DNA of 64,000 nt, taken from an uncultured Rivularia sp. (lineage in GTDB: Bacteria > Cyanobacteriota > Cyanobacteriia > Cyanobacteriales > Nostocaceae). The DNA lies in assembly GCA_963665115.1 (NCBI GenBank), contig OY762007.1:5472001-5536000 (forward strand), given 5' to 3'. The notes below the pieces were generated by a model. The model was not told the DNA's origin, ran no database searches, and was given only the letters and a program-made list of their open reading frames with translations. Shown in pieces: positions 1 to 64,000 of this stretch (within the stretch, counting starts at the first letter, position 1; every line of letters begins with the position of its first letter). The translations under genes were made by a program, and so were the position numbers.

Positions 1-24
1 AGCATCTTGGATTGTTGCATTCAT
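1..24 (-). CDS. possible 5' end of a gene running off the window edge (MNATIQDA...)
   Basis: ATG at 24 on the minus strand, preceded by a purine-rich AGAGAAA and open to the window edge; only 8 codons are visible. Confidence 0.25.
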
Positions 25-544
25 ATTTCTCTAAGGCATAGGCTTCATTACCCATACGGCGAATTTCTACAATTTCACGCCCTGGTTTTTTCGGAATCTC
101 GAATTTTTCTTCTAGCTCCCGTTTCGCTATGTGCGAACCCAGCCAGGAGAACAAAGATTTTTGTTGACTTAAAGGCAACTCTATAATACGTTTCTGAAGG
201 TCGAAATTTTGAGAAATATGATTCATAAAACTTAATAGATAGCAACCCCTGAATCAAATCTCATCGTATCAATAATTGGATGTTTTTCGTAATCACATTA
301 TTTATAGGTATTAAAAGAATATTACATAGTCATAACAATAGCAAAGTAATATTTATCCAAAAGTCGCAAACTTATATGGTTCTTCGATAGAAAGCTAATT
401 ACTGATTTTTATTTAGATTAAACATATAGTTTTGTAAATAAACTCAATAACGGTAATTAAATTATTTCAAGTCCGATTTATATATAGTATTTTTATTGTG
501 AGTGTTCGCACCTATACTTATTTTAATTGCTAACCGTAAAAAAT

Positions 545-1037
545 ATGCCACAGCTTCCCAGTATTCCTTTATACGGGTGAAAAAGCGCCATCCTTTAGCG
601 CAAAAAATCAAGCTGGAGACTTGGTGAAGCTTGAAGATTTTCAATCTAATTGGCTTGTTCTTTACTTTTATCCCAAAGATGACACACCTGGTTGTACTGT
701 TGAAGCGAAAGATTTCAGCCAATACTCACCACAATTTGATGCTAAGGGAGCTGAAATTTTGGGAGTTAGTCCCGATTCAGAAAAGTCTCACTGCAAATTC
801 ATTCACAAACACGATTTATCAATTCAGCTTTTAAGCGATCCAGAACATCAACTGTGCGAAGCTTATGGTGTTTGGCAATTGAAAAAGTTTATGGGTAAAG
901 AATATATGGGTGTTGTACGCTCAACTTTTTTGATTGCGCCTGATGGTAATTTAGCTCATACATGGTCTAATGTGAGAACTAAGGGTCATGTTGAAAAAGT
1001 TCTAAGCAAGTTGCAGGAATTGCTTGCTGGGGTTTGA
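545..1037 (+). CDS. bcp: peroxiredoxin BCP/PrxQ; +1 frameshift near the 5' end, probably a sequence error
   Basis: FYPKDDTPGCT peroxidatic motif. The frame of ORF 621..1037 extends upstream as YTGEKAPSFSAKNQAGDLV and joins ATG 545 if one base is removed around 557-570. Confidence 0.9.
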
Positions 1038-1276
1038 TTGCTATTGGTTTTCTAAGTAATTGGGTGTTAAATGCGATATTAAAGTGATGCGTATCGCTTT
1101 CATTATCATACCAATAAAAAATTTTAGCGATGACAAACCATAAAGGTACCCGCGCCGTCAATACTACTTTTTGTATTATATGTAATTAGCTTTAATGAGA
1201 ATAAAAATTTAAGCAACTATTTCAACTTCAATGTCAAATATTTGAAGAAGCAGCGTTCCAGATAATCTTCGTACTA

Positions 1277-1471
1277 CTATAAACTGGGAACCAGCTTAAT
1301 TCTACCGGCATCCATTTCAGCCATTAACAGTTCTAATGCTTCATAGTCAACGTCAGATATATAACCCATCTGAGTCAGTTCTGAATTTATTTCATTTTCT
1401 ATTTCGGGAGTTAATTTCTTGATAACCAACGCCCTTTCAACTAATTGACGAATAGCGAACTTAGTTCTCAT
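1277..1471 (-). CDS. small hypothetical protein (64 aa), helical and acidic, of a type seen in cyanobacteria
   Basis: Clean ORF with protein-like composition in an otherwise AT-rich intergenic region. Confidence 0.75.
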   Translation of the reverse strand: MRTKFAIRQLVERALVIKKLTPEIENEINSELTQMGYISDVDYEALELLMAEMDAGRIKLVPSL

Positions 1472-1551
1472 AGTAAGTAACCGTTATGTATTTAATACCA
1501 ATTATCTCAGATATATTTAAGTATAAAACGTGATCCAAGCACTACTTAAGA

Positions 1552-1567
1552 AGTGATCTAGATCACA
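1552..1567. promoter_or_regulatory. CRP-family binding site
   Basis: AGTGATCTAGATCACA has one mismatch to TGTGA-N6-TCACA and a fully palindromic core; it lies between divergent genes. Confidence 0.6.
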
Positions 1568-1956
1568 GATATAGCGGACAAGTCACTTGCCATCTCAAAA
1601 AGATACAAGCCAATGATTAAGGAAAAAATAAGGATACTTTATATTTAATTAGCCTCTCTCGACTATATTAGGCAAGATTAGGCAAGAATGCTTAAAGGGC
1701 TAATAATCTACAGATATCTTTTTCCATACCCCGGCACGAAGGCATACTGGTTATATAGATTATTTTTGAACTTGAATTAGAAAAAAGTATATTTAGCTAC
1801 TGTTTTCTTAAGTATTGTGACAATCTTTAAACAGAAGTAGTGGAAGGGTGAAGATTCGACAAAGACAGCTAATACGAATGGTCGATGCGATAAAAAAAGG
1901 ATTATGGTCGAATACATCTATCCCTCAAGTAAAGAATATTTGAATAGGATGTAATT

Positions 1957-2283
1957 ATGCAAGCAATACTCGATAATCCTCAAATTACCATTATTCGTCC
2001 GAATGGTTGTTTAAATGCTGTAAATGCCGCAAAACTTGAATGCGAATTGGGTACAGCCCTGAATCAAAGTAATAATACAATTGTATTGATAGACCTCGAA
2101 AAAGTTGATTTTATAGACAGTGCGGGTTTGATGGCATTAGTATTTGGAGTAAGAGAAGCAAAGCAATTAGAACAACGACTTTGTTTTTGCTCGGTTGCTC
2201 CTGCTCACAGAATTATTTTTGAACTTGCTGGTTTAGATAAAGTCTTTGAAATATTTGATGCAGGAAAAACTTTTAATAGTTAA
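1957..2283 (+). CDS. STAS domain anti-sigma-factor antagonist
   Basis: 108 aa with the VLIDLEKVDFIDSAGL motif, including the phosphorylatable Ser. Confidence 0.9.
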   Translation: MQAILDNPQITIIRPNGCLNAVNAAKLECELGTALNQSNNTIVLIDLEKVDFIDSAGLMALVFGVREAKQLEQRLCFCSVAPAHRIIFELAGLDKVFEIFDAGKTFNS

Positions 2284-2454
2284 TATAAACGTCTTAGAAA
2301 GCTGCGAAAAAGTTCCTCTTTATCTTCCATTGAAAATAACTCTCGTAGCTATAAGAGGAAAATTTGAATCACTTTCCTAATACACTGCTACAAATCAATG
2401 CTAATCTTGGAGGTGAGTAGCTGTAATTACTAGAAGTAGCTAGAAAATAGCATA

Positions 2455-5052
2455 GTGTCTATTGCAGTAGATAAATTAATCACGTCGGATATTTCAAAAC
2501 CATCCCGTTACCTGGGTAATGAGCTTTTAGCTAAACATAAACCTTGGGATACGGCGACGATACGCTGGGTATTAACGTACCCAGAGGTATATGAAGTTGG
2601 TGCTTCTAATTTAGGGCATATCATTCTTTACAATATATTGAATGTTCAGCCCCGCCAGTTGTGCGATCGCGCTTATCTACCGGGTGCGGATTTAACGGCA
2701 AAGTTAAGAACGACTCAAACACCTTTGTTTGCGGTAGAGTCAAAGCGAAGTCTAGTTGATTTCGATATTTTAGGTTTTAGCCTCAGTTATGAATTGGGGG
2801 CTACCAACATTTTGGAAATGTTGGATTTGGCTGGCATTCCTTTCACTTGGGAAGAAAGATTGCAGGGAGATTACCCGTTGATTTTTGCGGGGGGACAAAC
2901 TGCTACATCTAATCCCGAACCTTATGCTGATTTCTTCGATTTTATCGCTCTGGGAGATGGTGAAGAACTTTTACCAGAGATTGGTTTAATTTTAGAAGAA
3001 GGTAAAAAAGCGAAGTTAAGCCGTCAGGAATTATTGCTGGATTTGGCACAGGTACCTGGCGTATACGTACCGCAGTTTTACGATATGGCTGCTGACGGTT
3101 CGGTTCATCCCAATCATCCAGATGTGCCGGAGCGGGTTATACGAAGAGTTTCGAGTCCCATCCCAGCTTATTCTATCGGTTTGGTTCCTTATGCAGAAAC
3201 CGTACACGACCGTTTAACGATTGAAATTCGGCGTGGATGTACCAGAGGCTGTAGATTTTGTCAACCAGGAATGTTAACTCGTCCGGCGCGAGATGTAGAA
3301 CCCGACAAAGTTGTGCAAACAATTACAGAGGGGATGCGCCAAACTGGTTACAATGAATTTTCTTTGTTGTCTCTTTCTTGCTCCGATTATTTAGCTTTAA
3401 GTTCGGTAGGAATGGAAATTAAAAATCGTCTTAAAGATGAAAATATTTCCCTTTCTCTACCAAGTCAGCGAGTAGATAGATTTGATGACAATATCGCCAA
3501 TATCCTTGGTGGAACCCGGAAAGGTGGTTTAACTTTTGCCCCAGAAGCCGGTACTCAAAGGATGCGGGATATTGTTAACAAAGGTTTGACGAATGAAGAA
3601 TTATTAAGGGGGGTGAAAACAGCTTGGAAACGAGGTTGGGATAAGGTAAAGCTATATTTTATGATTGGCTTACCCGGTGAAACTGATGTTGATGTAGTAG
3701 GTATCGCTCAAACCGTAAGTTGGCTGAAGCGGGAATGTTGGGCAACAGGTAGAAAGCCCGTGAACTTTAACATCACAATTTCCAACTTTACGCCCAAACC
3801 CCATACACCATTCCAATGGCACTCAGTTTCTACTAGCGAATTTAAACGCAAGCAAGAATTGTTACGTTCTGAATTTCGTCGGATTCGGGGAGTTAAAGTT
3901 AATTTCACCGATGTGCGGATTTCGGCAATGGAAGATTTTGTCGGTAGAGGAGACAGAACTCTTGCGAGCGTGTTACGTCGTGCTTGGGAATTGGGCGCGG
4001 GCATGGATTCCTGGTTTGACAATTTGGATAAAGCTTTTGCAGCTTGGGAGCAGGCGATCGCCGAAGCTGGTTTAGATTGGAAATACCGCAAAGTGCAAGC
4101 TGGCGAGTGGAACGTTATGGAAGGCAGCAGTGTTCCGGAGCGCCTTGATTCGCCACTGCCTTGGGAGCATATAGATACGGGGATTGATAAAAAGTGGCTC
4201 AAAGAAGATTTGCAACGCGCTCTTGATGCCGCCACCGTACCCGATTGTTCCTTTGACGGTTGCTCGCATTGTGGAGTTTGCGGTACCGATTTTGGTCATA
4301 ATGTGGTAGTGGAACCCCCGCCGATTCCGGAATTTGCTGGAGATTTCGTTCCCGATACTACCAAAGCTTTACGATTGCGAGTACGGTTTGGCAAACAGGA
4401 TGATATGGCATTAGTCGGTCATTTAGATTTAATGAGAGTCTTCGATCGAGCCGTGCGACGAGCCAAATTACCAGTATCATTTAGCGGTGGGTTTAATCCA
4501 CAACCAAGGATATCAGTAGCAAATGCTTTAGCCTTGGGAGCTACTAGTAATTCTGAAATTGTAGATTTTGAATTAACGCGCATAATTGATATTGATACTT
4601 TTCAAAGGGATTTAAGTTCTGCATTACCGAACGGCATACCTATATATGATGTAGTGCAGCTAGATTTAAAATCTAAAAGTGCATCACAACTTCTCGAAAC
4701 TGCCGAGTATTTGATTACTGTAAGAGTAGATCGAGAAACAACTTCATCTGAATGGCAAGATTGGATTAATGCAATCAAACAAGCAGATGAAATTTGGACA
4801 CAGCACAAAACCAAGAAAGGTAAAATCAAAAATGTAAATCTGCGCGAACGTTTGTTTGAGTTAGAGCTTGTCGAGACAGCGAAGGTTGAAACGAGCCAAA
4901 ATAATGCTGTCAAATTGCGTTATTTGGGAGCTTGTCGCAATGATGGTACTTTATTGCGTCCGGAACAAATTCCATTTATGCTTGAATCTGTCACAACAAC
5001 AGAATTCGATCTCCTGCACATACATCGGAGCAAGCTAATTTTGGCAGTTTAG
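2455..5052 (+). CDS. TIGR03960-type B12-binding radical SAM protein fused to a TIGR03936/DUF2344 domain
   Basis: RGCTRGCRFC CxxxCxxC motif, a CSFDGCSHCGVC cluster, C-terminal GHLDLMRVFDRAVRRAKLPVSFSGGFNPQP, and position upstream of rne. Confidence 0.9.
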   Translation: MSIAVDKLITSDISKPSRYLGNELLAKHKPWDTATIRWVLTYPEVYEVGASNLGHIILYNILNVQPRQLCDRAYLPGADLTAKLRTTQTPLFAVESKRSLVDFDILGFSLSYELGATNILEMLDLAGIPFTWEERLQGDYPLIFAGGQTATSNPEPYADFFDFIALGDGEELLPEIGLILEEGKKAKLSRQELLLDLAQVPGVYVPQFYDMAADGSVHPNHPDVPERVIRRVSSPIPAYSIGLVPYAETVHDRLTIEIRRGCTRGCRFCQPGMLTRPARDVEPDKVVQTITEGMRQTGYNEFSLLSLSCSDYLALSSVGMEIKNRLKDENISLSLPSQRVDRFDDNIANILGGTRKGGLTFAPEAGTQRMRDIVNKGLTNEELLRGVKTAWKRGWDKVKLYFMIGLPGETDVDVVGIAQTVSWLKRECWATGRKPVNFNITISNFTPKPHTPFQWHSVSTSEFKRKQELLRSEFRRIRGVKVNFTDVRISAMEDFVGRGDRTLASVLRRAWELGAGMDSWFDNLDKAFAAWEQAIAEAGLDWKYRKVQAGEWNVMEGSSVPERLDSPLPWEHIDTGIDKKWLKEDLQRALDAATVPDCSFDGCSHCGVCGTDFGHNVVVEPPPIPEFAGDFVPDTTKALRLRVRFGKQDDMALVGHLDLMRVFDRAVRRAKLPVSFSGGFNPQPRISVANALALGATSNSEIVDFELTRIIDIDTFQRDLSSALPNGIPIYDVVQLDLKSKSASQLLETAEYLITVRVDRETTSSEWQDWINAIKQADEIWTQHKTKKGKIKNVNLRERLFELELVETAKVETSQNNAVKLRYLGACRNDGTLLRPEQIPFMLESVTTTEFDLLHIHRSKLILAV

Positions 5053-5143
5053 TAATTTGGGGGCAATTGTAGTTGTCATTGCCCTCTAATTGAACTTCAA
5101 CCTTCTTAATTGATTTTTTACGACCTTGCGCTAGAATTATATG

Positions 5144-5935
5144 AAGAGAAATTATAAGAGCGCTGCAACGGAACGAATTGATTCACTACCCGCTATGTAC
5201 GGGGCGTTAAAGCAATAATATTTTAGAGTGCAACTCGACAATACTGAGGTATTATCTCAGATAAAGCCGACAGCATCCGCAGAGAAGTCTCTCTAGGAGC
5301 GTTTTTTGCAACTAGGAAAGCGGTGAATCAGTTCCGACTCGTAAAGCGCGTGGGTCTAATTGCTTCTCTCACCATTTATGATGGCGGAAATAGTAGAGTA
5401 AGCTCTAATTTTCCAGCTAACAGGGTTCGGATATGTAGAGTCGCATAGGCACTCAAAAGTACCACTTACGGGTAAACTTTTAAAGTCTACTTTGAAACGG
5501 GCAAGGAAGTATGCACCCCTACTTTTGATTTGCTCGCGCAGTCAGCCCGCGTCTTAAGAAGAGGCGCAGTTTCAGTTTCGCACTCGCGAAGATATTCGAG
5601 GTAATACTGCCCGATTATTAGAATAATCTCTTGCATCAGATGCGCGATAGTGTAAAAAAGCAACACTGTAATTGCTTTTTTACCTGACACATTAATTAGG
5701 AAGGGAAAGGTGTAAAAAATTGACCCTTAACGGGCGATTTTATTCATAAAAACATTCAACCGTTTTGATATCGGAGTTGCGTAAACGCAATTCAAGAAGG
5801 TAAATAGCTCGTGTTTTTTTGAGCGAAAGTAAGTGCAATTTTTATTACAGCAGCGCCTTTGAAGGAGGAGACAGGGTAGATTGATGAAAACTCCTCTCAG
5901 TAAGGATTTGAGCTGCCAATTTTTGAGGAAATTGA
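5144..5935 (+). promoter_or_regulatory. putative long structured 5' leader of rne
   Basis: TAGAAT -10-like hexamer at 5132-5137, several hairpins, a long-range helix (5169-5186 with 5323-5336) and no credible ORF. Confidence 0.5.
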
Positions 5936-8026
5936 ATGCCGAAACAAATTATCATCGCCGAACAGCATCAAATTGCTGCGGTGTTCTCTGAAGACCAAAT
6001 ACAAGAACTTGTCGTAGCTACTGGCCATCACCAAATTGGTGATATTTATTTAGGGGTAGTAGAAAATGTATTGCCTGGGATAGATGCGGCCTTTGTGAAT
6101 ATTGGCGACCCGGAGCGTAATGGTTTTATTCATGTAACCGACCTTGGACCATTAAGGTTAAGACGTTCGTCAGCAGCAATCACGGAGTTATTAACACCAC
6201 AACAAAAAGTTTTGGTGCAAGTGATGAAAGAGCCGACGGGTACCAAAGGACCCAGGCTTACAGGTAACATTACTTTACCGGGTCGCTACGTAGTCTTGAT
6301 GCCTTACGGACGAGGCGTTAATTTATCCCGCAGAATCAGGAACGAAAACGAACGCAACCGTTTGAGAGCCTTAGCAATCTTAGTTAAGCCTGCCGGAATG
6401 GGTTTATTAATCCGTACTGAAGCCGAAGGTAAACCCGAAGAAGCTATTATTGAAGATTTAGAATTTCTGCAAAAGCAATGGGAGTCAATTGGCGAACAAG
6501 CTCAAACCAGCCGTGCGCCTGCCTTGCTCAACCGTGACGATGACTTTATCCAGCGCGTTTTGCGGGATATGTATGGTGCCGATGTAAATCGGATTGTTGT
6601 TGATTCGAGTACTGGTTTAAAGCGAGTAAAGCAGTATTTACAGAATTGGAGCGGCGGACAGGTACCCCAAGGTTTATTAATCGACCACCACCGCGATCGC
6701 ACTGCAATTTTAGAATATTTCCGGATCAATGCTGCGGTAAAGGAAGCTCTGAAACCAAGAGTAGATTTACCTTCTGGTGGTTACATTATTATTCAACCTA
6801 CCGAAGCATTAACCGTAATAGATGTCAACTCCGGTTCGTTTACTCGTTCGGCTACCGCAAGAGAAACCGTATTGTGGACAAACTGCGAAGCTGCCACGGA
6901 AATAGCACGTCAGTTACGGTTGCGTAATATTGCTGGTGTCATTGTTGTTGATTTCATTGATATGGAATCGCGGCGAGACCAGTTACAGGTTCTCGAAAAT
7001 TTTAATAAAGCCCTGAAATCGGATAAAGCTCGTCCTCAAATTGCTCAGTTAACTGAATTAGGTTTGGTAGAGCTTACCCGCAAACGTCAAGGTCAAAATA
7101 TTTACGAACTTTTCGGAGAAACTTGTCCTACCTGTGGAGGTTTAGGGCATATCGTACATTTACCAGGGGAAAACGAATCCCGAGTCGCACCACCACCAGT
7201 AGAAGTACCAGATCGTGTAGTACCTTTACCCCAAAGAGAACCCCGTTTGTCAGCTCCTCGATTGAGCGAACCAAGAGAAATCGTAGATGGATTCGCAGAT
7301 GGTGATGAAGGTGAAGGAGATTTTGCAAACTTAAACTTGGTCAATCATCCGAGCTATCAAGAATTAGGCGATCCGAACAAACGTCGTCGTCGTCGTCGCT
7401 TGGGGATTAATACGGGGAATGGCAAAGATGAACCAAGGATTAATGGGAGTCCGGTAACATTAGTTAATGATGATTTAGATACCGATTCAGAACCAGAACC
7501 AGAACTTAGAAGAACCGAAACACCATCGGCATTAAATAAAGGCTGGAGCGAAAGACCGACGGAACGTACTAGTAGAACTAGAGTCGAATCGGTCAAAGGA
7601 GTACTCGAACCACCAGAAATTGTTTCGGTGGAAATGACTTCGGAGGAACAGGATGTTTACGCTTTAATGGGTGTTACACCTTTAAAGAAGTTGGAGAAAG
7701 ATTTCAAAAATGAAAAATCTGTAATTATCAATGTAGTTCCACCTGGTGAAGATGAAGATGAAGATGAAGATAGCATCTCAGAATCTGAATCATATTCGCT
7801 GACTCCAACTCCAAAGATAGTGAGAATAAACAATGTAGATAATGAAGTTACACTCGAAGAGGAAATAGAAGAAATAGAAGAAGAAGTAGAAAAAGCAGAA
7901 GAAGTAGAGCAACCAGAGCAAGTAGAATCTAATCAAACCATAGATAATACCGAAACCGAAACCGCGACAGTAGATACACGTCGCCGTCGCCGTCGTCGTA
8001 CTTCCTCAGAAGCACCATCTAGCTAG
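5936..8026 (+). CDS. rne: ribonuclease E
   Basis: S1 domain (GDIYLGVVENVLPGIDAAFV), VIDVNSG and VDFIDM catalytic motifs, CPTCGGLG Zn-link, and a disordered acidic C-terminus with Arg runs. Confidence 0.97.
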   Translation: MPKQIIIAEQHQIAAVFSEDQIQELVVATGHHQIGDIYLGVVENVLPGIDAAFVNIGDPERNGFIHVTDLGPLRLRRSSAAITELLTPQQKVLVQVMKEPTGTKGPRLTGNITLPGRYVVLMPYGRGVNLSRRIRNENERNRLRALAILVKPAGMGLLIRTEAEGKPEEAIIEDLEFLQKQWESIGEQAQTSRAPALLNRDDDFIQRVLRDMYGADVNRIVVDSSTGLKRVKQYLQNWSGGQVPQGLLIDHHRDRTAILEYFRINAAVKEALKPRVDLPSGGYIIIQPTEALTVIDVNSGSFTRSATARETVLWTNCEAATEIARQLRLRNIAGVIVVDFIDMESRRDQLQVLENFNKALKSDKARPQIAQLTELGLVELTRKRQGQNIYELFGETCPTCGGLGHIVHLPGENESRVAPPPVEVPDRVVPLPQREPRLSAPRLSEPREIVDGFADGDEGEGDFANLNLVNHPSYQELGDPNKRRRRRRLGINTGNGKDEPRINGSPVTLVNDDLDTDSEPEPELRRTETPSALNKGWSERPTERTSRTRVESVKGVLEPPEIVSVEMTSEEQDVYALMGVTPLKKLEKDFKNEKSVIINVVPPGEDEDEDEDSISESESYSLTPTPKIVRINNVDNEVTLEEEIEEIEEEVEKAEEVEQPEQVESNQTIDNTETETATVDTRRRRRRRTSSEAPSS

Positions 8027-8042
8027 GTAACATAACTCTTTT

Positions 8043-8721
8043 ATGGTAAATACTGGGCAAGCTATCACTGCAATGGACGCGCCAAAACTCCCCCTCAAAC
8101 AAAATTGGCTAGAATTTTCTACGTATTGCAATCCACAAAGAGGGTTAATTGCAGGTGTAGATGAAGTGGGGAGAGGTGCTTTGTTTGGTCCCTGTGGTAG
8201 CAGCAGCAGTCATCCTACCAAATAGTAATAGTTTGCCCCAACTCCTCACAACCAAAATCAAAGACAGCAAAAAGCTATCTGCTTCTAGAAGAACTCAGTT
8301 AGCCAAGCAAATTATTGATATTGCAATAGACTGGAAAATCGGTTTTGCAACTACGGCTGAAATAGACTCTTTGAATATTTTGCAAGCATCCCTTTTAGCA
8401 ATGAAGCGGGCTGTTCTGAAATTAAAGGTACAGCCCGCACTTTGTTTAATTGATGGAAATCAGCGGATAAAAAATTTTCCCTTACCACAAGAAACAATAG
8501 TTAAAGGAGATTCGCTTTCGCTTACGATAGCTGCCGCGTCTATTCTTGCTAAGGTTTGGCGCGATGAACTAATAATTCGTCTTGCTAACAAGTACTCGAT
8601 GTACGGCTTAGAACAAAACAAGGGTTATGGTAGCAAAAAACATCTATTAGCAATACAAAATTACGGTATCACGCGCTTGCATCGTACATCTTTTCGTCCC
8701 TGCCAAATCGAAGAAAAATAA
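8043..8721 (+). CDS. rnhB: ribonuclease HII; +1 frameshift at CCC 8190-8192, probably a sequence error
   Basis: AGVDEVGRGALFGP in one frame continues as VVAAAVIL...DSKKL...IDGN...IAAASILAKV in the next. Confidence 0.93.
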
Positions 8722-8950
8722 GTACTTGTGCTTTCGTTTGGATAGAAAATTATTGACAGGGAACGGCTATATAACTAAGTAGTAATTGCAATAATGATGT
8801 TGGTTAACTACTTAGCATTCTAATACCATTTATTCTAATAGCTGCTTCTTCAATAGTTGGGATGCTAAAATACCCAAAAAAAGCTCTAAAAGGCTTGAGA
8901 TAAAAGTATTAATACAGTGATTGATTAAAGTTATTAACGCCTTTTCCCAG

Positions 8951-8988
8951 TTACCAATTATCAATTATCAATTACCAATTACCAATTA
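8951..8988. repeat. STRR heptamer array (TTAYCAA)n
   Basis: Five tandem heptamers downstream of the DUF1997 gene. Confidence 0.8.
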
Positions 8989-8999
8989 TTTAATAGCTT

Positions 9000-9587
9000 T
9001 TATTCAGGCTTGAAAACCTTGAAATCATTATTATCCGGATCGAAGCTGCTATCTTTAGTTTGCAATTCAACCCAATGTCGATAATCAACCAGCAGTTGTC
9101 GTAGCAATCTCTGCTTTATTGTTAGCAACACGCTTTTGAGCAAGCCATTACCAGTAGTTTCCAAAATTGATTTAGGTGTAAAACAAAAAGGTGGCGGTAA
9201 TTCCACCTGCACTTCTAAATTTACTATACCTTTAAGGCGAGTATTTTCATTTGTTTCGTAACTTGATAAATTACCTTTTAAATCAAGCTGAAAACGACGA
9301 TCGATGTATTCTAAACCACGAATTTCACTACGAACTGATTCTAAATAAATTGCTCCATCTGAAGCAGCCCATACTCTCATATCTACAATTGGTTGAATAC
9401 TCAACGACATAAAAGTGAGGGGACGCATTTTTAAACGAAAAACTTCTGTGTTTAGCTGTTCAATCCGGCTCGAATCAGCTAAAGCCTTAACTAAACGTTG
9501 GGGTTGTCGTAAATAATGCTTAATTGGGATAGGCTGATATGGAACGGGAATTTCTACAGATTGACAGGCTTTAAATTTAGTCGCCAT
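9000..9587 (-). CDS. DUF1997 family protein
   Basis: YLRQPQRLV...FRLKMRPL...VELPPPF...LETTGNGLL pattern typical of the cyanobacterial/plastid family. Confidence 0.8.
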   Translation of the reverse strand: MATKFKACQSVEIPVPYQPIPIKHYLRQPQRLVKALADSSRIEQLNTEVFRLKMRPLTFMSLSIQPIVDMRVWAASDGAIYLESVRSEIRGLEYIDRRFQLDLKGNLSSYETNENTRLKGIVNLEVQVELPPPFCFTPKSILETTGNGLLKSVLLTIKQRLLRQLLVDYRHWVELQTKDSSFDPDNNDFKVFKPE

Positions 9588-9765
9588 AGTTAAACGACAA
9601 TAATTTGTCGATAATTGTATTTTTGAACAAAATATAGTTGTTTGTATTGTACAAAACCTATACCCTTTTTAATTATAAAAATTATTGTTACTTTATAATA
9701 TCTATTTTAGGTAAAAATGTATTGTATTCTGTTTGCTATCTTCATTATTAAAGGTTTTGTAAATT

Positions 9766-10635
9766 ATGATATCTATTGCACATTTGGGACCTAGCGGTAC
9801 TTATGCAGAACAAGCAGCTTCATATTACCTTAGTTGGCTGACGAAAAATACTAAAACGGAAGCTTCATTATGTCCTTATCCAAGCATTTTTCAAACACTT
9901 TATTCTGTAGCTAAAGGGCAAGCAGATTTAGCAGTGGTACCTGTAGAAAACTCTATTCAAGGAGGAGTTACTGTTACATTAGATACGCTCTGGCAACTAG
10001 ATAATTTGCAAATTCAGTTAGCTTTAGTTGTACCAATTACTCACGCATTAATTTCTTGTTCGGAAAGTTTAGATAATATAAAAACCGTTTATTCTCATCC
10101 GCAAGCATTAGCTCAATGTCAAAAATGGTTGGAGAAGTTTCTTCCACAAGTACAGTTAGTTCCGAATAATTCCACAACAGAAGCACTGCAAAAATTAGAA
10201 AGTGACAAAGCAGCAGCAGCTATTTCATCGCTTAGAGCCGCGCAACTATATAATTTACCCGTACTTGCAAACGGTATTAATGACTACCCGGAAAATTGTA
10301 CTCGTTTTTGGGTAGTTAGTCAGCCTGGTAATTGTCCCACCCACGAAATATTGAACAATACTGCCTTCTACACTTCATTAGCGTTTAGCGTACCGGCAAA
10401 TTTACCTGGTGCATTAGTTAAACCATTACAAGTTTTTGCCGAGCAAAATATTAACCTTAGCAAGATTGAATCGCGTCCAACTAAACGTTCTTTAGGAGAA
10501 TATTTGTTCTTCATGGATCTAGAAGCAGACGTTTCCTCTACTAAAATGCAATCTGCTTTAACTAAATTATCCAATTATACGGAAATTCTGAAAATTTTTG
10601 GTAGCTATAATGTTTTACCAACTGAATCGTTGTAA
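9766..10635 (+). CDS. pheA: prephenate dehydratase
   Basis: LGPSGTY, VVPVENS, SHPQALAQC and NCTRF motifs plus the ACT-domain ESRP. Confidence 0.96.
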   Translation: MISIAHLGPSGTYAEQAASYYLSWLTKNTKTEASLCPYPSIFQTLYSVAKGQADLAVVPVENSIQGGVTVTLDTLWQLDNLQIQLALVVPITHALISCSESLDNIKTVYSHPQALAQCQKWLEKFLPQVQLVPNNSTTEALQKLESDKAAAAISSLRAAQLYNLPVLANGINDYPENCTRFWVVSQPGNCPTHEILNNTAFYTSLAFSVPANLPGALVKPLQVFAEQNINLSKIESRPTKRSLGEYLFFMDLEADVSSTKMQSALTKLSNYTEILKIFGSYNVLPTESL

Positions 10636-10898
10636 TTATGGCTATTGTCGTCAAATCAGCATAATAGCTGCTAAAAAACCGTAATTATTAAAAGGGAATT
10701 GGGAATGGGGAACAGCGACTATTTGCAGTTGGAATAATTTTATTAATTTATTAATTTAAACAAGCATATTTTCAACATAAAAGTAAGCTCAATTTTCTAC
10801 CTATTAAACAACTATAGTTTTCCACTACTTTCTATGCTTTGCTGCTAAAACTATTTATTATTTTTTACTTTTTCACACTATTCCCTACTCCCTATTTA

Positions 10899-11550
10899 TT
10901 AAGACTTTTGATCTAATGTATCTTTAAGTACAGTGCGAGCTGCTAAATGGTTGCGAGTTGAAGTTAAAATTTCTGTTTCTCGTTCTAAACGAGCGGCTGT
11001 ATCTTGCATTTCTAATAATGACTGTTGCTCTGGAGCTACGCGGTAAAGGTTGCTTGCTACCCAATAAGATAATTCTTTTGGTAGAGCTGGTAAATCTTGC
11101 GGTAACTCGATATTTTGTTCGGTCAATTTGGCACTTAAGCGCACTACGTCACGCAGTAGCTGTTCTACTTCAGATGCTTCATGTCGTAAATCTTTAGTCG
11201 GTTCTTCGTCATCAATCCATTCGACTAACCCAACAAAATAAGGCTTTTCACGAACATATTCTAAAACACGGAACCTTTGCTGTCCCAAAGTTAGCATTTT
11301 CATTCGGTCATCTTTCAAACGTTGATGATGAATAATTTCCGCGCAACAGCCAACATTAGCAACAGTACCCTTTGCTTGGTCAACCATCAATACACCGAAC
11401 CTGCGATCGCTATCCAAAATCGTGTTCATCATGATTCGGTAGCGGAATTCAAAAATATGTAGTGGTAACGGGCCTGGTAGGAAACAGAACCACATCCGGT
11501 AAAGGGAAGAGAGGTATTTCGCGAACTGCAATTCTAGAGGAGGATGTCAT
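10899..11550 (-). CDS. stand-alone Lon protease N-terminal (substrate-binding) domain protein; +1 frameshift at 11470-11472, probably a sequence error
   Basis: ATG 11550 gives MTSSSRIAVREIPLFPLPDVVLFPTRP, which joins LPLHIFEFRY when one base is removed. Confidence 0.9.
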
Positions 11551-11814
11551 ATTTACCGTGATATATAACTGTACTAATATTTGTACTACTTATAAAAGTA
11601 TTTTTGCCGAGACGAACGGCAGTCATTAATATAATTATGTCATTAAGAGCAATAATGTAGTCTGCCAAGCTGGTATTACTTCCCAACACAGAGCCTTTAT
11701 TCGCTGTGTGTGGGTTTGCGATCGCAATGGAAATTTAGTTCCGCGTAAGTTTTTTATTTGTGAAAAAACCCGTATATTCTTTATATTTTACCGTAAAGTC
11801 GTTTTGCAGCGAAT

Positions 11815-11843
11815 AAAAAGCCCTTAGAAATTCGTCTAAGGGG
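11815..11843 (-). terminator. intrinsic terminator of the str operon
   Basis: CCCTTAGA/TCTAAGGG stem followed by a T-run on the minus strand, downstream of rpsJ. Confidence 0.75.
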
Positions 11844-11935
11844 ATGACCGTATCTATTAACACGCTTGTATTTCTTATTAATTGTTGTTTTTGGATTAAT
11901 TATTTATCGAAATACAATTAATCCTTAATCAATAA

Positions 11936-12253
11936 TTACAGCTTAACTTCAATGTCCACACCAGATGGTAAATCAAGTTTCATCAAAGCATCAATGGTTT
12001 TAGAAGAAGGCTGATGGATATCGATAATGCGTCGGTGGGTACGGGTTTCAAAGTGTTCTCGTGAATCTTTATCTACGTGAGGAGAACGAAGTACGCAGTA
12101 GATACGGCGTTTTGTAGGTAAAGGTATCGGACCAATTGCCGTTGCATTAGTGCGGTTAGCAGTATCAACAATTTTCTCGCAAGATGTATCAAGCAAGCGA
12201 CGGTCAAAAGCTTTTAAACGAATTCTAATTTTCTGCTGCTGTAAAGTAGCCAT
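11936..12253 (-). CDS. rpsJ: 30S ribosomal protein S10
   Basis: [10 protein letters not shown]...[14 protein letters not shown]. Confidence 0.99.
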
Positions 12254-12434
12254 TTGTTCAGTTTTCCTGGTTCAGATGATTTGTAAAAAGGAGGGATGGA
12301 AATTTTTATTCACGAGCGTCAAAATTTTAATTTTGACTTCTATTTTGACCTTTGTGTTTCCAACCAAAGACAGTTAAAAAGCAGAGAGGCATTATACCAT
12401 CTCTGCCCGTATTCTAGTTAAAGTCCGCGCTTAT

Positions 12435-13664
12435 CTACTTGACGATTTTAGAAACTACGCCAGCACCGATAGTACGACCACCTTCACGAATTGCGAAGCG
12501 CATTCCTTGCTCAATCGCAATTGCGTTGATAAGTTGTACGTTCATCTTGATGCGGTCTCCAGGCATTACCATTTCCGCAGCACTGCCATCATCAGCAGTA
12601 AAGGATTGAATAGTGCCAGTTACATCGGTTGTACGCACGTAGAACTGAGGACGATAACCGGAGAAAAATGGGGTTTTACGACCGCCTTCTTTCTCAGTTA
12701 AAACGTATACTTCACCTTCAAATTCGGTATGAGGAGTAATGCTACCGGGCTTTGCAATTACCATGCCACGCTCGATATCATCTTTCTGCATACCGCGTAG
12801 TAGGATTCCGGCATTATCTCCAGCCATACCTTCATCGAGACTCTTCTTGAACATCTCGATACCAGTTACGGTGGTAGGACGAGTATTTCTGATACCAACC
12901 AATTCAACTTGGTCGCCAACTTTGACTTTTCCACGTTCGATTCTACCAGTTGCTACGGTACCACGACCTGTAATGGAGAATACGTCTTCTACTGCCATCA
13001 AGAAAGGCTTATCTACAGCACGTTCGGGAGTAGGAATGAAAGCATCTACCTGTTCCATCAAGTCGTAGATTTTATCTACCCACTGGTCTTCACCTTTCTT
13101 CATGGTGGGGTTAGCAATCATTTTTTCCAACGCTTGCAAACCAGAACCTGAAACTACAGGAATATCGTCACCGGGGAAATCGTAGTCGCTAAGAAGTTCG
13201 CGGACTTCCAATTCCACCAACTCCAATAATTCATCATCATCCACCATGTCTTGCTTGTTCAAGAAGACTACGAGGCTAGGTACACCAACTTGCTTCGCTA
13301 ACAGGATGTGTTCGCGGGTTTGAGGCATGGGACCGTCAGCAGCAGACACCACGAGAATTGCACCGTCCATTTGGGCTGCACCAGTGATCATGTTTTTCAC
13401 ATAGTCAGCGTGTCCGGGACAGTCTACGTGAGCGTAATGACGACCATCAGTTTCATATTCCACGTGGGAAGTATTGATGGTAATACCCCGTGCCTTTTCT
13501 TCAGGAGCGTTGTCAATATCATCGTACTTCTTTTGTGCTGACTGACCCAAAGCGGATAAAGTCATGGTGATGGCTGCTGTCAACGTGGTTTTACCGTGGT
13601 CAACGTGGCCAATAGTACCGATATTAACGTGTGGTTTATTTCTTTCAAATTTTGCGCGTGCCAT
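12435..13664 (-). CDS. tuf: elongation factor Tu
   Basis: [17 protein letters not shown] and NKQD motifs; 409 aa. Confidence 0.99.
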
Positions 13665-13682
13665 GTATCCTCGTTTCCTTTT

Positions 13683-15764
13683 TTAACTATGCGTTCCCTT
13701 GTTTTTCGCGATTATTGCCTCAGCCACGTTGCGAGGCACTTCTTCGTAGTTACTAAACTGCATCGAGAAAATACCCCGACCTTGGGTGTTTGACCGAATG
13801 TCAGTTGCGTAACCAAACATTGCTGCCAATGGAACTTTAGAAGTTACCTTGGCTAAGCCATCTTCGGACTCCATGCCTTCAATTTGACCGCGACGAGAGT
13901 TAAGGTCGCCGATGACATCCCCAAGAAATTCTTCGGGTACTTCTACCTCAACTTCCATCAATGGCTCTAACAGCACTGGTGAAGCTTTCATCACCGCTTC
14001 TTTCATCGCCATTGAACCGGCAATTTTGAAAGCCATTTCCGAAGAGTCTACATCATGATAAGACCCATCAACCAATGTTGCTTTAACATCAATTAACGGA
14101 TACCCAGCTATAATACCGGATTCGCTGGTTTCTTTCATTCCCTGCTCGACGGGATTAATATACTCTTTGGGTATCGAACCACCGACAACCTTGGAAACGA
14201 ATTCAAAACCGCTTCCTTGTTCTCCAGGCTCCAAGTTTACAACTACGTGACCGTATTGACCTTTACCACCGCTTTGACGGATGAATTTACCTTCAATTCC
14301 GTTAACTTGTTTGCGGATGGTTTCGCGATAGGCAACTTGCGGCGCACCAACGTTAGCTTCCACCTTGAATTCTCGCAGCATTCTATCTACCAAAATTTCT
14401 AAGTGTAGTTCGCCCATGCCCGCAATCACTGTTTGATTGGTTTCAGGGTTCACGCTAACTCGGAAGGTTGGATCTTCTTCCGAAAGTGACTGCAATGCTC
14501 TACCTAACTTCTCCATATCAACTTTGGTTTTGGGTTCAACCGCAACTGATATTACTGGTTCTGGAATATAAAGCGATTCCAGAATTATTGGAGAATTCTG
14601 TTCGCAAAGGGTGTCACCTGTAAGAGTATCTTTTAGACCTACAGTAGCTCCTAAGTCCCCCGCAGAAAGTTGTTCGACATCTTGCCGGTCATCTGCCTTC
14701 ATCACTACCAAGCGAGAAATTCGTTCTTTTTTCCCTTTGGTAGAGTTGTAGACGTAGCTGCCTTTCTTCAGCACGCCAGAGTAAACCCGGATAAATGTCA
14801 AACGACCGTAGGGATCGGCCATCACTTTGAAAGCAAGAGCAGCTAAAGGTGCTTCATCGTCAGCAGGTCTTTCAACGGTTTCACCATTGGGTAAGGTGCC
14901 TTGAATTGGAGGTACTTCCAATGGAGATGGCAAATAATCTACCACTCCATCAAGCAATAGCTGTACGCCTTTATTTTTGAATGCCGAACCGCAAAGCATC
15001 GGCACCATAGTTCCGGCAATTGTACCTTTACGTAAAGCAAGACGAACTTCCTCTTCGGTAAGCTCTTCGCCCTCGAAGTACTTAGTCATTAAGTCATCCG
15101 AGGTTTCAGCTACTGCTTCAACGAGCTTAGTACGATATTCGTTAGCAAGTTCAACCATTTCACTTGGTATATCTTGCTCTTCGATATCAGTGCCTTGATC
15201 GTTGTTATAAATAAAGGCACGCATTTTCACCAAGTCAATAATGCCGCTAAACTCGCTTTCGCTACCTATAGGCAATTGAACGGGAATGGCATTAGTTCGC
15301 AGGCGATCGCGTACTTGTTCGTAAACCTTATAAAAGTTTGCGCCAGTGCGATCCATCTTGTTAACAAAGATGATTCTGGGCACATGATAGCGGTCTGCTT
15401 GCCGCCAAACCGTCTCTGTCTGAGGCTGCACGCCGCCTACAGAACATAAAACCGTAATTACACCATCCAATACCCGCATAGAACGTTCAACTTCCATCGT
15501 GAAGTCCACATGACCGGGGGTATCGATGATATTAATTTGATGGTCTTTCCAACTGGTACTAATTGCAGCGGCGGTGATAGTAATTCCCCGCTCCCGTTCT
15601 TGTGCCATCCAGTCGGTCACAGCCGTTCCCTCGTGAACTTCACCTATTTTGTGAATGATGCCGGAGTAAAACAGTATTCTTTCTGTTGTTGTAGTTTTTC
15701 CCGCATCAATATGGGCCGCAATACCCATATTGCGAACTTTTTCTAGCGGGTTGGTACGTGCCAA
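13683..15764 (-). CDS. fusA: elongation factor G
   Basis: [17 protein letters not shown] and NKMD motifs; likely TTG start at 15764, preceded by AGGAGG. Confidence 0.98.
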
Positions 15765-15913
15765 AAGCAGCCTCCTATGGCTTTTGCCTCTTGATATCTT
15801 GTATATTACACTCTGCTTTAAGTTTCTATACTGACGAACCCAAAACCGTCCGACTTTACAGTAATAAAGATGATATAACACCGATTCAATTCGGCAATAT
15901 ATCTGTCTTCAAC

Positions 15914-16384
15914 TTAATAACGATAATGTGCAAAGGCTTTATTGGCTTCTGCCATCCGATGTGTTTCTTCCCGTTTGCGAATTGCGCTACCTGTTTCGTT
16001 AGACGCATCCATTAATTCGTTTGCCAGCCTGCTTGCCATTGTCCGGCCCGGACGCTGACGAGAATACTGCACTAACCAACGCAGTGCAAGGGTCGTACCC
16101 CTTTCCGAACGTACTTCCATTGGTACTTGATAAGTTGCTCCACCAACTCGTCGAGCTTTGACTTCTACCAGTGGAGTCAGATTGCGTATTGCTCTCTCAA
16201 AAACTTCTGTGGGTTCTCCACCAGTTCTTTCTTCGATAATTTTCATTGCGTCATAAACAATCCGCGCGGCAAGAGATTTCTTGCCATGACGCATGATTCG
16301 CCTGATTGTCATACTAATCAAGCGACTGTTGTAAACTGAGTCAGGCGGAACTGCGCGCCTTTGAATAACACCACGACGAGACAT
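15914..16384 (-). CDS. rpsG: 30S ribosomal protein S7
   Basis: MSRR...[10 protein letters not shown]...[15 protein letters not shown]. Confidence 0.99.
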
Positions 16385-17023
16385 ACTTAACCTTTAATTC
16401 AATATAGCAACTACAAAGAAATGCTTTGATACTTCCGGGAATTATATAGTATGAATTCTCCTGCTTCATTTATGAGCTACGAACAACATTATTAATTGCA
16501 ACTCGGTTTTCGGATATGCCCTTACGCTCATAAATTAACGTCGGAATACTGCTCGCGATTGAGATTTTAAGCGAGCAAGATTCATTATTAGAATCTATAC
16601 TACCCAGATTAACCGCTCAAAAAATTTAAGTTGCTGTGGACTTTCTCAACTTTATCAGTATACAGATAACGCCCCGAATAGTTGAAAAACCGCTCCAACC
16701 ATACATATGAAGCGCCATCGTTTATACGTTGATATTTAAACGGAAATCCTGCGCCATAAAATGTTTTGGGCTTTTTCTAACGTCTATCCCTTGTGCTTCA
16801 TGCAATCCCTGGGTGGTGCAGTTGTTTTCCTTGCTGATTTGATGGCTTCCACTTGGGTTCGCAGACCAAAAGCAACACCTTAGAAAACAACTACAGCCCA
16901 CCCACAAGGATAAACTTGAAACACATCGCCCGCGTTTTGGGTAGCTGTAGACTTTTAGAACTTGAATTATATACAAACATCGCAAGTGAATCTAAAAAAC
17001 AATGCGAAAAACCACAGCGACGA
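16385..17023 (-). ncRNA. putative large structured RNA in the rpsL-rpsG spacer
   Basis: Long imperfect hairpin at 16783-16913 whose mismatches are G-U pairs on the minus strand, a 10-bp perfect helix (16468-16477 with 16526-16535), further hairpins, and no credible ORF. Confidence 0.55.
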
Positions 17024-17404
17024 TTACGATGCTTCCTTCGGACGCTTCGTTCCGTACTTTGAACGACCTTGCTTGCGATCTTTTACTCCGGCAGTATCCA
17101 GAGTTCCACGAATAATGTGATATCTCACGCCCGGTAAATCCTTAACCCTACCGCCACGAATCATCACAACAGAGTGTTCCTGTAAGTTGTGACCAATTCC
17201 TGGAATGTAAGCAGTTACCTCGAATCCAGAAGTTAATCTTACCCTTGCAACTTTTCTTAGGGCAGAATTCGGTTTCTTAGGCGTTGTTGTATAAACCCTG
17301 GTACAAACGCCCCGTCTTTGAGGGCATTGCTTCAGAGCCGGGGACTTGGTTTTCTGACGCGCTTTAGAGCGCTCGTTACGAATTAATTGCTGTATTGTTG
17401 GCAT
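17024..17404 (-). CDS. rpsL: 30S ribosomal protein S12
   Basis: MPTIQQLIR...[17 protein letters not shown]...[12 protein letters not shown]. Confidence 0.99.
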
Positions 17405-17530
17405 GAGTTACAGCACGTGAAGCTGCTGATTGTCTAAGTTTTTACAAATCCTGATTATATCTCTTTTTTGAAAAGATTATGTCAACTTTCTAGAAAAAAT
17501 TTAGATTTTTTTAATATATATTTTTTTTAA

Positions 17531-17686
17531 TTGGGGATTGGAAATTGGGAATTGGGGATTGGGAATTGGGAATTGGGGAGTAAAGCGTTGATGGGGAAGA
17601 CAATAAGGGAGCAAGATGCTCCCACTACAAATGTTTTTAGAACTAACTTCTAACTCCTAACTCCTAACTCCTAACTCCTAACTCCT
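17531..17686. repeat. STRR arrays (GGGRATT)n and (CTAACTC)n flanking a single REP-like half element
   Basis: Heptamer arrays at 17531-17579 and 17641-17686, with GGGAGCAAGATGCTCCCACTAC at ~17607-17628. Confidence 0.85.
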
Positions 17687-18016
17687 CACTGAAAAAGAGT
17701 TGCCACAACCGCAAACGGTTACTGCTTGGGGGTTATAGAAGCGAAAGCCTCCACCCATGAGGTCTTCGGAGTATTCGATGGTTAAGTCTTGAGTGCGTTC
17801 TAGGGTTTCGGCATCTAGAACTACTTGTATATTTTTACAGGCGAAAACGCGATCGCAATCTGTTAGTGCTTGTTCGTCTTTAAAAGACATATCGTAAAAC
17901 CAACCGGAGCAACCACCGGGTTTGACAGTTAATCGAAATAACAGGTTGGGTTGTTTTTGTTTTGATTTTAATCTCTGTATCTCGTCTGCTGCTGCCTGAG
18001 AAAGTTTAATCATCAA
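17678..18016 (-). CDS. HesB/IscA family iron-sulfur cluster carrier
   Basis: GGCSG and C-terminal CGCGNSF motifs. Confidence 0.92.
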   Translation of the reverse strand: MMIKLSQAAADEIQRLKSKQKQPNLLFRLTVKPGGCSGWFYDMSFKDEQALTDCDRVFACKNIQVVLDAETLERTQDLTIEYSEDLMGGGFRFYNPQAVTVCGCGNSFSVRS

Positions 18017-18142
18017 ATTAATTTTAGATTTTAGATTTTAGATTGAAAGACAGGAGTTGGGAGTTAGGAGTTAGGAGTTAATTGTTTATAACTTATAACC
18101 GATCGCTGGTAATTGATAATTGATAACTGTTCCTAAAAGTAT

Positions 18143-18187
18143 CGCACGGAAACTTCAGAACCAGAAAAGGTAGGAAGTTTCCGTGCG
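18143..18187. terminator. strong hairpin between the cupin and IscA genes
   Basis: 14-bp perfect stem CGCACGGAAACTTC/GAAGTTTCCGTGCG; it lacks a clear U-tract, so it may be a stabiliser rather than a terminator. Confidence 0.55.
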
Positions 18188-18258
18188 GAATTTAGACGAA
18201 CACAATATATTTTTTAAATGAAACTCATGACGAAAGGTAAGATATCATATCCCCGATT

Positions 18259-18699
18259 TTATTTTTCAGCGCGAGCATAGTCGTCTTGATAACGAACGAT
18301 ATCGTCTTCTCCTAAGTATTCCCCATTTTGTACTTCAATTAATACTAAAGGAATCACTCCGGGGTTTTCTAGACGGTGTGCGGTGCATTGTGGCACGTAG
18401 GTAGACTGGTTGTTGCTCAAGGTAATTTCTTCTTCACCGCAAGTAACTTTAGCGGTTCCAGAGACGACAATCCAGTGTTCGCTACGGTGATGATGCATTT
18501 GTAAGCTTAAGCGGTGTCCCGGTTTCACTTCAATGCGCTTGATTTTATAGCCGCGTGCTTCTTCCAAAATGGTAAAAGAACCCCAAGGACGTAGTTCAGT
18601 CGCAGCCACACCTTCTGGAGTAACCGCTGGGGGTAGGGTAAATGCGTTTGCTTCTGCTGTTTCTTGGAATTGAGCCATAGTTACCTCGTTTGAAGACAT
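18259..18699 (-). CDS. stand-alone type II mannose-6-phosphate isomerase cupin domain
   Basis: RPWG, LSLQMHHHRSEHW, HRLEN and EVQNGEYLGEDDIVR motifs. Confidence 0.92.
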   Translation of the reverse strand: MSSNEVTMAQFQETAEANAFTLPPAVTPEGVAATELRPWGSFTILEEARGYKIKRIEVKPGHRLSLQMHHHRSEHWIVVSGTAKVTCGEEEITLSNNQSTYVPQCTAHRLENPGVIPLVLIEVQNGEYLGEDDIVRYQDDYARAEK

Positions 18700-19161
18700 A
18701 AAAAAATTTACACAGTACTCTTAACTATTGTTGGAAAAAAGTAGCGTAATATTGCAACCGTAATTGTCTGCAATTGAGTCCAGCTTAGCCAAACATACCA
18801 AAGCTAATTGTGACGGTGGAATCAACAGGTAACAATTCTCGTATGTTTACACCAATTCTTCATCAATCGTATAGGTAGCTTTTTACAAGCTTTAAAAAGT
18901 CTTCAAATATTAGTAATTTATTCCTACTAAATACGTACAATCAATAGTTAATTAAGTTACTACTTCTGACTCAGTAATAGAGTTGGGGATAGTTAGGAGT
19001 TAGGAGTAGCAAGTAGAGAGTAGCAAGTAAATCACTTTTTATTCTCATTGACATAAATGTCGCTGCCGTAGAGACCTCTATTTTTACCCGCTACTTATTA
19101 CTTATTACTCACTACTCGCTACTCACTACTTTAATAATGTCTCCCCATCCCCCATCCCGAC

Positions 19162-21268
19162 TCACGGACGCGGTAAGAAAATACCAATGCCGTTATGAAC
19201 GCTTGCAGCAGTGTTGGGTGAGCGATCGAGTAATTGTCCCCCCAGATAAAGGCTTGTGGAACTACCACCGTCTAAATTTAGGGCGTTGACGCATCCTAGT
19301 TGCTGCATTAATTGAGCGTGTTCTGGTAAGCTGGGTCCTTTTCCACCAGCGCGATCGTGTACCGCAGCAATTATGAGTTTCCCGGTTGAGGTGGTACAAA
19401 TGGCGCTACGGATAGCTCTTTGTTCTGCGAAGGCTTTACTGAATTTTTCGGCTTCAGCATCGAGAACTATTCGATTGTCTTTTAGTAAAAGGGGGTCCGG
19501 CTCCTAATATATGGGGATAGCGATTGAATTCTGGAGAAACTGTGGAACTGGCTATACGTAAAGGAGTTCCAATTTGTAATTGAGCGGCGTTACTTACGGC
19601 ACCAGCACGCAAAGCTAGTAGATAGCCATTTTTTGGAATGGGAGCAAAGCCAACTCCAGCTTTACTTCCTGCATATTGTTGGGTAACTTTATTGTTTTGA
19701 ACGGCTACAATTATTTCGTTGTCGGTAAGAGGTGTATAGTTTTCTCCCCATTGATCGGTGTATCTAGCTATTCCTTGCTGTACGTATCCACTGTTTAAGT
19801 GAGAAATTGGCAGATTTTGATTGCCGGGAATTATTAAATTTTCTTGTAAAGAAAGCCGGTTCATGTAAAATTTTCCGGCATCGTCCCAAGCAATTGCTCC
19901 TCGATTAAGAATTGGCCCGGAGAGCCACTGACCATCTTTACGAATTGCACCCAAGGGTAAACGGTTTTTTCGATTGAAGAAACCACCGTTAATTGCGGCA
20001 GATGCTAAATATTTTCTCGCAGTTTTGATTAGTGGTGCGGTACCTTCTTGTTTTCCTTGGTTGGTAGCAACTGGTCTTATTTGTGCTTTGGAAGTTCGGG
20101 GATCGATTTCTAACCATACTACTGGAAAACGGTCGTTGCCCAAGGATACGAGTTGCTGTCTCCACAGCAATCCCGGTGCCCAATCGATTGAGCGTTCGAC
20201 TAAAGCATCCGGGCGAACATCTACAACTAAACGATTTGGTTTGGGTAAAGTGCTGACTTTTGGAGTTAAGCCGAAAGGAACTACTAGTCGAATAACTGTT
20301 TGATTGTTGACTACTTCGACTTGCTTAATAAGCGGTTCGGGAGTTTCGGTTGATATTGATGGCGGTGTCTTTCTGAAAAGATTGTCTAACTGTACAGGTT
20401 GCGGTATTGGTGGTGCAGGAGTATAACGGCTGATTAAATTAGGATTTGCGATTCCATCAATGGTAATTATCCACTCTCTTGCTGGGGGGGTTGGTTTGGG
20501 AGCGGGAATATCAATATCAGTATCGGTGTTGATTACAACACTTTTAGGTGGAAATGGTAGTGATGGTACTTTAATAGAGGGTTTTAGCTCGGGTTTTGGT
20601 TGAATTTTAGGTTTTGGTTTTTTAATCAAGGAACCCGCAGTCAACTTCCAAGGTGTTGGACGATCCAAATCAATAACTAACTGCTGCTGTTGAGATGAGG
20701 ATTTATCTTGTTTAATTGTTTTTACTTTTGCTCTTGGTGTAGAAATTACTAAGGTATTATCCTTTGCTTGTACTTTCCATCTTGCTTCCCGAGCAAATTT
20801 AGTAATGTCTAAATAACGATATCCCTGCTCTAAGAAACCAGTCAACACTTGCGGTTTAGATAGCGAAGAAAACCACTGTACTGGCTGTAGTTGCGGACTG
20901 TTAGTGCTTAATAAATCTACTCCTATTAGCTGGCGAAGTGCCCCATCACTGATATAAATCGCATCGCCTCGATCTTTATTTTTACCTTTTTGTTGAACCC
21001 AAGTTCCTGGTAAGGTGCGACCATTTACGGATATTTGATCGCCCCCAGATAATAATCCTTTTGAAGTGGATACAACCGACGGTTGATTTGATTGAGCTAT
21101 CTTTGGAACTTCTTTATAAGTTGGTTTAGCTTTAGTAACAGAAGTCGCAGTCAAATTTAGAATTATTGCCAAGGTTGGTAACGTCATAGCCTTGACAAAA
21201 AAGCGATTATTTTTATTAACCATAGCAGTGCGGATTTTTCCTCGATCCAAAGTTAGATTTTTGACCAT
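19162..21268 (-). CDS. phosphodiester glycosidase (NAGPA/DUF2233) family exported protein with Pro-rich linker; +1 frameshift at 19491-19495, probably a sequence error
   Basis: AINGGFF motif. GAGP continues in the shifted frame as LLLKDNRIVLDAEAEKFS...ALNLDGGSSTSL to a TGA at 19162. Confidence 0.88.
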
Positions 21269-21811
21269 AATGTTGGTTAAGTAATAACTGCAAAAACTTA
21301 GTTTTCTGGCATATTTTCTGGCATAGGAATAATCATCTTCATAGTGCATAACACTAACGTGTTAAGGTATAAATACCCTTCTGTAAAAAGTTAATTCAGT
21401 GCGGGCAAGTTATAAGCAATGCATCAAAAAACAGATTTCTACTGCCAGAAGTTTTCAATATTTTTTACCTTGAAAAGATAAATCGAAATGTTTAATCGTT
21501 TTTGATACGACGCTACTTGTGCAGTGTGTAGCAGGTATTAATCAGATTTGTAAGTAGTACTTGCTCTCTTAGAGTGGGCGTAATACGACAAAATTTGCTC
21601 AAATCGGGAATTGCAAATCGACAATTAGTGTAATACGCTGGCTTTAAGGCACCCTATCAGCGGAATTTTGGTATTGAAAATATTGAACCATTACATAGAA
21701 GTTTTGTTTCATGCCGGCAATATATAACTCAATCTGTAAAAAAAACTTGCATTTCAGACAACCTAATTGAGAGAATATATAGCCTCAAGATATAAAGTCG
21801 GAAACTGGTAA

Positions 21812-21943
21812 GCCACTACGTTGCGGTGAAGTAGTGTGGTCTTGGGGGTTTCCCCCATGAACAACTACTGAACCCGTTCACGCGGAGCGTGCGGCTCAGG
21901 GAGGAACACGACCGTTGTAGTAAGTGGCGCAACCCGAAGGGCG
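21812..21943. repeat. nested composite of small dispersed palindromic repeats
   Basis: GC-rich island with GGGGGTTTCCCCC and CCCGAAGGG hairpins; the 20-mer at 21875-21894 recurs exactly as its reverse complement at 33235-33254. Confidence 0.7.
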
Positions 21944-22146
21944 ATACAATTACTAACTCGCTCAATTCAGCATAAACACATAAAAAATAACCGGATAAGT
22001 TTAACACAAACGTGCAAAAAATCAACTGTGCGTAGTAAAATCTTTCTCCCGGCATTTTGGTAACTCGGTTTTCTCGCTTTTAGGAAAGTGAATAGTTTTT
22101 TTATCGGGACAATATCAAGAAAATTATTGCTATCGGGGGACATTCT

Positions 22147-25100
22147 ATGAATAACGAACAGATGAATCAAGACAAAAACATAGCATTTTCAGATACTTTT
22201 TTAGGACAAAAGTGGTTAGTTGAAGAAAGAGACGCTTGCGGGGTAGGTTTCATTGCCCATCGCCAACAGCATGAAAGTCATGAAATTTTGGCGAAAGGAT
22301 TAGTTGCGTTAACCTGTTTGGAACATAGGGGTGGTTGCAGCGCCGATCGAGATTCTGGTGATGGTGCGGGAATATTAAGCGCGATTCCCTGGGAATTGTT
22401 GCAGGGAGATTGGAATGAAAGGGGAAAGGGGACAGCAACCGATAAAAATATCGCTGTAGGGATGTTGTTCTTGCCCCGTGACGAACAAGCTGCTCATACT
22501 GCTCGGGGTATTGTCGAACAGATTGCACTTTCTGAGAATTTGCAGGTGTTAGGATGGCGCGTAGTTCCGGTTGATTCGAGTGTGTTAGGAGTACAAGCCA
22601 AAGAAAATCAGCCGCAAATTGAGCAGATTTTTCTGAAATCAGAAGATGTCACCGGGGATGAGCTAGAAAGAAAGCTTTATATTACGCGCCGTAGAGTTCA
22701 TAAAGCTATTTGCTCTCAACACAGCGAGTGGATGGAAGAGTTTTATGTTTGCTCGCTATCGAGTCGGACGATTATATACAAGGGTATGGTACGTTCGGCG
22801 GTTTTAGGAGATTTTTATCACGATTTAAAGAATCCTGCCTATAAGAGTAGTTTTGTTGTTTACCATCGTCGTTTTAGTACGAATACATTGCCTAAATGGC
22901 CCTTAGCTCAACCGATGCGGCTTTTAGGTCACAATGGAGAAATTAATACTCTGTTAGGTAATATCAACTGGATGAAAGCCAGACAGGCAAGTTTGAGCCA
23001 TCCAGTTTGGAAAGAGCGGTTGGAAGAATTAAAGCCGTTTGTCAGTATGGGAAACAGCGATTCTGCAACCTTAGATAACGTCTTTGAGTTACAGGTGCGT
23101 TCCGGGCGCAGTCCATTGGAAGCTTTGATGATAATGGTTCCGGAAGCTTATGGAGATCAACCTGCTTTAAGTAATTATCCGGAGATTGTAGACTTTTATG
23201 AATACTACAGCGGATTACAAGAAGCTTGGGATGGTCCGGCGCTTTTGGTATTTAGTGATGGTAAGACAGTTGGTGCAGCTTTAGACCGCAACGGCTTAAG
23301 ACCGGCGCGTTACTGTATTACCAATGACGACTACATTGTGGTTGCTTCAGAAGCTGGTGTAGTTGATTTTCCAGAAGAAAATATTATTGAGAAAGGTCGT
23401 TTGGGTCCCGGACAGGCGATCGCCGTGGATTTGCAAAACCATGAAATTCTCAAAAATTGGCAAATCAAGCAGCGGGTTGCGAAAAGTCATCCTTATGGGG
23501 AATGGTTGCGACAGCATCGGAAATCAATTAACAATGAACAATTAACAATTAACAACGGTAATGGTGCGAATGGGAATGGTGTTAATGGTAATGGACATTC
23601 AGCAACTAACAACCATCAACTAACAACCAACAACTCACAACCAACAACTAACCCAATAGATAGAAAAGCTTTACTGCGGAATCAAATGGCTTTTGGCTAT
23701 ACCACAGAAGATGTGGAAATGATCCTTCAGCCAATGGCGATTGATGCTAAAGAGCCGACTTTTTGTATGGGTGATGATATCCCTCTAGCGGTACTTTCAG
23801 GAAAACCACATTTACTATATGACTATTTCAAACAGCGGTTTGCTCAAGTAACAAATCCACCTATCGATCCTTTACGGGAAAAATTGGTGATGTCGTTAAA
23901 GGTGGAATTAGGCGCAAGAGGTAATTTACTCGATCCTAAACCCGAATATGCTCGCCGGTTTAAGTTGGAATCGCCCGTATTAACTGAGGCTCAGTTACAA
24001 GAAATCCAAAAGTCGGATTTCAATACGGTTGAATTATCGACGGTGTTTCCAATTGAGAGCGGAAGGGAAGGATTAAAAGCGGCTGTGGAATCTTTGCAAA
24101 AGCAAGCTGTGGAAGCAGTACGCAATGGTGCAAAGATTTTGGTATTGAGCGATAAAGTTGCTCCGAATTCCCAGGAGTGGGAAGACTATGGAGCGATAAA
24201 CGCAGAAAATACTTATATTCCTCCTTTGTTGGCTGTCGGTGCGGTTCACCACCATTTAATCCACGAAGGATTGCGAATGAATACTTCTTTGGTGATGAAT
24301 ACCGCTCAATGTTGGAGTACTCATCATTTCGCTTGTTTGATTGGTTTCGGTGCGGCTGCAATTTGTCCTTACATGGCTTTGGAAACTTTGCGTAACTGGT
24401 GGTTCGATCCTAAAACACAGCAGTTTATGGAGCGCGGTAAAATTGAGAAAGTCAGTTTGGAGCAATCATTAGCTAATTACACCAAAGCTGTAGAAAACGG
24501 TTTGCTGAAAATCCTTTCTAAAATGGGAATTTCGCTGTTAACAAGTTACCAAGGAGCGCAAATTTTTGAAGCTATTGGTATTGGTAGAGATTTATTAGAT
24601 TTAGGATTTTACGGTACTACTTCCCGGATTGGTGGAATTAATCTTAGCGAATTGCAATCAGAAGTTTTATCTATCCACTGCAAAGCCTTCCCCGAATTAA
24701 GCGGTAAAAAATTAGAAAATTTAGGTTTCGTCCAGTATCGTCGCGGTGGCGAATACCATATGAACAGCCCGGAAATAGCGAAAGCGCTGCACCAGGCTGT
24801 AGAAAGTAAAAATCACGACCACTACGAAGTTTACCAGAAGCATTTGCAAGGTAGACCGATTACCGCACTACGCGATTTGCTCGACTTCCAAAGCGATAGA
24901 GAGGCGATTTCGATTGAAGAAGTAGAGCCTGTCAGCGAAATAGCTAAGCGCTTCTGTACTGGGGGAATGTCACTAGGAGCATTGTCACGGGAAGCACACG
25001 AAACATTGGCGATCGCCATGAATCGGCTTGGCGGTAAGTCGAATTCTGGGGAAGGTGGTGAAGATCCGGTGCGTTTCAAAACTTTAAATGATGTTAATGA

Positions 25101-26892
25101 AACGGGTAATTCGGCAACTTTACCTCATCTAAATGGTTTGCGTAACGGCGATACTGCTTCGAGTGCTATCAAGCAAGTTGCGTCTGGACGCTTCGGTGTA
25201 ACTCCACAGTACCTGATGAGCGCCAAACAAATTGAAATCAAGATGGCTCAAGGTGCGAAACCCGGAGAAGGGGGACAGTTACCAGGTAGAAAAGTTAGTG
25301 AATATATTGCTGGTTTAAGACGTTCCAAACCTGGAGTAACTTTAATTTCTCCACCACCGCACCACGACATCTATTCGATTGAAGACTTAGCGCAGTTAAT
25401 TTTTGATTTACATCAAATTAATCCCAAAGCTCAAGTTTCGGTGAAACTGGTATCAGAAATCGGTATCGGAACCATTGCTGCGGGTGTAGCCAAAGCTAAT
25501 GCCGATATTATCCAAATTTCCGGTCATGATGGCGGTACGGGTGCATCACCTCTAAGTTCTATTAAACACGCCGGTTCTCCCTGGGAACTTGGTTTAAGTG
25601 AAGTACATCGAGTTTTGATGGAAAATAGCCTGCGCGACAGAGTAATTTTGCGCGTAGACGGCGGTTTAAAGAGCGGTTGGGACATTTTGATGGGAGCAAT
25701 GATGGGAGCCGAAGAATTTGGTTTTGGTTCCATTGCCATGATTGCCGAAGGTTGTATTATGGCGCGGATATGTCATACAAATAACTGTCCTGTAGGTGTT
25801 GCTTCGCAGAAGGAAGAATTGCGAAAACGCTTCCCCGGCACTCCCGAAAAAGTTGTTAATTTCTTCTACTTTATTGCTGAAGAAGTACGCAGTCTGTTAG
25901 CAAGATTTGGTTATCGAAGCCTATCAGAAGTAATCGGACGTGCTGACTTGATGAAAATGCGTGAAGGTGTGGAATTAACTAAGACACGAGCATTAAATCT
26001 TGACTGCTTGTTGAAATTACCCGATACCAAAGAAAATCGTAGCTGGCTGCAACACGAAATAGTTCACAGTAATGGTGCGGTACTCGATGATGATTTATTA
26101 GCGGATGCTGAAATTCAAAAAGCTATTAACGAGCATTCTTTGATAAATAAGACAGTTAATGGGGTTAACACGGATAGAACCATAGGTTCGCGGATTTCTG
26201 GGGTAATTGCATCTAAATACGGCGACACTGGTTTCCAAGGTCAAATTAACCTTAACTTTAAAGGAAGCGTCGGACAAAGCTTTGGTGCTTTTCTCCTCAA
26301 CGGAATGAAGCTGACATTGATGGGAGAAGCCAACGATTACGTCGGTAAAGGAATGAATGGTGGCGAAATTATTATTAAACCATCCAGTATGGCAACCTAC
26401 GAACCATCAGAAAACACCATAATCGGTAATACCTGCCTTTACGGTGCAACTGGGGGAATGTTATTTGCTACAGGTAAAGCTGGCGAACGTTTTGGGGTGC
26501 GTAACTCTAAAGGTACGGCAGTAATTGAAGGAGCCGGGGATCATTGTTGCGAATACATGACTGGCGGTGTAATTGTAGTCTTAGGTCAAGTTGGGCGTAA
26601 CGTTGGTGCTGGAATGACTGGTGGATTGGGATATTTTCTAGATGAAGATGGTAATTTCCCCGAACTAATTAATCCGGAAATCGTGAATATCCAACGAGTT
26701 GTAACGGATGGAGGAGAAAAGCAACTTAAAGATTTGATCGCCGCTCATTTTGAACGTACCGAATCGGCTAAAGCGAAAATGATTCTAGATAACTGGCAAG
26801 AATTTCTACCAAAATTCTGGCAAGTGGTACCGCCTTCTGAAGCTGATTCTGCTCAAGCCAATTCTGAAGAAAAGCAGTTGAGTAAGGTTTGA
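22147..26892 (+). CDS. glsF: ferredoxin-dependent glutamate synthase (Fd-GOGAT)
   Basis: ERDA/CGVGF Ntn cleavage site, HRRFSTNT, the [13 protein letters not shown] 3Fe-4S motif and a GXGXG C-terminal domain; no adjacent gltD. Confidence 0.95.
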
Positions 26893-26896
26893 TTGC

Positions 26897-26938
26897 TAGT
26901 GGTTAGTTGTTAGTTGTTAGTTGTTAGTTGTTAGTTGT
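26897..26938. repeat. STRR array (TAGTTGT)n
   Basis: About six tandem heptamers after the glsF stop codon. Confidence 0.85.
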
Positions 26939-27057
26939 CTGTCTCATTAATTTTGCTTTTGTTAATGGAGTGCGAGCATCTTGCTCGCTGGTCGTAGCTA
27001 GCGAGCAAGATGCTCGCACTACGCAAACCCGTCAGAATTAATGTGGTTGACTACTAG
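26931..27057. mobile_element. MITE-like element carrying an inverted REP doublet
   Basis: Imperfect terminal inverted repeats (TAGTTGTCTGTCTCATTAATTTTG / CAGAATTAATGTGGTTGACTACTAG); the core at 26967-27022 is near-identical to 50720-50772. Confidence 0.7.
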
Positions 27058-27082
27058 TAGTTTGTTTGATTAATTTAAAATT

Positions 27083-27118
27083 AATAAGGGTACGGCGAAT
27101 ATTGCCGTACCCTTTATT
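27083..27118. terminator. bidirectional terminator-like hairpin between convergent glsF and deacetylase genes
   Basis: AAGGGTACGGCG AATA TTGCCGTACCCTT with A/T-rich flanks. Confidence 0.7.
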
Positions 27119-27223
27119 TATTAGCCATGAACACTTAATTATGTATGTGAAAATCAATTAATAGGGATTCTAACTTAGGCATTGATCGGAGGTTAATAGC
27201 AACTAACCACTAACAACTAACAA

Positions 27224-28177
27224 CTACTTCTTATTTTGCGCCGTTACCGTCGTCTTTTTCTGCTTCTCTTCATGTTCGAGCAATTCTGGAATAGTTACAA
27301 AACGATAACCTTTCTTTTTCAACTTGCTTATCATTGTTGGTAAAGCAGCAACGGTGTTTTTGCGAGGGCCACCACCATCATGCAACAGCACAATACCACC
27401 GGGGCTTGCTTGTCTTACAACTCGGTTTACCAAAACAGGAGGTGAAGGAAGTGCATAATCAATGGAATCAGCAGACCACATGATTACGGTATAATCTTTA
27501 CTTTTTGCATAGTCTGCTAAACCATTATGCAACATTCCACCGGGAGGGCGAAATAAAGTAGTTTTGGTTCCCGTAGTTTTATAAATTAAGTCTGAAGTAC
27601 GGTCAATTTCTAAAGCTGCGGCTTTTTTATTGAAAAAATGGTACCAATGATTCCAAGTGTGATTGCCGATAATATGCCCTTCAGCTACTATTCGCTTTCC
27701 TAAATCGGGATAGTTATTCAGTACTTGTCCGACAACAAAAAACGTCGCCTTAATCTTATTTTTTTTCAGTATTTCCAATATCTGGGCAGTATATCCCGGC
27801 CAAGGGCCATCATCAAAGGTTAGAGCAATTAATTTATCGTTTGCACCAAGTTTTGCTTGCTTTAATGTTTTGCCACGAAAGCTTTTTGGCACTGTATGGA
27901 AGACACCTTTAGATATTGCTTCCTGTTCCCAGGAAGCAAGCATGGCACCTTTAAAATCTTTAATGCTAGATAGCGAAACAGATGTAGCTTTAATATCTTC
28001 GCTTTTTACTTGCTGCCTACTAGTTGCATTGGTAGCATCCCGATTAATAGGCAACAAAAATCCAAGCGCAAAACTACCACATAAGGCGGTAAGGGCGATT
28101 AATATTCCTTGAGGTAAACCTAACGACTTCTTATTTTCCACTACACACGGCTCCTTCATGACCAAACCGTCATTCAC
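27224..28177 (-). CDS. polysaccharide deacetylase (NodB/CE4), membrane-anchored
   Basis: TFDDGP, GNHTWNH, FRPPGG and LLHDGG motifs plus an N-terminal hydrophobic helix. Confidence 0.95.
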   Translation of the reverse strand: MNDGLVMKEPCVVENKKSLGLPQGILIALTALCGSFALGFLLPINRDATNATSRQQVKSEDIKATSVSLSSIKDFKGAMLASWEQEAISKGVFHTVPKSFRGKTLKQAKLGANDKLIALTFDDGPWPGYTAQILEILKKNKIKATFFVVGQVLNNYPDLGKRIVAEGHIIGNHTWNHWYHFFNKKAAALEIDRTSDLIYKTTGTKTTLFRPPGGMLHNGLADYAKSKDYTVIMWSADSIDYALPSPPVLVNRVVRQASPGGIVLLHDGGGPRKNTVAALPTMISKLKKKGYRFVTIPELLEHEEKQKKTTVTAQNKK

Positions 28178-29060
28178 GGATATGACGGTAAGTTATAACA
28201 CAATTCCTCTATTTCCTTGCTACCCGATTAATCTCTAATAATCCTGAAAAATTAAACTTATTGTTAACAAAAGTTCGCCTTTAGAGGCAGACGGATTTTG
28301 CTAACTCATGTCTAAATTTAAGATTTAATTAACGAAAATTTTCTACAGCTAACAATAAGCAGATACACTATACATTGAGTATAAGTTTCACCATTCGTCT
28401 GATTCATTTTACCTTTCAGGAATAATTTGTCCATTAAACAAAAGGTCAAACTTTTTACCAGATAATGCTCACTTCGTAAACTCAGCATTCCCACAAGACG
28501 TTTAGCGAGATAATTTGGTTTCACATAGCTAGAAGATATGCGATTAGTCCAATATAGATGCTTGCAAAGTCATTTATGCTTAAAGTTTTTATTATTTGCA
28601 GCAATTATATAAAATACATAAGTATTATTTGTTTATACTTTCAACCGATAGATTATCTACTGGTATCGAAAGATAAGAAGTAATTATTTGATACATTTAC
28701 AAATAGTAATATAAAGTCATAGTTGTAACATATAAATAATGACAAATACCTGTGTCAATGCAGACAGTAAAAACACTGAAATTATCAATATAGAAAGATA
28801 TCTCTATAGAATTGCGTTTTTATATAAGCTCATTTAAGCATTTTAAAGTCAGTATTCTTGTAATGCAAAGTACATATAAGATTTTATTTCTCAAAAGAAT
28901 TTAATGCGATCGCGCATTGTGGCGGTATCAGTATTATTGATAGATATATAACTTCTAATAACAGGATTATATTAATGTTGTTAATTTAATGTCTGTTAGC
29001 GCAGCTCGATCTTCAGGTTATGGTTTATTAACAAGCTATATCCGTATGTTTAGTAACCTG

Positions 29061-29171
29061 CTAGTACCGCTGCGCGGAAGTAAAAAGTCAAAAGTAAGAA
29101 GTAAAAAGTATTATGTGATAAGGCTTTCAAACTTTTTAAATGGGTGCTTTATTTACGCCGTACTGTACTAG
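29061..29171. mobile_element. MITE-like element with CTAGTAC...GTACTAG ends and internal (AAAAGTM)n heptamers
   Basis: Terminal inverted repeats CTAGTACCGCTGCGCGGAA / TTTACGCCGTACTGTACTAG. Confidence 0.65.
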
Positions 29172-29248
29172 ATAGAAACACTGCGGAAAGTATACAACAA
29201 AACATCGCTTTTGATAAGCAAGTTAAATATTTATTTATAGTTAGACTT

Positions 29249-30508
29249 TTACGCAACCCACTGATTTTGGGCAAACTGTACAGCCAAACTAGCTAGTATA
29301 ACTGCGAAAAATCCCAAAATGGCATATCCCCAGTTGCGATCGCGATTTAAAAATAATCCCAGCGCAAAGGACAAAGAAACAATACCGTAAGCGTAGCGCT
29401 CCACAGAAGCCGTAAGTCCGGTATTAAGTATTAAAGCGTATGAAAAGAAACCGTAAACAGCAGCAGTTAAAGGAATTTTGGCTCGCGAATGCCATAACAA
29501 ATAAAGTCCACCAAAGATGATGACTATTTTAACTAAAGGAATTTTTCCAAATGGATTTCCTGCTGTTGCCCATAACGGTTCACCTATACCCAACCATAAC
29601 AATAACCATGAAAAATAAAATAGACCGCGCAACTTCAGATCGACTAATTGTTGACGAAAGCGCCATAGTAAAAAACCAATGACAATAATTAATCCAAATA
29701 ATAACGGAGAACCTAGAACAATTTGCGTTAGCATATTCCACCAACCTTGCCAAGCAAATCCTGTGGAATCTCGCCAACCTTTTTGAACGTGGACAAATGC
29801 TAAAGCGTCGCCAAATTTAATTAGACAATACAAACTAAATAGAATTGCACCAATACCAACAGCCAAACTAGAAAGATAAGCTTTTACCCCCCTACGTTGT
29901 TTCCAGGCAACAAATAAAAAAGCTGGAATCAACATAACTCCAGTGATTCTGGTTGCTGTAGATAAAATTCCCCAAATCGCTGCCCATAAATGCTGTTTTT
30001 TCTCAAAAGCACGTAAAGCAGCAGTACTAAATAATAAGAATAATCCTTCAGTATAAATAACGCTTCCGTAAAGAGAATAAGGACACCAAGCTAAAGCAGC
30101 AGTACACCAGCGAGCAGCACTACTACCATGACTTTCTTTTACCCAATAATATAAAACAATTAAAGCACCTAAAAACGCGGCATTATTTATTAAGCTGGCT
30201 GCCATTTGAAAAGGCAAGCCGAAGTACATAATTGTACGAGTTAAGAAAGGTAAAAGTGGAAAAAAAGCTACAGAATATTGTTTGCCATCATTAATAAATT
30301 CGTAACCAACAACTACAATTCGGTGATACCAGATGCTATCCCATGCGTAGAAAACATCCCAGCCAAAAGTAGGAGCTGGAGCATTTTCGGCAATAGGAAG
30401 TGAAGGAGCAATTAACAACATTGCCACAATTATTACTATTCTGCTCAACAGCCACATTGCTGTAGCAAAAAAGAAACCATGATCTAAAATATTTTTAGAT
30501 TGAGCCAT
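29249..30508 (-). CDS. GT-C fold membrane glycosyltransferase, PIG-V/mannosyltransferase-like (paralog 1)
   Basis: Polytopic, with WDSIWY in the first outer loop and AFFPL and YTEGLF motifs; likely start MAQSK at 30508. Confidence 0.85.
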   Translation of the reverse strand: MAQSKNILDHGFFFATAMWLLSRIVIIVAMLLIAPSLPIAENAPAPTFGWDVFYAWDSIWYHRIVVVGYEFINDGKQYSVAFFPLLPFLTRTIMYFGLPFQMAASLINNAAFLGALIVLYYWVKESHGSSAARWCTAALAWCPYSLYGSVIYTEGLFLLFSTAALRAFEKKQHLWAAIWGILSTATRITGVMLIPAFLFVAWKQRRGVKAYLSSLAVGIGAILFSLYCLIKFGDALAFVHVQKGWRDSTGFAWQGWWNMLTQIVLGSPLLFGLIIVIGFLLWRFRQQLVDLKLRGLFYFSWLLLWLGIGEPLWATAGNPFGKIPLVKIVIIFGGLYLLWHSRAKIPLTAAVYGFFSYALILNTGLTASVERYAYGIVSLSFALGLFLNRDRNWGYAILGFFAVILASLAVQFAQNQWVA

Positions 30509-30733
30509 TCGATTTTGGATTTGCAATTTAGGGTTTTAAATAAAGATTTATTTGATTACAGTATTTTAAATTATCACCTGCTTAAAATCTAGGAGCTTGC
30601 GGAGGTTTCACTAAATTTATGGCTCTGTTTTATTCAATTTACTATTTAATTTATAAAATTTGCGAAGCTAGCATTTTTAATTTTCTTCTTATTCTCTACT
30701 CGCTACTCTCTACTCCCTACTCACTAATTTTTC

Positions 30734-31103
30734 TTACTTCTGCCAAACAACCAAAATAACTCCACAAACAATCAAACTTAAACCAGCAAGACGCATCAAA
30801 GGAATAGATTCTTTAAAAACGAAGTAGCCTAGCAATACTGAAAAAACGTAAACCAAAGAAGCCGATGGCCCCAGCAACACTTAAATTGACTCTAGTTAAT
30901 AGAAGAATATAAACAACAGCACCCACACCATAACAAGCCAAACCCATTAATAGTTCCGGAGTAGTAATAATTCCTAAAACTTGTTGTAGAGCATTTGTTG
31001 CATCAACTCTCCCTAACTTTCCCGCACCTATTTTTAAAAATAATTGTCCCGTTACGCTTGCAGAAACCGACAAAAGCAGCAAACAAAATTCTTGCCAAGA
31101 CAT
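30734..31103 (-). CDS. EamA/SMR-like four-helix transporter (ArnE/ArnF-like flippase candidate); +1 frameshift at 30869-30872, probably a sequence error
   Basis: MSWQEF...GQLFLKIGA...NLSVAG continues in the shifted frame as PSASLVYVFSVLLGYFVFKESIPLMRLAGLSLIVCGVILVVWQK*. Confidence 0.85.
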
Positions 31104-31145
31104 ATAAATTTTGGATTTTATATTTGAGATAAATATTGGGGTTGG

Positions 31146-31276
31146 GGCATAGGGCATAGGGCATAGGGCATTAGGCATGGGGAACAGTAAACAGTTATCA
31201 ATTATCATATTACTAACTATTTCTGATTCCAATCCCCAATTACCAATTACCAATTACCAATTACCAATTACCAATT
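31146..31276. repeat. STRR arrays (GGGCATA)n and (CCAATTA)n
   Basis: Tandem heptamers between the GT2 and EamA genes. Confidence 0.85.
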
Positions 31277-31277
31277 C

Positions 31278-32237
31278 CTAACTCTTAACTTTCTTCCTAT
31301 TCGTAACTCCTCTCATTTCTTTTACAGTGTAAATTGGTCGTCCTTTAACTTCTTCGTAAATACGACCAATATATTCGCCTAAAATACCTATACAAAATAG
31401 CTGCACCGAACCTAAGAAAAACAGTGCAATTGTAATTAAGGTGTAGCCAATTAAAGGAGAAGCAGGGTCAAATAAACGCCAATATAAAACCAAAAATATC
31501 ATTAACAAAGCTGCTACTGCTGAAAGCATTCCTAAATAAGTAGCCAGTTTTAGAGGAACTCTTGAAAAGGAAATAATTCCATTAATAGCTAATGCCCAAG
31601 ATTTAGCAAAAGAATACTTTACTTTACCAGCGAAACGCGGATCTCTTTCAAATGGGATTGCTGTTTGCCGAAAACCAACCCAAGCTCGCAAACCGCGTAT
31701 ATAACGATTGCGTTCGGGCATGGCATTTAAAATATCAACTATCTCCCTATCCATCAAGCAGAAATCACCAGTATCTGGAGGTATATTTACATCAGCTAAA
31801 CGCCTTAAAATGCGATAAAAAGCATAGGCTGTAAATCGTTTTAATGCACTTTCTTTTTTACGAGAAAGACGTTGGGCATAAACTACTTGATAGCCTTGTC
31901 GCCATTTTTCAATCATTGGCAAAACTAGTTCTGGCGGATCTTGTAAATCGGCATCCATTACAATTACAGCTTCACCTTTAACATTATTTAAACCAGCAGT
32001 TACAGCTATTTGATGACCAAAGTTACGAGCTAAACTGATGTATTTAACACGATAATCGCGTTCGTAAATTTGACGCATTAAATTCAAAGAATTATCCCGA
32101 CTACCATCGTCGATAAAAATTACTTCTGCCTCACCATCAACTTGCTCAATAACACTTTGCAAGCGATGGTAAAGTTCGGGAATATTTTCTTCCTCGTTAT
32201 AAATTGGGATAATTATAGAAACTGTTGGTTGAGTCAT
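31278..32237 (-). CDS. GT2 glycosyltransferase, GtrB/ArnC-like polyprenyl-phosphate glycosyltransferase
   Basis: [22 protein letters not shown] and GDFCLMD motifs, two C-terminal TM helices and GEYIGRIY. Confidence 0.93.
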
Positions 32238-32268
32238 CTTGAGTCAATTATCAATTACCAATTATCAA

Positions 32269-33012
32269 TTATCGGTTTGGTTTTTGTGCTAAGAGTAAAA
32301 CCGATACGCCGAATGGTAGTGAAAGTCTATTCATAAAGTAACGTTCGCTGGCAAATAACCATTTTAAAATTTGATTAACTGGTTTTGATGGTACTACTAA
32401 ATCGCTGCTGAGTTGATTTGTGTTCTGTTTTGGTAACAGTTTGGCTAAAATACGCACTATTGCAACTAGGGGAAATAAAACAGTATTAAAATAACTACCG
32501 TAATTTAGTTCATAGCCTGCTTGTTTTACTACCTTTTTCAAACTTTTTAATCGATAGCGGCGCTTATGATGGTTTATTTCATCGTGTTCGCTCCATAAAA
32601 ACATATATGCTGGAACTGTTACTAATAAATAACCTCCTGGCTTCAGTTTATAATACAAAGCTTCGAGTGCTGATAAATCATTATCAAGATGTTCTATGAC
32701 ATCCAGTATTAAGATTAAGTCATACTGCGAATTGAAAGGAATATTATCGGGTAAACTACCTCGTTTAACTTGAGTTACTTGTCGTTGATTGGCAAGCTCA
32801 CAAGCAATTTGATCTAATTCCATTGCCGAAACTTTACCGTAACGAGATAACATTTGTAAGTTACCACCAGTACCGCAACCTGCTTCTAAGATTTGAGCAT
32901 TTGTTGGTAAACTTAATCTACAAATTACTTTTTGCAATATTTGACGACGTGCTACAAACCACCAGTGTTTATCTTCTACAGATGCGTATTGTAGGTAAAA
33001 ATCTTTTTCCAT
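32269..33012 (-). CDS. class I SAM-dependent methyltransferase
   Basis: EDKHWWF, LEAGCGTG, DVIEH, LKPGG and HKRRY motifs. Confidence 0.92.
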   Translation of the reverse strand: MEKDFYLQYASVEDKHWWFVARRQILQKVICRLSLPTNAQILEAGCGTGGNLQMLSRYGKVSAMELDQIACELANQRQVTQVKRGSLPDNIPFNSQYDLILILDVIEHLDNDLSALEALYYKLKPGGYLLVTVPAYMFLWSEHDEINHHKRRYRLKSLKKVVKQAGYELNYGSYFNTVLFPLVAIVRILAKLLPKQNTNQLSSDLVVPSKPVNQILKWLFASERYFMNRLSLPFGVSVLLLAQKPNR

Positions 33013-33174
33013 AAGTTTTTATAGAAATTAGGGAGTAGGGAGTAGGCTATAGGGAAGAGGGAATGGAGAATGGGGAATTATCGCGATTGCAAATAAAACA
33101 CAGATGGTTTGTATTGCGTTAACTTAGTGCAAGCATCTTGCGAGCAAGTAGCAAGCGAGTAATATATACCGCTT

Positions 33175-33390
33175 CATCTTGCACCATTCTCCTTAAGCTT
33201 TCACAACCACCTTGTAAGCCGGAGGCTTTCTAGCCCGCACGCTCCGCGTGAACGCAGAGAAATTAATTTCAAGGCTAATATACAAAGTACGTTAAAACGT
33301 ACTGGAACCTTTACCTAATCTGATTTATCAGACTTAGTTTTTGAGCCTGGGAATTTATTCCAAGGCGGTTATTGCAACTGGTGCAAAATG
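33175..33390. mobile_element. MITE-like element (~216 bp)
   Basis: 12-bp terminal inverted repeats CATCTTGCACCA / TGGTGCAAAATG (one mismatch), internal palindromes and an embedded 20-nt dispersed repeat. Confidence 0.65.
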
Positions 33391-33451
33391 TCAGTTAAAA
33401 CGTACTAAAAGCCTATGGCTTACGCTAAGCTGCGCTAACGCACTATGGAAA

Positions 33452-34870
33452 TTAATTAGAATCACTATATTCACGGTTTCCTATTTCCTTTTTTTTATTT
33501 TTATTAACAAACAAATAAACCTCATCTCGTTGTTTTACTATCTCAAATAATTGATTATTTTTAAGTTTATTTACTAAATTAGCAGCAAATTCTGGATTGC
33601 GAGAACCATCTGGATGACGTACATTTAAGAGAATATATTGAAATTTAGTTAAATCTGGAATTCCACCGCTCAAATCATCTACAAATTGAATTTTTGAACG
33701 ATGACTTAAATGAGGGTAAATACTGTGGGTAGTCAAAACAGCTTCTTTGGTTTCAACTTGCGCTATAGCTTCTTGCGTTGCTTGCCAAGTATCGATGCTT
33801 CTGAGATAGCGCGACCAAAAAAAGCCATATTTTCCTAATGCTAAAAAAGCCACTAACGCCCAGATCAAAATAGTTCTTGGGTTCCGCAGCCAAGATTTAT
33901 TTGCAGCAAGACTGGAAATTAAGGCTAAAATTAAAAACGGTAAAATAGGTAAAGAATACTGGTGAATTAAATCTCGTTGCTCTGGTTTTTGGGAAAGAAT
34001 ATTTATTACCAATGTAGGAATAGCACTCATTAAAGGTACTAGATGCTTTGGTGTTAGTCCCCAAATTACAGGTGCTATTAATAATGCTAAATACCCAAAA
34101 GTAGCTGGTGAAAAAACTTTTCCTAATATTAATTCCGGTTTTAAAAATAAATTAGCGACAATATCTAAAACCGAATCACCCAGATAGCTATAACGAGCAA
34201 CTGCTGCTGCTTCACTATTACTAAAAGTCGGGATAATTAATTGAGTTGCAATCAAAAACCACGAACATCCCGCAATTAAAGCGAAGACACCATATGCCCG
34301 CCGTTTTTCAAATATCAGCAGCCAAAAACCCATCGCCGCTACCGTTAAAGATAACACCGCTTTACAACCCAAAATAAAAATAGTTCCCGCACAAAAACAC
34401 ATAAATTTGTGCGATCGCGCAGCTAAAACTACACCCAAAAATACCGGAATAGCCATCACTTCCGGATGGAATTCAAACAAATTTACGTTAAAAATCAGCG
34501 GGTACAGTAAATAAACTGCCGACATTGTTACAGCTTGATTTTCTTGGAGTGAAGCTTGCTTTGCGAGATAATAAGTTGGAATAGCACCCAAAGCCAAAGA
34601 AACAGCTTGTACCGCTAACAACCAGTAAGCACTAGGGTAAATTTTGTAAAGCAAAGCTAAAGGATAAACAGCCCAAGCTGCATGATTACCCATATGATGA
34701 AAACCTAAAATCGACGAAATAGGCGGTTTTCCTTGACTCATCAGGTAAACAACTTGATCGTAAATTCCTAAATCAAAAGCCCCCGACTGAAACAGCAAGT
34801 GTCTTAAACCGCTACAAACAAATAGCAACATTGCCGCAACAGCACTTAGATTAATAATTTTTGTTTTCAC
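33452..34870 (-). CDS. DUF2079 family polytopic membrane protein (GT-C-like)
   Basis: FDLGIYDQ, GNH, FEFHPE and HQY motifs with about 11 TM segments. Confidence 0.85.
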   Translation of the reverse strand: MKTKIINLSAVAAMLLFVCSGLRHLLFQSGAFDLGIYDQVVYLMSQGKPPISSILGFHHMGNHAAWAVYPLALLYKIYPSAYWLLAVQAVSLALGAIPTYYLAKQASLQENQAVTMSAVYLLYPLIFNVNLFEFHPEVMAIPVFLGVVLAARSHKFMCFCAGTIFILGCKAVLSLTVAAMGFWLLIFEKRRAYGVFALIAGCSWFLIATQLIIPTFSNSEAAAVARYSYLGDSVLDIVANLFLKPELILGKVFSPATFGYLALLIAPVIWGLTPKHLVPLMSAIPTLVINILSQKPEQRDLIHQYSLPILPFLILALISSLAANKSWLRNPRTILIWALVAFLALGKYGFFWSRYLRSIDTWQATQEAIAQVETKEAVLTTHSIYPHLSHRSKIQFVDDLSGGIPDLTKFQYILLNVRHPDGSRNPEFAANLVNKLKNNQLFEIVKQRDEVYLFVNKNKKKEIGNREYSDSN

Positions 34871-34900
34871 CAGAGTTTTATATATTGGGCATTGGGTATT

Positions 34901-34990
34901 GGGGGTAGAGGGAGAAGAGGGGGAAGAGGGGGAAGAGGGGGAAGAGGGGGAAGAGGGGGAAGAGGGGGGAGAGGGGACAAGGGGACAAGG
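34901..34990. repeat. G-rich 9-mer tandem array (GGGGGAAGA)n
   Basis: About eight units followed by GGGGACAA octamers. Confidence 0.9.
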
Positions 34991-35050
34991 AGAAATTTAA
35001 AACCCCTTACTACTTACTACTTACTACTCACTACTAACTCCCAACTCCTA

Positions 35051-35077
35051 ACAGACGTAGCACTGCTACGTCTCTAC
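35051..35077. repeat. REP-like palindrome of the GTAGAGACGTAGCAGTGCTACGTCT class
   Basis: AGACGTAGCACTGCTACGTCT palindrome ending in CTAC. Confidence 0.6.
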
Positions 35078-35119
35078 ACTCTTAACTTCTCCTTGTCCCC
35101 TTCCCCATCTCCCCATCCC

Positions 35120-36401
35120 TTAACCAACCCACAATTCTTGGGCGAATCTGATGGAAAAGGTTGTGAGTAAAATTGCGAAGAAGCCCATAGTTAAATATCC
35201 CCAGCGCGGATGACGGGATAGGAATACACCGAAGGCGATGCTAATCGACACAATACCGTAAACGATGCGACTTAGCGACCAAGTTCCTCCGGAAGCTAAA
35301 ACTAATGCCAAACCACATAAACCATAGGTTGCGGTAACGGGACTCAATTCGTTACGTAGTTTCCATATTAAGTAAGCGCTACCTACAACTGATACAGTGT
35401 TAATTAAAGGGTCGCCAGCTACTAGCCACCAAGTTAAAATTAAAGCCGCAAAACCATAGTCAACTTTGGCTTCACCTATCTTTTTACGAAAGCGCCACAA
35501 TAAGTAACCAAGAACGACAATTAAGCCAAATAATAGCGGTATTACGGGATCTTTTATTCCTCCGTGTTTCCAATTTTCAGTTCCGATAGTTATTTGCATC
35601 AGCATTTTCCACCAGTTTTGCCAATCAAACCCCAAGGATTCGCGCCATCCTTTCTGTGCTTCAACAAAGGCTAATGGTTCGTTAAACGTAACCTTACAAT
35701 ACAGACTAAATAAAAGCACTCCTGCCGCCGTAGATAAACCGGAAATGTAGGCAATGGGTGGTTTGCGCTGCTTCCAAGATGCAATTATTAAAGCTGGAAT
35801 CAATGCTAAACCTGTAGGGCGGGTTGCAGTTGCCAATGCGCCGAATACAGCAGTCAAACCATATCGACTTTTGTCAAAAGCCTGCATCGCCGCAGCACTT
35901 AAAAATAAATACAAACCTTCAGTATAAATAACCCCTGCAAACATTGACGGCGGGACACCAAGCTAATACAGCGGTAGCCCATCGTGCTTCATTCTCGCTA
36001 CGGTAGGACTTTACCCAAAAATATACGCAGTAAATTGCTCCTAAAAATGCTAAATTGTTTACCAGCAATCCAGCAAATTTAAAGGAAAACCCTAAATTCA
36101 TTAACAGCTTGATAATCAAGGTAAACAAAGGGAAAAACGCCACATTATGCATTTTTCCATCATTAATAAACTCATATCCAGTGGTAACTATTTTTTGATA
36201 CTCTTTACTGTCCCAAGCATGAAATACATCTAAACTAAACGTAGCTTCAATTCCTCCGGGTGGTGCTTGCAATAAAGGCGCAATCCCTAACATGACAATC
36301 CAAATTAACAAGCGACTGCCAAACCACATTGCAGCAGGAAATAATAATTCGTTTATATTTGAATCTTTCTTCTTTTTTCTAAGTAACTCAGCTTGCGTCA
36401 T
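35120..36401 (-). CDS. GT-C fold PIG-V/mannosyltransferase-like protein (paralog 2); +1 frameshift at 35952-35954, probably a sequence error
   Basis: ORFs 35919..36401 and 35120..35944 join as WCPPSMFAGVIYTEGL and are collinear with paralog 1 (AWDS, GYEFINDGK, VAFFPL, QKGWR). Confidence 0.85.
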
Positions 36402-36788
36402 AGAGAAGGAGTATGGAATAGCACTGTTTTTTTGCGATTAAATTTATATATTTACGGACAGTTTTAATAAATGTCAATTTTATTTTTATGAGTTTGTTGA
36501 ATAAATAAATTAGTTTAAATAACTATACAATTTTTTAGATAAGAGCAAGTGGCCAAGTATATAAGTATACGTAATATAAAAATTTTGCAAATCGCAGGCA
36601 ATTTACTAGCTTTCTTGTGGTAAAATCCATCGATAACGAAGGTTTGATTGGCGACTAGTAAGGAGACGAGAGCGTATAAGTCTTAGACTGTTAGACTCCG
36701 TGCTTAATACTAAACGCTGACTTTTGCTAGTACTACCATTCAGAAAATTTTGAATTTAAAACTAAAAACCAAAAAAGCAGTTTATATT

Positions 36789-36897
36789 TAGTCGTTCCAA
36801 TTAATTGGCAAGGGTGCGAGCCGAAAAGCTCCTTAGTTACCAGGGAACAAGATAGTCCAATTGGTAATCATCTGTTTTTTCCGCAGAAATGGCTATA
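36789..36897. mobile_element. degenerate MITE-like element with a REP-like core
   Basis: TAGTCGTTCCAATT...GAAATGGCTATA ends resemble those of 50688-50795; the GTGCGAGCCGAAAAGCTC core resembles 48082. Confidence 0.5.
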
Positions 36898-36922
36898 AAT
36901 AAAAAATAAGTAAAACCAGTTT

Positions 36923-37891
36923 ATGACAAAATTGATTATTCAAATTCCCTGTTATAACGAAGAAGCGACATTAGGGACTACACTTTCAGAGTTACCGAAG
37001 CAAATATATGGCGTTGATTCTATAGAATTTTTAGTAATTGATGATGGTAGTAAAGATAGAACTGTAGAAGTTGCCAAAGCTTTCGGTGTAGAGCATATTG
37101 TTAGCTTGCCGCATAATCAAGGTCTTGCAAAAGCTTTTATGGCAGGTTTAGAAGCTTCTTTAAAAGCAGGAGCCGACATTATTGTTAATACCGATGCAGA
37201 TAATCAATACTGCGCTGACGATATTTCTAAACTTATAGAACCAATTATTTATAGACAAGCAGATATTGTAGTTGGTGCCAGACCAATTTGGAAAACAAAA
37301 CACTTTTCCTTAATAAAAAAGCTGCTACAAAAATTTGGTAGTTGGGTAGTTCGTCGTGCCAGCAACACTAATATTCCCGATGCTCCCAGCGGTTTTCGTG
37401 CATTTAATCGCGAAGCAGCTTTAAGATTTAACGTATTTAATCAATATACATATACTTTAGAAACAATTATTCAAGCCGGACAAAAAGGTATGAAAATTGT
37501 TTCCATACCGATTAGAACAAACTTTGTAGTTCGTCCATCACGTTTAGTTAAAAGTAACCTTTCTTATGTAGTGCGATCGCTCTTTACGATTCTTCGCATT
37601 TTCATGCTGTACAGGCCATTGCGTTTTTTCTTCATTTCAGGTAGCCTTCCATTCAGTCTAGGAGTCATGCTAGGCATACGCTGGCTAACATTTTTCTTCA
37701 TGGGAACCGAACGTACTCGCATCCCCAGCTTGATTCTCGCAGCAATTTTAATATTGATCGGTTTTCAACTATGGATGTTCGGTTTAGTAGCAGATTTAAT
37801 GGCAGCAAATCGTCAATTACTAGAAGACACTCAATTACGAATGCGTCGTCAGGAAATGGAAGGAGGAAAAACAGTGAGCAGTTATCAGTGA
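36923..37891 (+). CDS. GT2 glycosyltransferase, DPM1-like, with C-terminal TM helices
   Basis: IPCYNEE, IDDGSKD, NTDADNQY and DAPSGFRAF motifs. Confidence 0.92.
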   Translation: MTKLIIQIPCYNEEATLGTTLSELPKQIYGVDSIEFLVIDDGSKDRTVEVAKAFGVEHIVSLPHNQGLAKAFMAGLEASLKAGADIIVNTDADNQYCADDISKLIEPIIYRQADIVVGARPIWKTKHFSLIKKLLQKFGSWVVRRASNTNIPDAPSGFRAFNREAALRFNVFNQYTYTLETIIQAGQKGMKIVSIPIRTNFVVRPSRLVKSNLSYVVRSLFTILRIFMLYRPLRFFFISGSLPFSLGVMLGIRWLTFFFMGTERTRIPSLILAAILILIGFQLWMFGLVADLMAANRQLLEDTQLRMRRQEMEGGKTVSSYQ

Positions 37892-38041
37892 ACAGCGAGC
37901 AGTTAGGAGTTAGAGGTTAGGAGTTAGGAGTTAAGAGTTAAGAATATTGAGTTAAAAGTTAAGAATCTTCTACCCCTTCTACCCCCTCTACCCCTTCTAC
38001 CCCCTCTCCCCATCTCCCCATCTCCCCATCCCCAATGCCCA
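37892..38041. repeat. composite STRR and 9-mer tract
   Basis: (GGAGTTA)n, then (TCTACCCCY)n, (CCCCATCT)n and (CCCAATG)n. Confidence 0.85.
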
Positions 38042-39688
38042 ATGCCGAACAAAGACTTATTCGCAATTGAAGCTTTAGCTCAAATCCCTAAGATATTAAC
38101 TTTATTAGATCGCAACCCCCACAGCCCAACTTATGGTTGCTTCGATCGTAATTTTTGGCATTACAAAATCATTGATTTTCCTAGTGGGATGGCGCAGGAA
38201 TTTGTATTTCCTTTAGCTTTAATTTACGATACTGATGTGCCAAATAATCCGTTTTATCATCAGCCTGCGATTAAAGATTGGGTGGAAGCGGGGATTTGTT
38301 ATGCAGCTCGCAGCGCTCATAAAGATGGTTCATGCGATGATTATTTTCCTTTTGAACGAGCTTCGGGGGCTGCTGCTTTTTCTCTGTTAGCTTGTATTGA
38401 AAGCTATATACTTTTAGATTTAAAATCTAATTTAGAAAGTAATTTAGAAAATAAACAATTAGATAATCAAGCTATTTTAAACTTTTTTACTAAACGTGCA
38501 GACTGGTTGGCAGAGCATCATGAAAGCGGACGGTTAACCAATCATCAAGCGTTAATTGTTTTATGTTTGGAAAGATTATCGCAACTTTTAAAAACTCCTC
38601 GATGGGATAAAGCGAAAGTACAGCGTTTGGAACGTGTTTTATCTTGGCAAAATGATGAAGGCTGGTTTATTGAATATGAAGGCTGCGACCCAGGATATCA
38701 TACTTTAACTATTTCTTGTTTGGCACGAATTTATCAGTTAAATCCAGATATACGCATCAAAGAAGCATTAATTAAAGCTGTAAATTTAGCTGCCGAATTT
38801 GTACATCCCGATGGTTCCTATGGTGGGGAATATACCAGCCGCAACACCTATAACTTTTTTCCCTACGGTTTTGAATTAGTTGGGGAATGGATGCCGGAAG
38901 CGCTACAAATTAATCAGCGTTTTTTACAGGGTTTAGCGAATGGATTATCTCCCTGTTACGCTGACGACCATATTATTGGACATCATACATGGAATTATCT
39001 GTTAGCTTGGCGGAATTTTGTAGAAAAAAGACCATCAGTAAATATCTCTCAAAATCAATCTCAAAAATATCGGATTTGGTTACAAAATGCCAAAATATTA
39101 ATCGATCGCCGCGAACATACACAGTTATATTTAGCATTAAATAAAGGCGGGGTTTTCAAGTTATTTCGGGATAATAAATTAGTCGTTGCCGATACGCAAA
39201 TTTCTTTACAGGTACGAGATCAAGGCAAAATAAAAAATGCGGTAGGACATTTAGTCGCACCTTACAGAATAAATATTAACGATGACGAGATTACTGTCAG
39301 CGGGAATCTAGGGTGGGCAAAACAAAAACAAATGACACCAATCAATTTACTTATTTTAAGAGTTGTGATGTTAACTGTGGGGAGATTCTTTCCCGATTTA
39401 ATTCGCAAGCTATTACAAAGGGTTTTAATTGTTGGTAAAAACGATGCTCCTTTTCAATTTACTCGGAGATTCTTCTGGCAAGATGGAAAATGGCATATTG
39501 TCGATAAACTGGAAGCGAAAACTTGGGATAACGTGATTTCTGCGGGTATTGGCTGCGATCAAACTTCTATTTATGTTGTGATGAGTCGTACATTCCAAAA
39601 AAGTCAATTACAACCTTGGCTAGATTTAACAGACGAAGTTAAAAAACTCGCTGCTTCTCAACCATTAAAAATCGAGCGCAAATTATAA
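38042..39688 (+). CDS. uncharacterised protein, predicted alpha/alpha-toroid N-terminal region plus beta-rich C-terminal region
   Basis: Repeated HKDGS, QNDEGW and HPDGS turn motifs after helices; 548 aa; no signal peptide. Confidence 0.75.
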   Translation: MPNKDLFAIEALAQIPKILTLLDRNPHSPTYGCFDRNFWHYKIIDFPSGMAQEFVFPLALIYDTDVPNNPFYHQPAIKDWVEAGICYAARSAHKDGSCDDYFPFERASGAAAFSLLACIESYILLDLKSNLESNLENKQLDNQAILNFFTKRADWLAEHHESGRLTNHQALIVLCLERLSQLLKTPRWDKAKVQRLERVLSWQNDEGWFIEYEGCDPGYHTLTISCLARIYQLNPDIRIKEALIKAVNLAAEFVHPDGSYGGEYTSRNTYNFFPYGFELVGEWMPEALQINQRFLQGLANGLSPCYADDHIIGHHTWNYLLAWRNFVEKRPSVNISQNQSQKYRIWLQNAKILIDRREHTQLYLALNKGGVFKLFRDNKLVVADTQISLQVRDQGKIKNAVGHLVAPYRININDDEITVSGNLGWAKQKQMTPINLLILRVVMLTVGRFFPDLIRKLLQRVLIVGKNDAPFQFTRRFFWQDGKWHIVDKLEAKTWDNVISAGIGCDQTSIYVVMSRTFQKSQLQPWLDLTDEVKKLAASQPLKIERKL

Positions 39689-39700
39689 AAATATTAAAAT

Positions 39701-40651
39701 ATGAAAAAGCTGATTTCTATCGCTGTTAGTTTAACAATTTTGATAATAATTTACTGGAAAATAGATTTTCCTAGATTGATAGAAGTATTTCAAAATAGCG
39801 ATAAACTTTGGATGGTAATTAGTTTGGGGATGGTTGTACCCTTAACAATGCTAACAGCTTGGCGCTTGCAACAGCTTACTCCGAGTCGTACCCGTTTGGG
39901 ATTTGGTGAAGCAAACCATTTGATTTTAACAGCTAGCGTATTAAATATGGTATTGCCCTCAAAAATGGGTGATATAGTAAAAGCTTATTTTATTAAAGAA
40001 AGAGGACATTTAGAAGGTTCGCTGTCTTTATCTTTGGTAGTATTTGAAAAAGCCTGCGATATGCTATCGCTGTTGCTATGGTGTGCCTTTGGATTAACGC
40101 TTTACCCTCAAAAAGATTGGCTGTTCTGGATAATGACAGCTAGCGTTGTTTTTGGTTTAATTATCGGAATATTATTAATTGCTTCTCGTCAGTTTGCTAA
40201 TTTGATATTTCAGTTTACGGGTAGAATTGCACCTCAAAAAATAAGCTTAAAAATAGGCAAACTGCGCGATTCTTGGAGCGAAATGCATAAATATTTTTGG
40301 AAAGACAAACGGCATCTTTTAAAAATTACTTTGACTTCAGTTATTATTTGGTTCGGACATTTATTACAAATATGGTTTTTCACCCTTGCCCTAAAAGCTT
40401 GGGTTCCTTTCTTAACACATTTAGCATTAGCGCCTCTGGCAATTTTAGCGGGTTTACTACCACTTACTTTTGCTGGAGTTGGAACAAGAGATGCTGCTTT
40501 GATTGCTTTTTATCAGCCATATTTAAATGCTCCCACCGCTGCGGCTTTAGGTTTACTCTGTACTTCCCGATATTTACTACCAGCCCTGGGAGGACTTCCT
40601 TTTCTGGGCAAATATTTAACTACAATCAAAAAAATGCGCGGTCAGAATTAA
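39701..40651 (+). CDS. lysylphosphatidylglycerol-synthase TM-domain (flippase-like) protein
   Basis: AWRLQQL, NMVLPSKMGDIVKAY, EKACD and PLTFAGVGTRD motifs; polytopic. Confidence 0.88.
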   Translation: MKKLISIAVSLTILIIIYWKIDFPRLIEVFQNSDKLWMVISLGMVVPLTMLTAWRLQQLTPSRTRLGFGEANHLILTASVLNMVLPSKMGDIVKAYFIKERGHLEGSLSLSLVVFEKACDMLSLLLWCAFGLTLYPQKDWLFWIMTASVVFGLIIGILLIASRQFANLIFQFTGRIAPQKISLKIGKLRDSWSEMHKYFWKDKRHLLKITLTSVIIWFGHLLQIWFFTLALKAWVPFLTHLALAPLAILAGLLPLTFAGVGTRDAALIAFYQPYLNAPTAAALGLLCTSRYLLPALGGLPFLGKYLTTIKKMRGQN

Positions 40652-40741
40652 AAGGGAGTAGAGAGTAGAGAGTTGGGAATTGGGAATTAGGAATAGAAGA
40701 GATAATAATTATTAAATTAATATCATATAAAACTAGAAACT

Positions 40742-42304
40742 ATGCAGCAAAATATATTAGTTAACTCACATCAAAACAGTAAACCCAATCAAAAATATCT
40801 GAATTTATTTTCTCCTCAAAAACTGTCTTGGATTATTATTAGTTTTGGTATTGCAATCAGACTTGTACAATATTTCTACAATCGTTCTTTGTGGGCTGAT
40901 GAAGCAGTGTTAGCACTAAATATTGTTAATCGTTCTTACTTAGAGCTATTACAACCTTTAGATTACGATCAAGGAGCGCCTTTTGGATTTCTGATAGTTG
41001 AGAAACTAGCAATTCAAATTTTTGGTAATAATGAATATGCTTTGAGATTATTTCCTTTACTGTCGGGAATTATTTCTTTCTTTCTGCTTTATCGATTGGC
41101 GAAAATATTCCTTCGCGGATATGCAGTTCCCATAGCTTTAGCCTTTTTTGCTAGCTTGAATCAATTAATTTACTATGCAACTGAATTAAAACAGTATTCA
41201 AGCGATGTCGCTATTGCATTATTTGGGTGCTTGCTGGTAACAGAGATTTTTAGAAAAAGACTGAGCATTAAAAAAGTAATATTGTTCTCTGTCTTAGGAG
41301 CATTAACTATTTGGTTTTCCCATCCAGCTATTTTTGTATTAGCTGGTTTTGGAGCTAGTTACTTGGTAATTGATGTTTTTCAACTAAGAAATAAAAATTA
41401 TCAAAGCAATCAAATATTTAAAGTTTTACTTATATATTCATCTTGGTTAATCAGCTTTGCACTATTTTATTTTGTTTCCATACAAAGTTTAAATAAAAAT
41501 GACACATTAATGACATCTTGGAAAAATGCTTTTCCTTCTTCTGTTTTTGATATCATTTGGCTATTTGATGCCTTTGGTAAGTTTTTCTACGATCCATTAG
41601 GTTTTAAAGGAATAATGGATGGAGTTGCCATTTTAGCCTTTGTAATTGGTTGTATATCGTTATTTTACCGACAAAAATCAAAACTTTTAATTATACTTTC
41701 TCCATTAATTGTCACGTTTGTCGCTGCTTATTTACAAAAGTATCCATTTGGCGGACGTTTGGTTTTATTCCTGACTCCTTTTTTCATTTTGTTAATTGCA
41801 GAAGGAATAGAATGTTTGATCAGAAAAACTCGTTCAAAACTTGCATTCATAGCCGGAATCATACTTTTAATATCGTTAATTTTTCAACCTATAAGCAAAG
41901 CTAGTAATCTTTTAGTAAATCCACATTGGAATGAAGAAATTAAGCTAGTACTTAATTATGTAAAATCTAACGAGCAACCTTCAGATATTTTATATATTTT
42001 TCAAAGAGGGCACTATCAGTTTTTGTATTATGCAGATAAATATGGTTATCAACAAGGAGATTATATTATTGGAGTAGACGATCTAGATAAGTATGATGGC
42101 AGAAATTTATCAGATAACGAACGCAAAAGATATGAAAACGATTTAAACCAGCTTCGTGGGAATAAACGAGTATGGGTAATATTTTCTCACTCTCATGTAG
42201 GTGCTGAGAATACAATGATGAAGTCTTATTTAGATCAAATAGGCAAGCAAATTGATTACTTTAAAAGTTCTGGCGCATTCGTTTATTTATACGATTTATC
42301 TTAA
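40742..42304 (+). CDS. GT-C fold membrane glycosyltransferase (PMT/ArnT-like)
   Basis: RSLWADEA acidic loop motif after TM1, EYALRLFP and ELKQYS motifs, and a soluble C-terminal domain. Confidence 0.85.
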   Translation: MQQNILVNSHQNSKPNQKYLNLFSPQKLSWIIISFGIAIRLVQYFYNRSLWADEAVLALNIVNRSYLELLQPLDYDQGAPFGFLIVEKLAIQIFGNNEYALRLFPLLSGIISFFLLYRLAKIFLRGYAVPIALAFFASLNQLIYYATELKQYSSDVAIALFGCLLVTEIFRKRLSIKKVILFSVLGALTIWFSHPAIFVLAGFGASYLVIDVFQLRNKNYQSNQIFKVLLIYSSWLISFALFYFVSIQSLNKNDTLMTSWKNAFPSSVFDIIWLFDAFGKFFYDPLGFKGIMDGVAILAFVIGCISLFYRQKSKLLIILSPLIVTFVAAYLQKYPFGGRLVLFLTPFFILLIAEGIECLIRKTRSKLAFIAGIILLISLIFQPISKASNLLVNPHWNEEIKLVLNYVKSNEQPSDILYIFQRGHYQFLYYADKYGYQQGDYIIGVDDLDKYDGRNLSDNERKRYENDLNQLRGNKRVWVIFSHSHVGAENTMMKSYLDQIGKQIDYFKSSGAFVYLYDLS

Positions 42305-42432
42305 GTTTTAAAAACGGAAAAGGAGCAAAAATGCTCGCACTATGATACATTTATTTATTGTTCTTTGAATTTAATTTATAACTAGTTTTATATAAATAAA
42401 ATCTGATTTATATACAGAAAGAAGGCTGTTTA

Positions 42433-43995
42433 ATGACAAATATAACCTTACTAAACAAAGAAACGAAATCGCATAAGAAACTCAGTGTAGTTAAACTTAT
42501 TGCAGTCATCATCGCAATCGGAATATTTTTTAGATTTTATAATTTAGACCAGAAAACTTACTGGTATGATGAAACAATGACTTCTGTACGTATTTCTGGA
42601 TACGTCAGCCCAGAATTAACAAAAGAAGTCTATAACGGCAAGGTTATTAGTGTTGAAAACTTCCTGCAAACTTATCAGTATCCTAACGACACAAGAAACC
42701 TTAACGACACTATTAAAGCTTTAGCCCAAAATCCAGAACATTCGCCTCTTTACTACCTAATGGCGCGTTTTTGGTTGCAAGCCACGGGTAATTCCATATT
42801 TAATATTAGATTATTATCTGCTTTGATAAGCTTGCTGGCGTTTCCTGCAATCTACTGGTTAACTCAGGAATTATTTAATTCTAAATTAGTTTCTTGGGTG
42901 TCAGTTTGCTTAATAGCTATTTCACCTTTTCATGTTTTATATGCTCAAGAAGCACGAGAATATAGCTTATGGATTGTGAGCATCTTTGTTTCTTGTGCGG
43001 CACTACTTTGGGCAATTAGAAAGAAAAAAATACTTCCTTGGATTGTTTACGGTACTACTGTATCTTTAGGACTTTATACTCATCCTTTTTCTGCATTTTT
43101 ATTTGTAGGGCATGGTATATACGTTTTGGTTAGCGAAAGTCTCCGATTAACTAAAGCCTTGAAAAATTATATACTTGCTAGTTTATTCGGTATATTACTT
43201 TTTGTTCCTTGGCTGTTAGTTGTTATCGCTAATTTTGCCAACCTTTTAGTTAATACAGATCACGTTAACAGAATTGCTAAAGGATTGTTGCCTATTTTAT
43301 GGGGGCTAAATCTGAGCCGGATTTTTATAGATCTAAACCAAGGTATTAGTCTTTTTAATCCGCTGACTTATCTCAGTTTATTTTTCGCCGTTTATGCATT
43401 ATATTTTTTATGTAAAAATGCACCAAAAGCTGGACTATTTATTATTACTTTAATAGGAGTGCTTGGAATAGCTTTAATAGTCCCAGATATTATCATATCA
43501 GGTCGCCGTTCTACTTTTGCTCGCTATGCAACACCTTGTTTATTAGGAATTCAAGTTGCAGTATCATATTTATTAGCTACTAAATTAAGGGAAAAATATA
43601 ATGAGAAAAAAGGATTTAAAAAATGGCGAAATATTGTTATTGTTTTGATTGTGGGAGGTATTTTATCTAGTACGATTAGCTCTCAATTTCCCATGTGGTG
43701 GAATAAAGGTCCTTTCAAAACTCGCCATACAACTGAAGTAGTTAATATGATAAATCAGTCAGAAAATCCTTTGGTCATTAGTGATATTCCACCTAATGAA
43801 TTACTTGGATTAACTCATGTATTGCAGGAAAATGTACATCTTCAGTTAATATCGTCGGCGAAAATTCCACAGATCCCAGCATCTTTTGAAGAAATTTTTA
43901 TTTATCGTTCTTCTGATGAATTACTAGCTAAATATCAAACTGAATATGAGATTAAAAAAATCGAGCCTTTTTTATGGAAAGTGAAACAAAGATAA
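42433..43995 (+). CDS. GT-C fold membrane glycosyltransferase (family 39-like)
   Basis: YWYDE, PEHSPLYY and YAQEAREYSLW motifs; polytopic. Confidence 0.88.
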   Translation: MTNITLLNKETKSHKKLSVVKLIAVIIAIGIFFRFYNLDQKTYWYDETMTSVRISGYVSPELTKEVYNGKVISVENFLQTYQYPNDTRNLNDTIKALAQNPEHSPLYYLMARFWLQATGNSIFNIRLLSALISLLAFPAIYWLTQELFNSKLVSWVSVCLIAISPFHVLYAQEAREYSLWIVSIFVSCAALLWAIRKKKILPWIVYGTTVSLGLYTHPFSAFLFVGHGIYVLVSESLRLTKALKNYILASLFGILLFVPWLLVVIANFANLLVNTDHVNRIAKGLLPILWGLNLSRIFIDLNQGISLFNPLTYLSLFFAVYALYFLCKNAPKAGLFIITLIGVLGIALIVPDIIISGRRSTFARYATPCLLGIQVAVSYLLATKLREKYNEKKGFKKWRNIVIVLIVGGILSSTISSQFPMWWNKGPFKTRHTTEVVNMINQSENPLVISDIPPNELLGLTHVLQENVHLQLISSAKIPQIPASFEEIFIYRSSDELLAKYQTEYEIKKIEPFLWKVKQR

Positions 43996-44025
43996 TTTCA
44001 ATTTCTAACTATTAATATCTTAACT

Positions 44026-45791
44026 ATGTTAATTAAAAGCTTAAGTAAAAGCTTGCTAGCTAATAATGCAAAAATATCTCAAAAACAAGTACTTTTTTGG
44101 TTTAGCTTGAGTCTAATATTTGCTGCTGGTTATGCAATATTGGGATTGCAGCAAGCCTTTGCTAGCGAGTACGTGGTACAGGATGATGCACGACAACACG
44201 TATTTTGGATGTTGAGATTTATAGATCCAAATCTGTTTCCAGACGATTTAATTGCCGACTATTTTCAATCGGTAGCCCCTGTGGGATACTCCAATTTTTA
44301 TCGAGCGTTTGCAGTTTTAGGAATTAATCCATCACTTTTAAATAAATTGCTGCCATTAGTATTAGGATTAATTGCTAGCGGCTATTGTTTTGCTTTTTGT
44401 CTGCAAATCATACCGTTGCCAATTACCGCATTTATGGCAACTTTAATGTTTAATCAAAATATTTGGAGGAAAGATGATTTAGTTTCTGCTACACCCAGAG
44501 CATTCATATACCCTTTATTTTTAGCTTTTTTATTTTATTTGTGTCGCAAATCTTTATTTCCTTGTTTAGTTACAATTATATTTTTAGGATTTTTCTATCC
44601 CCAATATGTGTTTATCTGCGCGGGTATTTTAGTGATACGATTGTTTGATTTGTCTAGAGGGATTCGCTTTTCACAACAAAAGTATAATTATATTTTCTGT
44701 GCTGCTGGCTTAGGAGTAGCCTTTTTAGTATTGCTACCCTATGCTTTAAAATCATCTGAATACGCACCAATAATTACTGTAGCTCAAGCAAAGCAATTAC
44801 CCGAATTTTATCCAAAAGGAAGAAGCTCTTTTTTCAATGATAATATGTTTGACTACTTTGTAAGCGGGCGTAGCGGAATACTTCCAAAGAATTTATTTAT
44901 TCCCGTAACTTATTATTTTGGTTTACTATTACCTATTTTAATGCGGTTTCGTTCCAGGTTTCCTTTGCTGCGACAGGTAACAGAAGAGATAATCATATTG
45001 CCTCAAATGTTATTAGCAGCTATCGGTATGTTCATGGCTGCTCATCTTTTACTATTTAGACTTCATCTTCCCAGCCGCTATATGGAGCATAACTTGCGAA
45101 TTGTCTTCTGTATATCGGCAGCTATTACTTTAACAGCTATTTTATCAACTATTCTTTCTATTAATTACAGAGAAAACAAATTTTCTAATAATCTTAGGAA
45201 AATTTTCGCTTTATTATTTACAGCTTGTATTTCGCTAACACTACTATTTTACTATCCGTTATTTATACAAAATTTTCCTAAAACAGCTTATCAGATTGGA
45301 GAAGATCCAGCCTTATATAAATTCTTTCAGCAACAGCCTAAAGATATTCTAATTGCTTCAATAAGTGAAGAAGTTAATTATTTACCTACATTTTCACAAC
45401 GTTCGATTTTGATAGGTAGAGAATATGCAATTCCCTATCACTTTGGTTATTACACTAAATTCCGTCAGCGAGTCGTAGATTTAACTCAAGCTCAATATAG
45501 CCAAAATTTATCAGATGTAAAAGCTTTTATTCAGAAATATAAAGTAGATTTTTGGCTGTTAGATTCTGGAGCCTTCACACCACAATACATCCAAAATAAT
45601 TCTTTACTCAGACAATATTATGGCAGCAATCTTAACCAAGATAAATTAGTCAAAATAACCAAAGATATATTCCAAAGTTTGCAACAAGGAAACGTCCCCC
45701 AGCCCTATCAAAAACTATGACAAATTGTACCGCCGCAAAAATTCAAAATTTAACAGTCATAGACGCAAAATGTATTGTGAGTAGGGAGTAG
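44026..45791 (+). CDS. polytopic membrane protein, GT-C-like; frameshift in the C-run at 45696-45700 truncates the last ~30 aa, probably a sequence error
   Basis: VQDDARQH acidic loop motif, many TM segments and a PSRY motif; the shifted frame continues ALSKTMTNCTAAKIQNLTVIDAKCIVSRE*. Confidence 0.78.
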
Positions 45792-45882
45792 GGAGTAGGG
45801 AGTTAGGAGTTAGGAGTAGGGAGTAGGGAGTAGGGAGTAGGGAGTAGGGAGTAGGGAGTAGGGAGTTAGGAGTTAGGAGTTA
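45779..45882. repeat. STRR array (GGGAGTA/GGAGTTA)n
   Basis: About 14 tandem units. Confidence 0.9.
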
Positions 45883-45981
45883 ATAATAAAAATTCTACCC
45901 CATCCCCCCATTCCCCCATCTCTACTCTTCAACCCCCAGACAATCTATAGTAAAGTTGTCTGTTAACGATTAATACAAATT

Positions 45982-47178
45982 GTGAAAGCTATTACTCTTC
46001 TTGGTTCTACTGGTTCTATCGGTACTCAAACTTTAGATATTGTTGCTCAAAACCCCGAACAGTTTCGGATTGTCGGATTAGCAGCAGGGCGCAACGTAGA
46101 ACTGTTAGCATCCCAGGTTAAACAGTTTCAACCGAGTATAGTGGCAATTTCCGATGAAAGTAAATTACCCGAACTTAAAGAGGCAGTAAAAGACGTAGAG
46201 CCTCAACCCACTTTACTATCGGGAGAAGCTGGGGTTATCGAAGTTGCTCGTTATGCAGAAGCTGAAACTGTAGTTACTGGTATTGTCGGCTGTGCTGGAT
46301 TGTTACCTACCATCGCTGCCATCGAAGCGGGTAAAGATATTGCTTTAGCGAATAAAGAAACTTTAATTGCTGGCGCACCAGTAGTTTTACCTTTAATTGA
46401 AAAACACGGTGTAAAACTTTTACCCGCAGATTCAGAGCATTCCGCAATCTTTCAATGTCTGCAAGGTATACCTGAAGGAGGTTTACGCAAGATTATACTT
46501 ACAGCCTCTGGTGGTGCTTTCCGCGATTGGGATGTAGAAAAATTAGCCGAAGTCACGGTTGCTGATGCCTTGAAGCATCCTAATTGGTCAATGGGACGTA
46601 AAATTACAGTAGATTCGGCAACTTTGATGAATAAAGGATTGGAAGTAATCGAAGCGCACTTCCTGTTTGGATTAGATTACGACGACATTGAAATAGTCAT
46701 TCATCCCCAAAGCATCATTCATTCGCTGATTGAACTGCAAGATACATCAGTTTTAGCTCAATTGGGCTGGGCTGATATGCGGCTACCTCTGCTGTATGCT
46801 TTATCTTATCCAGAACGTATTTACACCGATTGGGAACGCTTAGATTTAGTCAAAGCAGGCTCCTTAACATTCCGAGAACCCAATCATCAGAAATACCCCT
46901 GCATGAATCTAGCTTACGCCGTTGGAAAAGCCGGTGGTTCAATGCCAGCAGTCTTAAACGCAGCCAACGAACAAGCCGTAGCCTTATTTTTAGAAGAAAA
47001 AATTCACTTTTTAGATATTCCTAAATGCATCGAAAAAGTTTGCGATCGCCATTCAGGGCAAAATAATTCAAATCCTAATTTAGAAGACATTTTAGCAGCC
47101 GATAAATGGGCAAGACAAGAGGCCACAACGGCTGCAAACGATTTACAAAACTCACCAACGGTAGTTTCGATGCGGTAA
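45982..47178 (+). CDS. dxr: 1-deoxy-D-xylulose 5-phosphate reductoisomerase
   Basis: [26 protein letters not shown] and NKGLE motifs. Confidence 0.98.
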
Positions 47179-47347
47179 GGGAGAGGGAGATTCTTTAAGT
47201 AGTGAGTAAGGAGTAGTGAGTAGCAAGTAAGGAATAGATGCTTGAGCAGCCCGGTTGATAATAGCGATAGTTGGTAATTTATTCGCTACTCGCTACTTGC
47301 TACTTATAACTCATGAAGCCCAATCCCCAATCCCCAATTTCAATTCT

Positions 47348-47845
47348 TTATTTTTTTGATGCAGAAAGTCTTGCCAAAACTTCTTTCACCCGAGGAGGCA
47401 ACTGACGCATTATCTTACCTTTTTCTATGTCCTTTGCCACCAAAGTAACCTTGGCACTGACATATAAATTTTGCCTATCGGTTGATTGAATGGCGTAATC
47501 CCAGTTGATACGAACTCCTGTTACTTCTTCCATACGAGTTTTCACCACTGCTGGCATACCCAATTGAAGCGATTGATGATAGCGTACTGACATTTCTACA
47601 ACGGGTAAATCGCAGCCTAAAGCTACTAAATCAGCAAATTCAATCCCAATTGAACGCAAGCATTCGACTCTGGCTTCTTCCATCCAGGCGATATATGTAC
47701 CATGCCAAACAATGCCAGCATAATCGGTATGGTGAGGTTGAACTCTGACTGGATATTCAAACCAATTTTCAGATGCGTGTAAATATTGATTGTCGATAGT
47801 ACCAGTCGGTGGTAGTTGCGGTTGCTGTGATTTTTCTTCGGACAT
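47348..47845 (-). CDS. acyl-CoA thioesterase (4HBT/YbgC hotdog family)
   Basis: HTDYAGIVWHGTYIAWMEEAR motif. Confidence 0.92.
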   Translation of the reverse strand: MSEEKSQQPQLPPTGTIDNQYLHASENWFEYPVRVQPHHTDYAGIVWHGTYIAWMEEARVECLRSIGIEFADLVALGCDLPVVEMSVRYHQSLQLGMPAVVKTRMEEVTGVRINWDYAIQSTDRQNLYVSAKVTLVAKDIEKGKIMRQLPPRVKEVLARLSASKK

Positions 47846-48045
47846 CTTAAAGTTTCTTCGCAGATGCGCGTGTTAACTAACAAGTTAAGAACAATATCAA
47901 GTCTACCTAATCCCTGCTTTCTTAGCATCGCAGGATTTGGCAATTAGCAATATAAGTACCCGTGCAAAATTAATTGGGGATCGGGGATTGGGAATTGGGG
48001 ATTGGGAAAAAAGTATGAATAAACTAGTCAAAAATTTTCTTCGGG

Positions 48046-48177
48046 CTAATACTCCACCACATCAGTTATAAGGGGTTTGGGGAGTGCGAGCCGGAAAGCT
48101 CGCTGGTTGTCACGAGGGAGCGAGACGCTCTCACTACGAATGTTTTACCTAGCAAAATTAATGTGGTTAAGTACTAG
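48046..48177. mobile_element. MITE-like element with a degenerate REP doublet
   Basis: Ends CTAATACTCCACCACATCAGTT / AATTAATGTGGTTAAGTACTAG match the shell at 26931-27057; core GGAGTGCGAGC...CTCACTAC. Confidence 0.65.
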
Positions 48178-49030
48178 AAACAATTGACAATTACTGAGTA
48201 ATTTCTTCTTCCCTACTTTCTACTCCCTACTAATCTGTGGGGCTTTGGTAAGCCCTAAAAATATTCCCACACCTCACATTTGATTTAAAGGGTATTTTAG
48301 AATACAATAATTTTGTGTAAATCCAATTATAAAACCGAGTCACTATTAACGCGGTTTACTTTAAATGACCACTTTTTTCTGTAATTTTTCGGATATAAGC
48401 GTAGTAATTAGATCGCTGATAAAGCGATATTACGATTTGAGTTATGCGGCTCGCAAGCATTGCTCTAAGCCAAATATTTTTCTCTTTGAAGAAAAAATAT
48501 ATCTGAAAAATTGCTGAAATAATTTGTCATTTCTGAGATAGGTAATAACACATGGTGCATTATCCTACCTGTAATAGTTAGTAATTATACTTATAAGTCT
48601 TTAAGGGCATTAATTTAAATACCTAATATTTAAGTAATTCGTAATTCTCATTTTAGCTAGATCTATATCTACCCACATCAAAACCGCAAAGTTTACGTTG
48701 TTGAGAAAAATGCTCCTACAAGTTTCGTTGTAAACGAATGAACCGATTAATTTTAAACCTATGCTCTGCTACTTTGACAAAACAATGCTCTTGCCGCGAA
48801 GAGCTAATGCTCTAAATGGGACAAGTACAAATACAGGAACAATGAAAGCAACCAATGAAAGGCTCTTTAGATTATTTCATGCCTAACAAGGATTAAGAGA
48901 AATGGTTAGTTAATAGTTTGTTCAATAAGCTATGAACCCAAAACATTTCTAAGTTGCCTTGTATAGTAGGCAAGCGGCGAACGGCATCACCGTGGCTCGG
49001 TGGCTAGCTTGAATTCCGATCGATTCTCAA

Positions 49031-49375
49031 CTAACGCTTTACGAGGGTTTTACTGCTGGTACAAGCTTCAATTGGTGGATGCTTTACTATATTCGCAAGT
49101 TCCTGTAGCTGGTTCACTGCTTCCGCACCTTCCAACTTCATTAATTCGCGATCGTCGCGCATCTCAGTCCAAGTGATGCCGTAATCGGACACTAAAAATC
49201 GAATCAGATGATTTTCTCCCAAGCTAACCATAAACGAACCACTATTCATTTGGTCGCCGCACGTATAGCAAGACGCGGGGTATCCACGTCTTTCTAGAAC
49301 GATCGCCAAGGCTTGTAAATTCATTACCAAGTCTTGAACGAACTGCCGGTGTTGTTGCGCTAATCTTAGAAACAC
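49031..49375 (-). CDS. DUF1815 family protein
   Basis: FVQDLVMNLQALA...ASCYTC...IRFLVSDYGITWTE pattern. Confidence 0.85.
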   Translation of the reverse strand: MFLRLAQQHRQFVQDLVMNLQALAIVLERRGYPASCYTCGDQMNSGSFMVSLGENHLIRFLVSDYGITWTEMRDDRELMKLEGAEAVNQLQELANIVKHPPIEACTSSKTLVKR

Positions 49376-50208
49376 TTTTATCCTCCTAACACCACAATCA
49401 TTTTAGTCTCTTTTATATTTTTTTTAGATTTTCTCATCAAATGGTATTGTAAACTGTTCATTACAATTACTTACAGATAAATAAATCTAAAAAATGACTA
49501 CCTTGGAAATGGTAGTTCAATTAAACAAGTCGTGCCGTATCATAATATTCACTTTACGATCTAAAAATTTCCGACACGATAGATTAAATTTTACTTCTTA
49601 TTTATATTGTCGAGGTCAGGGTAGATACTGACAATATAAATCCGCTATCACATTAACTCATATTGAGTAGAAGTCAACTGCCGAAAATTGACAAATAATG
49701 TCTTCATCGGCTATGAACTGCTATAAAAGCAGGCTTTAATTGCTTGATTGGCATTTTGCTTGGTTTTGTTGGGGCAAATATTTATATTTTTACCCGTTAG
49801 ATTATTTTTCCTTACAGGGAAGGGAGAATGGTTTAGTTACTTATTTGTTTCCACGGTATTGCCGATTAGCGGAGCTAGACGCCTGCATGCGTAATTCCTC
49901 TCTAGTAGGTTACGGTAAATGATTTTAGCCGTACATTTAATTAAAAGGTATGTCTGAACTAAAACTAGAGCATAACGAATTAATTCAAATTCATGGTGCC
50001 AATTCGCCTATATCATGTTTAATTCTTTATAAAAATGTGTATTTCGCTACCATCACAATAAAATAAGTCAAAACGTAAGTAGCTTTTAGAAGATTTATAA
50101 AGAGATAATACGAAAATCAAAATTAAAAATTCCGCAGTTATTCATCAAAAAATTAAATAGTTGCATCAGAAATGTTTATCCATTTAATTAGGCTAAATGC
50201 AAGTAATT

Positions 50209-50244
50209 AAAAACCGTATCGCGAATATTTGCGATACGGTTTTT
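50209..50244. terminator. bidirectional intrinsic terminator
   Basis: AAAAACCGTATCGCG AATA TTTGCGATACGGTTTTT. Confidence 0.8.
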
Positions 50245-50279
50245 GTAATTTTAAGGATGCCAAGTGTCTTTTAGTAGAT

Positions 50280-50492
50280 TTAAACTACTTGCCACCAACC
50301 GAAAGTCGGACCGATAAAACGAATTGTTATCCAAAGAGCAACCATCAAATAAATGCCAATCCAAGCACCGCGAGTGGTCCATTCGACAAACTGTTCCGCT
50401 TGTTTTTTAGTTATCGGAACCCAGGGTAAAATACGAGGTGATTGACCGTAATCGTTCCCTAATGAAGTTTTACGCCGCTTTGCTTCGCCCAT
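50280..50492 (-). CDS. DUF2839 family small membrane protein
   Basis: MGEAKRRK...WTTRGAWIGI...RFIGPTFGWW. Confidence 0.88.
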   Translation of the reverse strand: MGEAKRRKTSLGNDYGQSPRILPWVPITKKQAEQFVEWTTRGAWIGIYLMVALWITIRFIGPTFGWWQVV

Positions 50493-50687
50493 AATTGATA
50501 TTTGAATACATCGTGCAAAATATTGCTATTAAAGATCGTAAACCTTATAACGGCATCTTAAACAAAAAATTTCATAAATAAATATTAAACCAAGGGTGGT
50601 AGCACAAAAATGGTTAGCACTATCAAAGCTGCTGTAACTAAAAATTTAACTGTGCCATTTCCAACTCAATTACGTTAGGGTTACATT

Positions 50688-50795
50688 TATAGCGATTCTA
50701 AATAGAAACCGATTGATTTGTAGTGCGAGCATCTTGCTCGCTCGGTACTAGCGAGCAAGATGCTCGCACTACGGAAATTAATTGAAATGACTATA
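50688..50795. mobile_element. TA-flanked MITE-like element carrying a perfect inverted REP doublet
   Basis: TATAGCGATTCTAAAT / AATTGAAATGACTATA ends; core GTAGTGCGAGCATCTTGCTCGCT-N7-AGCGAGCAAGATGCTCGCACTAC at 50720-50772. Confidence 0.75.
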
Positions 50796-51273
50796 TTTAA
50801 AGTTATTCTTTGCAATTATTAATATAAATTAGTACTTGAATATTTACAGTATTTGTTACAGCCAAGACTATTTAAGTGATATTTCTATAATTTACTATTC
50901 AAGAATTATCATTTAAAACAACTCACCATTCAAACTAATAGCGTGTTCTTTCTTTGCTGTCTATTGCCTCTTTTACAACTATTTAATGCCGCATAACAAG
51001 TACAGTTATGGTCATTTACTTTTAAGTAATTCATAATTATTGCTTAATATTAAGTAACAAATAAAACTTAGATAAAAATTAAAGTGTAAAGAATAATGCT
51101 TGTAAAAGTCTTCAAAAGTATTTTTACTTAAAATATTAATCTGATACCGCGAAATTTTTTTTCAATGGGTATTGGAACTATGCTGATTATATGCTGTCCA
51201 TCAGGTATAGTTTTGCATGGGCTTAAAGCCACTCGGCTAACCTCGGCACCTACATCATACCCCTAAATAAAAG

Positions 51274-52944
51274 ATGAAATATAAGGGCTTTCCCATTTCT
51301 TTACGCAAGAATTTCTCTACTAACTTAAAATTACCTTTCTCTATTGCTGCTTTACTCGTAGTTTCTAGTAGTTCGATGCTGTTACCAGTAGAAGAGTCAA
51401 AAGCGAACATTGTAAAGCAAAGAAACGATCAAACTTTAATAGCGCAAACTCCTGTAGCTAGCAGCATAATTTATGTAAATCCTCAGACTGGTACAAACCA
51501 AACTGGTGGTGGTACCACCGAAGCTGCTCCGTTAAAAACCATCACTTTCGCTCTTAGACAAGCCCAACCCGGTACGGTGATTCAACTTGCACCCGGTACC
51601 TACAGCGCAGAAACAGGAGAAAAATTTCCACTCAGAATCAAAGAGGGAGTAACTTTACGTGGAGATGAAGCTGGTAAGGGGCAAGCAACATTAATTACCG
51701 GAAGCGGTAGATATACTAGTCGTACATTTGCTCGTCAAAACATTACTATTCTTGCCAGAAAAAACTCCGTTATTAGTGGCGTTACCGTTACAAACCCAGC
51801 TTCTCGCGGTACTGGAATTTGGGTAGAATCAACAAATCCCAAAATTATAAACAGTACTTTTACTAACAACTTACGTGAAGGTGTTTTCGTTACTGGTACG
51901 GGTAATCCTACAATTGCCGGTAATATCTTTATTCAAAATAAAGGTAATGGTGTTTCTGTGGCGAGAAATGCTAAGGGAGAGATTCGCGGTAACTTATTTC
52001 AAAATACCGGATTCGGTTTGGCTATTGGTGGAAAATCAACACCTTTAATAGTCGAAAACCAAATCTTGCAAAACGTAGACGGACTTTTTATCTCTAACTC
52101 AGCACAGCCCATACTGCGTAAAAACGTAATCCAGAACAATACTCGCGATGGTATTGTTGTGATTACGACTGCTAATCCTAACTTAGGAACACAGGAAGAA
52201 CCTGGTGGTAATTTGATTCGTAATAACGAGCGTTATGACGTAAATAACGCCGCTCGTAACATACAAATTTTGGCGATCGGTAACGATATCGACGAAAGTA
52301 AAATTCAAGGGCAAGTTGAATTTGTTGCAGCAACAGTTGATGCACCTCGAGGATCAACAGCTTTTATTGATGTAGCACCAAATTATTGGGCGAAAAGCTA
52401 TATCGAAGCTTTAGCTTCCAAAGGTGTGATTGCTGGTTTTCCCGATGGTACTTTTAAGCCGAATGAACCCGTTACCCGCGCTCAATTTGCTGCGATTATT
52501 AATAAAGCTTTTGCACCACAAGCTCAACAGCAAGCCACTAATTTCAGCGATGTCAGCAGTAATTTTTGGGCATATAATGCGATTCAAACAGCTACCAAAA
52601 GTCCTTTCCTTGCTGGTTATCCTAATAATACTTTTAGACCGCAACTGGAAATTCCTAGAGTACAGGTTTTAGTTTCCTTGGCTAACGGCTTGGGTTTAAC
52701 TACAGATAATCAAAATGTGCTTTCTGTTTACACGGATGCTTCTCAAATTCCTAATTGGGCTTCCTCACCAGTTGCAGCAGCAACAGCAAAACAGCTTGTG
52801 GTTAACTATCCAACCGCGACACAATTAAATCCCACTCGTCAAGCAACTAGAGCAGAAGTTGCTGCTTTCGTTTATCAAGCGTTAGTTAACGGCGGGCAAG
52901 CTCAACCAATTCCTTCACCTTATGTGGTAACGGTTCAGCAATAA
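51274..52944 (+). CDS. exported DUF1565/parallel beta-helix protein with three C-terminal SLH domains
   Basis: Signal-like N-terminus, YVNPQTG...PLKTITFAL...GEKFPL, and SLH motifs GFPDGTFKPNEPVTRAQFAA and ATRAEVAA. Confidence 0.9.
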   Translation: MKYKGFPISLRKNFSTNLKLPFSIAALLVVSSSSMLLPVEESKANIVKQRNDQTLIAQTPVASSIIYVNPQTGTNQTGGGTTEAAPLKTITFALRQAQPGTVIQLAPGTYSAETGEKFPLRIKEGVTLRGDEAGKGQATLITGSGRYTSRTFARQNITILARKNSVISGVTVTNPASRGTGIWVESTNPKIINSTFTNNLREGVFVTGTGNPTIAGNIFIQNKGNGVSVARNAKGEIRGNLFQNTGFGLAIGGKSTPLIVENQILQNVDGLFISNSAQPILRKNVIQNNTRDGIVVITTANPNLGTQEEPGGNLIRNNERYDVNNAARNIQILAIGNDIDESKIQGQVEFVAATVDAPRGSTAFIDVAPNYWAKSYIEALASKGVIAGFPDGTFKPNEPVTRAQFAAIINKAFAPQAQQQATNFSDVSSNFWAYNAIQTATKSPFLAGYPNNTFRPQLEIPRVQVLVSLANGLGLTTDNQNVLSVYTDASQIPNWASSPVAAATAKQLVVNYPTATQLNPTRQATRAEVAAFVYQALVNGGQAQPIPSPYVVTVQQ

Positions 52945-53042
52945 TAAAGTTTACTGTTAATAGGTAATGGGTAAGTAAGTCGGCAGAAATAAACAGAACG
53001 TAAATTAGCCTTTAACAATTACCTATTACTCTTCAAAAATTT

Positions 53043-53084
53043 AAAGCGCCAGATTAGCTTTGCTAGTTCTGGCGCTTTATTTTC
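53043..53084 (+). terminator. intrinsic terminator
   Basis: AAAGCGCCAGA...TCTGGCGCTTT stem with a T-rich tail. Confidence 0.8.
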
Positions 53085-53332
53085 GATAGGTTTTATAAAA
53101 ATTGGGGTTTTTTAAATCAGATAACCCCTTTTAAAGATGAGAGATCTATTTTCAAGGTCTTTATATAAGCTGACCCCGTTTCAACTGTTTTTAGTATTCC
53201 AGAAATGTTCGTCTTTTTTTAGTTTCCTAATATTTTCTTAATTTTTGATTTCATCAGGTATATTTTTATGAATTACTGTTAACTTCAGTAACAAAATTTA
53301 AGACTTCCAGAGGGATATATTAACTAACTTTC

Positions 53333-53608
53333 TTAACGACTCTTGTCCCAACGCCAGAGAAAAACCATCAAAGCTACGACTCCGACTTGAAGTGCTAAAG
53401 ATGGTAAACCAACCTCAAGAGAAGTTTTCTGGGCTAATAGCTGCAAAACAAAAATAAATGCTCCGATTAAACCAGAGGCACCAAAAGCCAGATAAACAAA
53501 CTTTCTTAATCCCCTATAAGGAGATGCTGCTTCTGCTTTGAGACGAGCATATAGTTCTGGGTCTAAATTGCGTTTATTAGTGTTTTTTTGAGATTTTGGT
53601 TGTACCAT
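53333..53608 (-). CDS. DUF3493 family small membrane protein
   Basis: RLKAEAASPYRGLRKFVYLAFGASG followed by two TM helices. Confidence 0.85.
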   Translation of the reverse strand: MVQPKSQKNTNKRNLDPELYARLKAEAASPYRGLRKFVYLAFGASGLIGAFIFVLQLLAQKTSLEVGLPSLALQVGVVALMVFLWRWDKSR

Positions 53609-53642
53609 AAAGTCAATTGTGATATGATTCGAGATTGTTTAT

Positions 53643-53714
53643 GCCGACGTGGCTCAGTGGTAGAGCAATTGATTCGTAATCAATAGGTCGCGGGTTCAAA
53701 TCCCGCCGTCGGCT
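53643..53714 (+). tRNA. trnT: tRNA-Thr(CGT)
   Basis: GCCGACG/CGTCGGC acceptor stem, D-arm, ATTGA-TTCGTAA-TCAAT anticodon arm and GGTTCAAATCC T-arm; CCA is not encoded. Confidence 0.97.
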
Positions 53715-53743
53715 TTGGTCAGTAAAATATATTTCGCCTTTAA

Positions 53744-54778
53744 TTAATAGTTTACTTGCTTGAGGACTATACGATTGCGACCCTCTTGTTTAGCTTGATA
53801 AAGTGCTTTATCTGCTGACAAAATTAAATCGCTTGGCGAAGATTTAAAGTTAGGTATGGTGGTTGCTACTCCCAAACTCAAAGTTACATAATTACTAACC
53901 CCAGATTCTGAGTGCGAAACCTGTAGCTCTCTAACTCCCGATTGCATCAAAGCTGCAACGTGAACTGCACCTGGTGCGTGTGTATTTGGCATTATTACAG
54001 CAAATTCTTCGCCACCGTAACGGGCGACTAAATCCTGATGCTTTTGTGCCGCACCATTCAAAACAGCACCCACCTTTTGCAAGCACAAATCTCCTGCTGG
54101 ATGACCATATTTATCATTAAAACGTTTAAAAAAGTCTATATCGCACAAAATTAGTGAAAGCGGTTTGTCGGAACCAGCTAAATTCATCCATTGATTATTT
54201 ATGTACTGATCGAACCGACGACGATTGGCCAACCCAGTTAAACCATCCATGTTGGCTAATTGCTGCAAAGCTTGGTTAGCAGCTTCTAACTGTTTATATA
54301 GTTGAGATTGTTGCAATAACCGCCGTACCCTTTGACGTAATACAGCCCAATGAATGGGCTTGGTAACATAATCGCTAGCTCCCGAGCCAAAAGCACGATC
54401 TACGGATGCTGGATCGTCTAAACCCGTAATCATTAGTATTGGGGTACGTTCCCACAGTTTGGAAATGACGCTGGTGCTTGCATAGGATTCAGTATCAAAG
54501 TTTGCTAAAGCTAAAGCTAAATTATTTCTAGTAATCTGCATTAATTCGTGGCAGCAGGTAAAGCCATCCATCACTGGCATTAATGCATCTAGTAGAACCA
54601 AATCGGGTTTTAAATCAATATATGCATCTAAACACTCCTGACCGTTAGTAACATCTACTACGCGATATCCTTCATTGTCCATATATTCACATAGAAGAGT
54701 CCGTATGGCTTTATCGTCATCAGCCACTAAAATCAACGGAGGTTTACTAGAAAAAGAAGTTGGGCTTGTGCCTGACAT
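53744..54778 (-). CDS. response-regulator diguanylate cyclase (REC-GGDEF)
   Basis: VADDD, LLDALMP and KP receiver motifs; DGLTGLANRR, DIDFFK and RYGGEEF cyclase motifs. Confidence 0.95.
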   Translation of the reverse strand: MSGTSPTSFSSKPPLILVADDDKAIRTLLCEYMDNEGYRVVDVTNGQECLDAYIDLKPDLVLLDALMPVMDGFTCCHELMQITRNNLALALANFDTESYASTSVISKLWERTPILMITGLDDPASVDRAFGSGASDYVTKPIHWAVLRQRVRRLLQQSQLYKQLEAANQALQQLANMDGLTGLANRRRFDQYINNQWMNLAGSDKPLSLILCDIDFFKRFNDKYGHPAGDLCLQKVGAVLNGAAQKHQDLVARYGGEEFAVIMPNTHAPGAVHVAALMQSGVRELQVSHSESGVSNYVTLSLGVATTIPNFKSSPSDLILSADKALYQAKQEGRNRIVLKQVNY

Positions 54779-55881
54779 GAGTTGCGTTCTACAGAATACT
54801 AAAGTGATAAAGCTAAAAGTAAATTGATACAGCTTGCCAGAAACTTGGACAACTATACCTGGACTACTTTCAGACTTTTCACAGCATTTATCTTTATTTG
54901 TTATTGCGCGTTAGCGAAGGCTTATCGCCGCCCTTTTTGCCATTAATAATGCGTAAACTAATTGCACTATGATTTTTAGTTGCAACATTACGACAACAGG
55001 GTGAACGAAAATTAAATCGCCCGCGTGCGGATTTATTTTAAAAACAAAACTGACAGTAAATAATATTTATCTATCAACAATTGATTACTTATTACTGTCG
55101 TCTTCATTGCTGTATCGCATGAAGGGCTTTTAAGGTGGAAAATAAATGTCAGTTAAACCTGTATTCTGTTTCACTATTATCTGCTGGAGTTTCGCAGATA
55201 CTCTTGCTGTTGCAAACAAAGCTTTTGGTAGATGATCTAATTGCATATCTATCTAATCTGGTTAGAACCCTGTTAACGATATAATAAGAACCGAACCACC
55301 ATGCAGTGGAAAGAAAGTCTTATTATCTATAGTTCCCAGATACTCACTCGCAATCACAATTTTCTATAAAAATTAGGTATTACACCTAGAGTCGCCAATA
55401 AAAATACCGAGGTGTCAAGCTATTAAGCTGCCCCTTAAACAATATTTCACCGAATTTTAAATTTTTTTGAAATTTTGTAGATATTGCACAAAGTGGAGGT
55501 GTAAATTTTCTTACCTCAAACTAAGCATGGATGAATTTTAAATGGTTCTTCTATACTTTTTATGCTAAAGAATTAGTTTAAATATGGGAATAGAGAATAG
55601 GGCACGGGGAACAGAGGAAAGGATGATATTAATGAATAATTTTAGTTGTAGAGATTAATAATTCTCGTATAGTAGGTATTACAGAGCTTTTACTCGTATT
55701 TCATCATACCAATTGCTGAATAATGTTTGAAAGTTATAAATTTATCAATGAGACTTAGAATAACGTCTACGATTTAATATTAGGCGAAGAGCTTCTTGAT
55801 ACGTAGTGCTAATCTAAAATCTAAAATCTAAAATTAATTGATTAACAGTATTTTTCGAGTTCTTACACAAACGAAAGTCCA

Positions 55882-56142
55882 ATGCCAGATTCATTGATGT
55901 ACCAACAGGATGATTATGTAGTCCTAGAAACTAACCAACCGGAAAAGTTTCTCACTTCCACAGAGTTGTTGGAAAAGCTCAAACAGACTTTGCAACAACT
56001 CAAGGAAGAAGAATTACCGCACGATCTAAAAAAAATTGATTCCCTTCAAAGCCAAGCAGAATATTTACTTGACACTAGCTGCGAGTTGGATCTCGGCCCA
56101 GGACAATATTTACAGTGGTATGCGGTACGTTTAGAAAAGTGA
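55882..56142 (+). CDS. chlororespiratory reduction protein 7 (CRR7)-like NDH assembly factor
   Basis: YVVLETNQPEKFLT...LLDTSCELD...QWYAVRLEK. Confidence 0.85.
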   Translation: MPDSLMYQQDDYVVLETNQPEKFLTSTELLEKLKQTLQQLKEEELPHDLKKIDSLQSQAEYLLDTSCELDLGPGQYLQWYAVRLEK

Positions 56143-56154
56143 AAGGCTGGAAGT

Positions 56155-56715
56155 TTAGCTTTTCTCGGTTTCAGAATTAGTTACTAATGTTAATTCAATT
56201 CTCTCTTCTTCTGGCTGTGCGATTTTTACATCTACCCCTGGACCAAAAAAAGCAGTCATTTTTTGCTGCTTTTGCTCCCAAACGTCCAGCGGTACTTGGG
56301 GTGAATCAAAATCTAGTACTAAAGCATAGTTACCGTCTATTTCCTTTTCTTGCAATGCTAAAATTTCGGGTAATTCTTCATCTAACTGACCTAAGCCAAG
56401 ATGACTTAAAGCTTTATCCAAGTGAACATCAATTCCATAACGATATCTAGTGATATCTTGACGCACTTGATTTAGAGTGTCAGTTGCTTTTTGCTCTCGT
56501 AGCGATAAAACAGATTCTGGTGTCGGAGGCACAAACGGTACGGGTTTCAGTTCGTTGGCTTTTAGTGCAAGTCCTCCCAACAGTATGGGAATGCCGTAAA
56601 AAAAACCGATAAGATTGAGCGTAGCATTGTGGACTGCATAAGAGACAAAGCCCATTATGGTTAAAATACCACCGATAATTAAACCTACAGTTCCCAAAGA
56701 AATTTTGCGTAGCAT
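56155..56715 (-). CDS. DUF2854 family membrane protein
   Basis: Two N-terminal TM helices, FYGIPILLGGLALKANELKP, RYRYG and FFGPG motifs. Confidence 0.85.
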   Translation of the reverse strand: MLRKISLGTVGLIIGGILTIMGFVSYAVHNATLNLIGFFYGIPILLGGLALKANELKPVPFVPPTPESVLSLREQKATDTLNQVRQDITRYRYGIDVHLDKALSHLGLGQLDEELPEILALQEKEIDGNYALVLDFDSPQVPLDVWEQKQQKMTAFFGPGVDVKIAQPEEERIELTLVTNSETEKS

Positions 56716-56860
56716 ACTCTATGATCGTATTTTAAATTTAACTGTAACGATTTTTTCATTATCACCGAAAATCAGTAATACTTTGATAAAATTAAATGCC
56801 CATTACCGTTTCTTTTGGGTTAAGTTGAAAGTATTACTTAGCTAAATTTTGCTACAAACA

Positions 56861-57028
56861 ATGGATATACAGAATATAAAAGACAGAATTGCCGTAGTTG
56901 AAAGCAAGCGCGAATATCTACTTAGTTTGTTGGAACAGCCAAACTTGGGAACGATTAGAATCGATGTCAATCAGGCTTTAGAAGAAATGGATGAATTGCT
57001 TGATGAATACAAACGTACTTTTCCTTAG
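56861..57028 (+). CDS. small helical-hairpin protein (55 aa), absent from the ORF track
   Basis: MDIQNIKDRIAVVESKREYLLSLLEQPNLGTIRIDVNQALEEMDELLDEYKRTFP*, followed by the hairpin CCCTCAC...GTGAGGG. Confidence 0.8.
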   Translation: MDIQNIKDRIAVVESKREYLLSLLEQPNLGTIRIDVNQALEEMDELLDEYKRTFP

Positions 57029-57302
57029 ATAATAAGGTACGAAAAATAATTTCCCTCACGCTTCGCTGGTGAGGGTTTAAATATCCCTTTAAATGTGTCC
57101 TAATAATTAAGCTAGCAAGACTTTCATACGATCGAAATCATCTTGCTCGAAAATATCATTAAATCCGAAAAAAAATTGAGTATCAAACTATTGTGCGTCA
57201 GTATTTAGCCTTAAATCGTAGCTCTACTGGCGCTTCATATATATTTTGTACTTATTTATTACTTAAAATCTAACCTACCATTAGGAAGTCTATTCTGCTT
57301 TA

Positions 57303-57707
57303 TTAAGAATTTGTTTTTGGTTCTCCCAACTGCTTAATCAAGCCAACGAGTTCGTTAGTTGGTACATCTTTCTTGCAAAAAGCATCTACTCTACCCATTG
57401 CTTTTGTTTCCTGAAAATACTTTTCTTCCACAGAAGAATAAGCAATGATTTGAGTATCGGGGGATATATCTTTAATTTTGCACGAAGCACTCCAGCCATC
57501 CATGACCGGCATCTGTAAATCTAAGACAATTACATCCGGATAGCAGTTTTGAACCATTTCTACAGCTTCTTTACCATTACTAGCCAAGCCTACGACTTCA
57601 ATATTTTTCTGAGAAGAAAAAGCTAGCTGAAGAGTTAAACGAGTCAGTTCGTGGTCGTCAACTACTAGAACCCTTAAGGTCGAAGGCTCACAAGACAACA
57701 TTAACAT
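57303..57707 (-). CDS. single-domain response regulator (NarL-like receiver)
   Basis: VVDDH and VLDLQMPVMDG motifs; no output domain. Confidence 0.92.
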   Translation of the reverse strand: MLMLSCEPSTLRVLVVDDHELTRLTLQLAFSSQKNIEVVGLASNGKEAVEMVQNCYPDVIVLDLQMPVMDGWSASCKIKDISPDTQIIAYSSVEEKYFQETKAMGRVDAFCKKDVPTNELVGLIKQLGEPKTNS

Positions 57708-57850
57708 TTAATAAATAGAAAAGAATTTACACTAACCTTTATAGTTTATTGGATAAGGTAGGGCAACTAACTCTATCCTATGGTTGAATAATTTCTATGC
57801 ATTAATAACAAATTATGTAGTTGTTTTGCCAGAAACTATTTAAGCTGCCC

Positions 57851-60067
57851 TCAAGTTAAGTCAACAAGATATAAAGAATTCTTCTTAGAACCGATCAAAT
57901 TGGAGGCATTTGTACTTTTATCTGAAGCAATTTGCATCAATGTTTTTTGCGAACCAGCTTCTGAAGAGTCTTCGCTCGGTTTCCTCTGGATATAATTACC
58001 ATCTGAGTGTAGTTCCCAAGCTTGACGGTTATCGGCGAGCATAATCCCCAAGATTTCTTGTATATCTTTAGCAATGTCTGGGTCTTTTATCGGGGCTATA
58101 ACTTCTACCCTCCGATCTAAATTACGTGGCATCCAGTCAGCGCTGCCAATAAAAATTTGCTCGTCACCATTGTTGTAAAAGTAGAAAATGCGGGAATGTT
58201 CTAAGAAGCGACCCACAATACTAATTACGCGAATATTTTCGCTGACATCTTTGAGTCCCGGACGCAAACAGCAGATTCCTCTTACAATCAGGTCAATTTG
58301 CACTCCCGCACGAGAAGCTTCGTATAATGCAGCAATTATTTGAGAATCTACTAAAGAATTCATTTTAGCTACAATGCGCCCGGAAAAACCATTTTTAACA
58401 TTTTCTATTTCCCGATTAATTAGTATTAGGAAACGTTCTCGCATATTGACTGGTGCAACCAATAATTCTCGATAAGCTTTTTGTCGAGAATAACCAGTTA
58501 AGAAATTAAATACGTCCGTAACATCAGCCCCTAATTCTTCTCGACAACTAAATAATCCTACATCAGTATAAATTCTTGCCGTCTTCGGATTGTAATTCCC
58601 GGTACCAATATGTACATAACGACGGATTTGGTCTTGTTCCTGACGCACTACCATCACAATTTTGCTGTGAGTTTTTAGACCTACAAGTCCATAAACTACG
58701 TGAACGCCCGTACTTTCTAAGCGCCTAGCCCAGTAAATATTGTTCTCTTCATCAAAGCGTGCCTTGAGTTCCACAAGTACGGACACTTGCTTGCCGTTTT
58801 CAGCAGCATTGATTAAAGCGTTGACAATTGGCGAATCTCCAGAAGTCCGGTAAAGGGTCATTTTTATTGCCAATACGTCGGTGTCGTGGGCAGCATTGGT
58901 AATAAAACGTACTACCGACGCTGAAAAAGATTCATAAGGATGGTGTACGAATAAATCCCCTTCTCGAATTGCAGTGAAAAAATCTTTTCCTTCTTCTATG
59001 GGCTGCATATTCGGATTAAAAGTTGACTCTTTTATCCTTTGTATACTAGAAGGTACTACGGGCTTCCAGGATGCATCCTTAAATTCCGGCACTGGTAGCG
59101 ACATAAAATACATTAAATCTCGCAATCCCAAAAGACCATCTATTTCATAGACATCATTTTCCGATAAATCCAATACTTCTAACAGCTTTGTTCTTACCGT
59201 GCTTGGTGTTTGAGATTGCAATTCAATTCTGACCGGATTTCCTCCAGCCCTGCGTTTTCGCAGTTCTTGTTCGATTGCTAATAACAAATCGTCGGCTTCA
59301 TCTTCTTCTAAAGCCAGATCGGCATCGCGAGTAATGCGAAAAGTGTAATACTCCTGAATATTCATTCCAGGGAATAAACACTGCAAATTGTGGGCGATCG
59401 CCTGTTCGATAGGTACACCACTCCAGATGCAAGGTTTGCCATTTCGTTCAATACCCAACTCCGGTGGTAAAGGCAAAAATCGCGGTAGAACTTTAGGAAC
59501 TTTGATTCTGGCAAAAAGTTCTTCTTCGGTTTCGGGGTTTTTGACCACAACCGCCAAATTCAAGCTGAGATTCGAGATGTAGGGAAAAGGATGACTCGGA
59601 TCTACAGCAAGTGGTGTAATAACCGGAAAAACTTGTTCCTCAAAGCGATTATCTAAATATTTGCGTTGTTTTTCAGTTAAATCGATGTAATCGAGAATAT
59701 GAATACCGTGAGATGCTAACTCAGGTCGCAGTGTCTTTTCAAAATGTTGGTGCTGTTGAACTACTACCGGACGCAACATAAAGCTAATTTCTTCTAATTG
59801 TTGTTGCGGGGTGCGACCATCAAAACTTTTGCTACTAACTTTAGCTTCTACCTGCTGCCTTAACCCTGCAACCCGCACCATGAAAAATTCATCGAGATTA
59901 GTGCAGAAAATTGCCAAAAATTTAAGACGTTCTAACAATGGTGTTCGGGCATCCATTGCTTCATGCAACACCCGATTATTAAATTCCAGCCAGCTTAACT
60001 CTCGGTTGAGATAGTATTTCGGGTCTGATAACTTGTTCGGATTGGCAGTTTTCTTCGATTTCGCCAT
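57851..60067 (-). CDS. ppk1: polyphosphate kinase 1
   Basis: NRELSWLEFN, HPFP, HHPY, ELKARFDE, KTHSK and FLEHSR motifs; likely start MAKSKK. Confidence 0.97.
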   Translation of the reverse strand: MAKSKKTANPNKLSDPKYYLNRELSWLEFNNRVLHEAMDARTPLLERLKFLAIFCTNLDEFFMVRVAGLRQQVEAKVSSKSFDGRTPQQQLEEISFMLRPVVVQQHQHFEKTLRPELASHGIHILDYIDLTEKQRKYLDNRFEEQVFPVITPLAVDPSHPFPYISNLSLNLAVVVKNPETEEELFARIKVPKVLPRFLPLPPELGIERNGKPCIWSGVPIEQAIAHNLQCLFPGMNIQEYYTFRITRDADLALEEDEADDLLLAIEQELRKRRAGGNPVRIELQSQTPSTVRTKLLEVLDLSENDVYEIDGLLGLRDLMYFMSLPVPEFKDASWKPVVPSSIQRIKESTFNPNMQPIEEGKDFFTAIREGDLFVHHPYESFSASVVRFITNAAHDTDVLAIKMTLYRTSGDSPIVNALINAAENGKQVSVLVELKARFDEENNIYWARRLESTGVHVVYGLVGLKTHSKIVMVVRQEQDQIRRYVHIGTGNYNPKTARIYTDVGLFSCREELGADVTDVFNFLTGYSRQKAYRELLVAPVNMRERFLILINREIENVKNGFSGRIVAKMNSLVDSQIIAALYEASRAGVQIDLIVRGICCLRPGLKDVSENIRVISIVGRFLEHSRIFYFYNNGDEQIFIGSADWMPRNLDRRVEVIAPIKDPDIAKDIQEILGIMLADNRQAWELHSDGNYIQRKPSEDSSEAGSQKTLMQIASDKSTNASNLIGSKKNSLYLVDLT

Positions 60068-60410
60068 GATGACCTTTCTGGTGGGCTGGTGCGACAGATA
60101 CACTATTAAGCGTGACTATAAATATAGTAGATTAAATGTAGCCACCGATTCTATCTGGAGAACAATTATTCAGTTACCAGCGAGCAGTTATCAATTGTTT
60201 TTAGCTATGTCAAATTACTTAAAATCTTTCAAATCTTTTTCATAACATTCTTGTACTTAGAAAAACACTCGAAAGAGTGTATAAATGCATGATTATTCTT
60301 GAATTAAAACTGTCTTCTAACCTTCGCTGAAATGTTCGATTAAATACTTTTATTATTTATAAATCGAACAAATCACTGCTCGCTGATGACTGTTCACTGC
60401 TCACCGTTTA

Positions 60411-63400
60411 CTATTTCTTCTGTTTCTTCTTAGCTGCTGCGGAGACTGGTAGCTGTAGATTTTGGTTATAAACGAACTTATTGTTAATTACTATCTGTCG
60501 CTTGGGAAGAGTATTGTTAGAATTTAAGCTATCTTGGGGAGAAACTCGCAAAGTATATTTACCGACGGGAACCCCATCAAGACGATACAAACCAAATTGG
60601 TCGGTAGTTCCAGATAATACTCGTGCCCCCGTGCTGGTGACTAATTCTATACGTACTTCTTTTAGAGGTTGACCAGATGCATCAGTTACCTTTCCGGCAA
60701 CTCCGTATTCAGTCCTCACGGGGAAATCTACGCGAGTTACCCCAGAAGGAGCGACTTCGGCAACTAAACTGGTTTTAGATACTGCGAGTTCGATGGGTAA
60801 TTCTTCGGGTTCGAGTTCAATAACGTAAACACCTTCTGGTAAATTACCTACAAAGAAATTACCGTTAGAGTCGGTTCTAGCAGAACCCACGTTTTTATTG
60901 CGAGTATCGTAGATGCGGACAATTGAACCGCTTAAGTCAAAGCCTTTACTTCCTTCTTTCACCGCCAGTTTACCGGAAACTGCACCGCGTTCTTTGCCGA
61001 TACCACTGTATCTAGCTGGAGTGAGTTTACCGCCTGCAACAGACATATCTGATGTCAGCGATAAACTGAGGCGACCATCATTCAACCCACCTGAACTAAT
61101 TCCTCTAGAGGGTATGGCATCATAATTAAGTCTGGCAAATAAACCGGGTAGTACTCGCATACTTGCACCCGCACTAGGTCCGACTTCTCCGTCGCTATAT
61201 GCCAAGCCTACATTCCAACTTAGTTTTTCAAGGCTATTAGGATTGTGACCAACACCTACTGAATAACGAGCAGAGTCATTTGTGCGAAATTGAGAACCGA
61301 AAGATAATTGATAATTACGGTTAAGGTTATATCTTAAATCTGATACATACGCATCACCATAAGTGTTAAAAGACAATCTAGTAGAACGATTTGGTGTAAA
61401 GAAAGCGTTAAACAAATAATCCCCAAAAATATCAGGTCTACCACTTAGAGATAAGTTAGAAAAGGGACGAGCATAAAAAGTAGGTAAAATATAATCGTTT
61501 GAATCGCTATCATCTTTACGACTGCGAGCTACAAATCCTAGATTCAATTTATTGTCGAGGCGATATCGAAATTCTAAACTATGATTATACCGTTCTCCAT
61601 TTGATTCTTTGCCTGTTCTATACTCTTGTGGCAATGACTGAGAATTAGCATTTATTTCTAATTTATCTAAATCAATGTCCAAATTAGCTGAGTAACCAAC
61701 TTTATCAAAAGAATTTCCCACACTTGCTGATAAGATAACCGGATTTGCTAAACGCCAAACTAAACCAGCTTGTGTTTGGAAAGAATTAGGAATTGCTTGC
61801 AAAGAACCTTCAAAGGTTAAGTTATCAGAAAGTCCTTGACGTAACTGATAAAAACCAACAAGACTACCTTCATCCGTAGAATTAAAATCGCTGAATAAAG
61901 AATCTTGAACTAAGTTTCCACTAAAACCTAATCCACCTAACTGTACATTACCTCCTGCTGGTAATAGCAGATCGGAGGCATTAATTCTAACAGTACGAAT
62001 ATCAATAGGAGCGCGTAAATTGTTACGATCAAAAACTAAAACTTCAACTTCATTACTTTGACCAACAGGTAATCTTACATCTAGAAATTCGTATATCCCA
62101 TCGAATCCTACCTGTTGCTCTGCAACTCTGACCCCACTCACTCTTAACTGTACAACACTTGTAGGCGGAACTCTACCGCTAAATGTTTGTACCGAACGAG
62201 AACGTCTGGGTAAAATTTCGTTAGCGCTGTAAGTTGAATTAAAATAGTCTGCGGGTAAATTACTATAACCAAATTGTAAACCTGTGAGGTCAAGTCCATT
62301 TAAAAGAGGATGTAAACCTAGTCTTTGGCGACCTAATTGATAACGAAATTGACCGCTACGTTTATAGAAAAAGTATTCAGTTAAATTGGGCTGGTTGCGA
62401 AAGTTATTATTCATTCGCAAACGCCAAGTTCCACCCGCAAGTCTTCCACCCAAAAGTGAGTTACTCTGTACGGTTGTATCTCTAGGAGTGCTAAGAATAT
62501 TTACCTCTTGTCGTAGCCTAGAAAGTCCGCTACTAGGTGCAAAAAATTCAGGTTGCAATTCGGCGTTAGTTCGAGATTGTCTGCTACCTCCACGCCAAGG
62601 GAAGTCAACAAGTAAGGTTAAATCAGCTGTGTTAAGTTCCAAACTTATATCCAGCTTTTCTTGAAGTATTTCTTTGCTAACGTAAGTTAAACCATTAATT
62701 TGCTTTAATATGTTTGGCGGAAATTTAATTATTCCTAAAGGTGTTTTAGTTTCAATCCCACTATTAGTTTTGTTAACAGAAAATCCGCCAACTTCTGCAA
62801 GAGTTTCTAAAGGGATTAAAAGAGTATTATTTTCTTCAATAATATCGATAGTACCAACTTCCCGTCCGTTAATTACAACGCCAACAAGAAAAGGTTCCCC
62901 CGGTATTTGTGCTAATCGGATAGATTTTTTATCGCGCAGCTTATTTATTAAAGAATCGCGTAGAGAATTTCTCTTTTGATTGTTAAGTGCTGTTGCTATT
63001 TTTTGATTACTTGGTTTTTGATTGTTGTTAATATTTTTTTTGTCTAGTTGGGGTTTAGAAAGAGCTATCTCCCCAGGCTTTTGAATATCGGTGTTAACAG
63101 AATCGTTAATAGTTTTATTTAAAGAAGCAGAGATAGAAGTGCTAATTAATTGTTGAACAACCGCCAGAATTTTCGCTGTATTCACATTTGTATTGCTAGC
63201 AACTTCTTGATTGTTAGCATTACTAATATTTTCTTCTAAATTTTGATTATTGCTGGCTTCTCCGGATTTAGAAACATTAGAAGCTGTTTCATAATTTTCT
63301 GTTTGTGGTTCGACAGTATCGCCAATAGTATTGTTAATTGAAGCGTATAGAGAAACGTTGATTAATTGCTGTACCGTTGCCAGAATTTTTCCTATAGCAT

Positions 63401-63809
63401 TCTTCTCAACAGATTTGCTTTCACTCTCAGATTGCTCGTTTGTAGAGGCTTTTTCGAGAGGAGTAGGAGAGATTTTACTTTCAACTGCTGCTTGCTTATT
63501 AACAGTGGGACTTTTGGTAACAGGTAAATCTTGTTTTACCGATGTAGGAACTGGTGTAGAAGCTAAGGGTGGCTTGTTTTGTTGCGTATCAGTTTGAATA
63601 ATATCAGACTGCTGATTTTCAGTAGTACAAGGCTTTGTTGAAACAGAATTAGCCAGTATTTTACCTAGTAAGTTATTTACAAGGTCAGATTTTTGCGACT
63701 TAACTTGTAGCGATTCACAACCACTATTTTGGGTTGCAGCTTGCGGAGTTAATATACTGACTACAGGTGGGGGTGTCGGTGGTAAAGCTAGGTAGAGCAT
63801 ACTTGGCAC
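60411..63809 (-). CDS. large outer-membrane beta-barrel protein with C-terminal carboxypeptidase-regulatory-like Ig domains (divergent fimbrial usher-like)
   Basis: Low-complexity N-terminus, a long run of alternating beta strands, a plug-like segment FSGRVPPTSVVQLRVSG, and two C-terminal TDSNGNF/TDQFGLY Ig-like repeats. Confidence 0.75.
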   Translation of the reverse strand: MPSMLYLALPPTPPPVVSILTPQAATQNSGCESLQVKSQKSDLVNNLLGKILANSVSTKPCTTENQQSDIIQTDTQQNKPPLASTPVPTSVKQDLPVTKSPTVNKQAAVESKISPTPLEKASTNEQSESESKSVEKNAIGKILATVQQLINVSLYASINNTIGDTVEPQTENYETASNVSKSGEASNNQNLEENISNANNQEVASNTNVNTAKILAVVQQLISTSISASLNKTINDSVNTDIQKPGEIALSKPQLDKKNINNNQKPSNQKIATALNNQKRNSLRDSLINKLRDKKSIRLAQIPGEPFLVGVVINGREVGTIDIIEENNTLLIPLETLAEVGGFSVNKTNSGIETKTPLGIIKFPPNILKQINGLTYVSKEILQEKLDISLELNTADLTLLVDFPWRGGSRQSRTNAELQPEFFAPSSGLSRLRQEVNILSTPRDTTVQSNSLLGGRLAGGTWRLRMNNNFRNQPNLTEYFFYKRSGQFRYQLGRQRLGLHPLLNGLDLTGLQFGYSNLPADYFNSTYSANEILPRRSRSVQTFSGRVPPTSVVQLRVSGVRVAEQQVGFDGIYEFLDVRLPVGQSNEVEVLVFDRNNLRAPIDIRTVRINASDLLLPAGGNVQLGGLGFSGNLVQDSLFSDFNSTDEGSLVGFYQLRQGLSDNLTFEGSLQAIPNSFQTQAGLVWRLANPVILSASVGNSFDKVGYSANLDIDLDKLEINANSQSLPQEYRTGKESNGERYNHSLEFRYRLDNKLNLGFVARSRKDDSDSNDYILPTFYARPFSNLSLSGRPDIFGDYLFNAFFTPNRSTRLSFNTYGDAYVSDLRYNLNRNYQLSFGSQFRTNDSARYSVGVGHNPNSLEKLSWNVGLAYSDGEVGPSAGASMRVLPGLFARLNYDAIPSRGISSGGLNDGRLSLSLTSDMSVAGGKLTPARYSGIGKERGAVSGKLAVKEGSKGFDLSGSIVRIYDTRNKNVGSARTDSNGNFFVGNLPEGVYVIELEPEELPIELAVSKTSLVAEVAPSGVTRVDFPVRTEYGVAGKVTDASGQPLKEVRIELVTSTGARVLSGTTDQFGLYRLDGVPVGKYTLRVSPQDSLNSNNTLPKRQIVINNKFVYNQNLQLPVSAAAKKKQKK

Positions 63810-64000
63810 AAAGTTCTTAAAATTTAACCTGATATAGGTTGTGGACTATGAATTGTAATTATTAGTGATAGTAAAAGTTAGATAGATGCAGCTAATAAAT
63901 AATTAAATAATTAAATTAATTTTAGGTTTGTAAAAAATTAATTCAAGAGGATACAATTTTTTTGTAGTGCGGGCCGAACAGCCCGCTATGATTAACTAAA

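What the first reader, a model, noticed from the sequence alone, without database searches (positions are those of the whole stretch)
16385..17023. Unusually long (~640 nt), densely base-paired spacer between rpsL and rpsG
Seen on the transcribed (minus) strand: UAUCCUUGUG pairs with CACAAGGGAUA. Inside that, UGGGUGG pairs with CCACCCA, and a 14-bp UGUAGUUGUUUUCU/GGAAAACAACUGCA helix has G-U as its only non-Watson-Crick pairs, capped by UUGCU/AGCAA (16783-16913). Other stems are AUUUAUGAGC/GCUCAUAAAU (16468-16535), UGCUCGC/GCGAGCA and AGAUUC/GAAUCU. The strand-specific G-U pattern argues for selection on RNA structure rather than a DNA palindrome. Established: the much shorter E. coli rpsL-rpsG spacer is the S7 autoregulatory site. 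Inference: this is a large cis-regulatory RNA or a processed ncRNA in the str operon.
Basis: partly seen in the sequence, partly recalled or inferred. Interest (0 to 1): 0.7.

Follow-up and report, generated by a model that had tools for sequence, protein, structure and literature searches.

The report
Folded rpsG leader with internal promoters
The 639-base gap between two ribosomal protein genes of this cyanobacterium is single-copy, non-coding and shared across its genus; it is predicted to fold as several long RNA helices and likely holds internal promoters that would let the S7, EF-G and EF-Tu genes be transcribed apart from S12, which makes it a likely control region of the operon rather than a stand-alone RNA.

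Summary
In detail: a 639-nt, single-copy rpsL-rpsG spacer with no conserved ORF and no Rfam match, whose helices fold better on the transcribed strand. It aligns in 23 of 26 other genomes of the genus (527-978 nt). It is the long end of a family-wide expansion (80 spacers, median 404 nt, 26 at least 500), not unique.

Column-wise covariation was not significant and the G-U argument is weak. One long-range helix beside the rpsG ribosome-binding site shows two compensatory series.

The strongest signal is promoter-like. A sense-strand TATAAT lies in 73 of 80 family spacers (antisense 7; other cyanobacteria 4 of 42) at two nearly exclusive positions. This genus keeps TATACT in a near-invariant block and TATAAT/TACAAT/TATGAT at -62.

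Best reading: internal promoter(s) plus a structured rpsG leader; no start site was mapped. S7 feedback is untested and no 16S mimicry was found. A processed ncRNA is unlikely, since nearly every domain is lost in some species. The scan had no earlier finding on this element.

The parts
17024..17404 (-). rpsL (S12), 126 aa, first gene of the str operon
   Evidence: gene name recognised from the translation
17454..17459 (-). TATAAT box of the likely main rpsL promoter (predicted start about 17447)
   Evidence: conserved upstream in relatives; contig X10-11 ends at 17444 (run kind not on record, weak hint)
16385..17023 (-). rpsL-rpsG spacer, 639 nt, single copy, no conserved ORF, no Rfam match
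16980..17007 (-). P1, hairpin just after the rpsL stop; predicted by the genus consensus, weak in this genome's own ensemble
   Evidence: mean P 0.89; P 0.01-0.02 in G000
16962..16969 (-). P0 5' arm, complementary to 16395-16402; would close the whole spacer next to the rpsG ribosome-binding site; no compensatory change seen, not found in 6 of 25 spacers
16806..16910 (-).
16637..16750 (-). D3, best-conserved long irregular hairpin (34 pairs, 97.6% of cells paired, changes mostly G-U swaps)
16694..16752 (-). D3 5' arm, likely homologous to the family-wide upstream module that carries the far TATAAT box; here one base shorter and without that box
   Evidence: reciprocal profile searches
16644..16663 (-). 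near-invariant block (19-mer exact in 23 of 26 genus spacers) holding a TATACT -10-like box at 16662-16657; predicted start G at 16650
16630..16635 (-). P4a 5' arm; pairs with 16406-16411 about 220 nt away; two compensatory series
16434..16608 (-). inner D4 domain: long-range helix 16608-16595/16449-16434 enclosing hairpins at 16596-16578, 16577-16550 and 16535-16468 (P6; deleted in some species)
16441..16446 (-). second -10-like box 62 nt before the rpsG start (TATAAT 17, TACAAT 4, TATGAT 2, none 2 of 25); predicted start A at 16434
16406..16411 (-). P4a 3' arm; its GUUGC core is also in the family consensus about 27 nt before the rpsG start
16391..16402 (-). P0 3' arm and Shine-Dalgarno-like AAAGG of rpsG
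15914..16384 (-). rpsG (S7), 156 aa; followed by fusA, tufA, rpsJ
   Evidence: gene names recognised from the translations

Best explanation
The spacer is likely a cis-acting control region of the str operon: it likely holds one or two internal sigma-70-type promoters that would transcribe rpsG-fusA-tufA-rpsJ without rpsL, embedded in a predicted multi-helix mRNA leader that would pair with the stretch just upstream of the rpsG ribosome-binding site. Shown: position, single copy, conservation, the strand-specific boxes and the compensatory changes in helix P4a. Inferred: the boxes are working promoters with starts at about 16650 and 16434. A transcript from 16650 would carry the whole P4a-closed domain as a roughly 265-nt leader, while read-through from the rpsL promoter would also form rods D2 and D3. 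Those rods probably serve mRNA folding, stability or processing and are accessory, since species lose them. The genus-specific length comes from expanding and re-pairing a shorter family-wide module.
For: Sense-strand TATAAT in 33 of 35 first-sample family spacers (shuffle mean 10, maximum 17) and 40 of 45 held-out ones (antisense 5; shuffle mean 13.8, maximum 21); pooled 73 of 80 against 7 antisense and 4 of 42 other cyanobacteria. Two homologous sites, near (-37 to -41) and far (about -110 to -270): near 41, far 37, both 6, either 72 of 80; supported branches force 2-3 changes of state. Where the far box has decayed the neighbouring sequence is kept. At the near site positions 2 and 6 are the best kept (52 and 54 of 58), and the base 7 nt downstream is G or A in 60 of 81 boxes. 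In the genus the -62 variants keep T-A-n-n-n-T in 23 of 25, and the TATACT core is in 25 of 26. P4a keeps all six pairs in 23 of 25 spacers, with A-U, G-U and G-C states at one pair and C-G, U-G and U-A at another, the G-C state in four genomes not used to predict the structure. Consensus folds are strand-specific in the genus and the family (-7.9 against -2.0 antisense, 0 of 99 shuffles as low). Nostoc PCC 7120 table rows: rps7 rises 5.9-fold and rps12 2.2-fold over 21 h without nitrogen (PMC3141674). RNA-library contigs of relatives bridge rpsL, the spacer and rpsG.
Against: No start site was mapped: no table that I could reach lists one in this spacer. The Nostoc 7120 assembly gives one unit, rpsL to rpsJ, with one listed start (PMC10287535). 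The consensus scanner finds no -35/-10 pair on the transcribed strand of the spacer. A 20-nt invariant block is longer than a promoter needs. G023 has deleted it and 2 of 25 lack the -62 box. Kin share the boxes, so counts overstate independence. Whole-structure pair retention was not above expectation: 46 of 158 against 53; 95 of 279 against 89, p 0.21, and D3 13 of 30 against 9.8, p 0.11. Top mutual-information pairs in the family alignment were mostly non-pairing. P4a is only 6 bp, has P about 0.3 in this genome's own ensemble, and its 5' arm was placed by hand in two genomes. Predicted opening energies of the rpsG site differ little between transcript forms. The 7120 numbers rest on 130-795 reads, and processing would explain them as well.
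Confidence: 0.55

Rival explanations
1. The fold is an S7-responsive translational operator: free S7 binds a helix junction in the spacer and shuts off rpsG and coupled fusA translation, as in E. coli. This could coexist with the promoters.
For: Same position as the E. coli operator, and S7 mRNA/16S similarity was reported in Anacystis (both from passages of PMC3616713; the 1989 paper itself is not held). P4a and P0 lie 11-28 nt before the start codon.
Against: Local alignment of 6 genus spacers to the host's own 16S 3' domain scored no better than shuffles (p 0.42-0.92). The E. coli motifs listed in PMC3616713 are not kept as a set: G000 has no [AU]GUAA and lacks UUGGR at the D3 base. In E. 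coli S7 represses only translation coupled to rpsL (PMC10931766 passage), which an internal promoter would bypass. Mimicry can be structural only, so this does not exclude binding.
Confidence: 0.2
2. The long rods D2 and D3 are double-strand ribonuclease (RNase III-type) or RNase E processing signals that split rpsL from the downstream cistrons and set their relative stability; the AU-rich boxes are cleavage determinants rather than promoters.
For: Rods of about 25-45 pairs recur in lineages only 51-63% identical in D2 (z of -3 or lower in 8 of 17 spacers, in 3 of 5 deep lineages), while randomly mutated copies reach that in 8 of 180. A hairpin follows the rpsL stop in the genus consensus. The 7120 rps7/rps12 ratio shift fits this too.
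Against: D2 is degraded in the four-sequence G026 clade and replaced in G008, G012 and G020. A perfect hexamer with T-A-n-n-n-T tolerance and a fixed 7-nt offset to a purine fits a promoter better (recalled sigma-70 geometry). Post-stop folding strength is not special: 77 of 80 against 353 of 400 random windows.
Confidence: 0.13
3. Most of the length is neutral filler in a genome with long gaps; folding is a by-product and only the ribosome-binding region matters.
For: 450 of 3946 co-directional gaps in this genome are 600 nt or longer and 7 of 45 tested fold as well. Spacer identity (0.71-0.95) is near fourfold-site identity (0.62-0.95). Insertions of about 300 nt are tolerated in 3 of 22 genomes. 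Column tests were not significant.
Against: A 19-mer exact in 23 of 26 spacers, strand-specific boxes in 73 of 80, the P4a compensations and family-wide alignability of the last 270 nt need selection.
Confidence: 0.08
4. The spacer encodes a discrete, processed non-coding RNA or ribozyme with its own function.
For: Large multi-domain predicted fold; no Rfam family explains it.
Against: Domains are lost piecemeal: D2 and the D3 5' arm (G008, G012, G020), upper D3 with the invariant block (G023), the lower D3 3' arm and P4a arm (G002), P6 (G012, G020, partly G005). The D3 model finds nothing outside this locus or genus: 0 of 137 genomes of other genera. No RNA contig isolates the spacer, although contigs cannot show ends.
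Confidence: 0.04

Closest known systems
E. coli S7 translational operator of the str operon (rpsL-rpsG intercistronic RNA; passages of PMC3616713 and PMC10931766)
   Same: Same genomic slot; predicted helices reach the region before the rpsG ribosome-binding site; operon co-transcribed.
   Different: 96 nt in E. coli against 639; no shared motif set or 16S mimicry found; likely internal promoters here. PMC3616713 says the E. coli structure is not obviously conserved elsewhere, although nearly a third of bacteria have an extended gap.
Cyanobacterial S7 mRNA/16S similarity in Anacystis nidulans (Meng, Shinozaki and Sugiura 1989; seen only as a citation and a one-sentence summary in PMC3616713)
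   Same: Structured rpsL-rpsG region in a cyanobacterium.
   Different: Unicellular cyanobacterial spacers sampled here are short (42-77 nt in three Synechococcus/Cyanobium loci) and lack the boxes; no 16S similarity detected in this genus.
Internal promoters of str operons (two inside E. coli fus for tufA, PMC10931766; light-inducible starts at and inside sll1098/fus in Synechocystis, PMC6800327; passages)
   Same: Likely the same logic: extra transcription of downstream elongation-factor genes.
   Different: Those lie downstream of rpsG, and in Synechocystis rps12 and rps7 transcripts stayed level together; here the boxes sit before rpsG and alternate between two sites across one family.
Ribosomal leader RNAs (L10, S1, rplA and rplC leaders in cyanobacteria; PMC12873609, PMC7247131, PMC2662882 passages)
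   Same: Clade-restricted structured RNA before a ribosomal protein gene.
   Different: No rpsG or rpsL element is named in the main texts searched. The supplements and database of PMC12873609 were not seen and may list it. Covariation here is weaker than for accepted leaders.

Membership tests
S7 translational operator (E. coli type) | lies between rpsL and rpsG on a co-transcribed mRNA | tested here: met
   bridging contigs, (a contig shows no single transcript); Nostoc 7120 unit TU02915
S7 translational operator (E. coli type) | sequence mimicry of the 16S rRNA S7 site or the E. coli motif set (UGUAA/UGAAU; CCA/UUGGA junction) | tested here: not met
   structure-only mimicry is not excluded (my loop-E scan failed its 16S positive control)
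S7 translational operator (E. coli type) | binds S7 and represses coupled rpsG translation | not testable with these tools
   needs binding and reporter assays
Rfam RNA families | match at gathering score | tested here: not met
   window; 20 related loci; Rfam also misses the E. coli operator, so absence says little
sigma-70-type internal promoter | strand-specific conserved TANNNT box with a purine about 7 nt downstream | tested here: met
sigma-70-type internal promoter | -35 hexamer or extended -10 | tested here: not met
   many cyanobacterial promoters lack a -35 (recalled)
sigma-70-type internal promoter | mapped primary 5' end | tested here: inconclusive
   no usable start-site table or raw reads reached
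conserved structured RNA motif (CMfinder/R-scape standard) | consensus fold better than shuffles and than the other strand | tested here: met
conserved structured RNA motif (CMfinder/R-scape standard) | statistically significant covariation | tested here: inconclusive
   not significant; D3 exceeds tree-blind shuffles on three of five measures; P4a has two compensatory series; R-scape not available
mobile repeat or MITE | multiple copies in the genome | tested here: not met
   one copy by blastn and nhmmer; the family profile finds no other copy
small protein gene | ORF conserved in frame across relatives | tested here: not met
   ORFs of 30 aa or more differ in start, frame and length across 26 spacers

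The most novel reading that the evidence does not exclude
This cyanobacterial family has rewired the str operon: an internal promoter that alternates between two homologous sites frees S7, EF-G and EF-Tu from S12, and this genus has rebuilt the module into a roughly 270-nt leader that senses S7 without primary-sequence mimicry of 16S rRNA, while the full-length mRNA folds a different rod over the same invariant block, giving two transcript-specific structures from one sequence.
Probability: 0.12. Interest if true: 0.65.

Novelty: new member of a known kind. Interest (0 to 1): 0.38.

Why it matters
How the str operon is controlled outside Gammaproteobacteria is open: PMC3616713 notes extended rpsL-rpsG gaps in nearly a third of bacteria without the E. 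coli structure. A family-wide internal promoter with a defined leader gives exact, cheap targets (two predicted start sites, one compensating helix) that existing Nostoc dRNA-seq data could confirm. It would also offer a route by which these cyanobacteria raise S7 and elongation factors apart from S12. The parts, an internal promoter and a ribosomal-operon leader, are known kinds, so this is a useful new instance and not a new class.

Tried and rejected
Multicopy repeat: rejected. Small ORF: rejected. Rfam, including intron, ribozyme and leader families: only chance hits, best E 1.7. Intrinsic terminator: the scanner's one hit in the spacer (16916-16895) lies inside the D2 5' arm and was not taken further.

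16S mimicry: negative. My loop-E scan failed on its 16S control and is discarded. Pair-retention tests on extant sequences were not significant; the null is biased upward, since slid and antisense controls also fall below it. Default RNAalifold gives no consensus for D2. Family mutual information was dominated by non-pairing columns. The tree-based count of substitutions at paired sites was left out, so covariation significance stays open.

The P0 column was off by one base and is replaced. The rpsL-upstream identities were mis-anchored for three genomes and are not used.

Metagenome pattern scan: 2 of 12 loci were this element, the rest unrelated matches. The genome-contig scan returned mostly distant bacteria and served only as a length background. 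The pattern search was uninformative. RNA runs were contigs only, so no ends or levels; a gap in cover over D2 in X2-X4 reflects divergence (a contig joins across it in X3 and X4).

Literature: ten searches found no description of this element; four papers were not held.

Full report
Setting. The stretch lies on the minus strand between rpsL (17024-17404) and rpsG (15914-16384), followed by fusA, tufA and rpsJ (gene names recognised from the translations). It is single-copy in the 8.69-Mb genome, has no Rfam match and no ORF conserved across relatives.

Observation. The named helices are present, except that the outer pairing needs a bulge, is outcompeted (P 0.06 or less) and exists in 4 of 26 genus spacers. 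Folding beats shuffles (z -3.5 sense, -2.4 antisense), but 7 of 45 random co-directional gaps of like length fold as well. The G-U argument is weak, because slid controls also favour G-U on this G/U-rich strand.

Distribution. BLAST-level matches are in 23 of 26 other genomes of the genus and, apart from one unrelated 30-nt hit, in 0 of 34 others. Lengths: genus 527-978 (22 of 22, median 641); other genera of the family 155-1022 (80 of 80 loci fetched, median 404, 26 at least 500); other cyanobacteria 42-551 (42, median 217); non-cyanobacteria at most 269 (69 of 71). The 80 are the 35 best RpsG matches returned as loci plus 45 that I picked, mostly one per further genus, from the 149 family genomes with a match. 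Coordinates in two supplements imply about 499 nt in Nostoc PCC 7120; I did not see that sequence. The spacer is therefore the long end of a family trait.

Structure. Seventeen collinear sequences were used; 9 of 26 were left out for large insertions or replacements, partial length or near-duplication. They give a consensus of a post-stop hairpin (P1), a possible closing helix (P0), two rods (D2, D3) and a 3' domain closed by P4a. Consensus energy is -34.0 against -13.4 antisense and -15.2 +/- 3.5 for column shuffles (0 of 99).

D2 keeps z of -3 or lower in 8 of 17 sequences, including three of five deep lineages at 51-63% identity, whereas 8 of 180 randomly mutated copies do. It is degraded in one clade and has no default consensus. 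D3 has z of -3 or lower in 11 of 17 and 97.6% of cells paired, with 2 pairs changed on both sides. P4a keeps six of six pairs in 23 of 25 spacers, with two wobble-bridged compensatory series, one reaching its end state in genomes held out of the prediction.

Against this, pair retention was not above expectation in two tests and family-level mutual information showed nothing. Selection on RNA structure is thus moderately supported and not proven. Domains are dispensable: D2 and half of D3 are replaced in G008, G012 and G020, upper D3 is deleted in G023, P6 is lost in G012 and G020, and G002, G022 and G024 carry about 300-nt insertions. That argues against a discrete ncRNA.

Promoter-like signal. 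The best-conserved sequence is a block at 16644-16663 (19-mer exact in 23 of 26) containing TATACT. A second box 62 nt before rpsG reads TATAAT, TACAAT or TATGAT in 23 of 25. In other genera of the family a sense TATAAT occurred in 33 of 35 first-sample spacers and, as a held-out test, in 40 of 45 (antisense 5; shuffles 13.8, maximum 21), against 4 of 42 in other cyanobacteria. It sits at a near or a far homologous site, rarely both (41, 37, both 6 of 80). The tree forces at least 2-3 changes of state, so kinship inflates any test of this.

The last 270 nt of 69 family spacers (those of 300-620 nt) align and have a strand-specific consensus fold. Reciprocal profiles link the D3 5' arm to the far module. 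The family profile hits the same place in many genus spacers (best E 5e-4, G000 0.17) and none of the non-family spacers. The D3 profile hits 24 of 80 family spacers at E up to 10 (best 0.004), against 2 of 80 shuffles and 2 of 95 others. Each hit is weak; the shared position is the evidence. The structure-aware D3 model finds only this genus, consistent with re-pairing of an inherited module.

Expression. Metatranscriptome contigs of relatives bridge rpsL, the spacer and rpsG in two studies (X1; X3/X4). A contig identical to the window (X10, kind not on record) runs 13164-17444 and ends by the predicted rpsL start. Contigs give no ends or levels. Nostoc 7120 has one assembled unit with one listed start (PMC10287535), which does not show an internal start. 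Its rps7/rps12 RPKM ratio moves from 0.5 to 1.3 over nitrogen step-down (PMC3141674), a weak hint of uncoupling. No start-site table covering the spacer was reachable.

Mechanism. Most likely (0.55), internal sigma-70-type promoter(s) at about 16650 and 16434 feed rpsG-fusA-tufA-rpsJ, and the P4a-closed domain acts as the leader that pairs just upstream of the ribosome-binding site; promoter activity and any effect on translation are inferred. S7 feedback (0.2) is possible, but no 16S mimicry or E. coli motif set was found; Rfam's silence is uninformative since it misses the E. coli operator too. Processing (0.13), neutral filler (0.08) and a discrete ncRNA (0.04) follow.

Literature seen. Passages only: PMC3616713 (with its reference list), PMC2704228, PMC10931766, PMC6800327, PMC12873609, PMC2662882, PMC7247131, PMC4734099. 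Supplement rows: PMC10287535, PMC3141674. Supplement searches without relevant hits: PMC4734099, PMC5580265, PMC3610870. File list only: PMC13283749. Supplement unreadable: PMC10939160. Not held: Meng 1989, Mitschke 2011, Robert 2001. Ten searches found no account of this element. The unseen supplements and database of PMC12873609, a CMfinder screen of 202 cyanobacterial genomes, could list it, and the unseen Mitschke table could confirm or refute the promoters. The scan's own notes hold nothing on this element.

Verdict. A real, clade-specific control region of a known kind, with a testable internal-promoter twist; interest 0.38.

Noticed in passing
L092:948-1154 (G002 spacer): A HEARO-like RNA remnant (full-length model match, 27.9 bits, E 0.013, below the gathering score of 83) is inserted inside the near-invariant block, right after the TATACT box plus 7 nt, at the predicted start site. 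No long ORF follows. The flank resembles an IscB-type target motif (recalled).
   Followed up: partly
L062, L103, L104 (G012, G020, G008 spacers): D2 and the D3 5' arm are replaced by about 200 nt of GC-richer, hairpin-dense sequence whose end resembles an IS200/IS605 terminus (recalled). No Rfam hit and no copy elsewhere in G000.
   Followed up: partly
L093, L094 (G022, G024 spacers): About 300-nt insertion in the 3' domain of unknown origin; no Rfam hit, no copy elsewhere in G000.
   Followed up: partly
L091, L090, L100, L089 (G003, G007, G016, G013): These share a changed stretch at the top of D3 that G000, G009 and G001 lack, which does not follow the tree; possibly recombination within the genus.
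   Followed up: no
family spacers, first 60 nt after the rpsL stop: A palindromic GATTAATC-type hairpin motif is present in 51 of 80 spacers of other genera; by eye its 5' arm is also complementary to the motif that follows both TATAAT boxes.
   Followed up: partly
window 17530-17690: Two short tandem heptamer repeat arrays lie between the iscA-like gene and the rpsL promoter; they attract many unrelated contigs.
   Followed up: no
window 15760-15913: The rpsG-fusA gap is conserved in the genus; fusA appears to start at a TTG or GTG after an AGGAGG site, well downstream of the 732-aa ORF call; G026 has a shorter version.
   Followed up: no
G000:C1:133414-133449: One other place in the genome matches the TATAAT-plus-GTCGCC pattern, with no long ORF downstream in the three frames read; probably chance.
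   Followed up: partly
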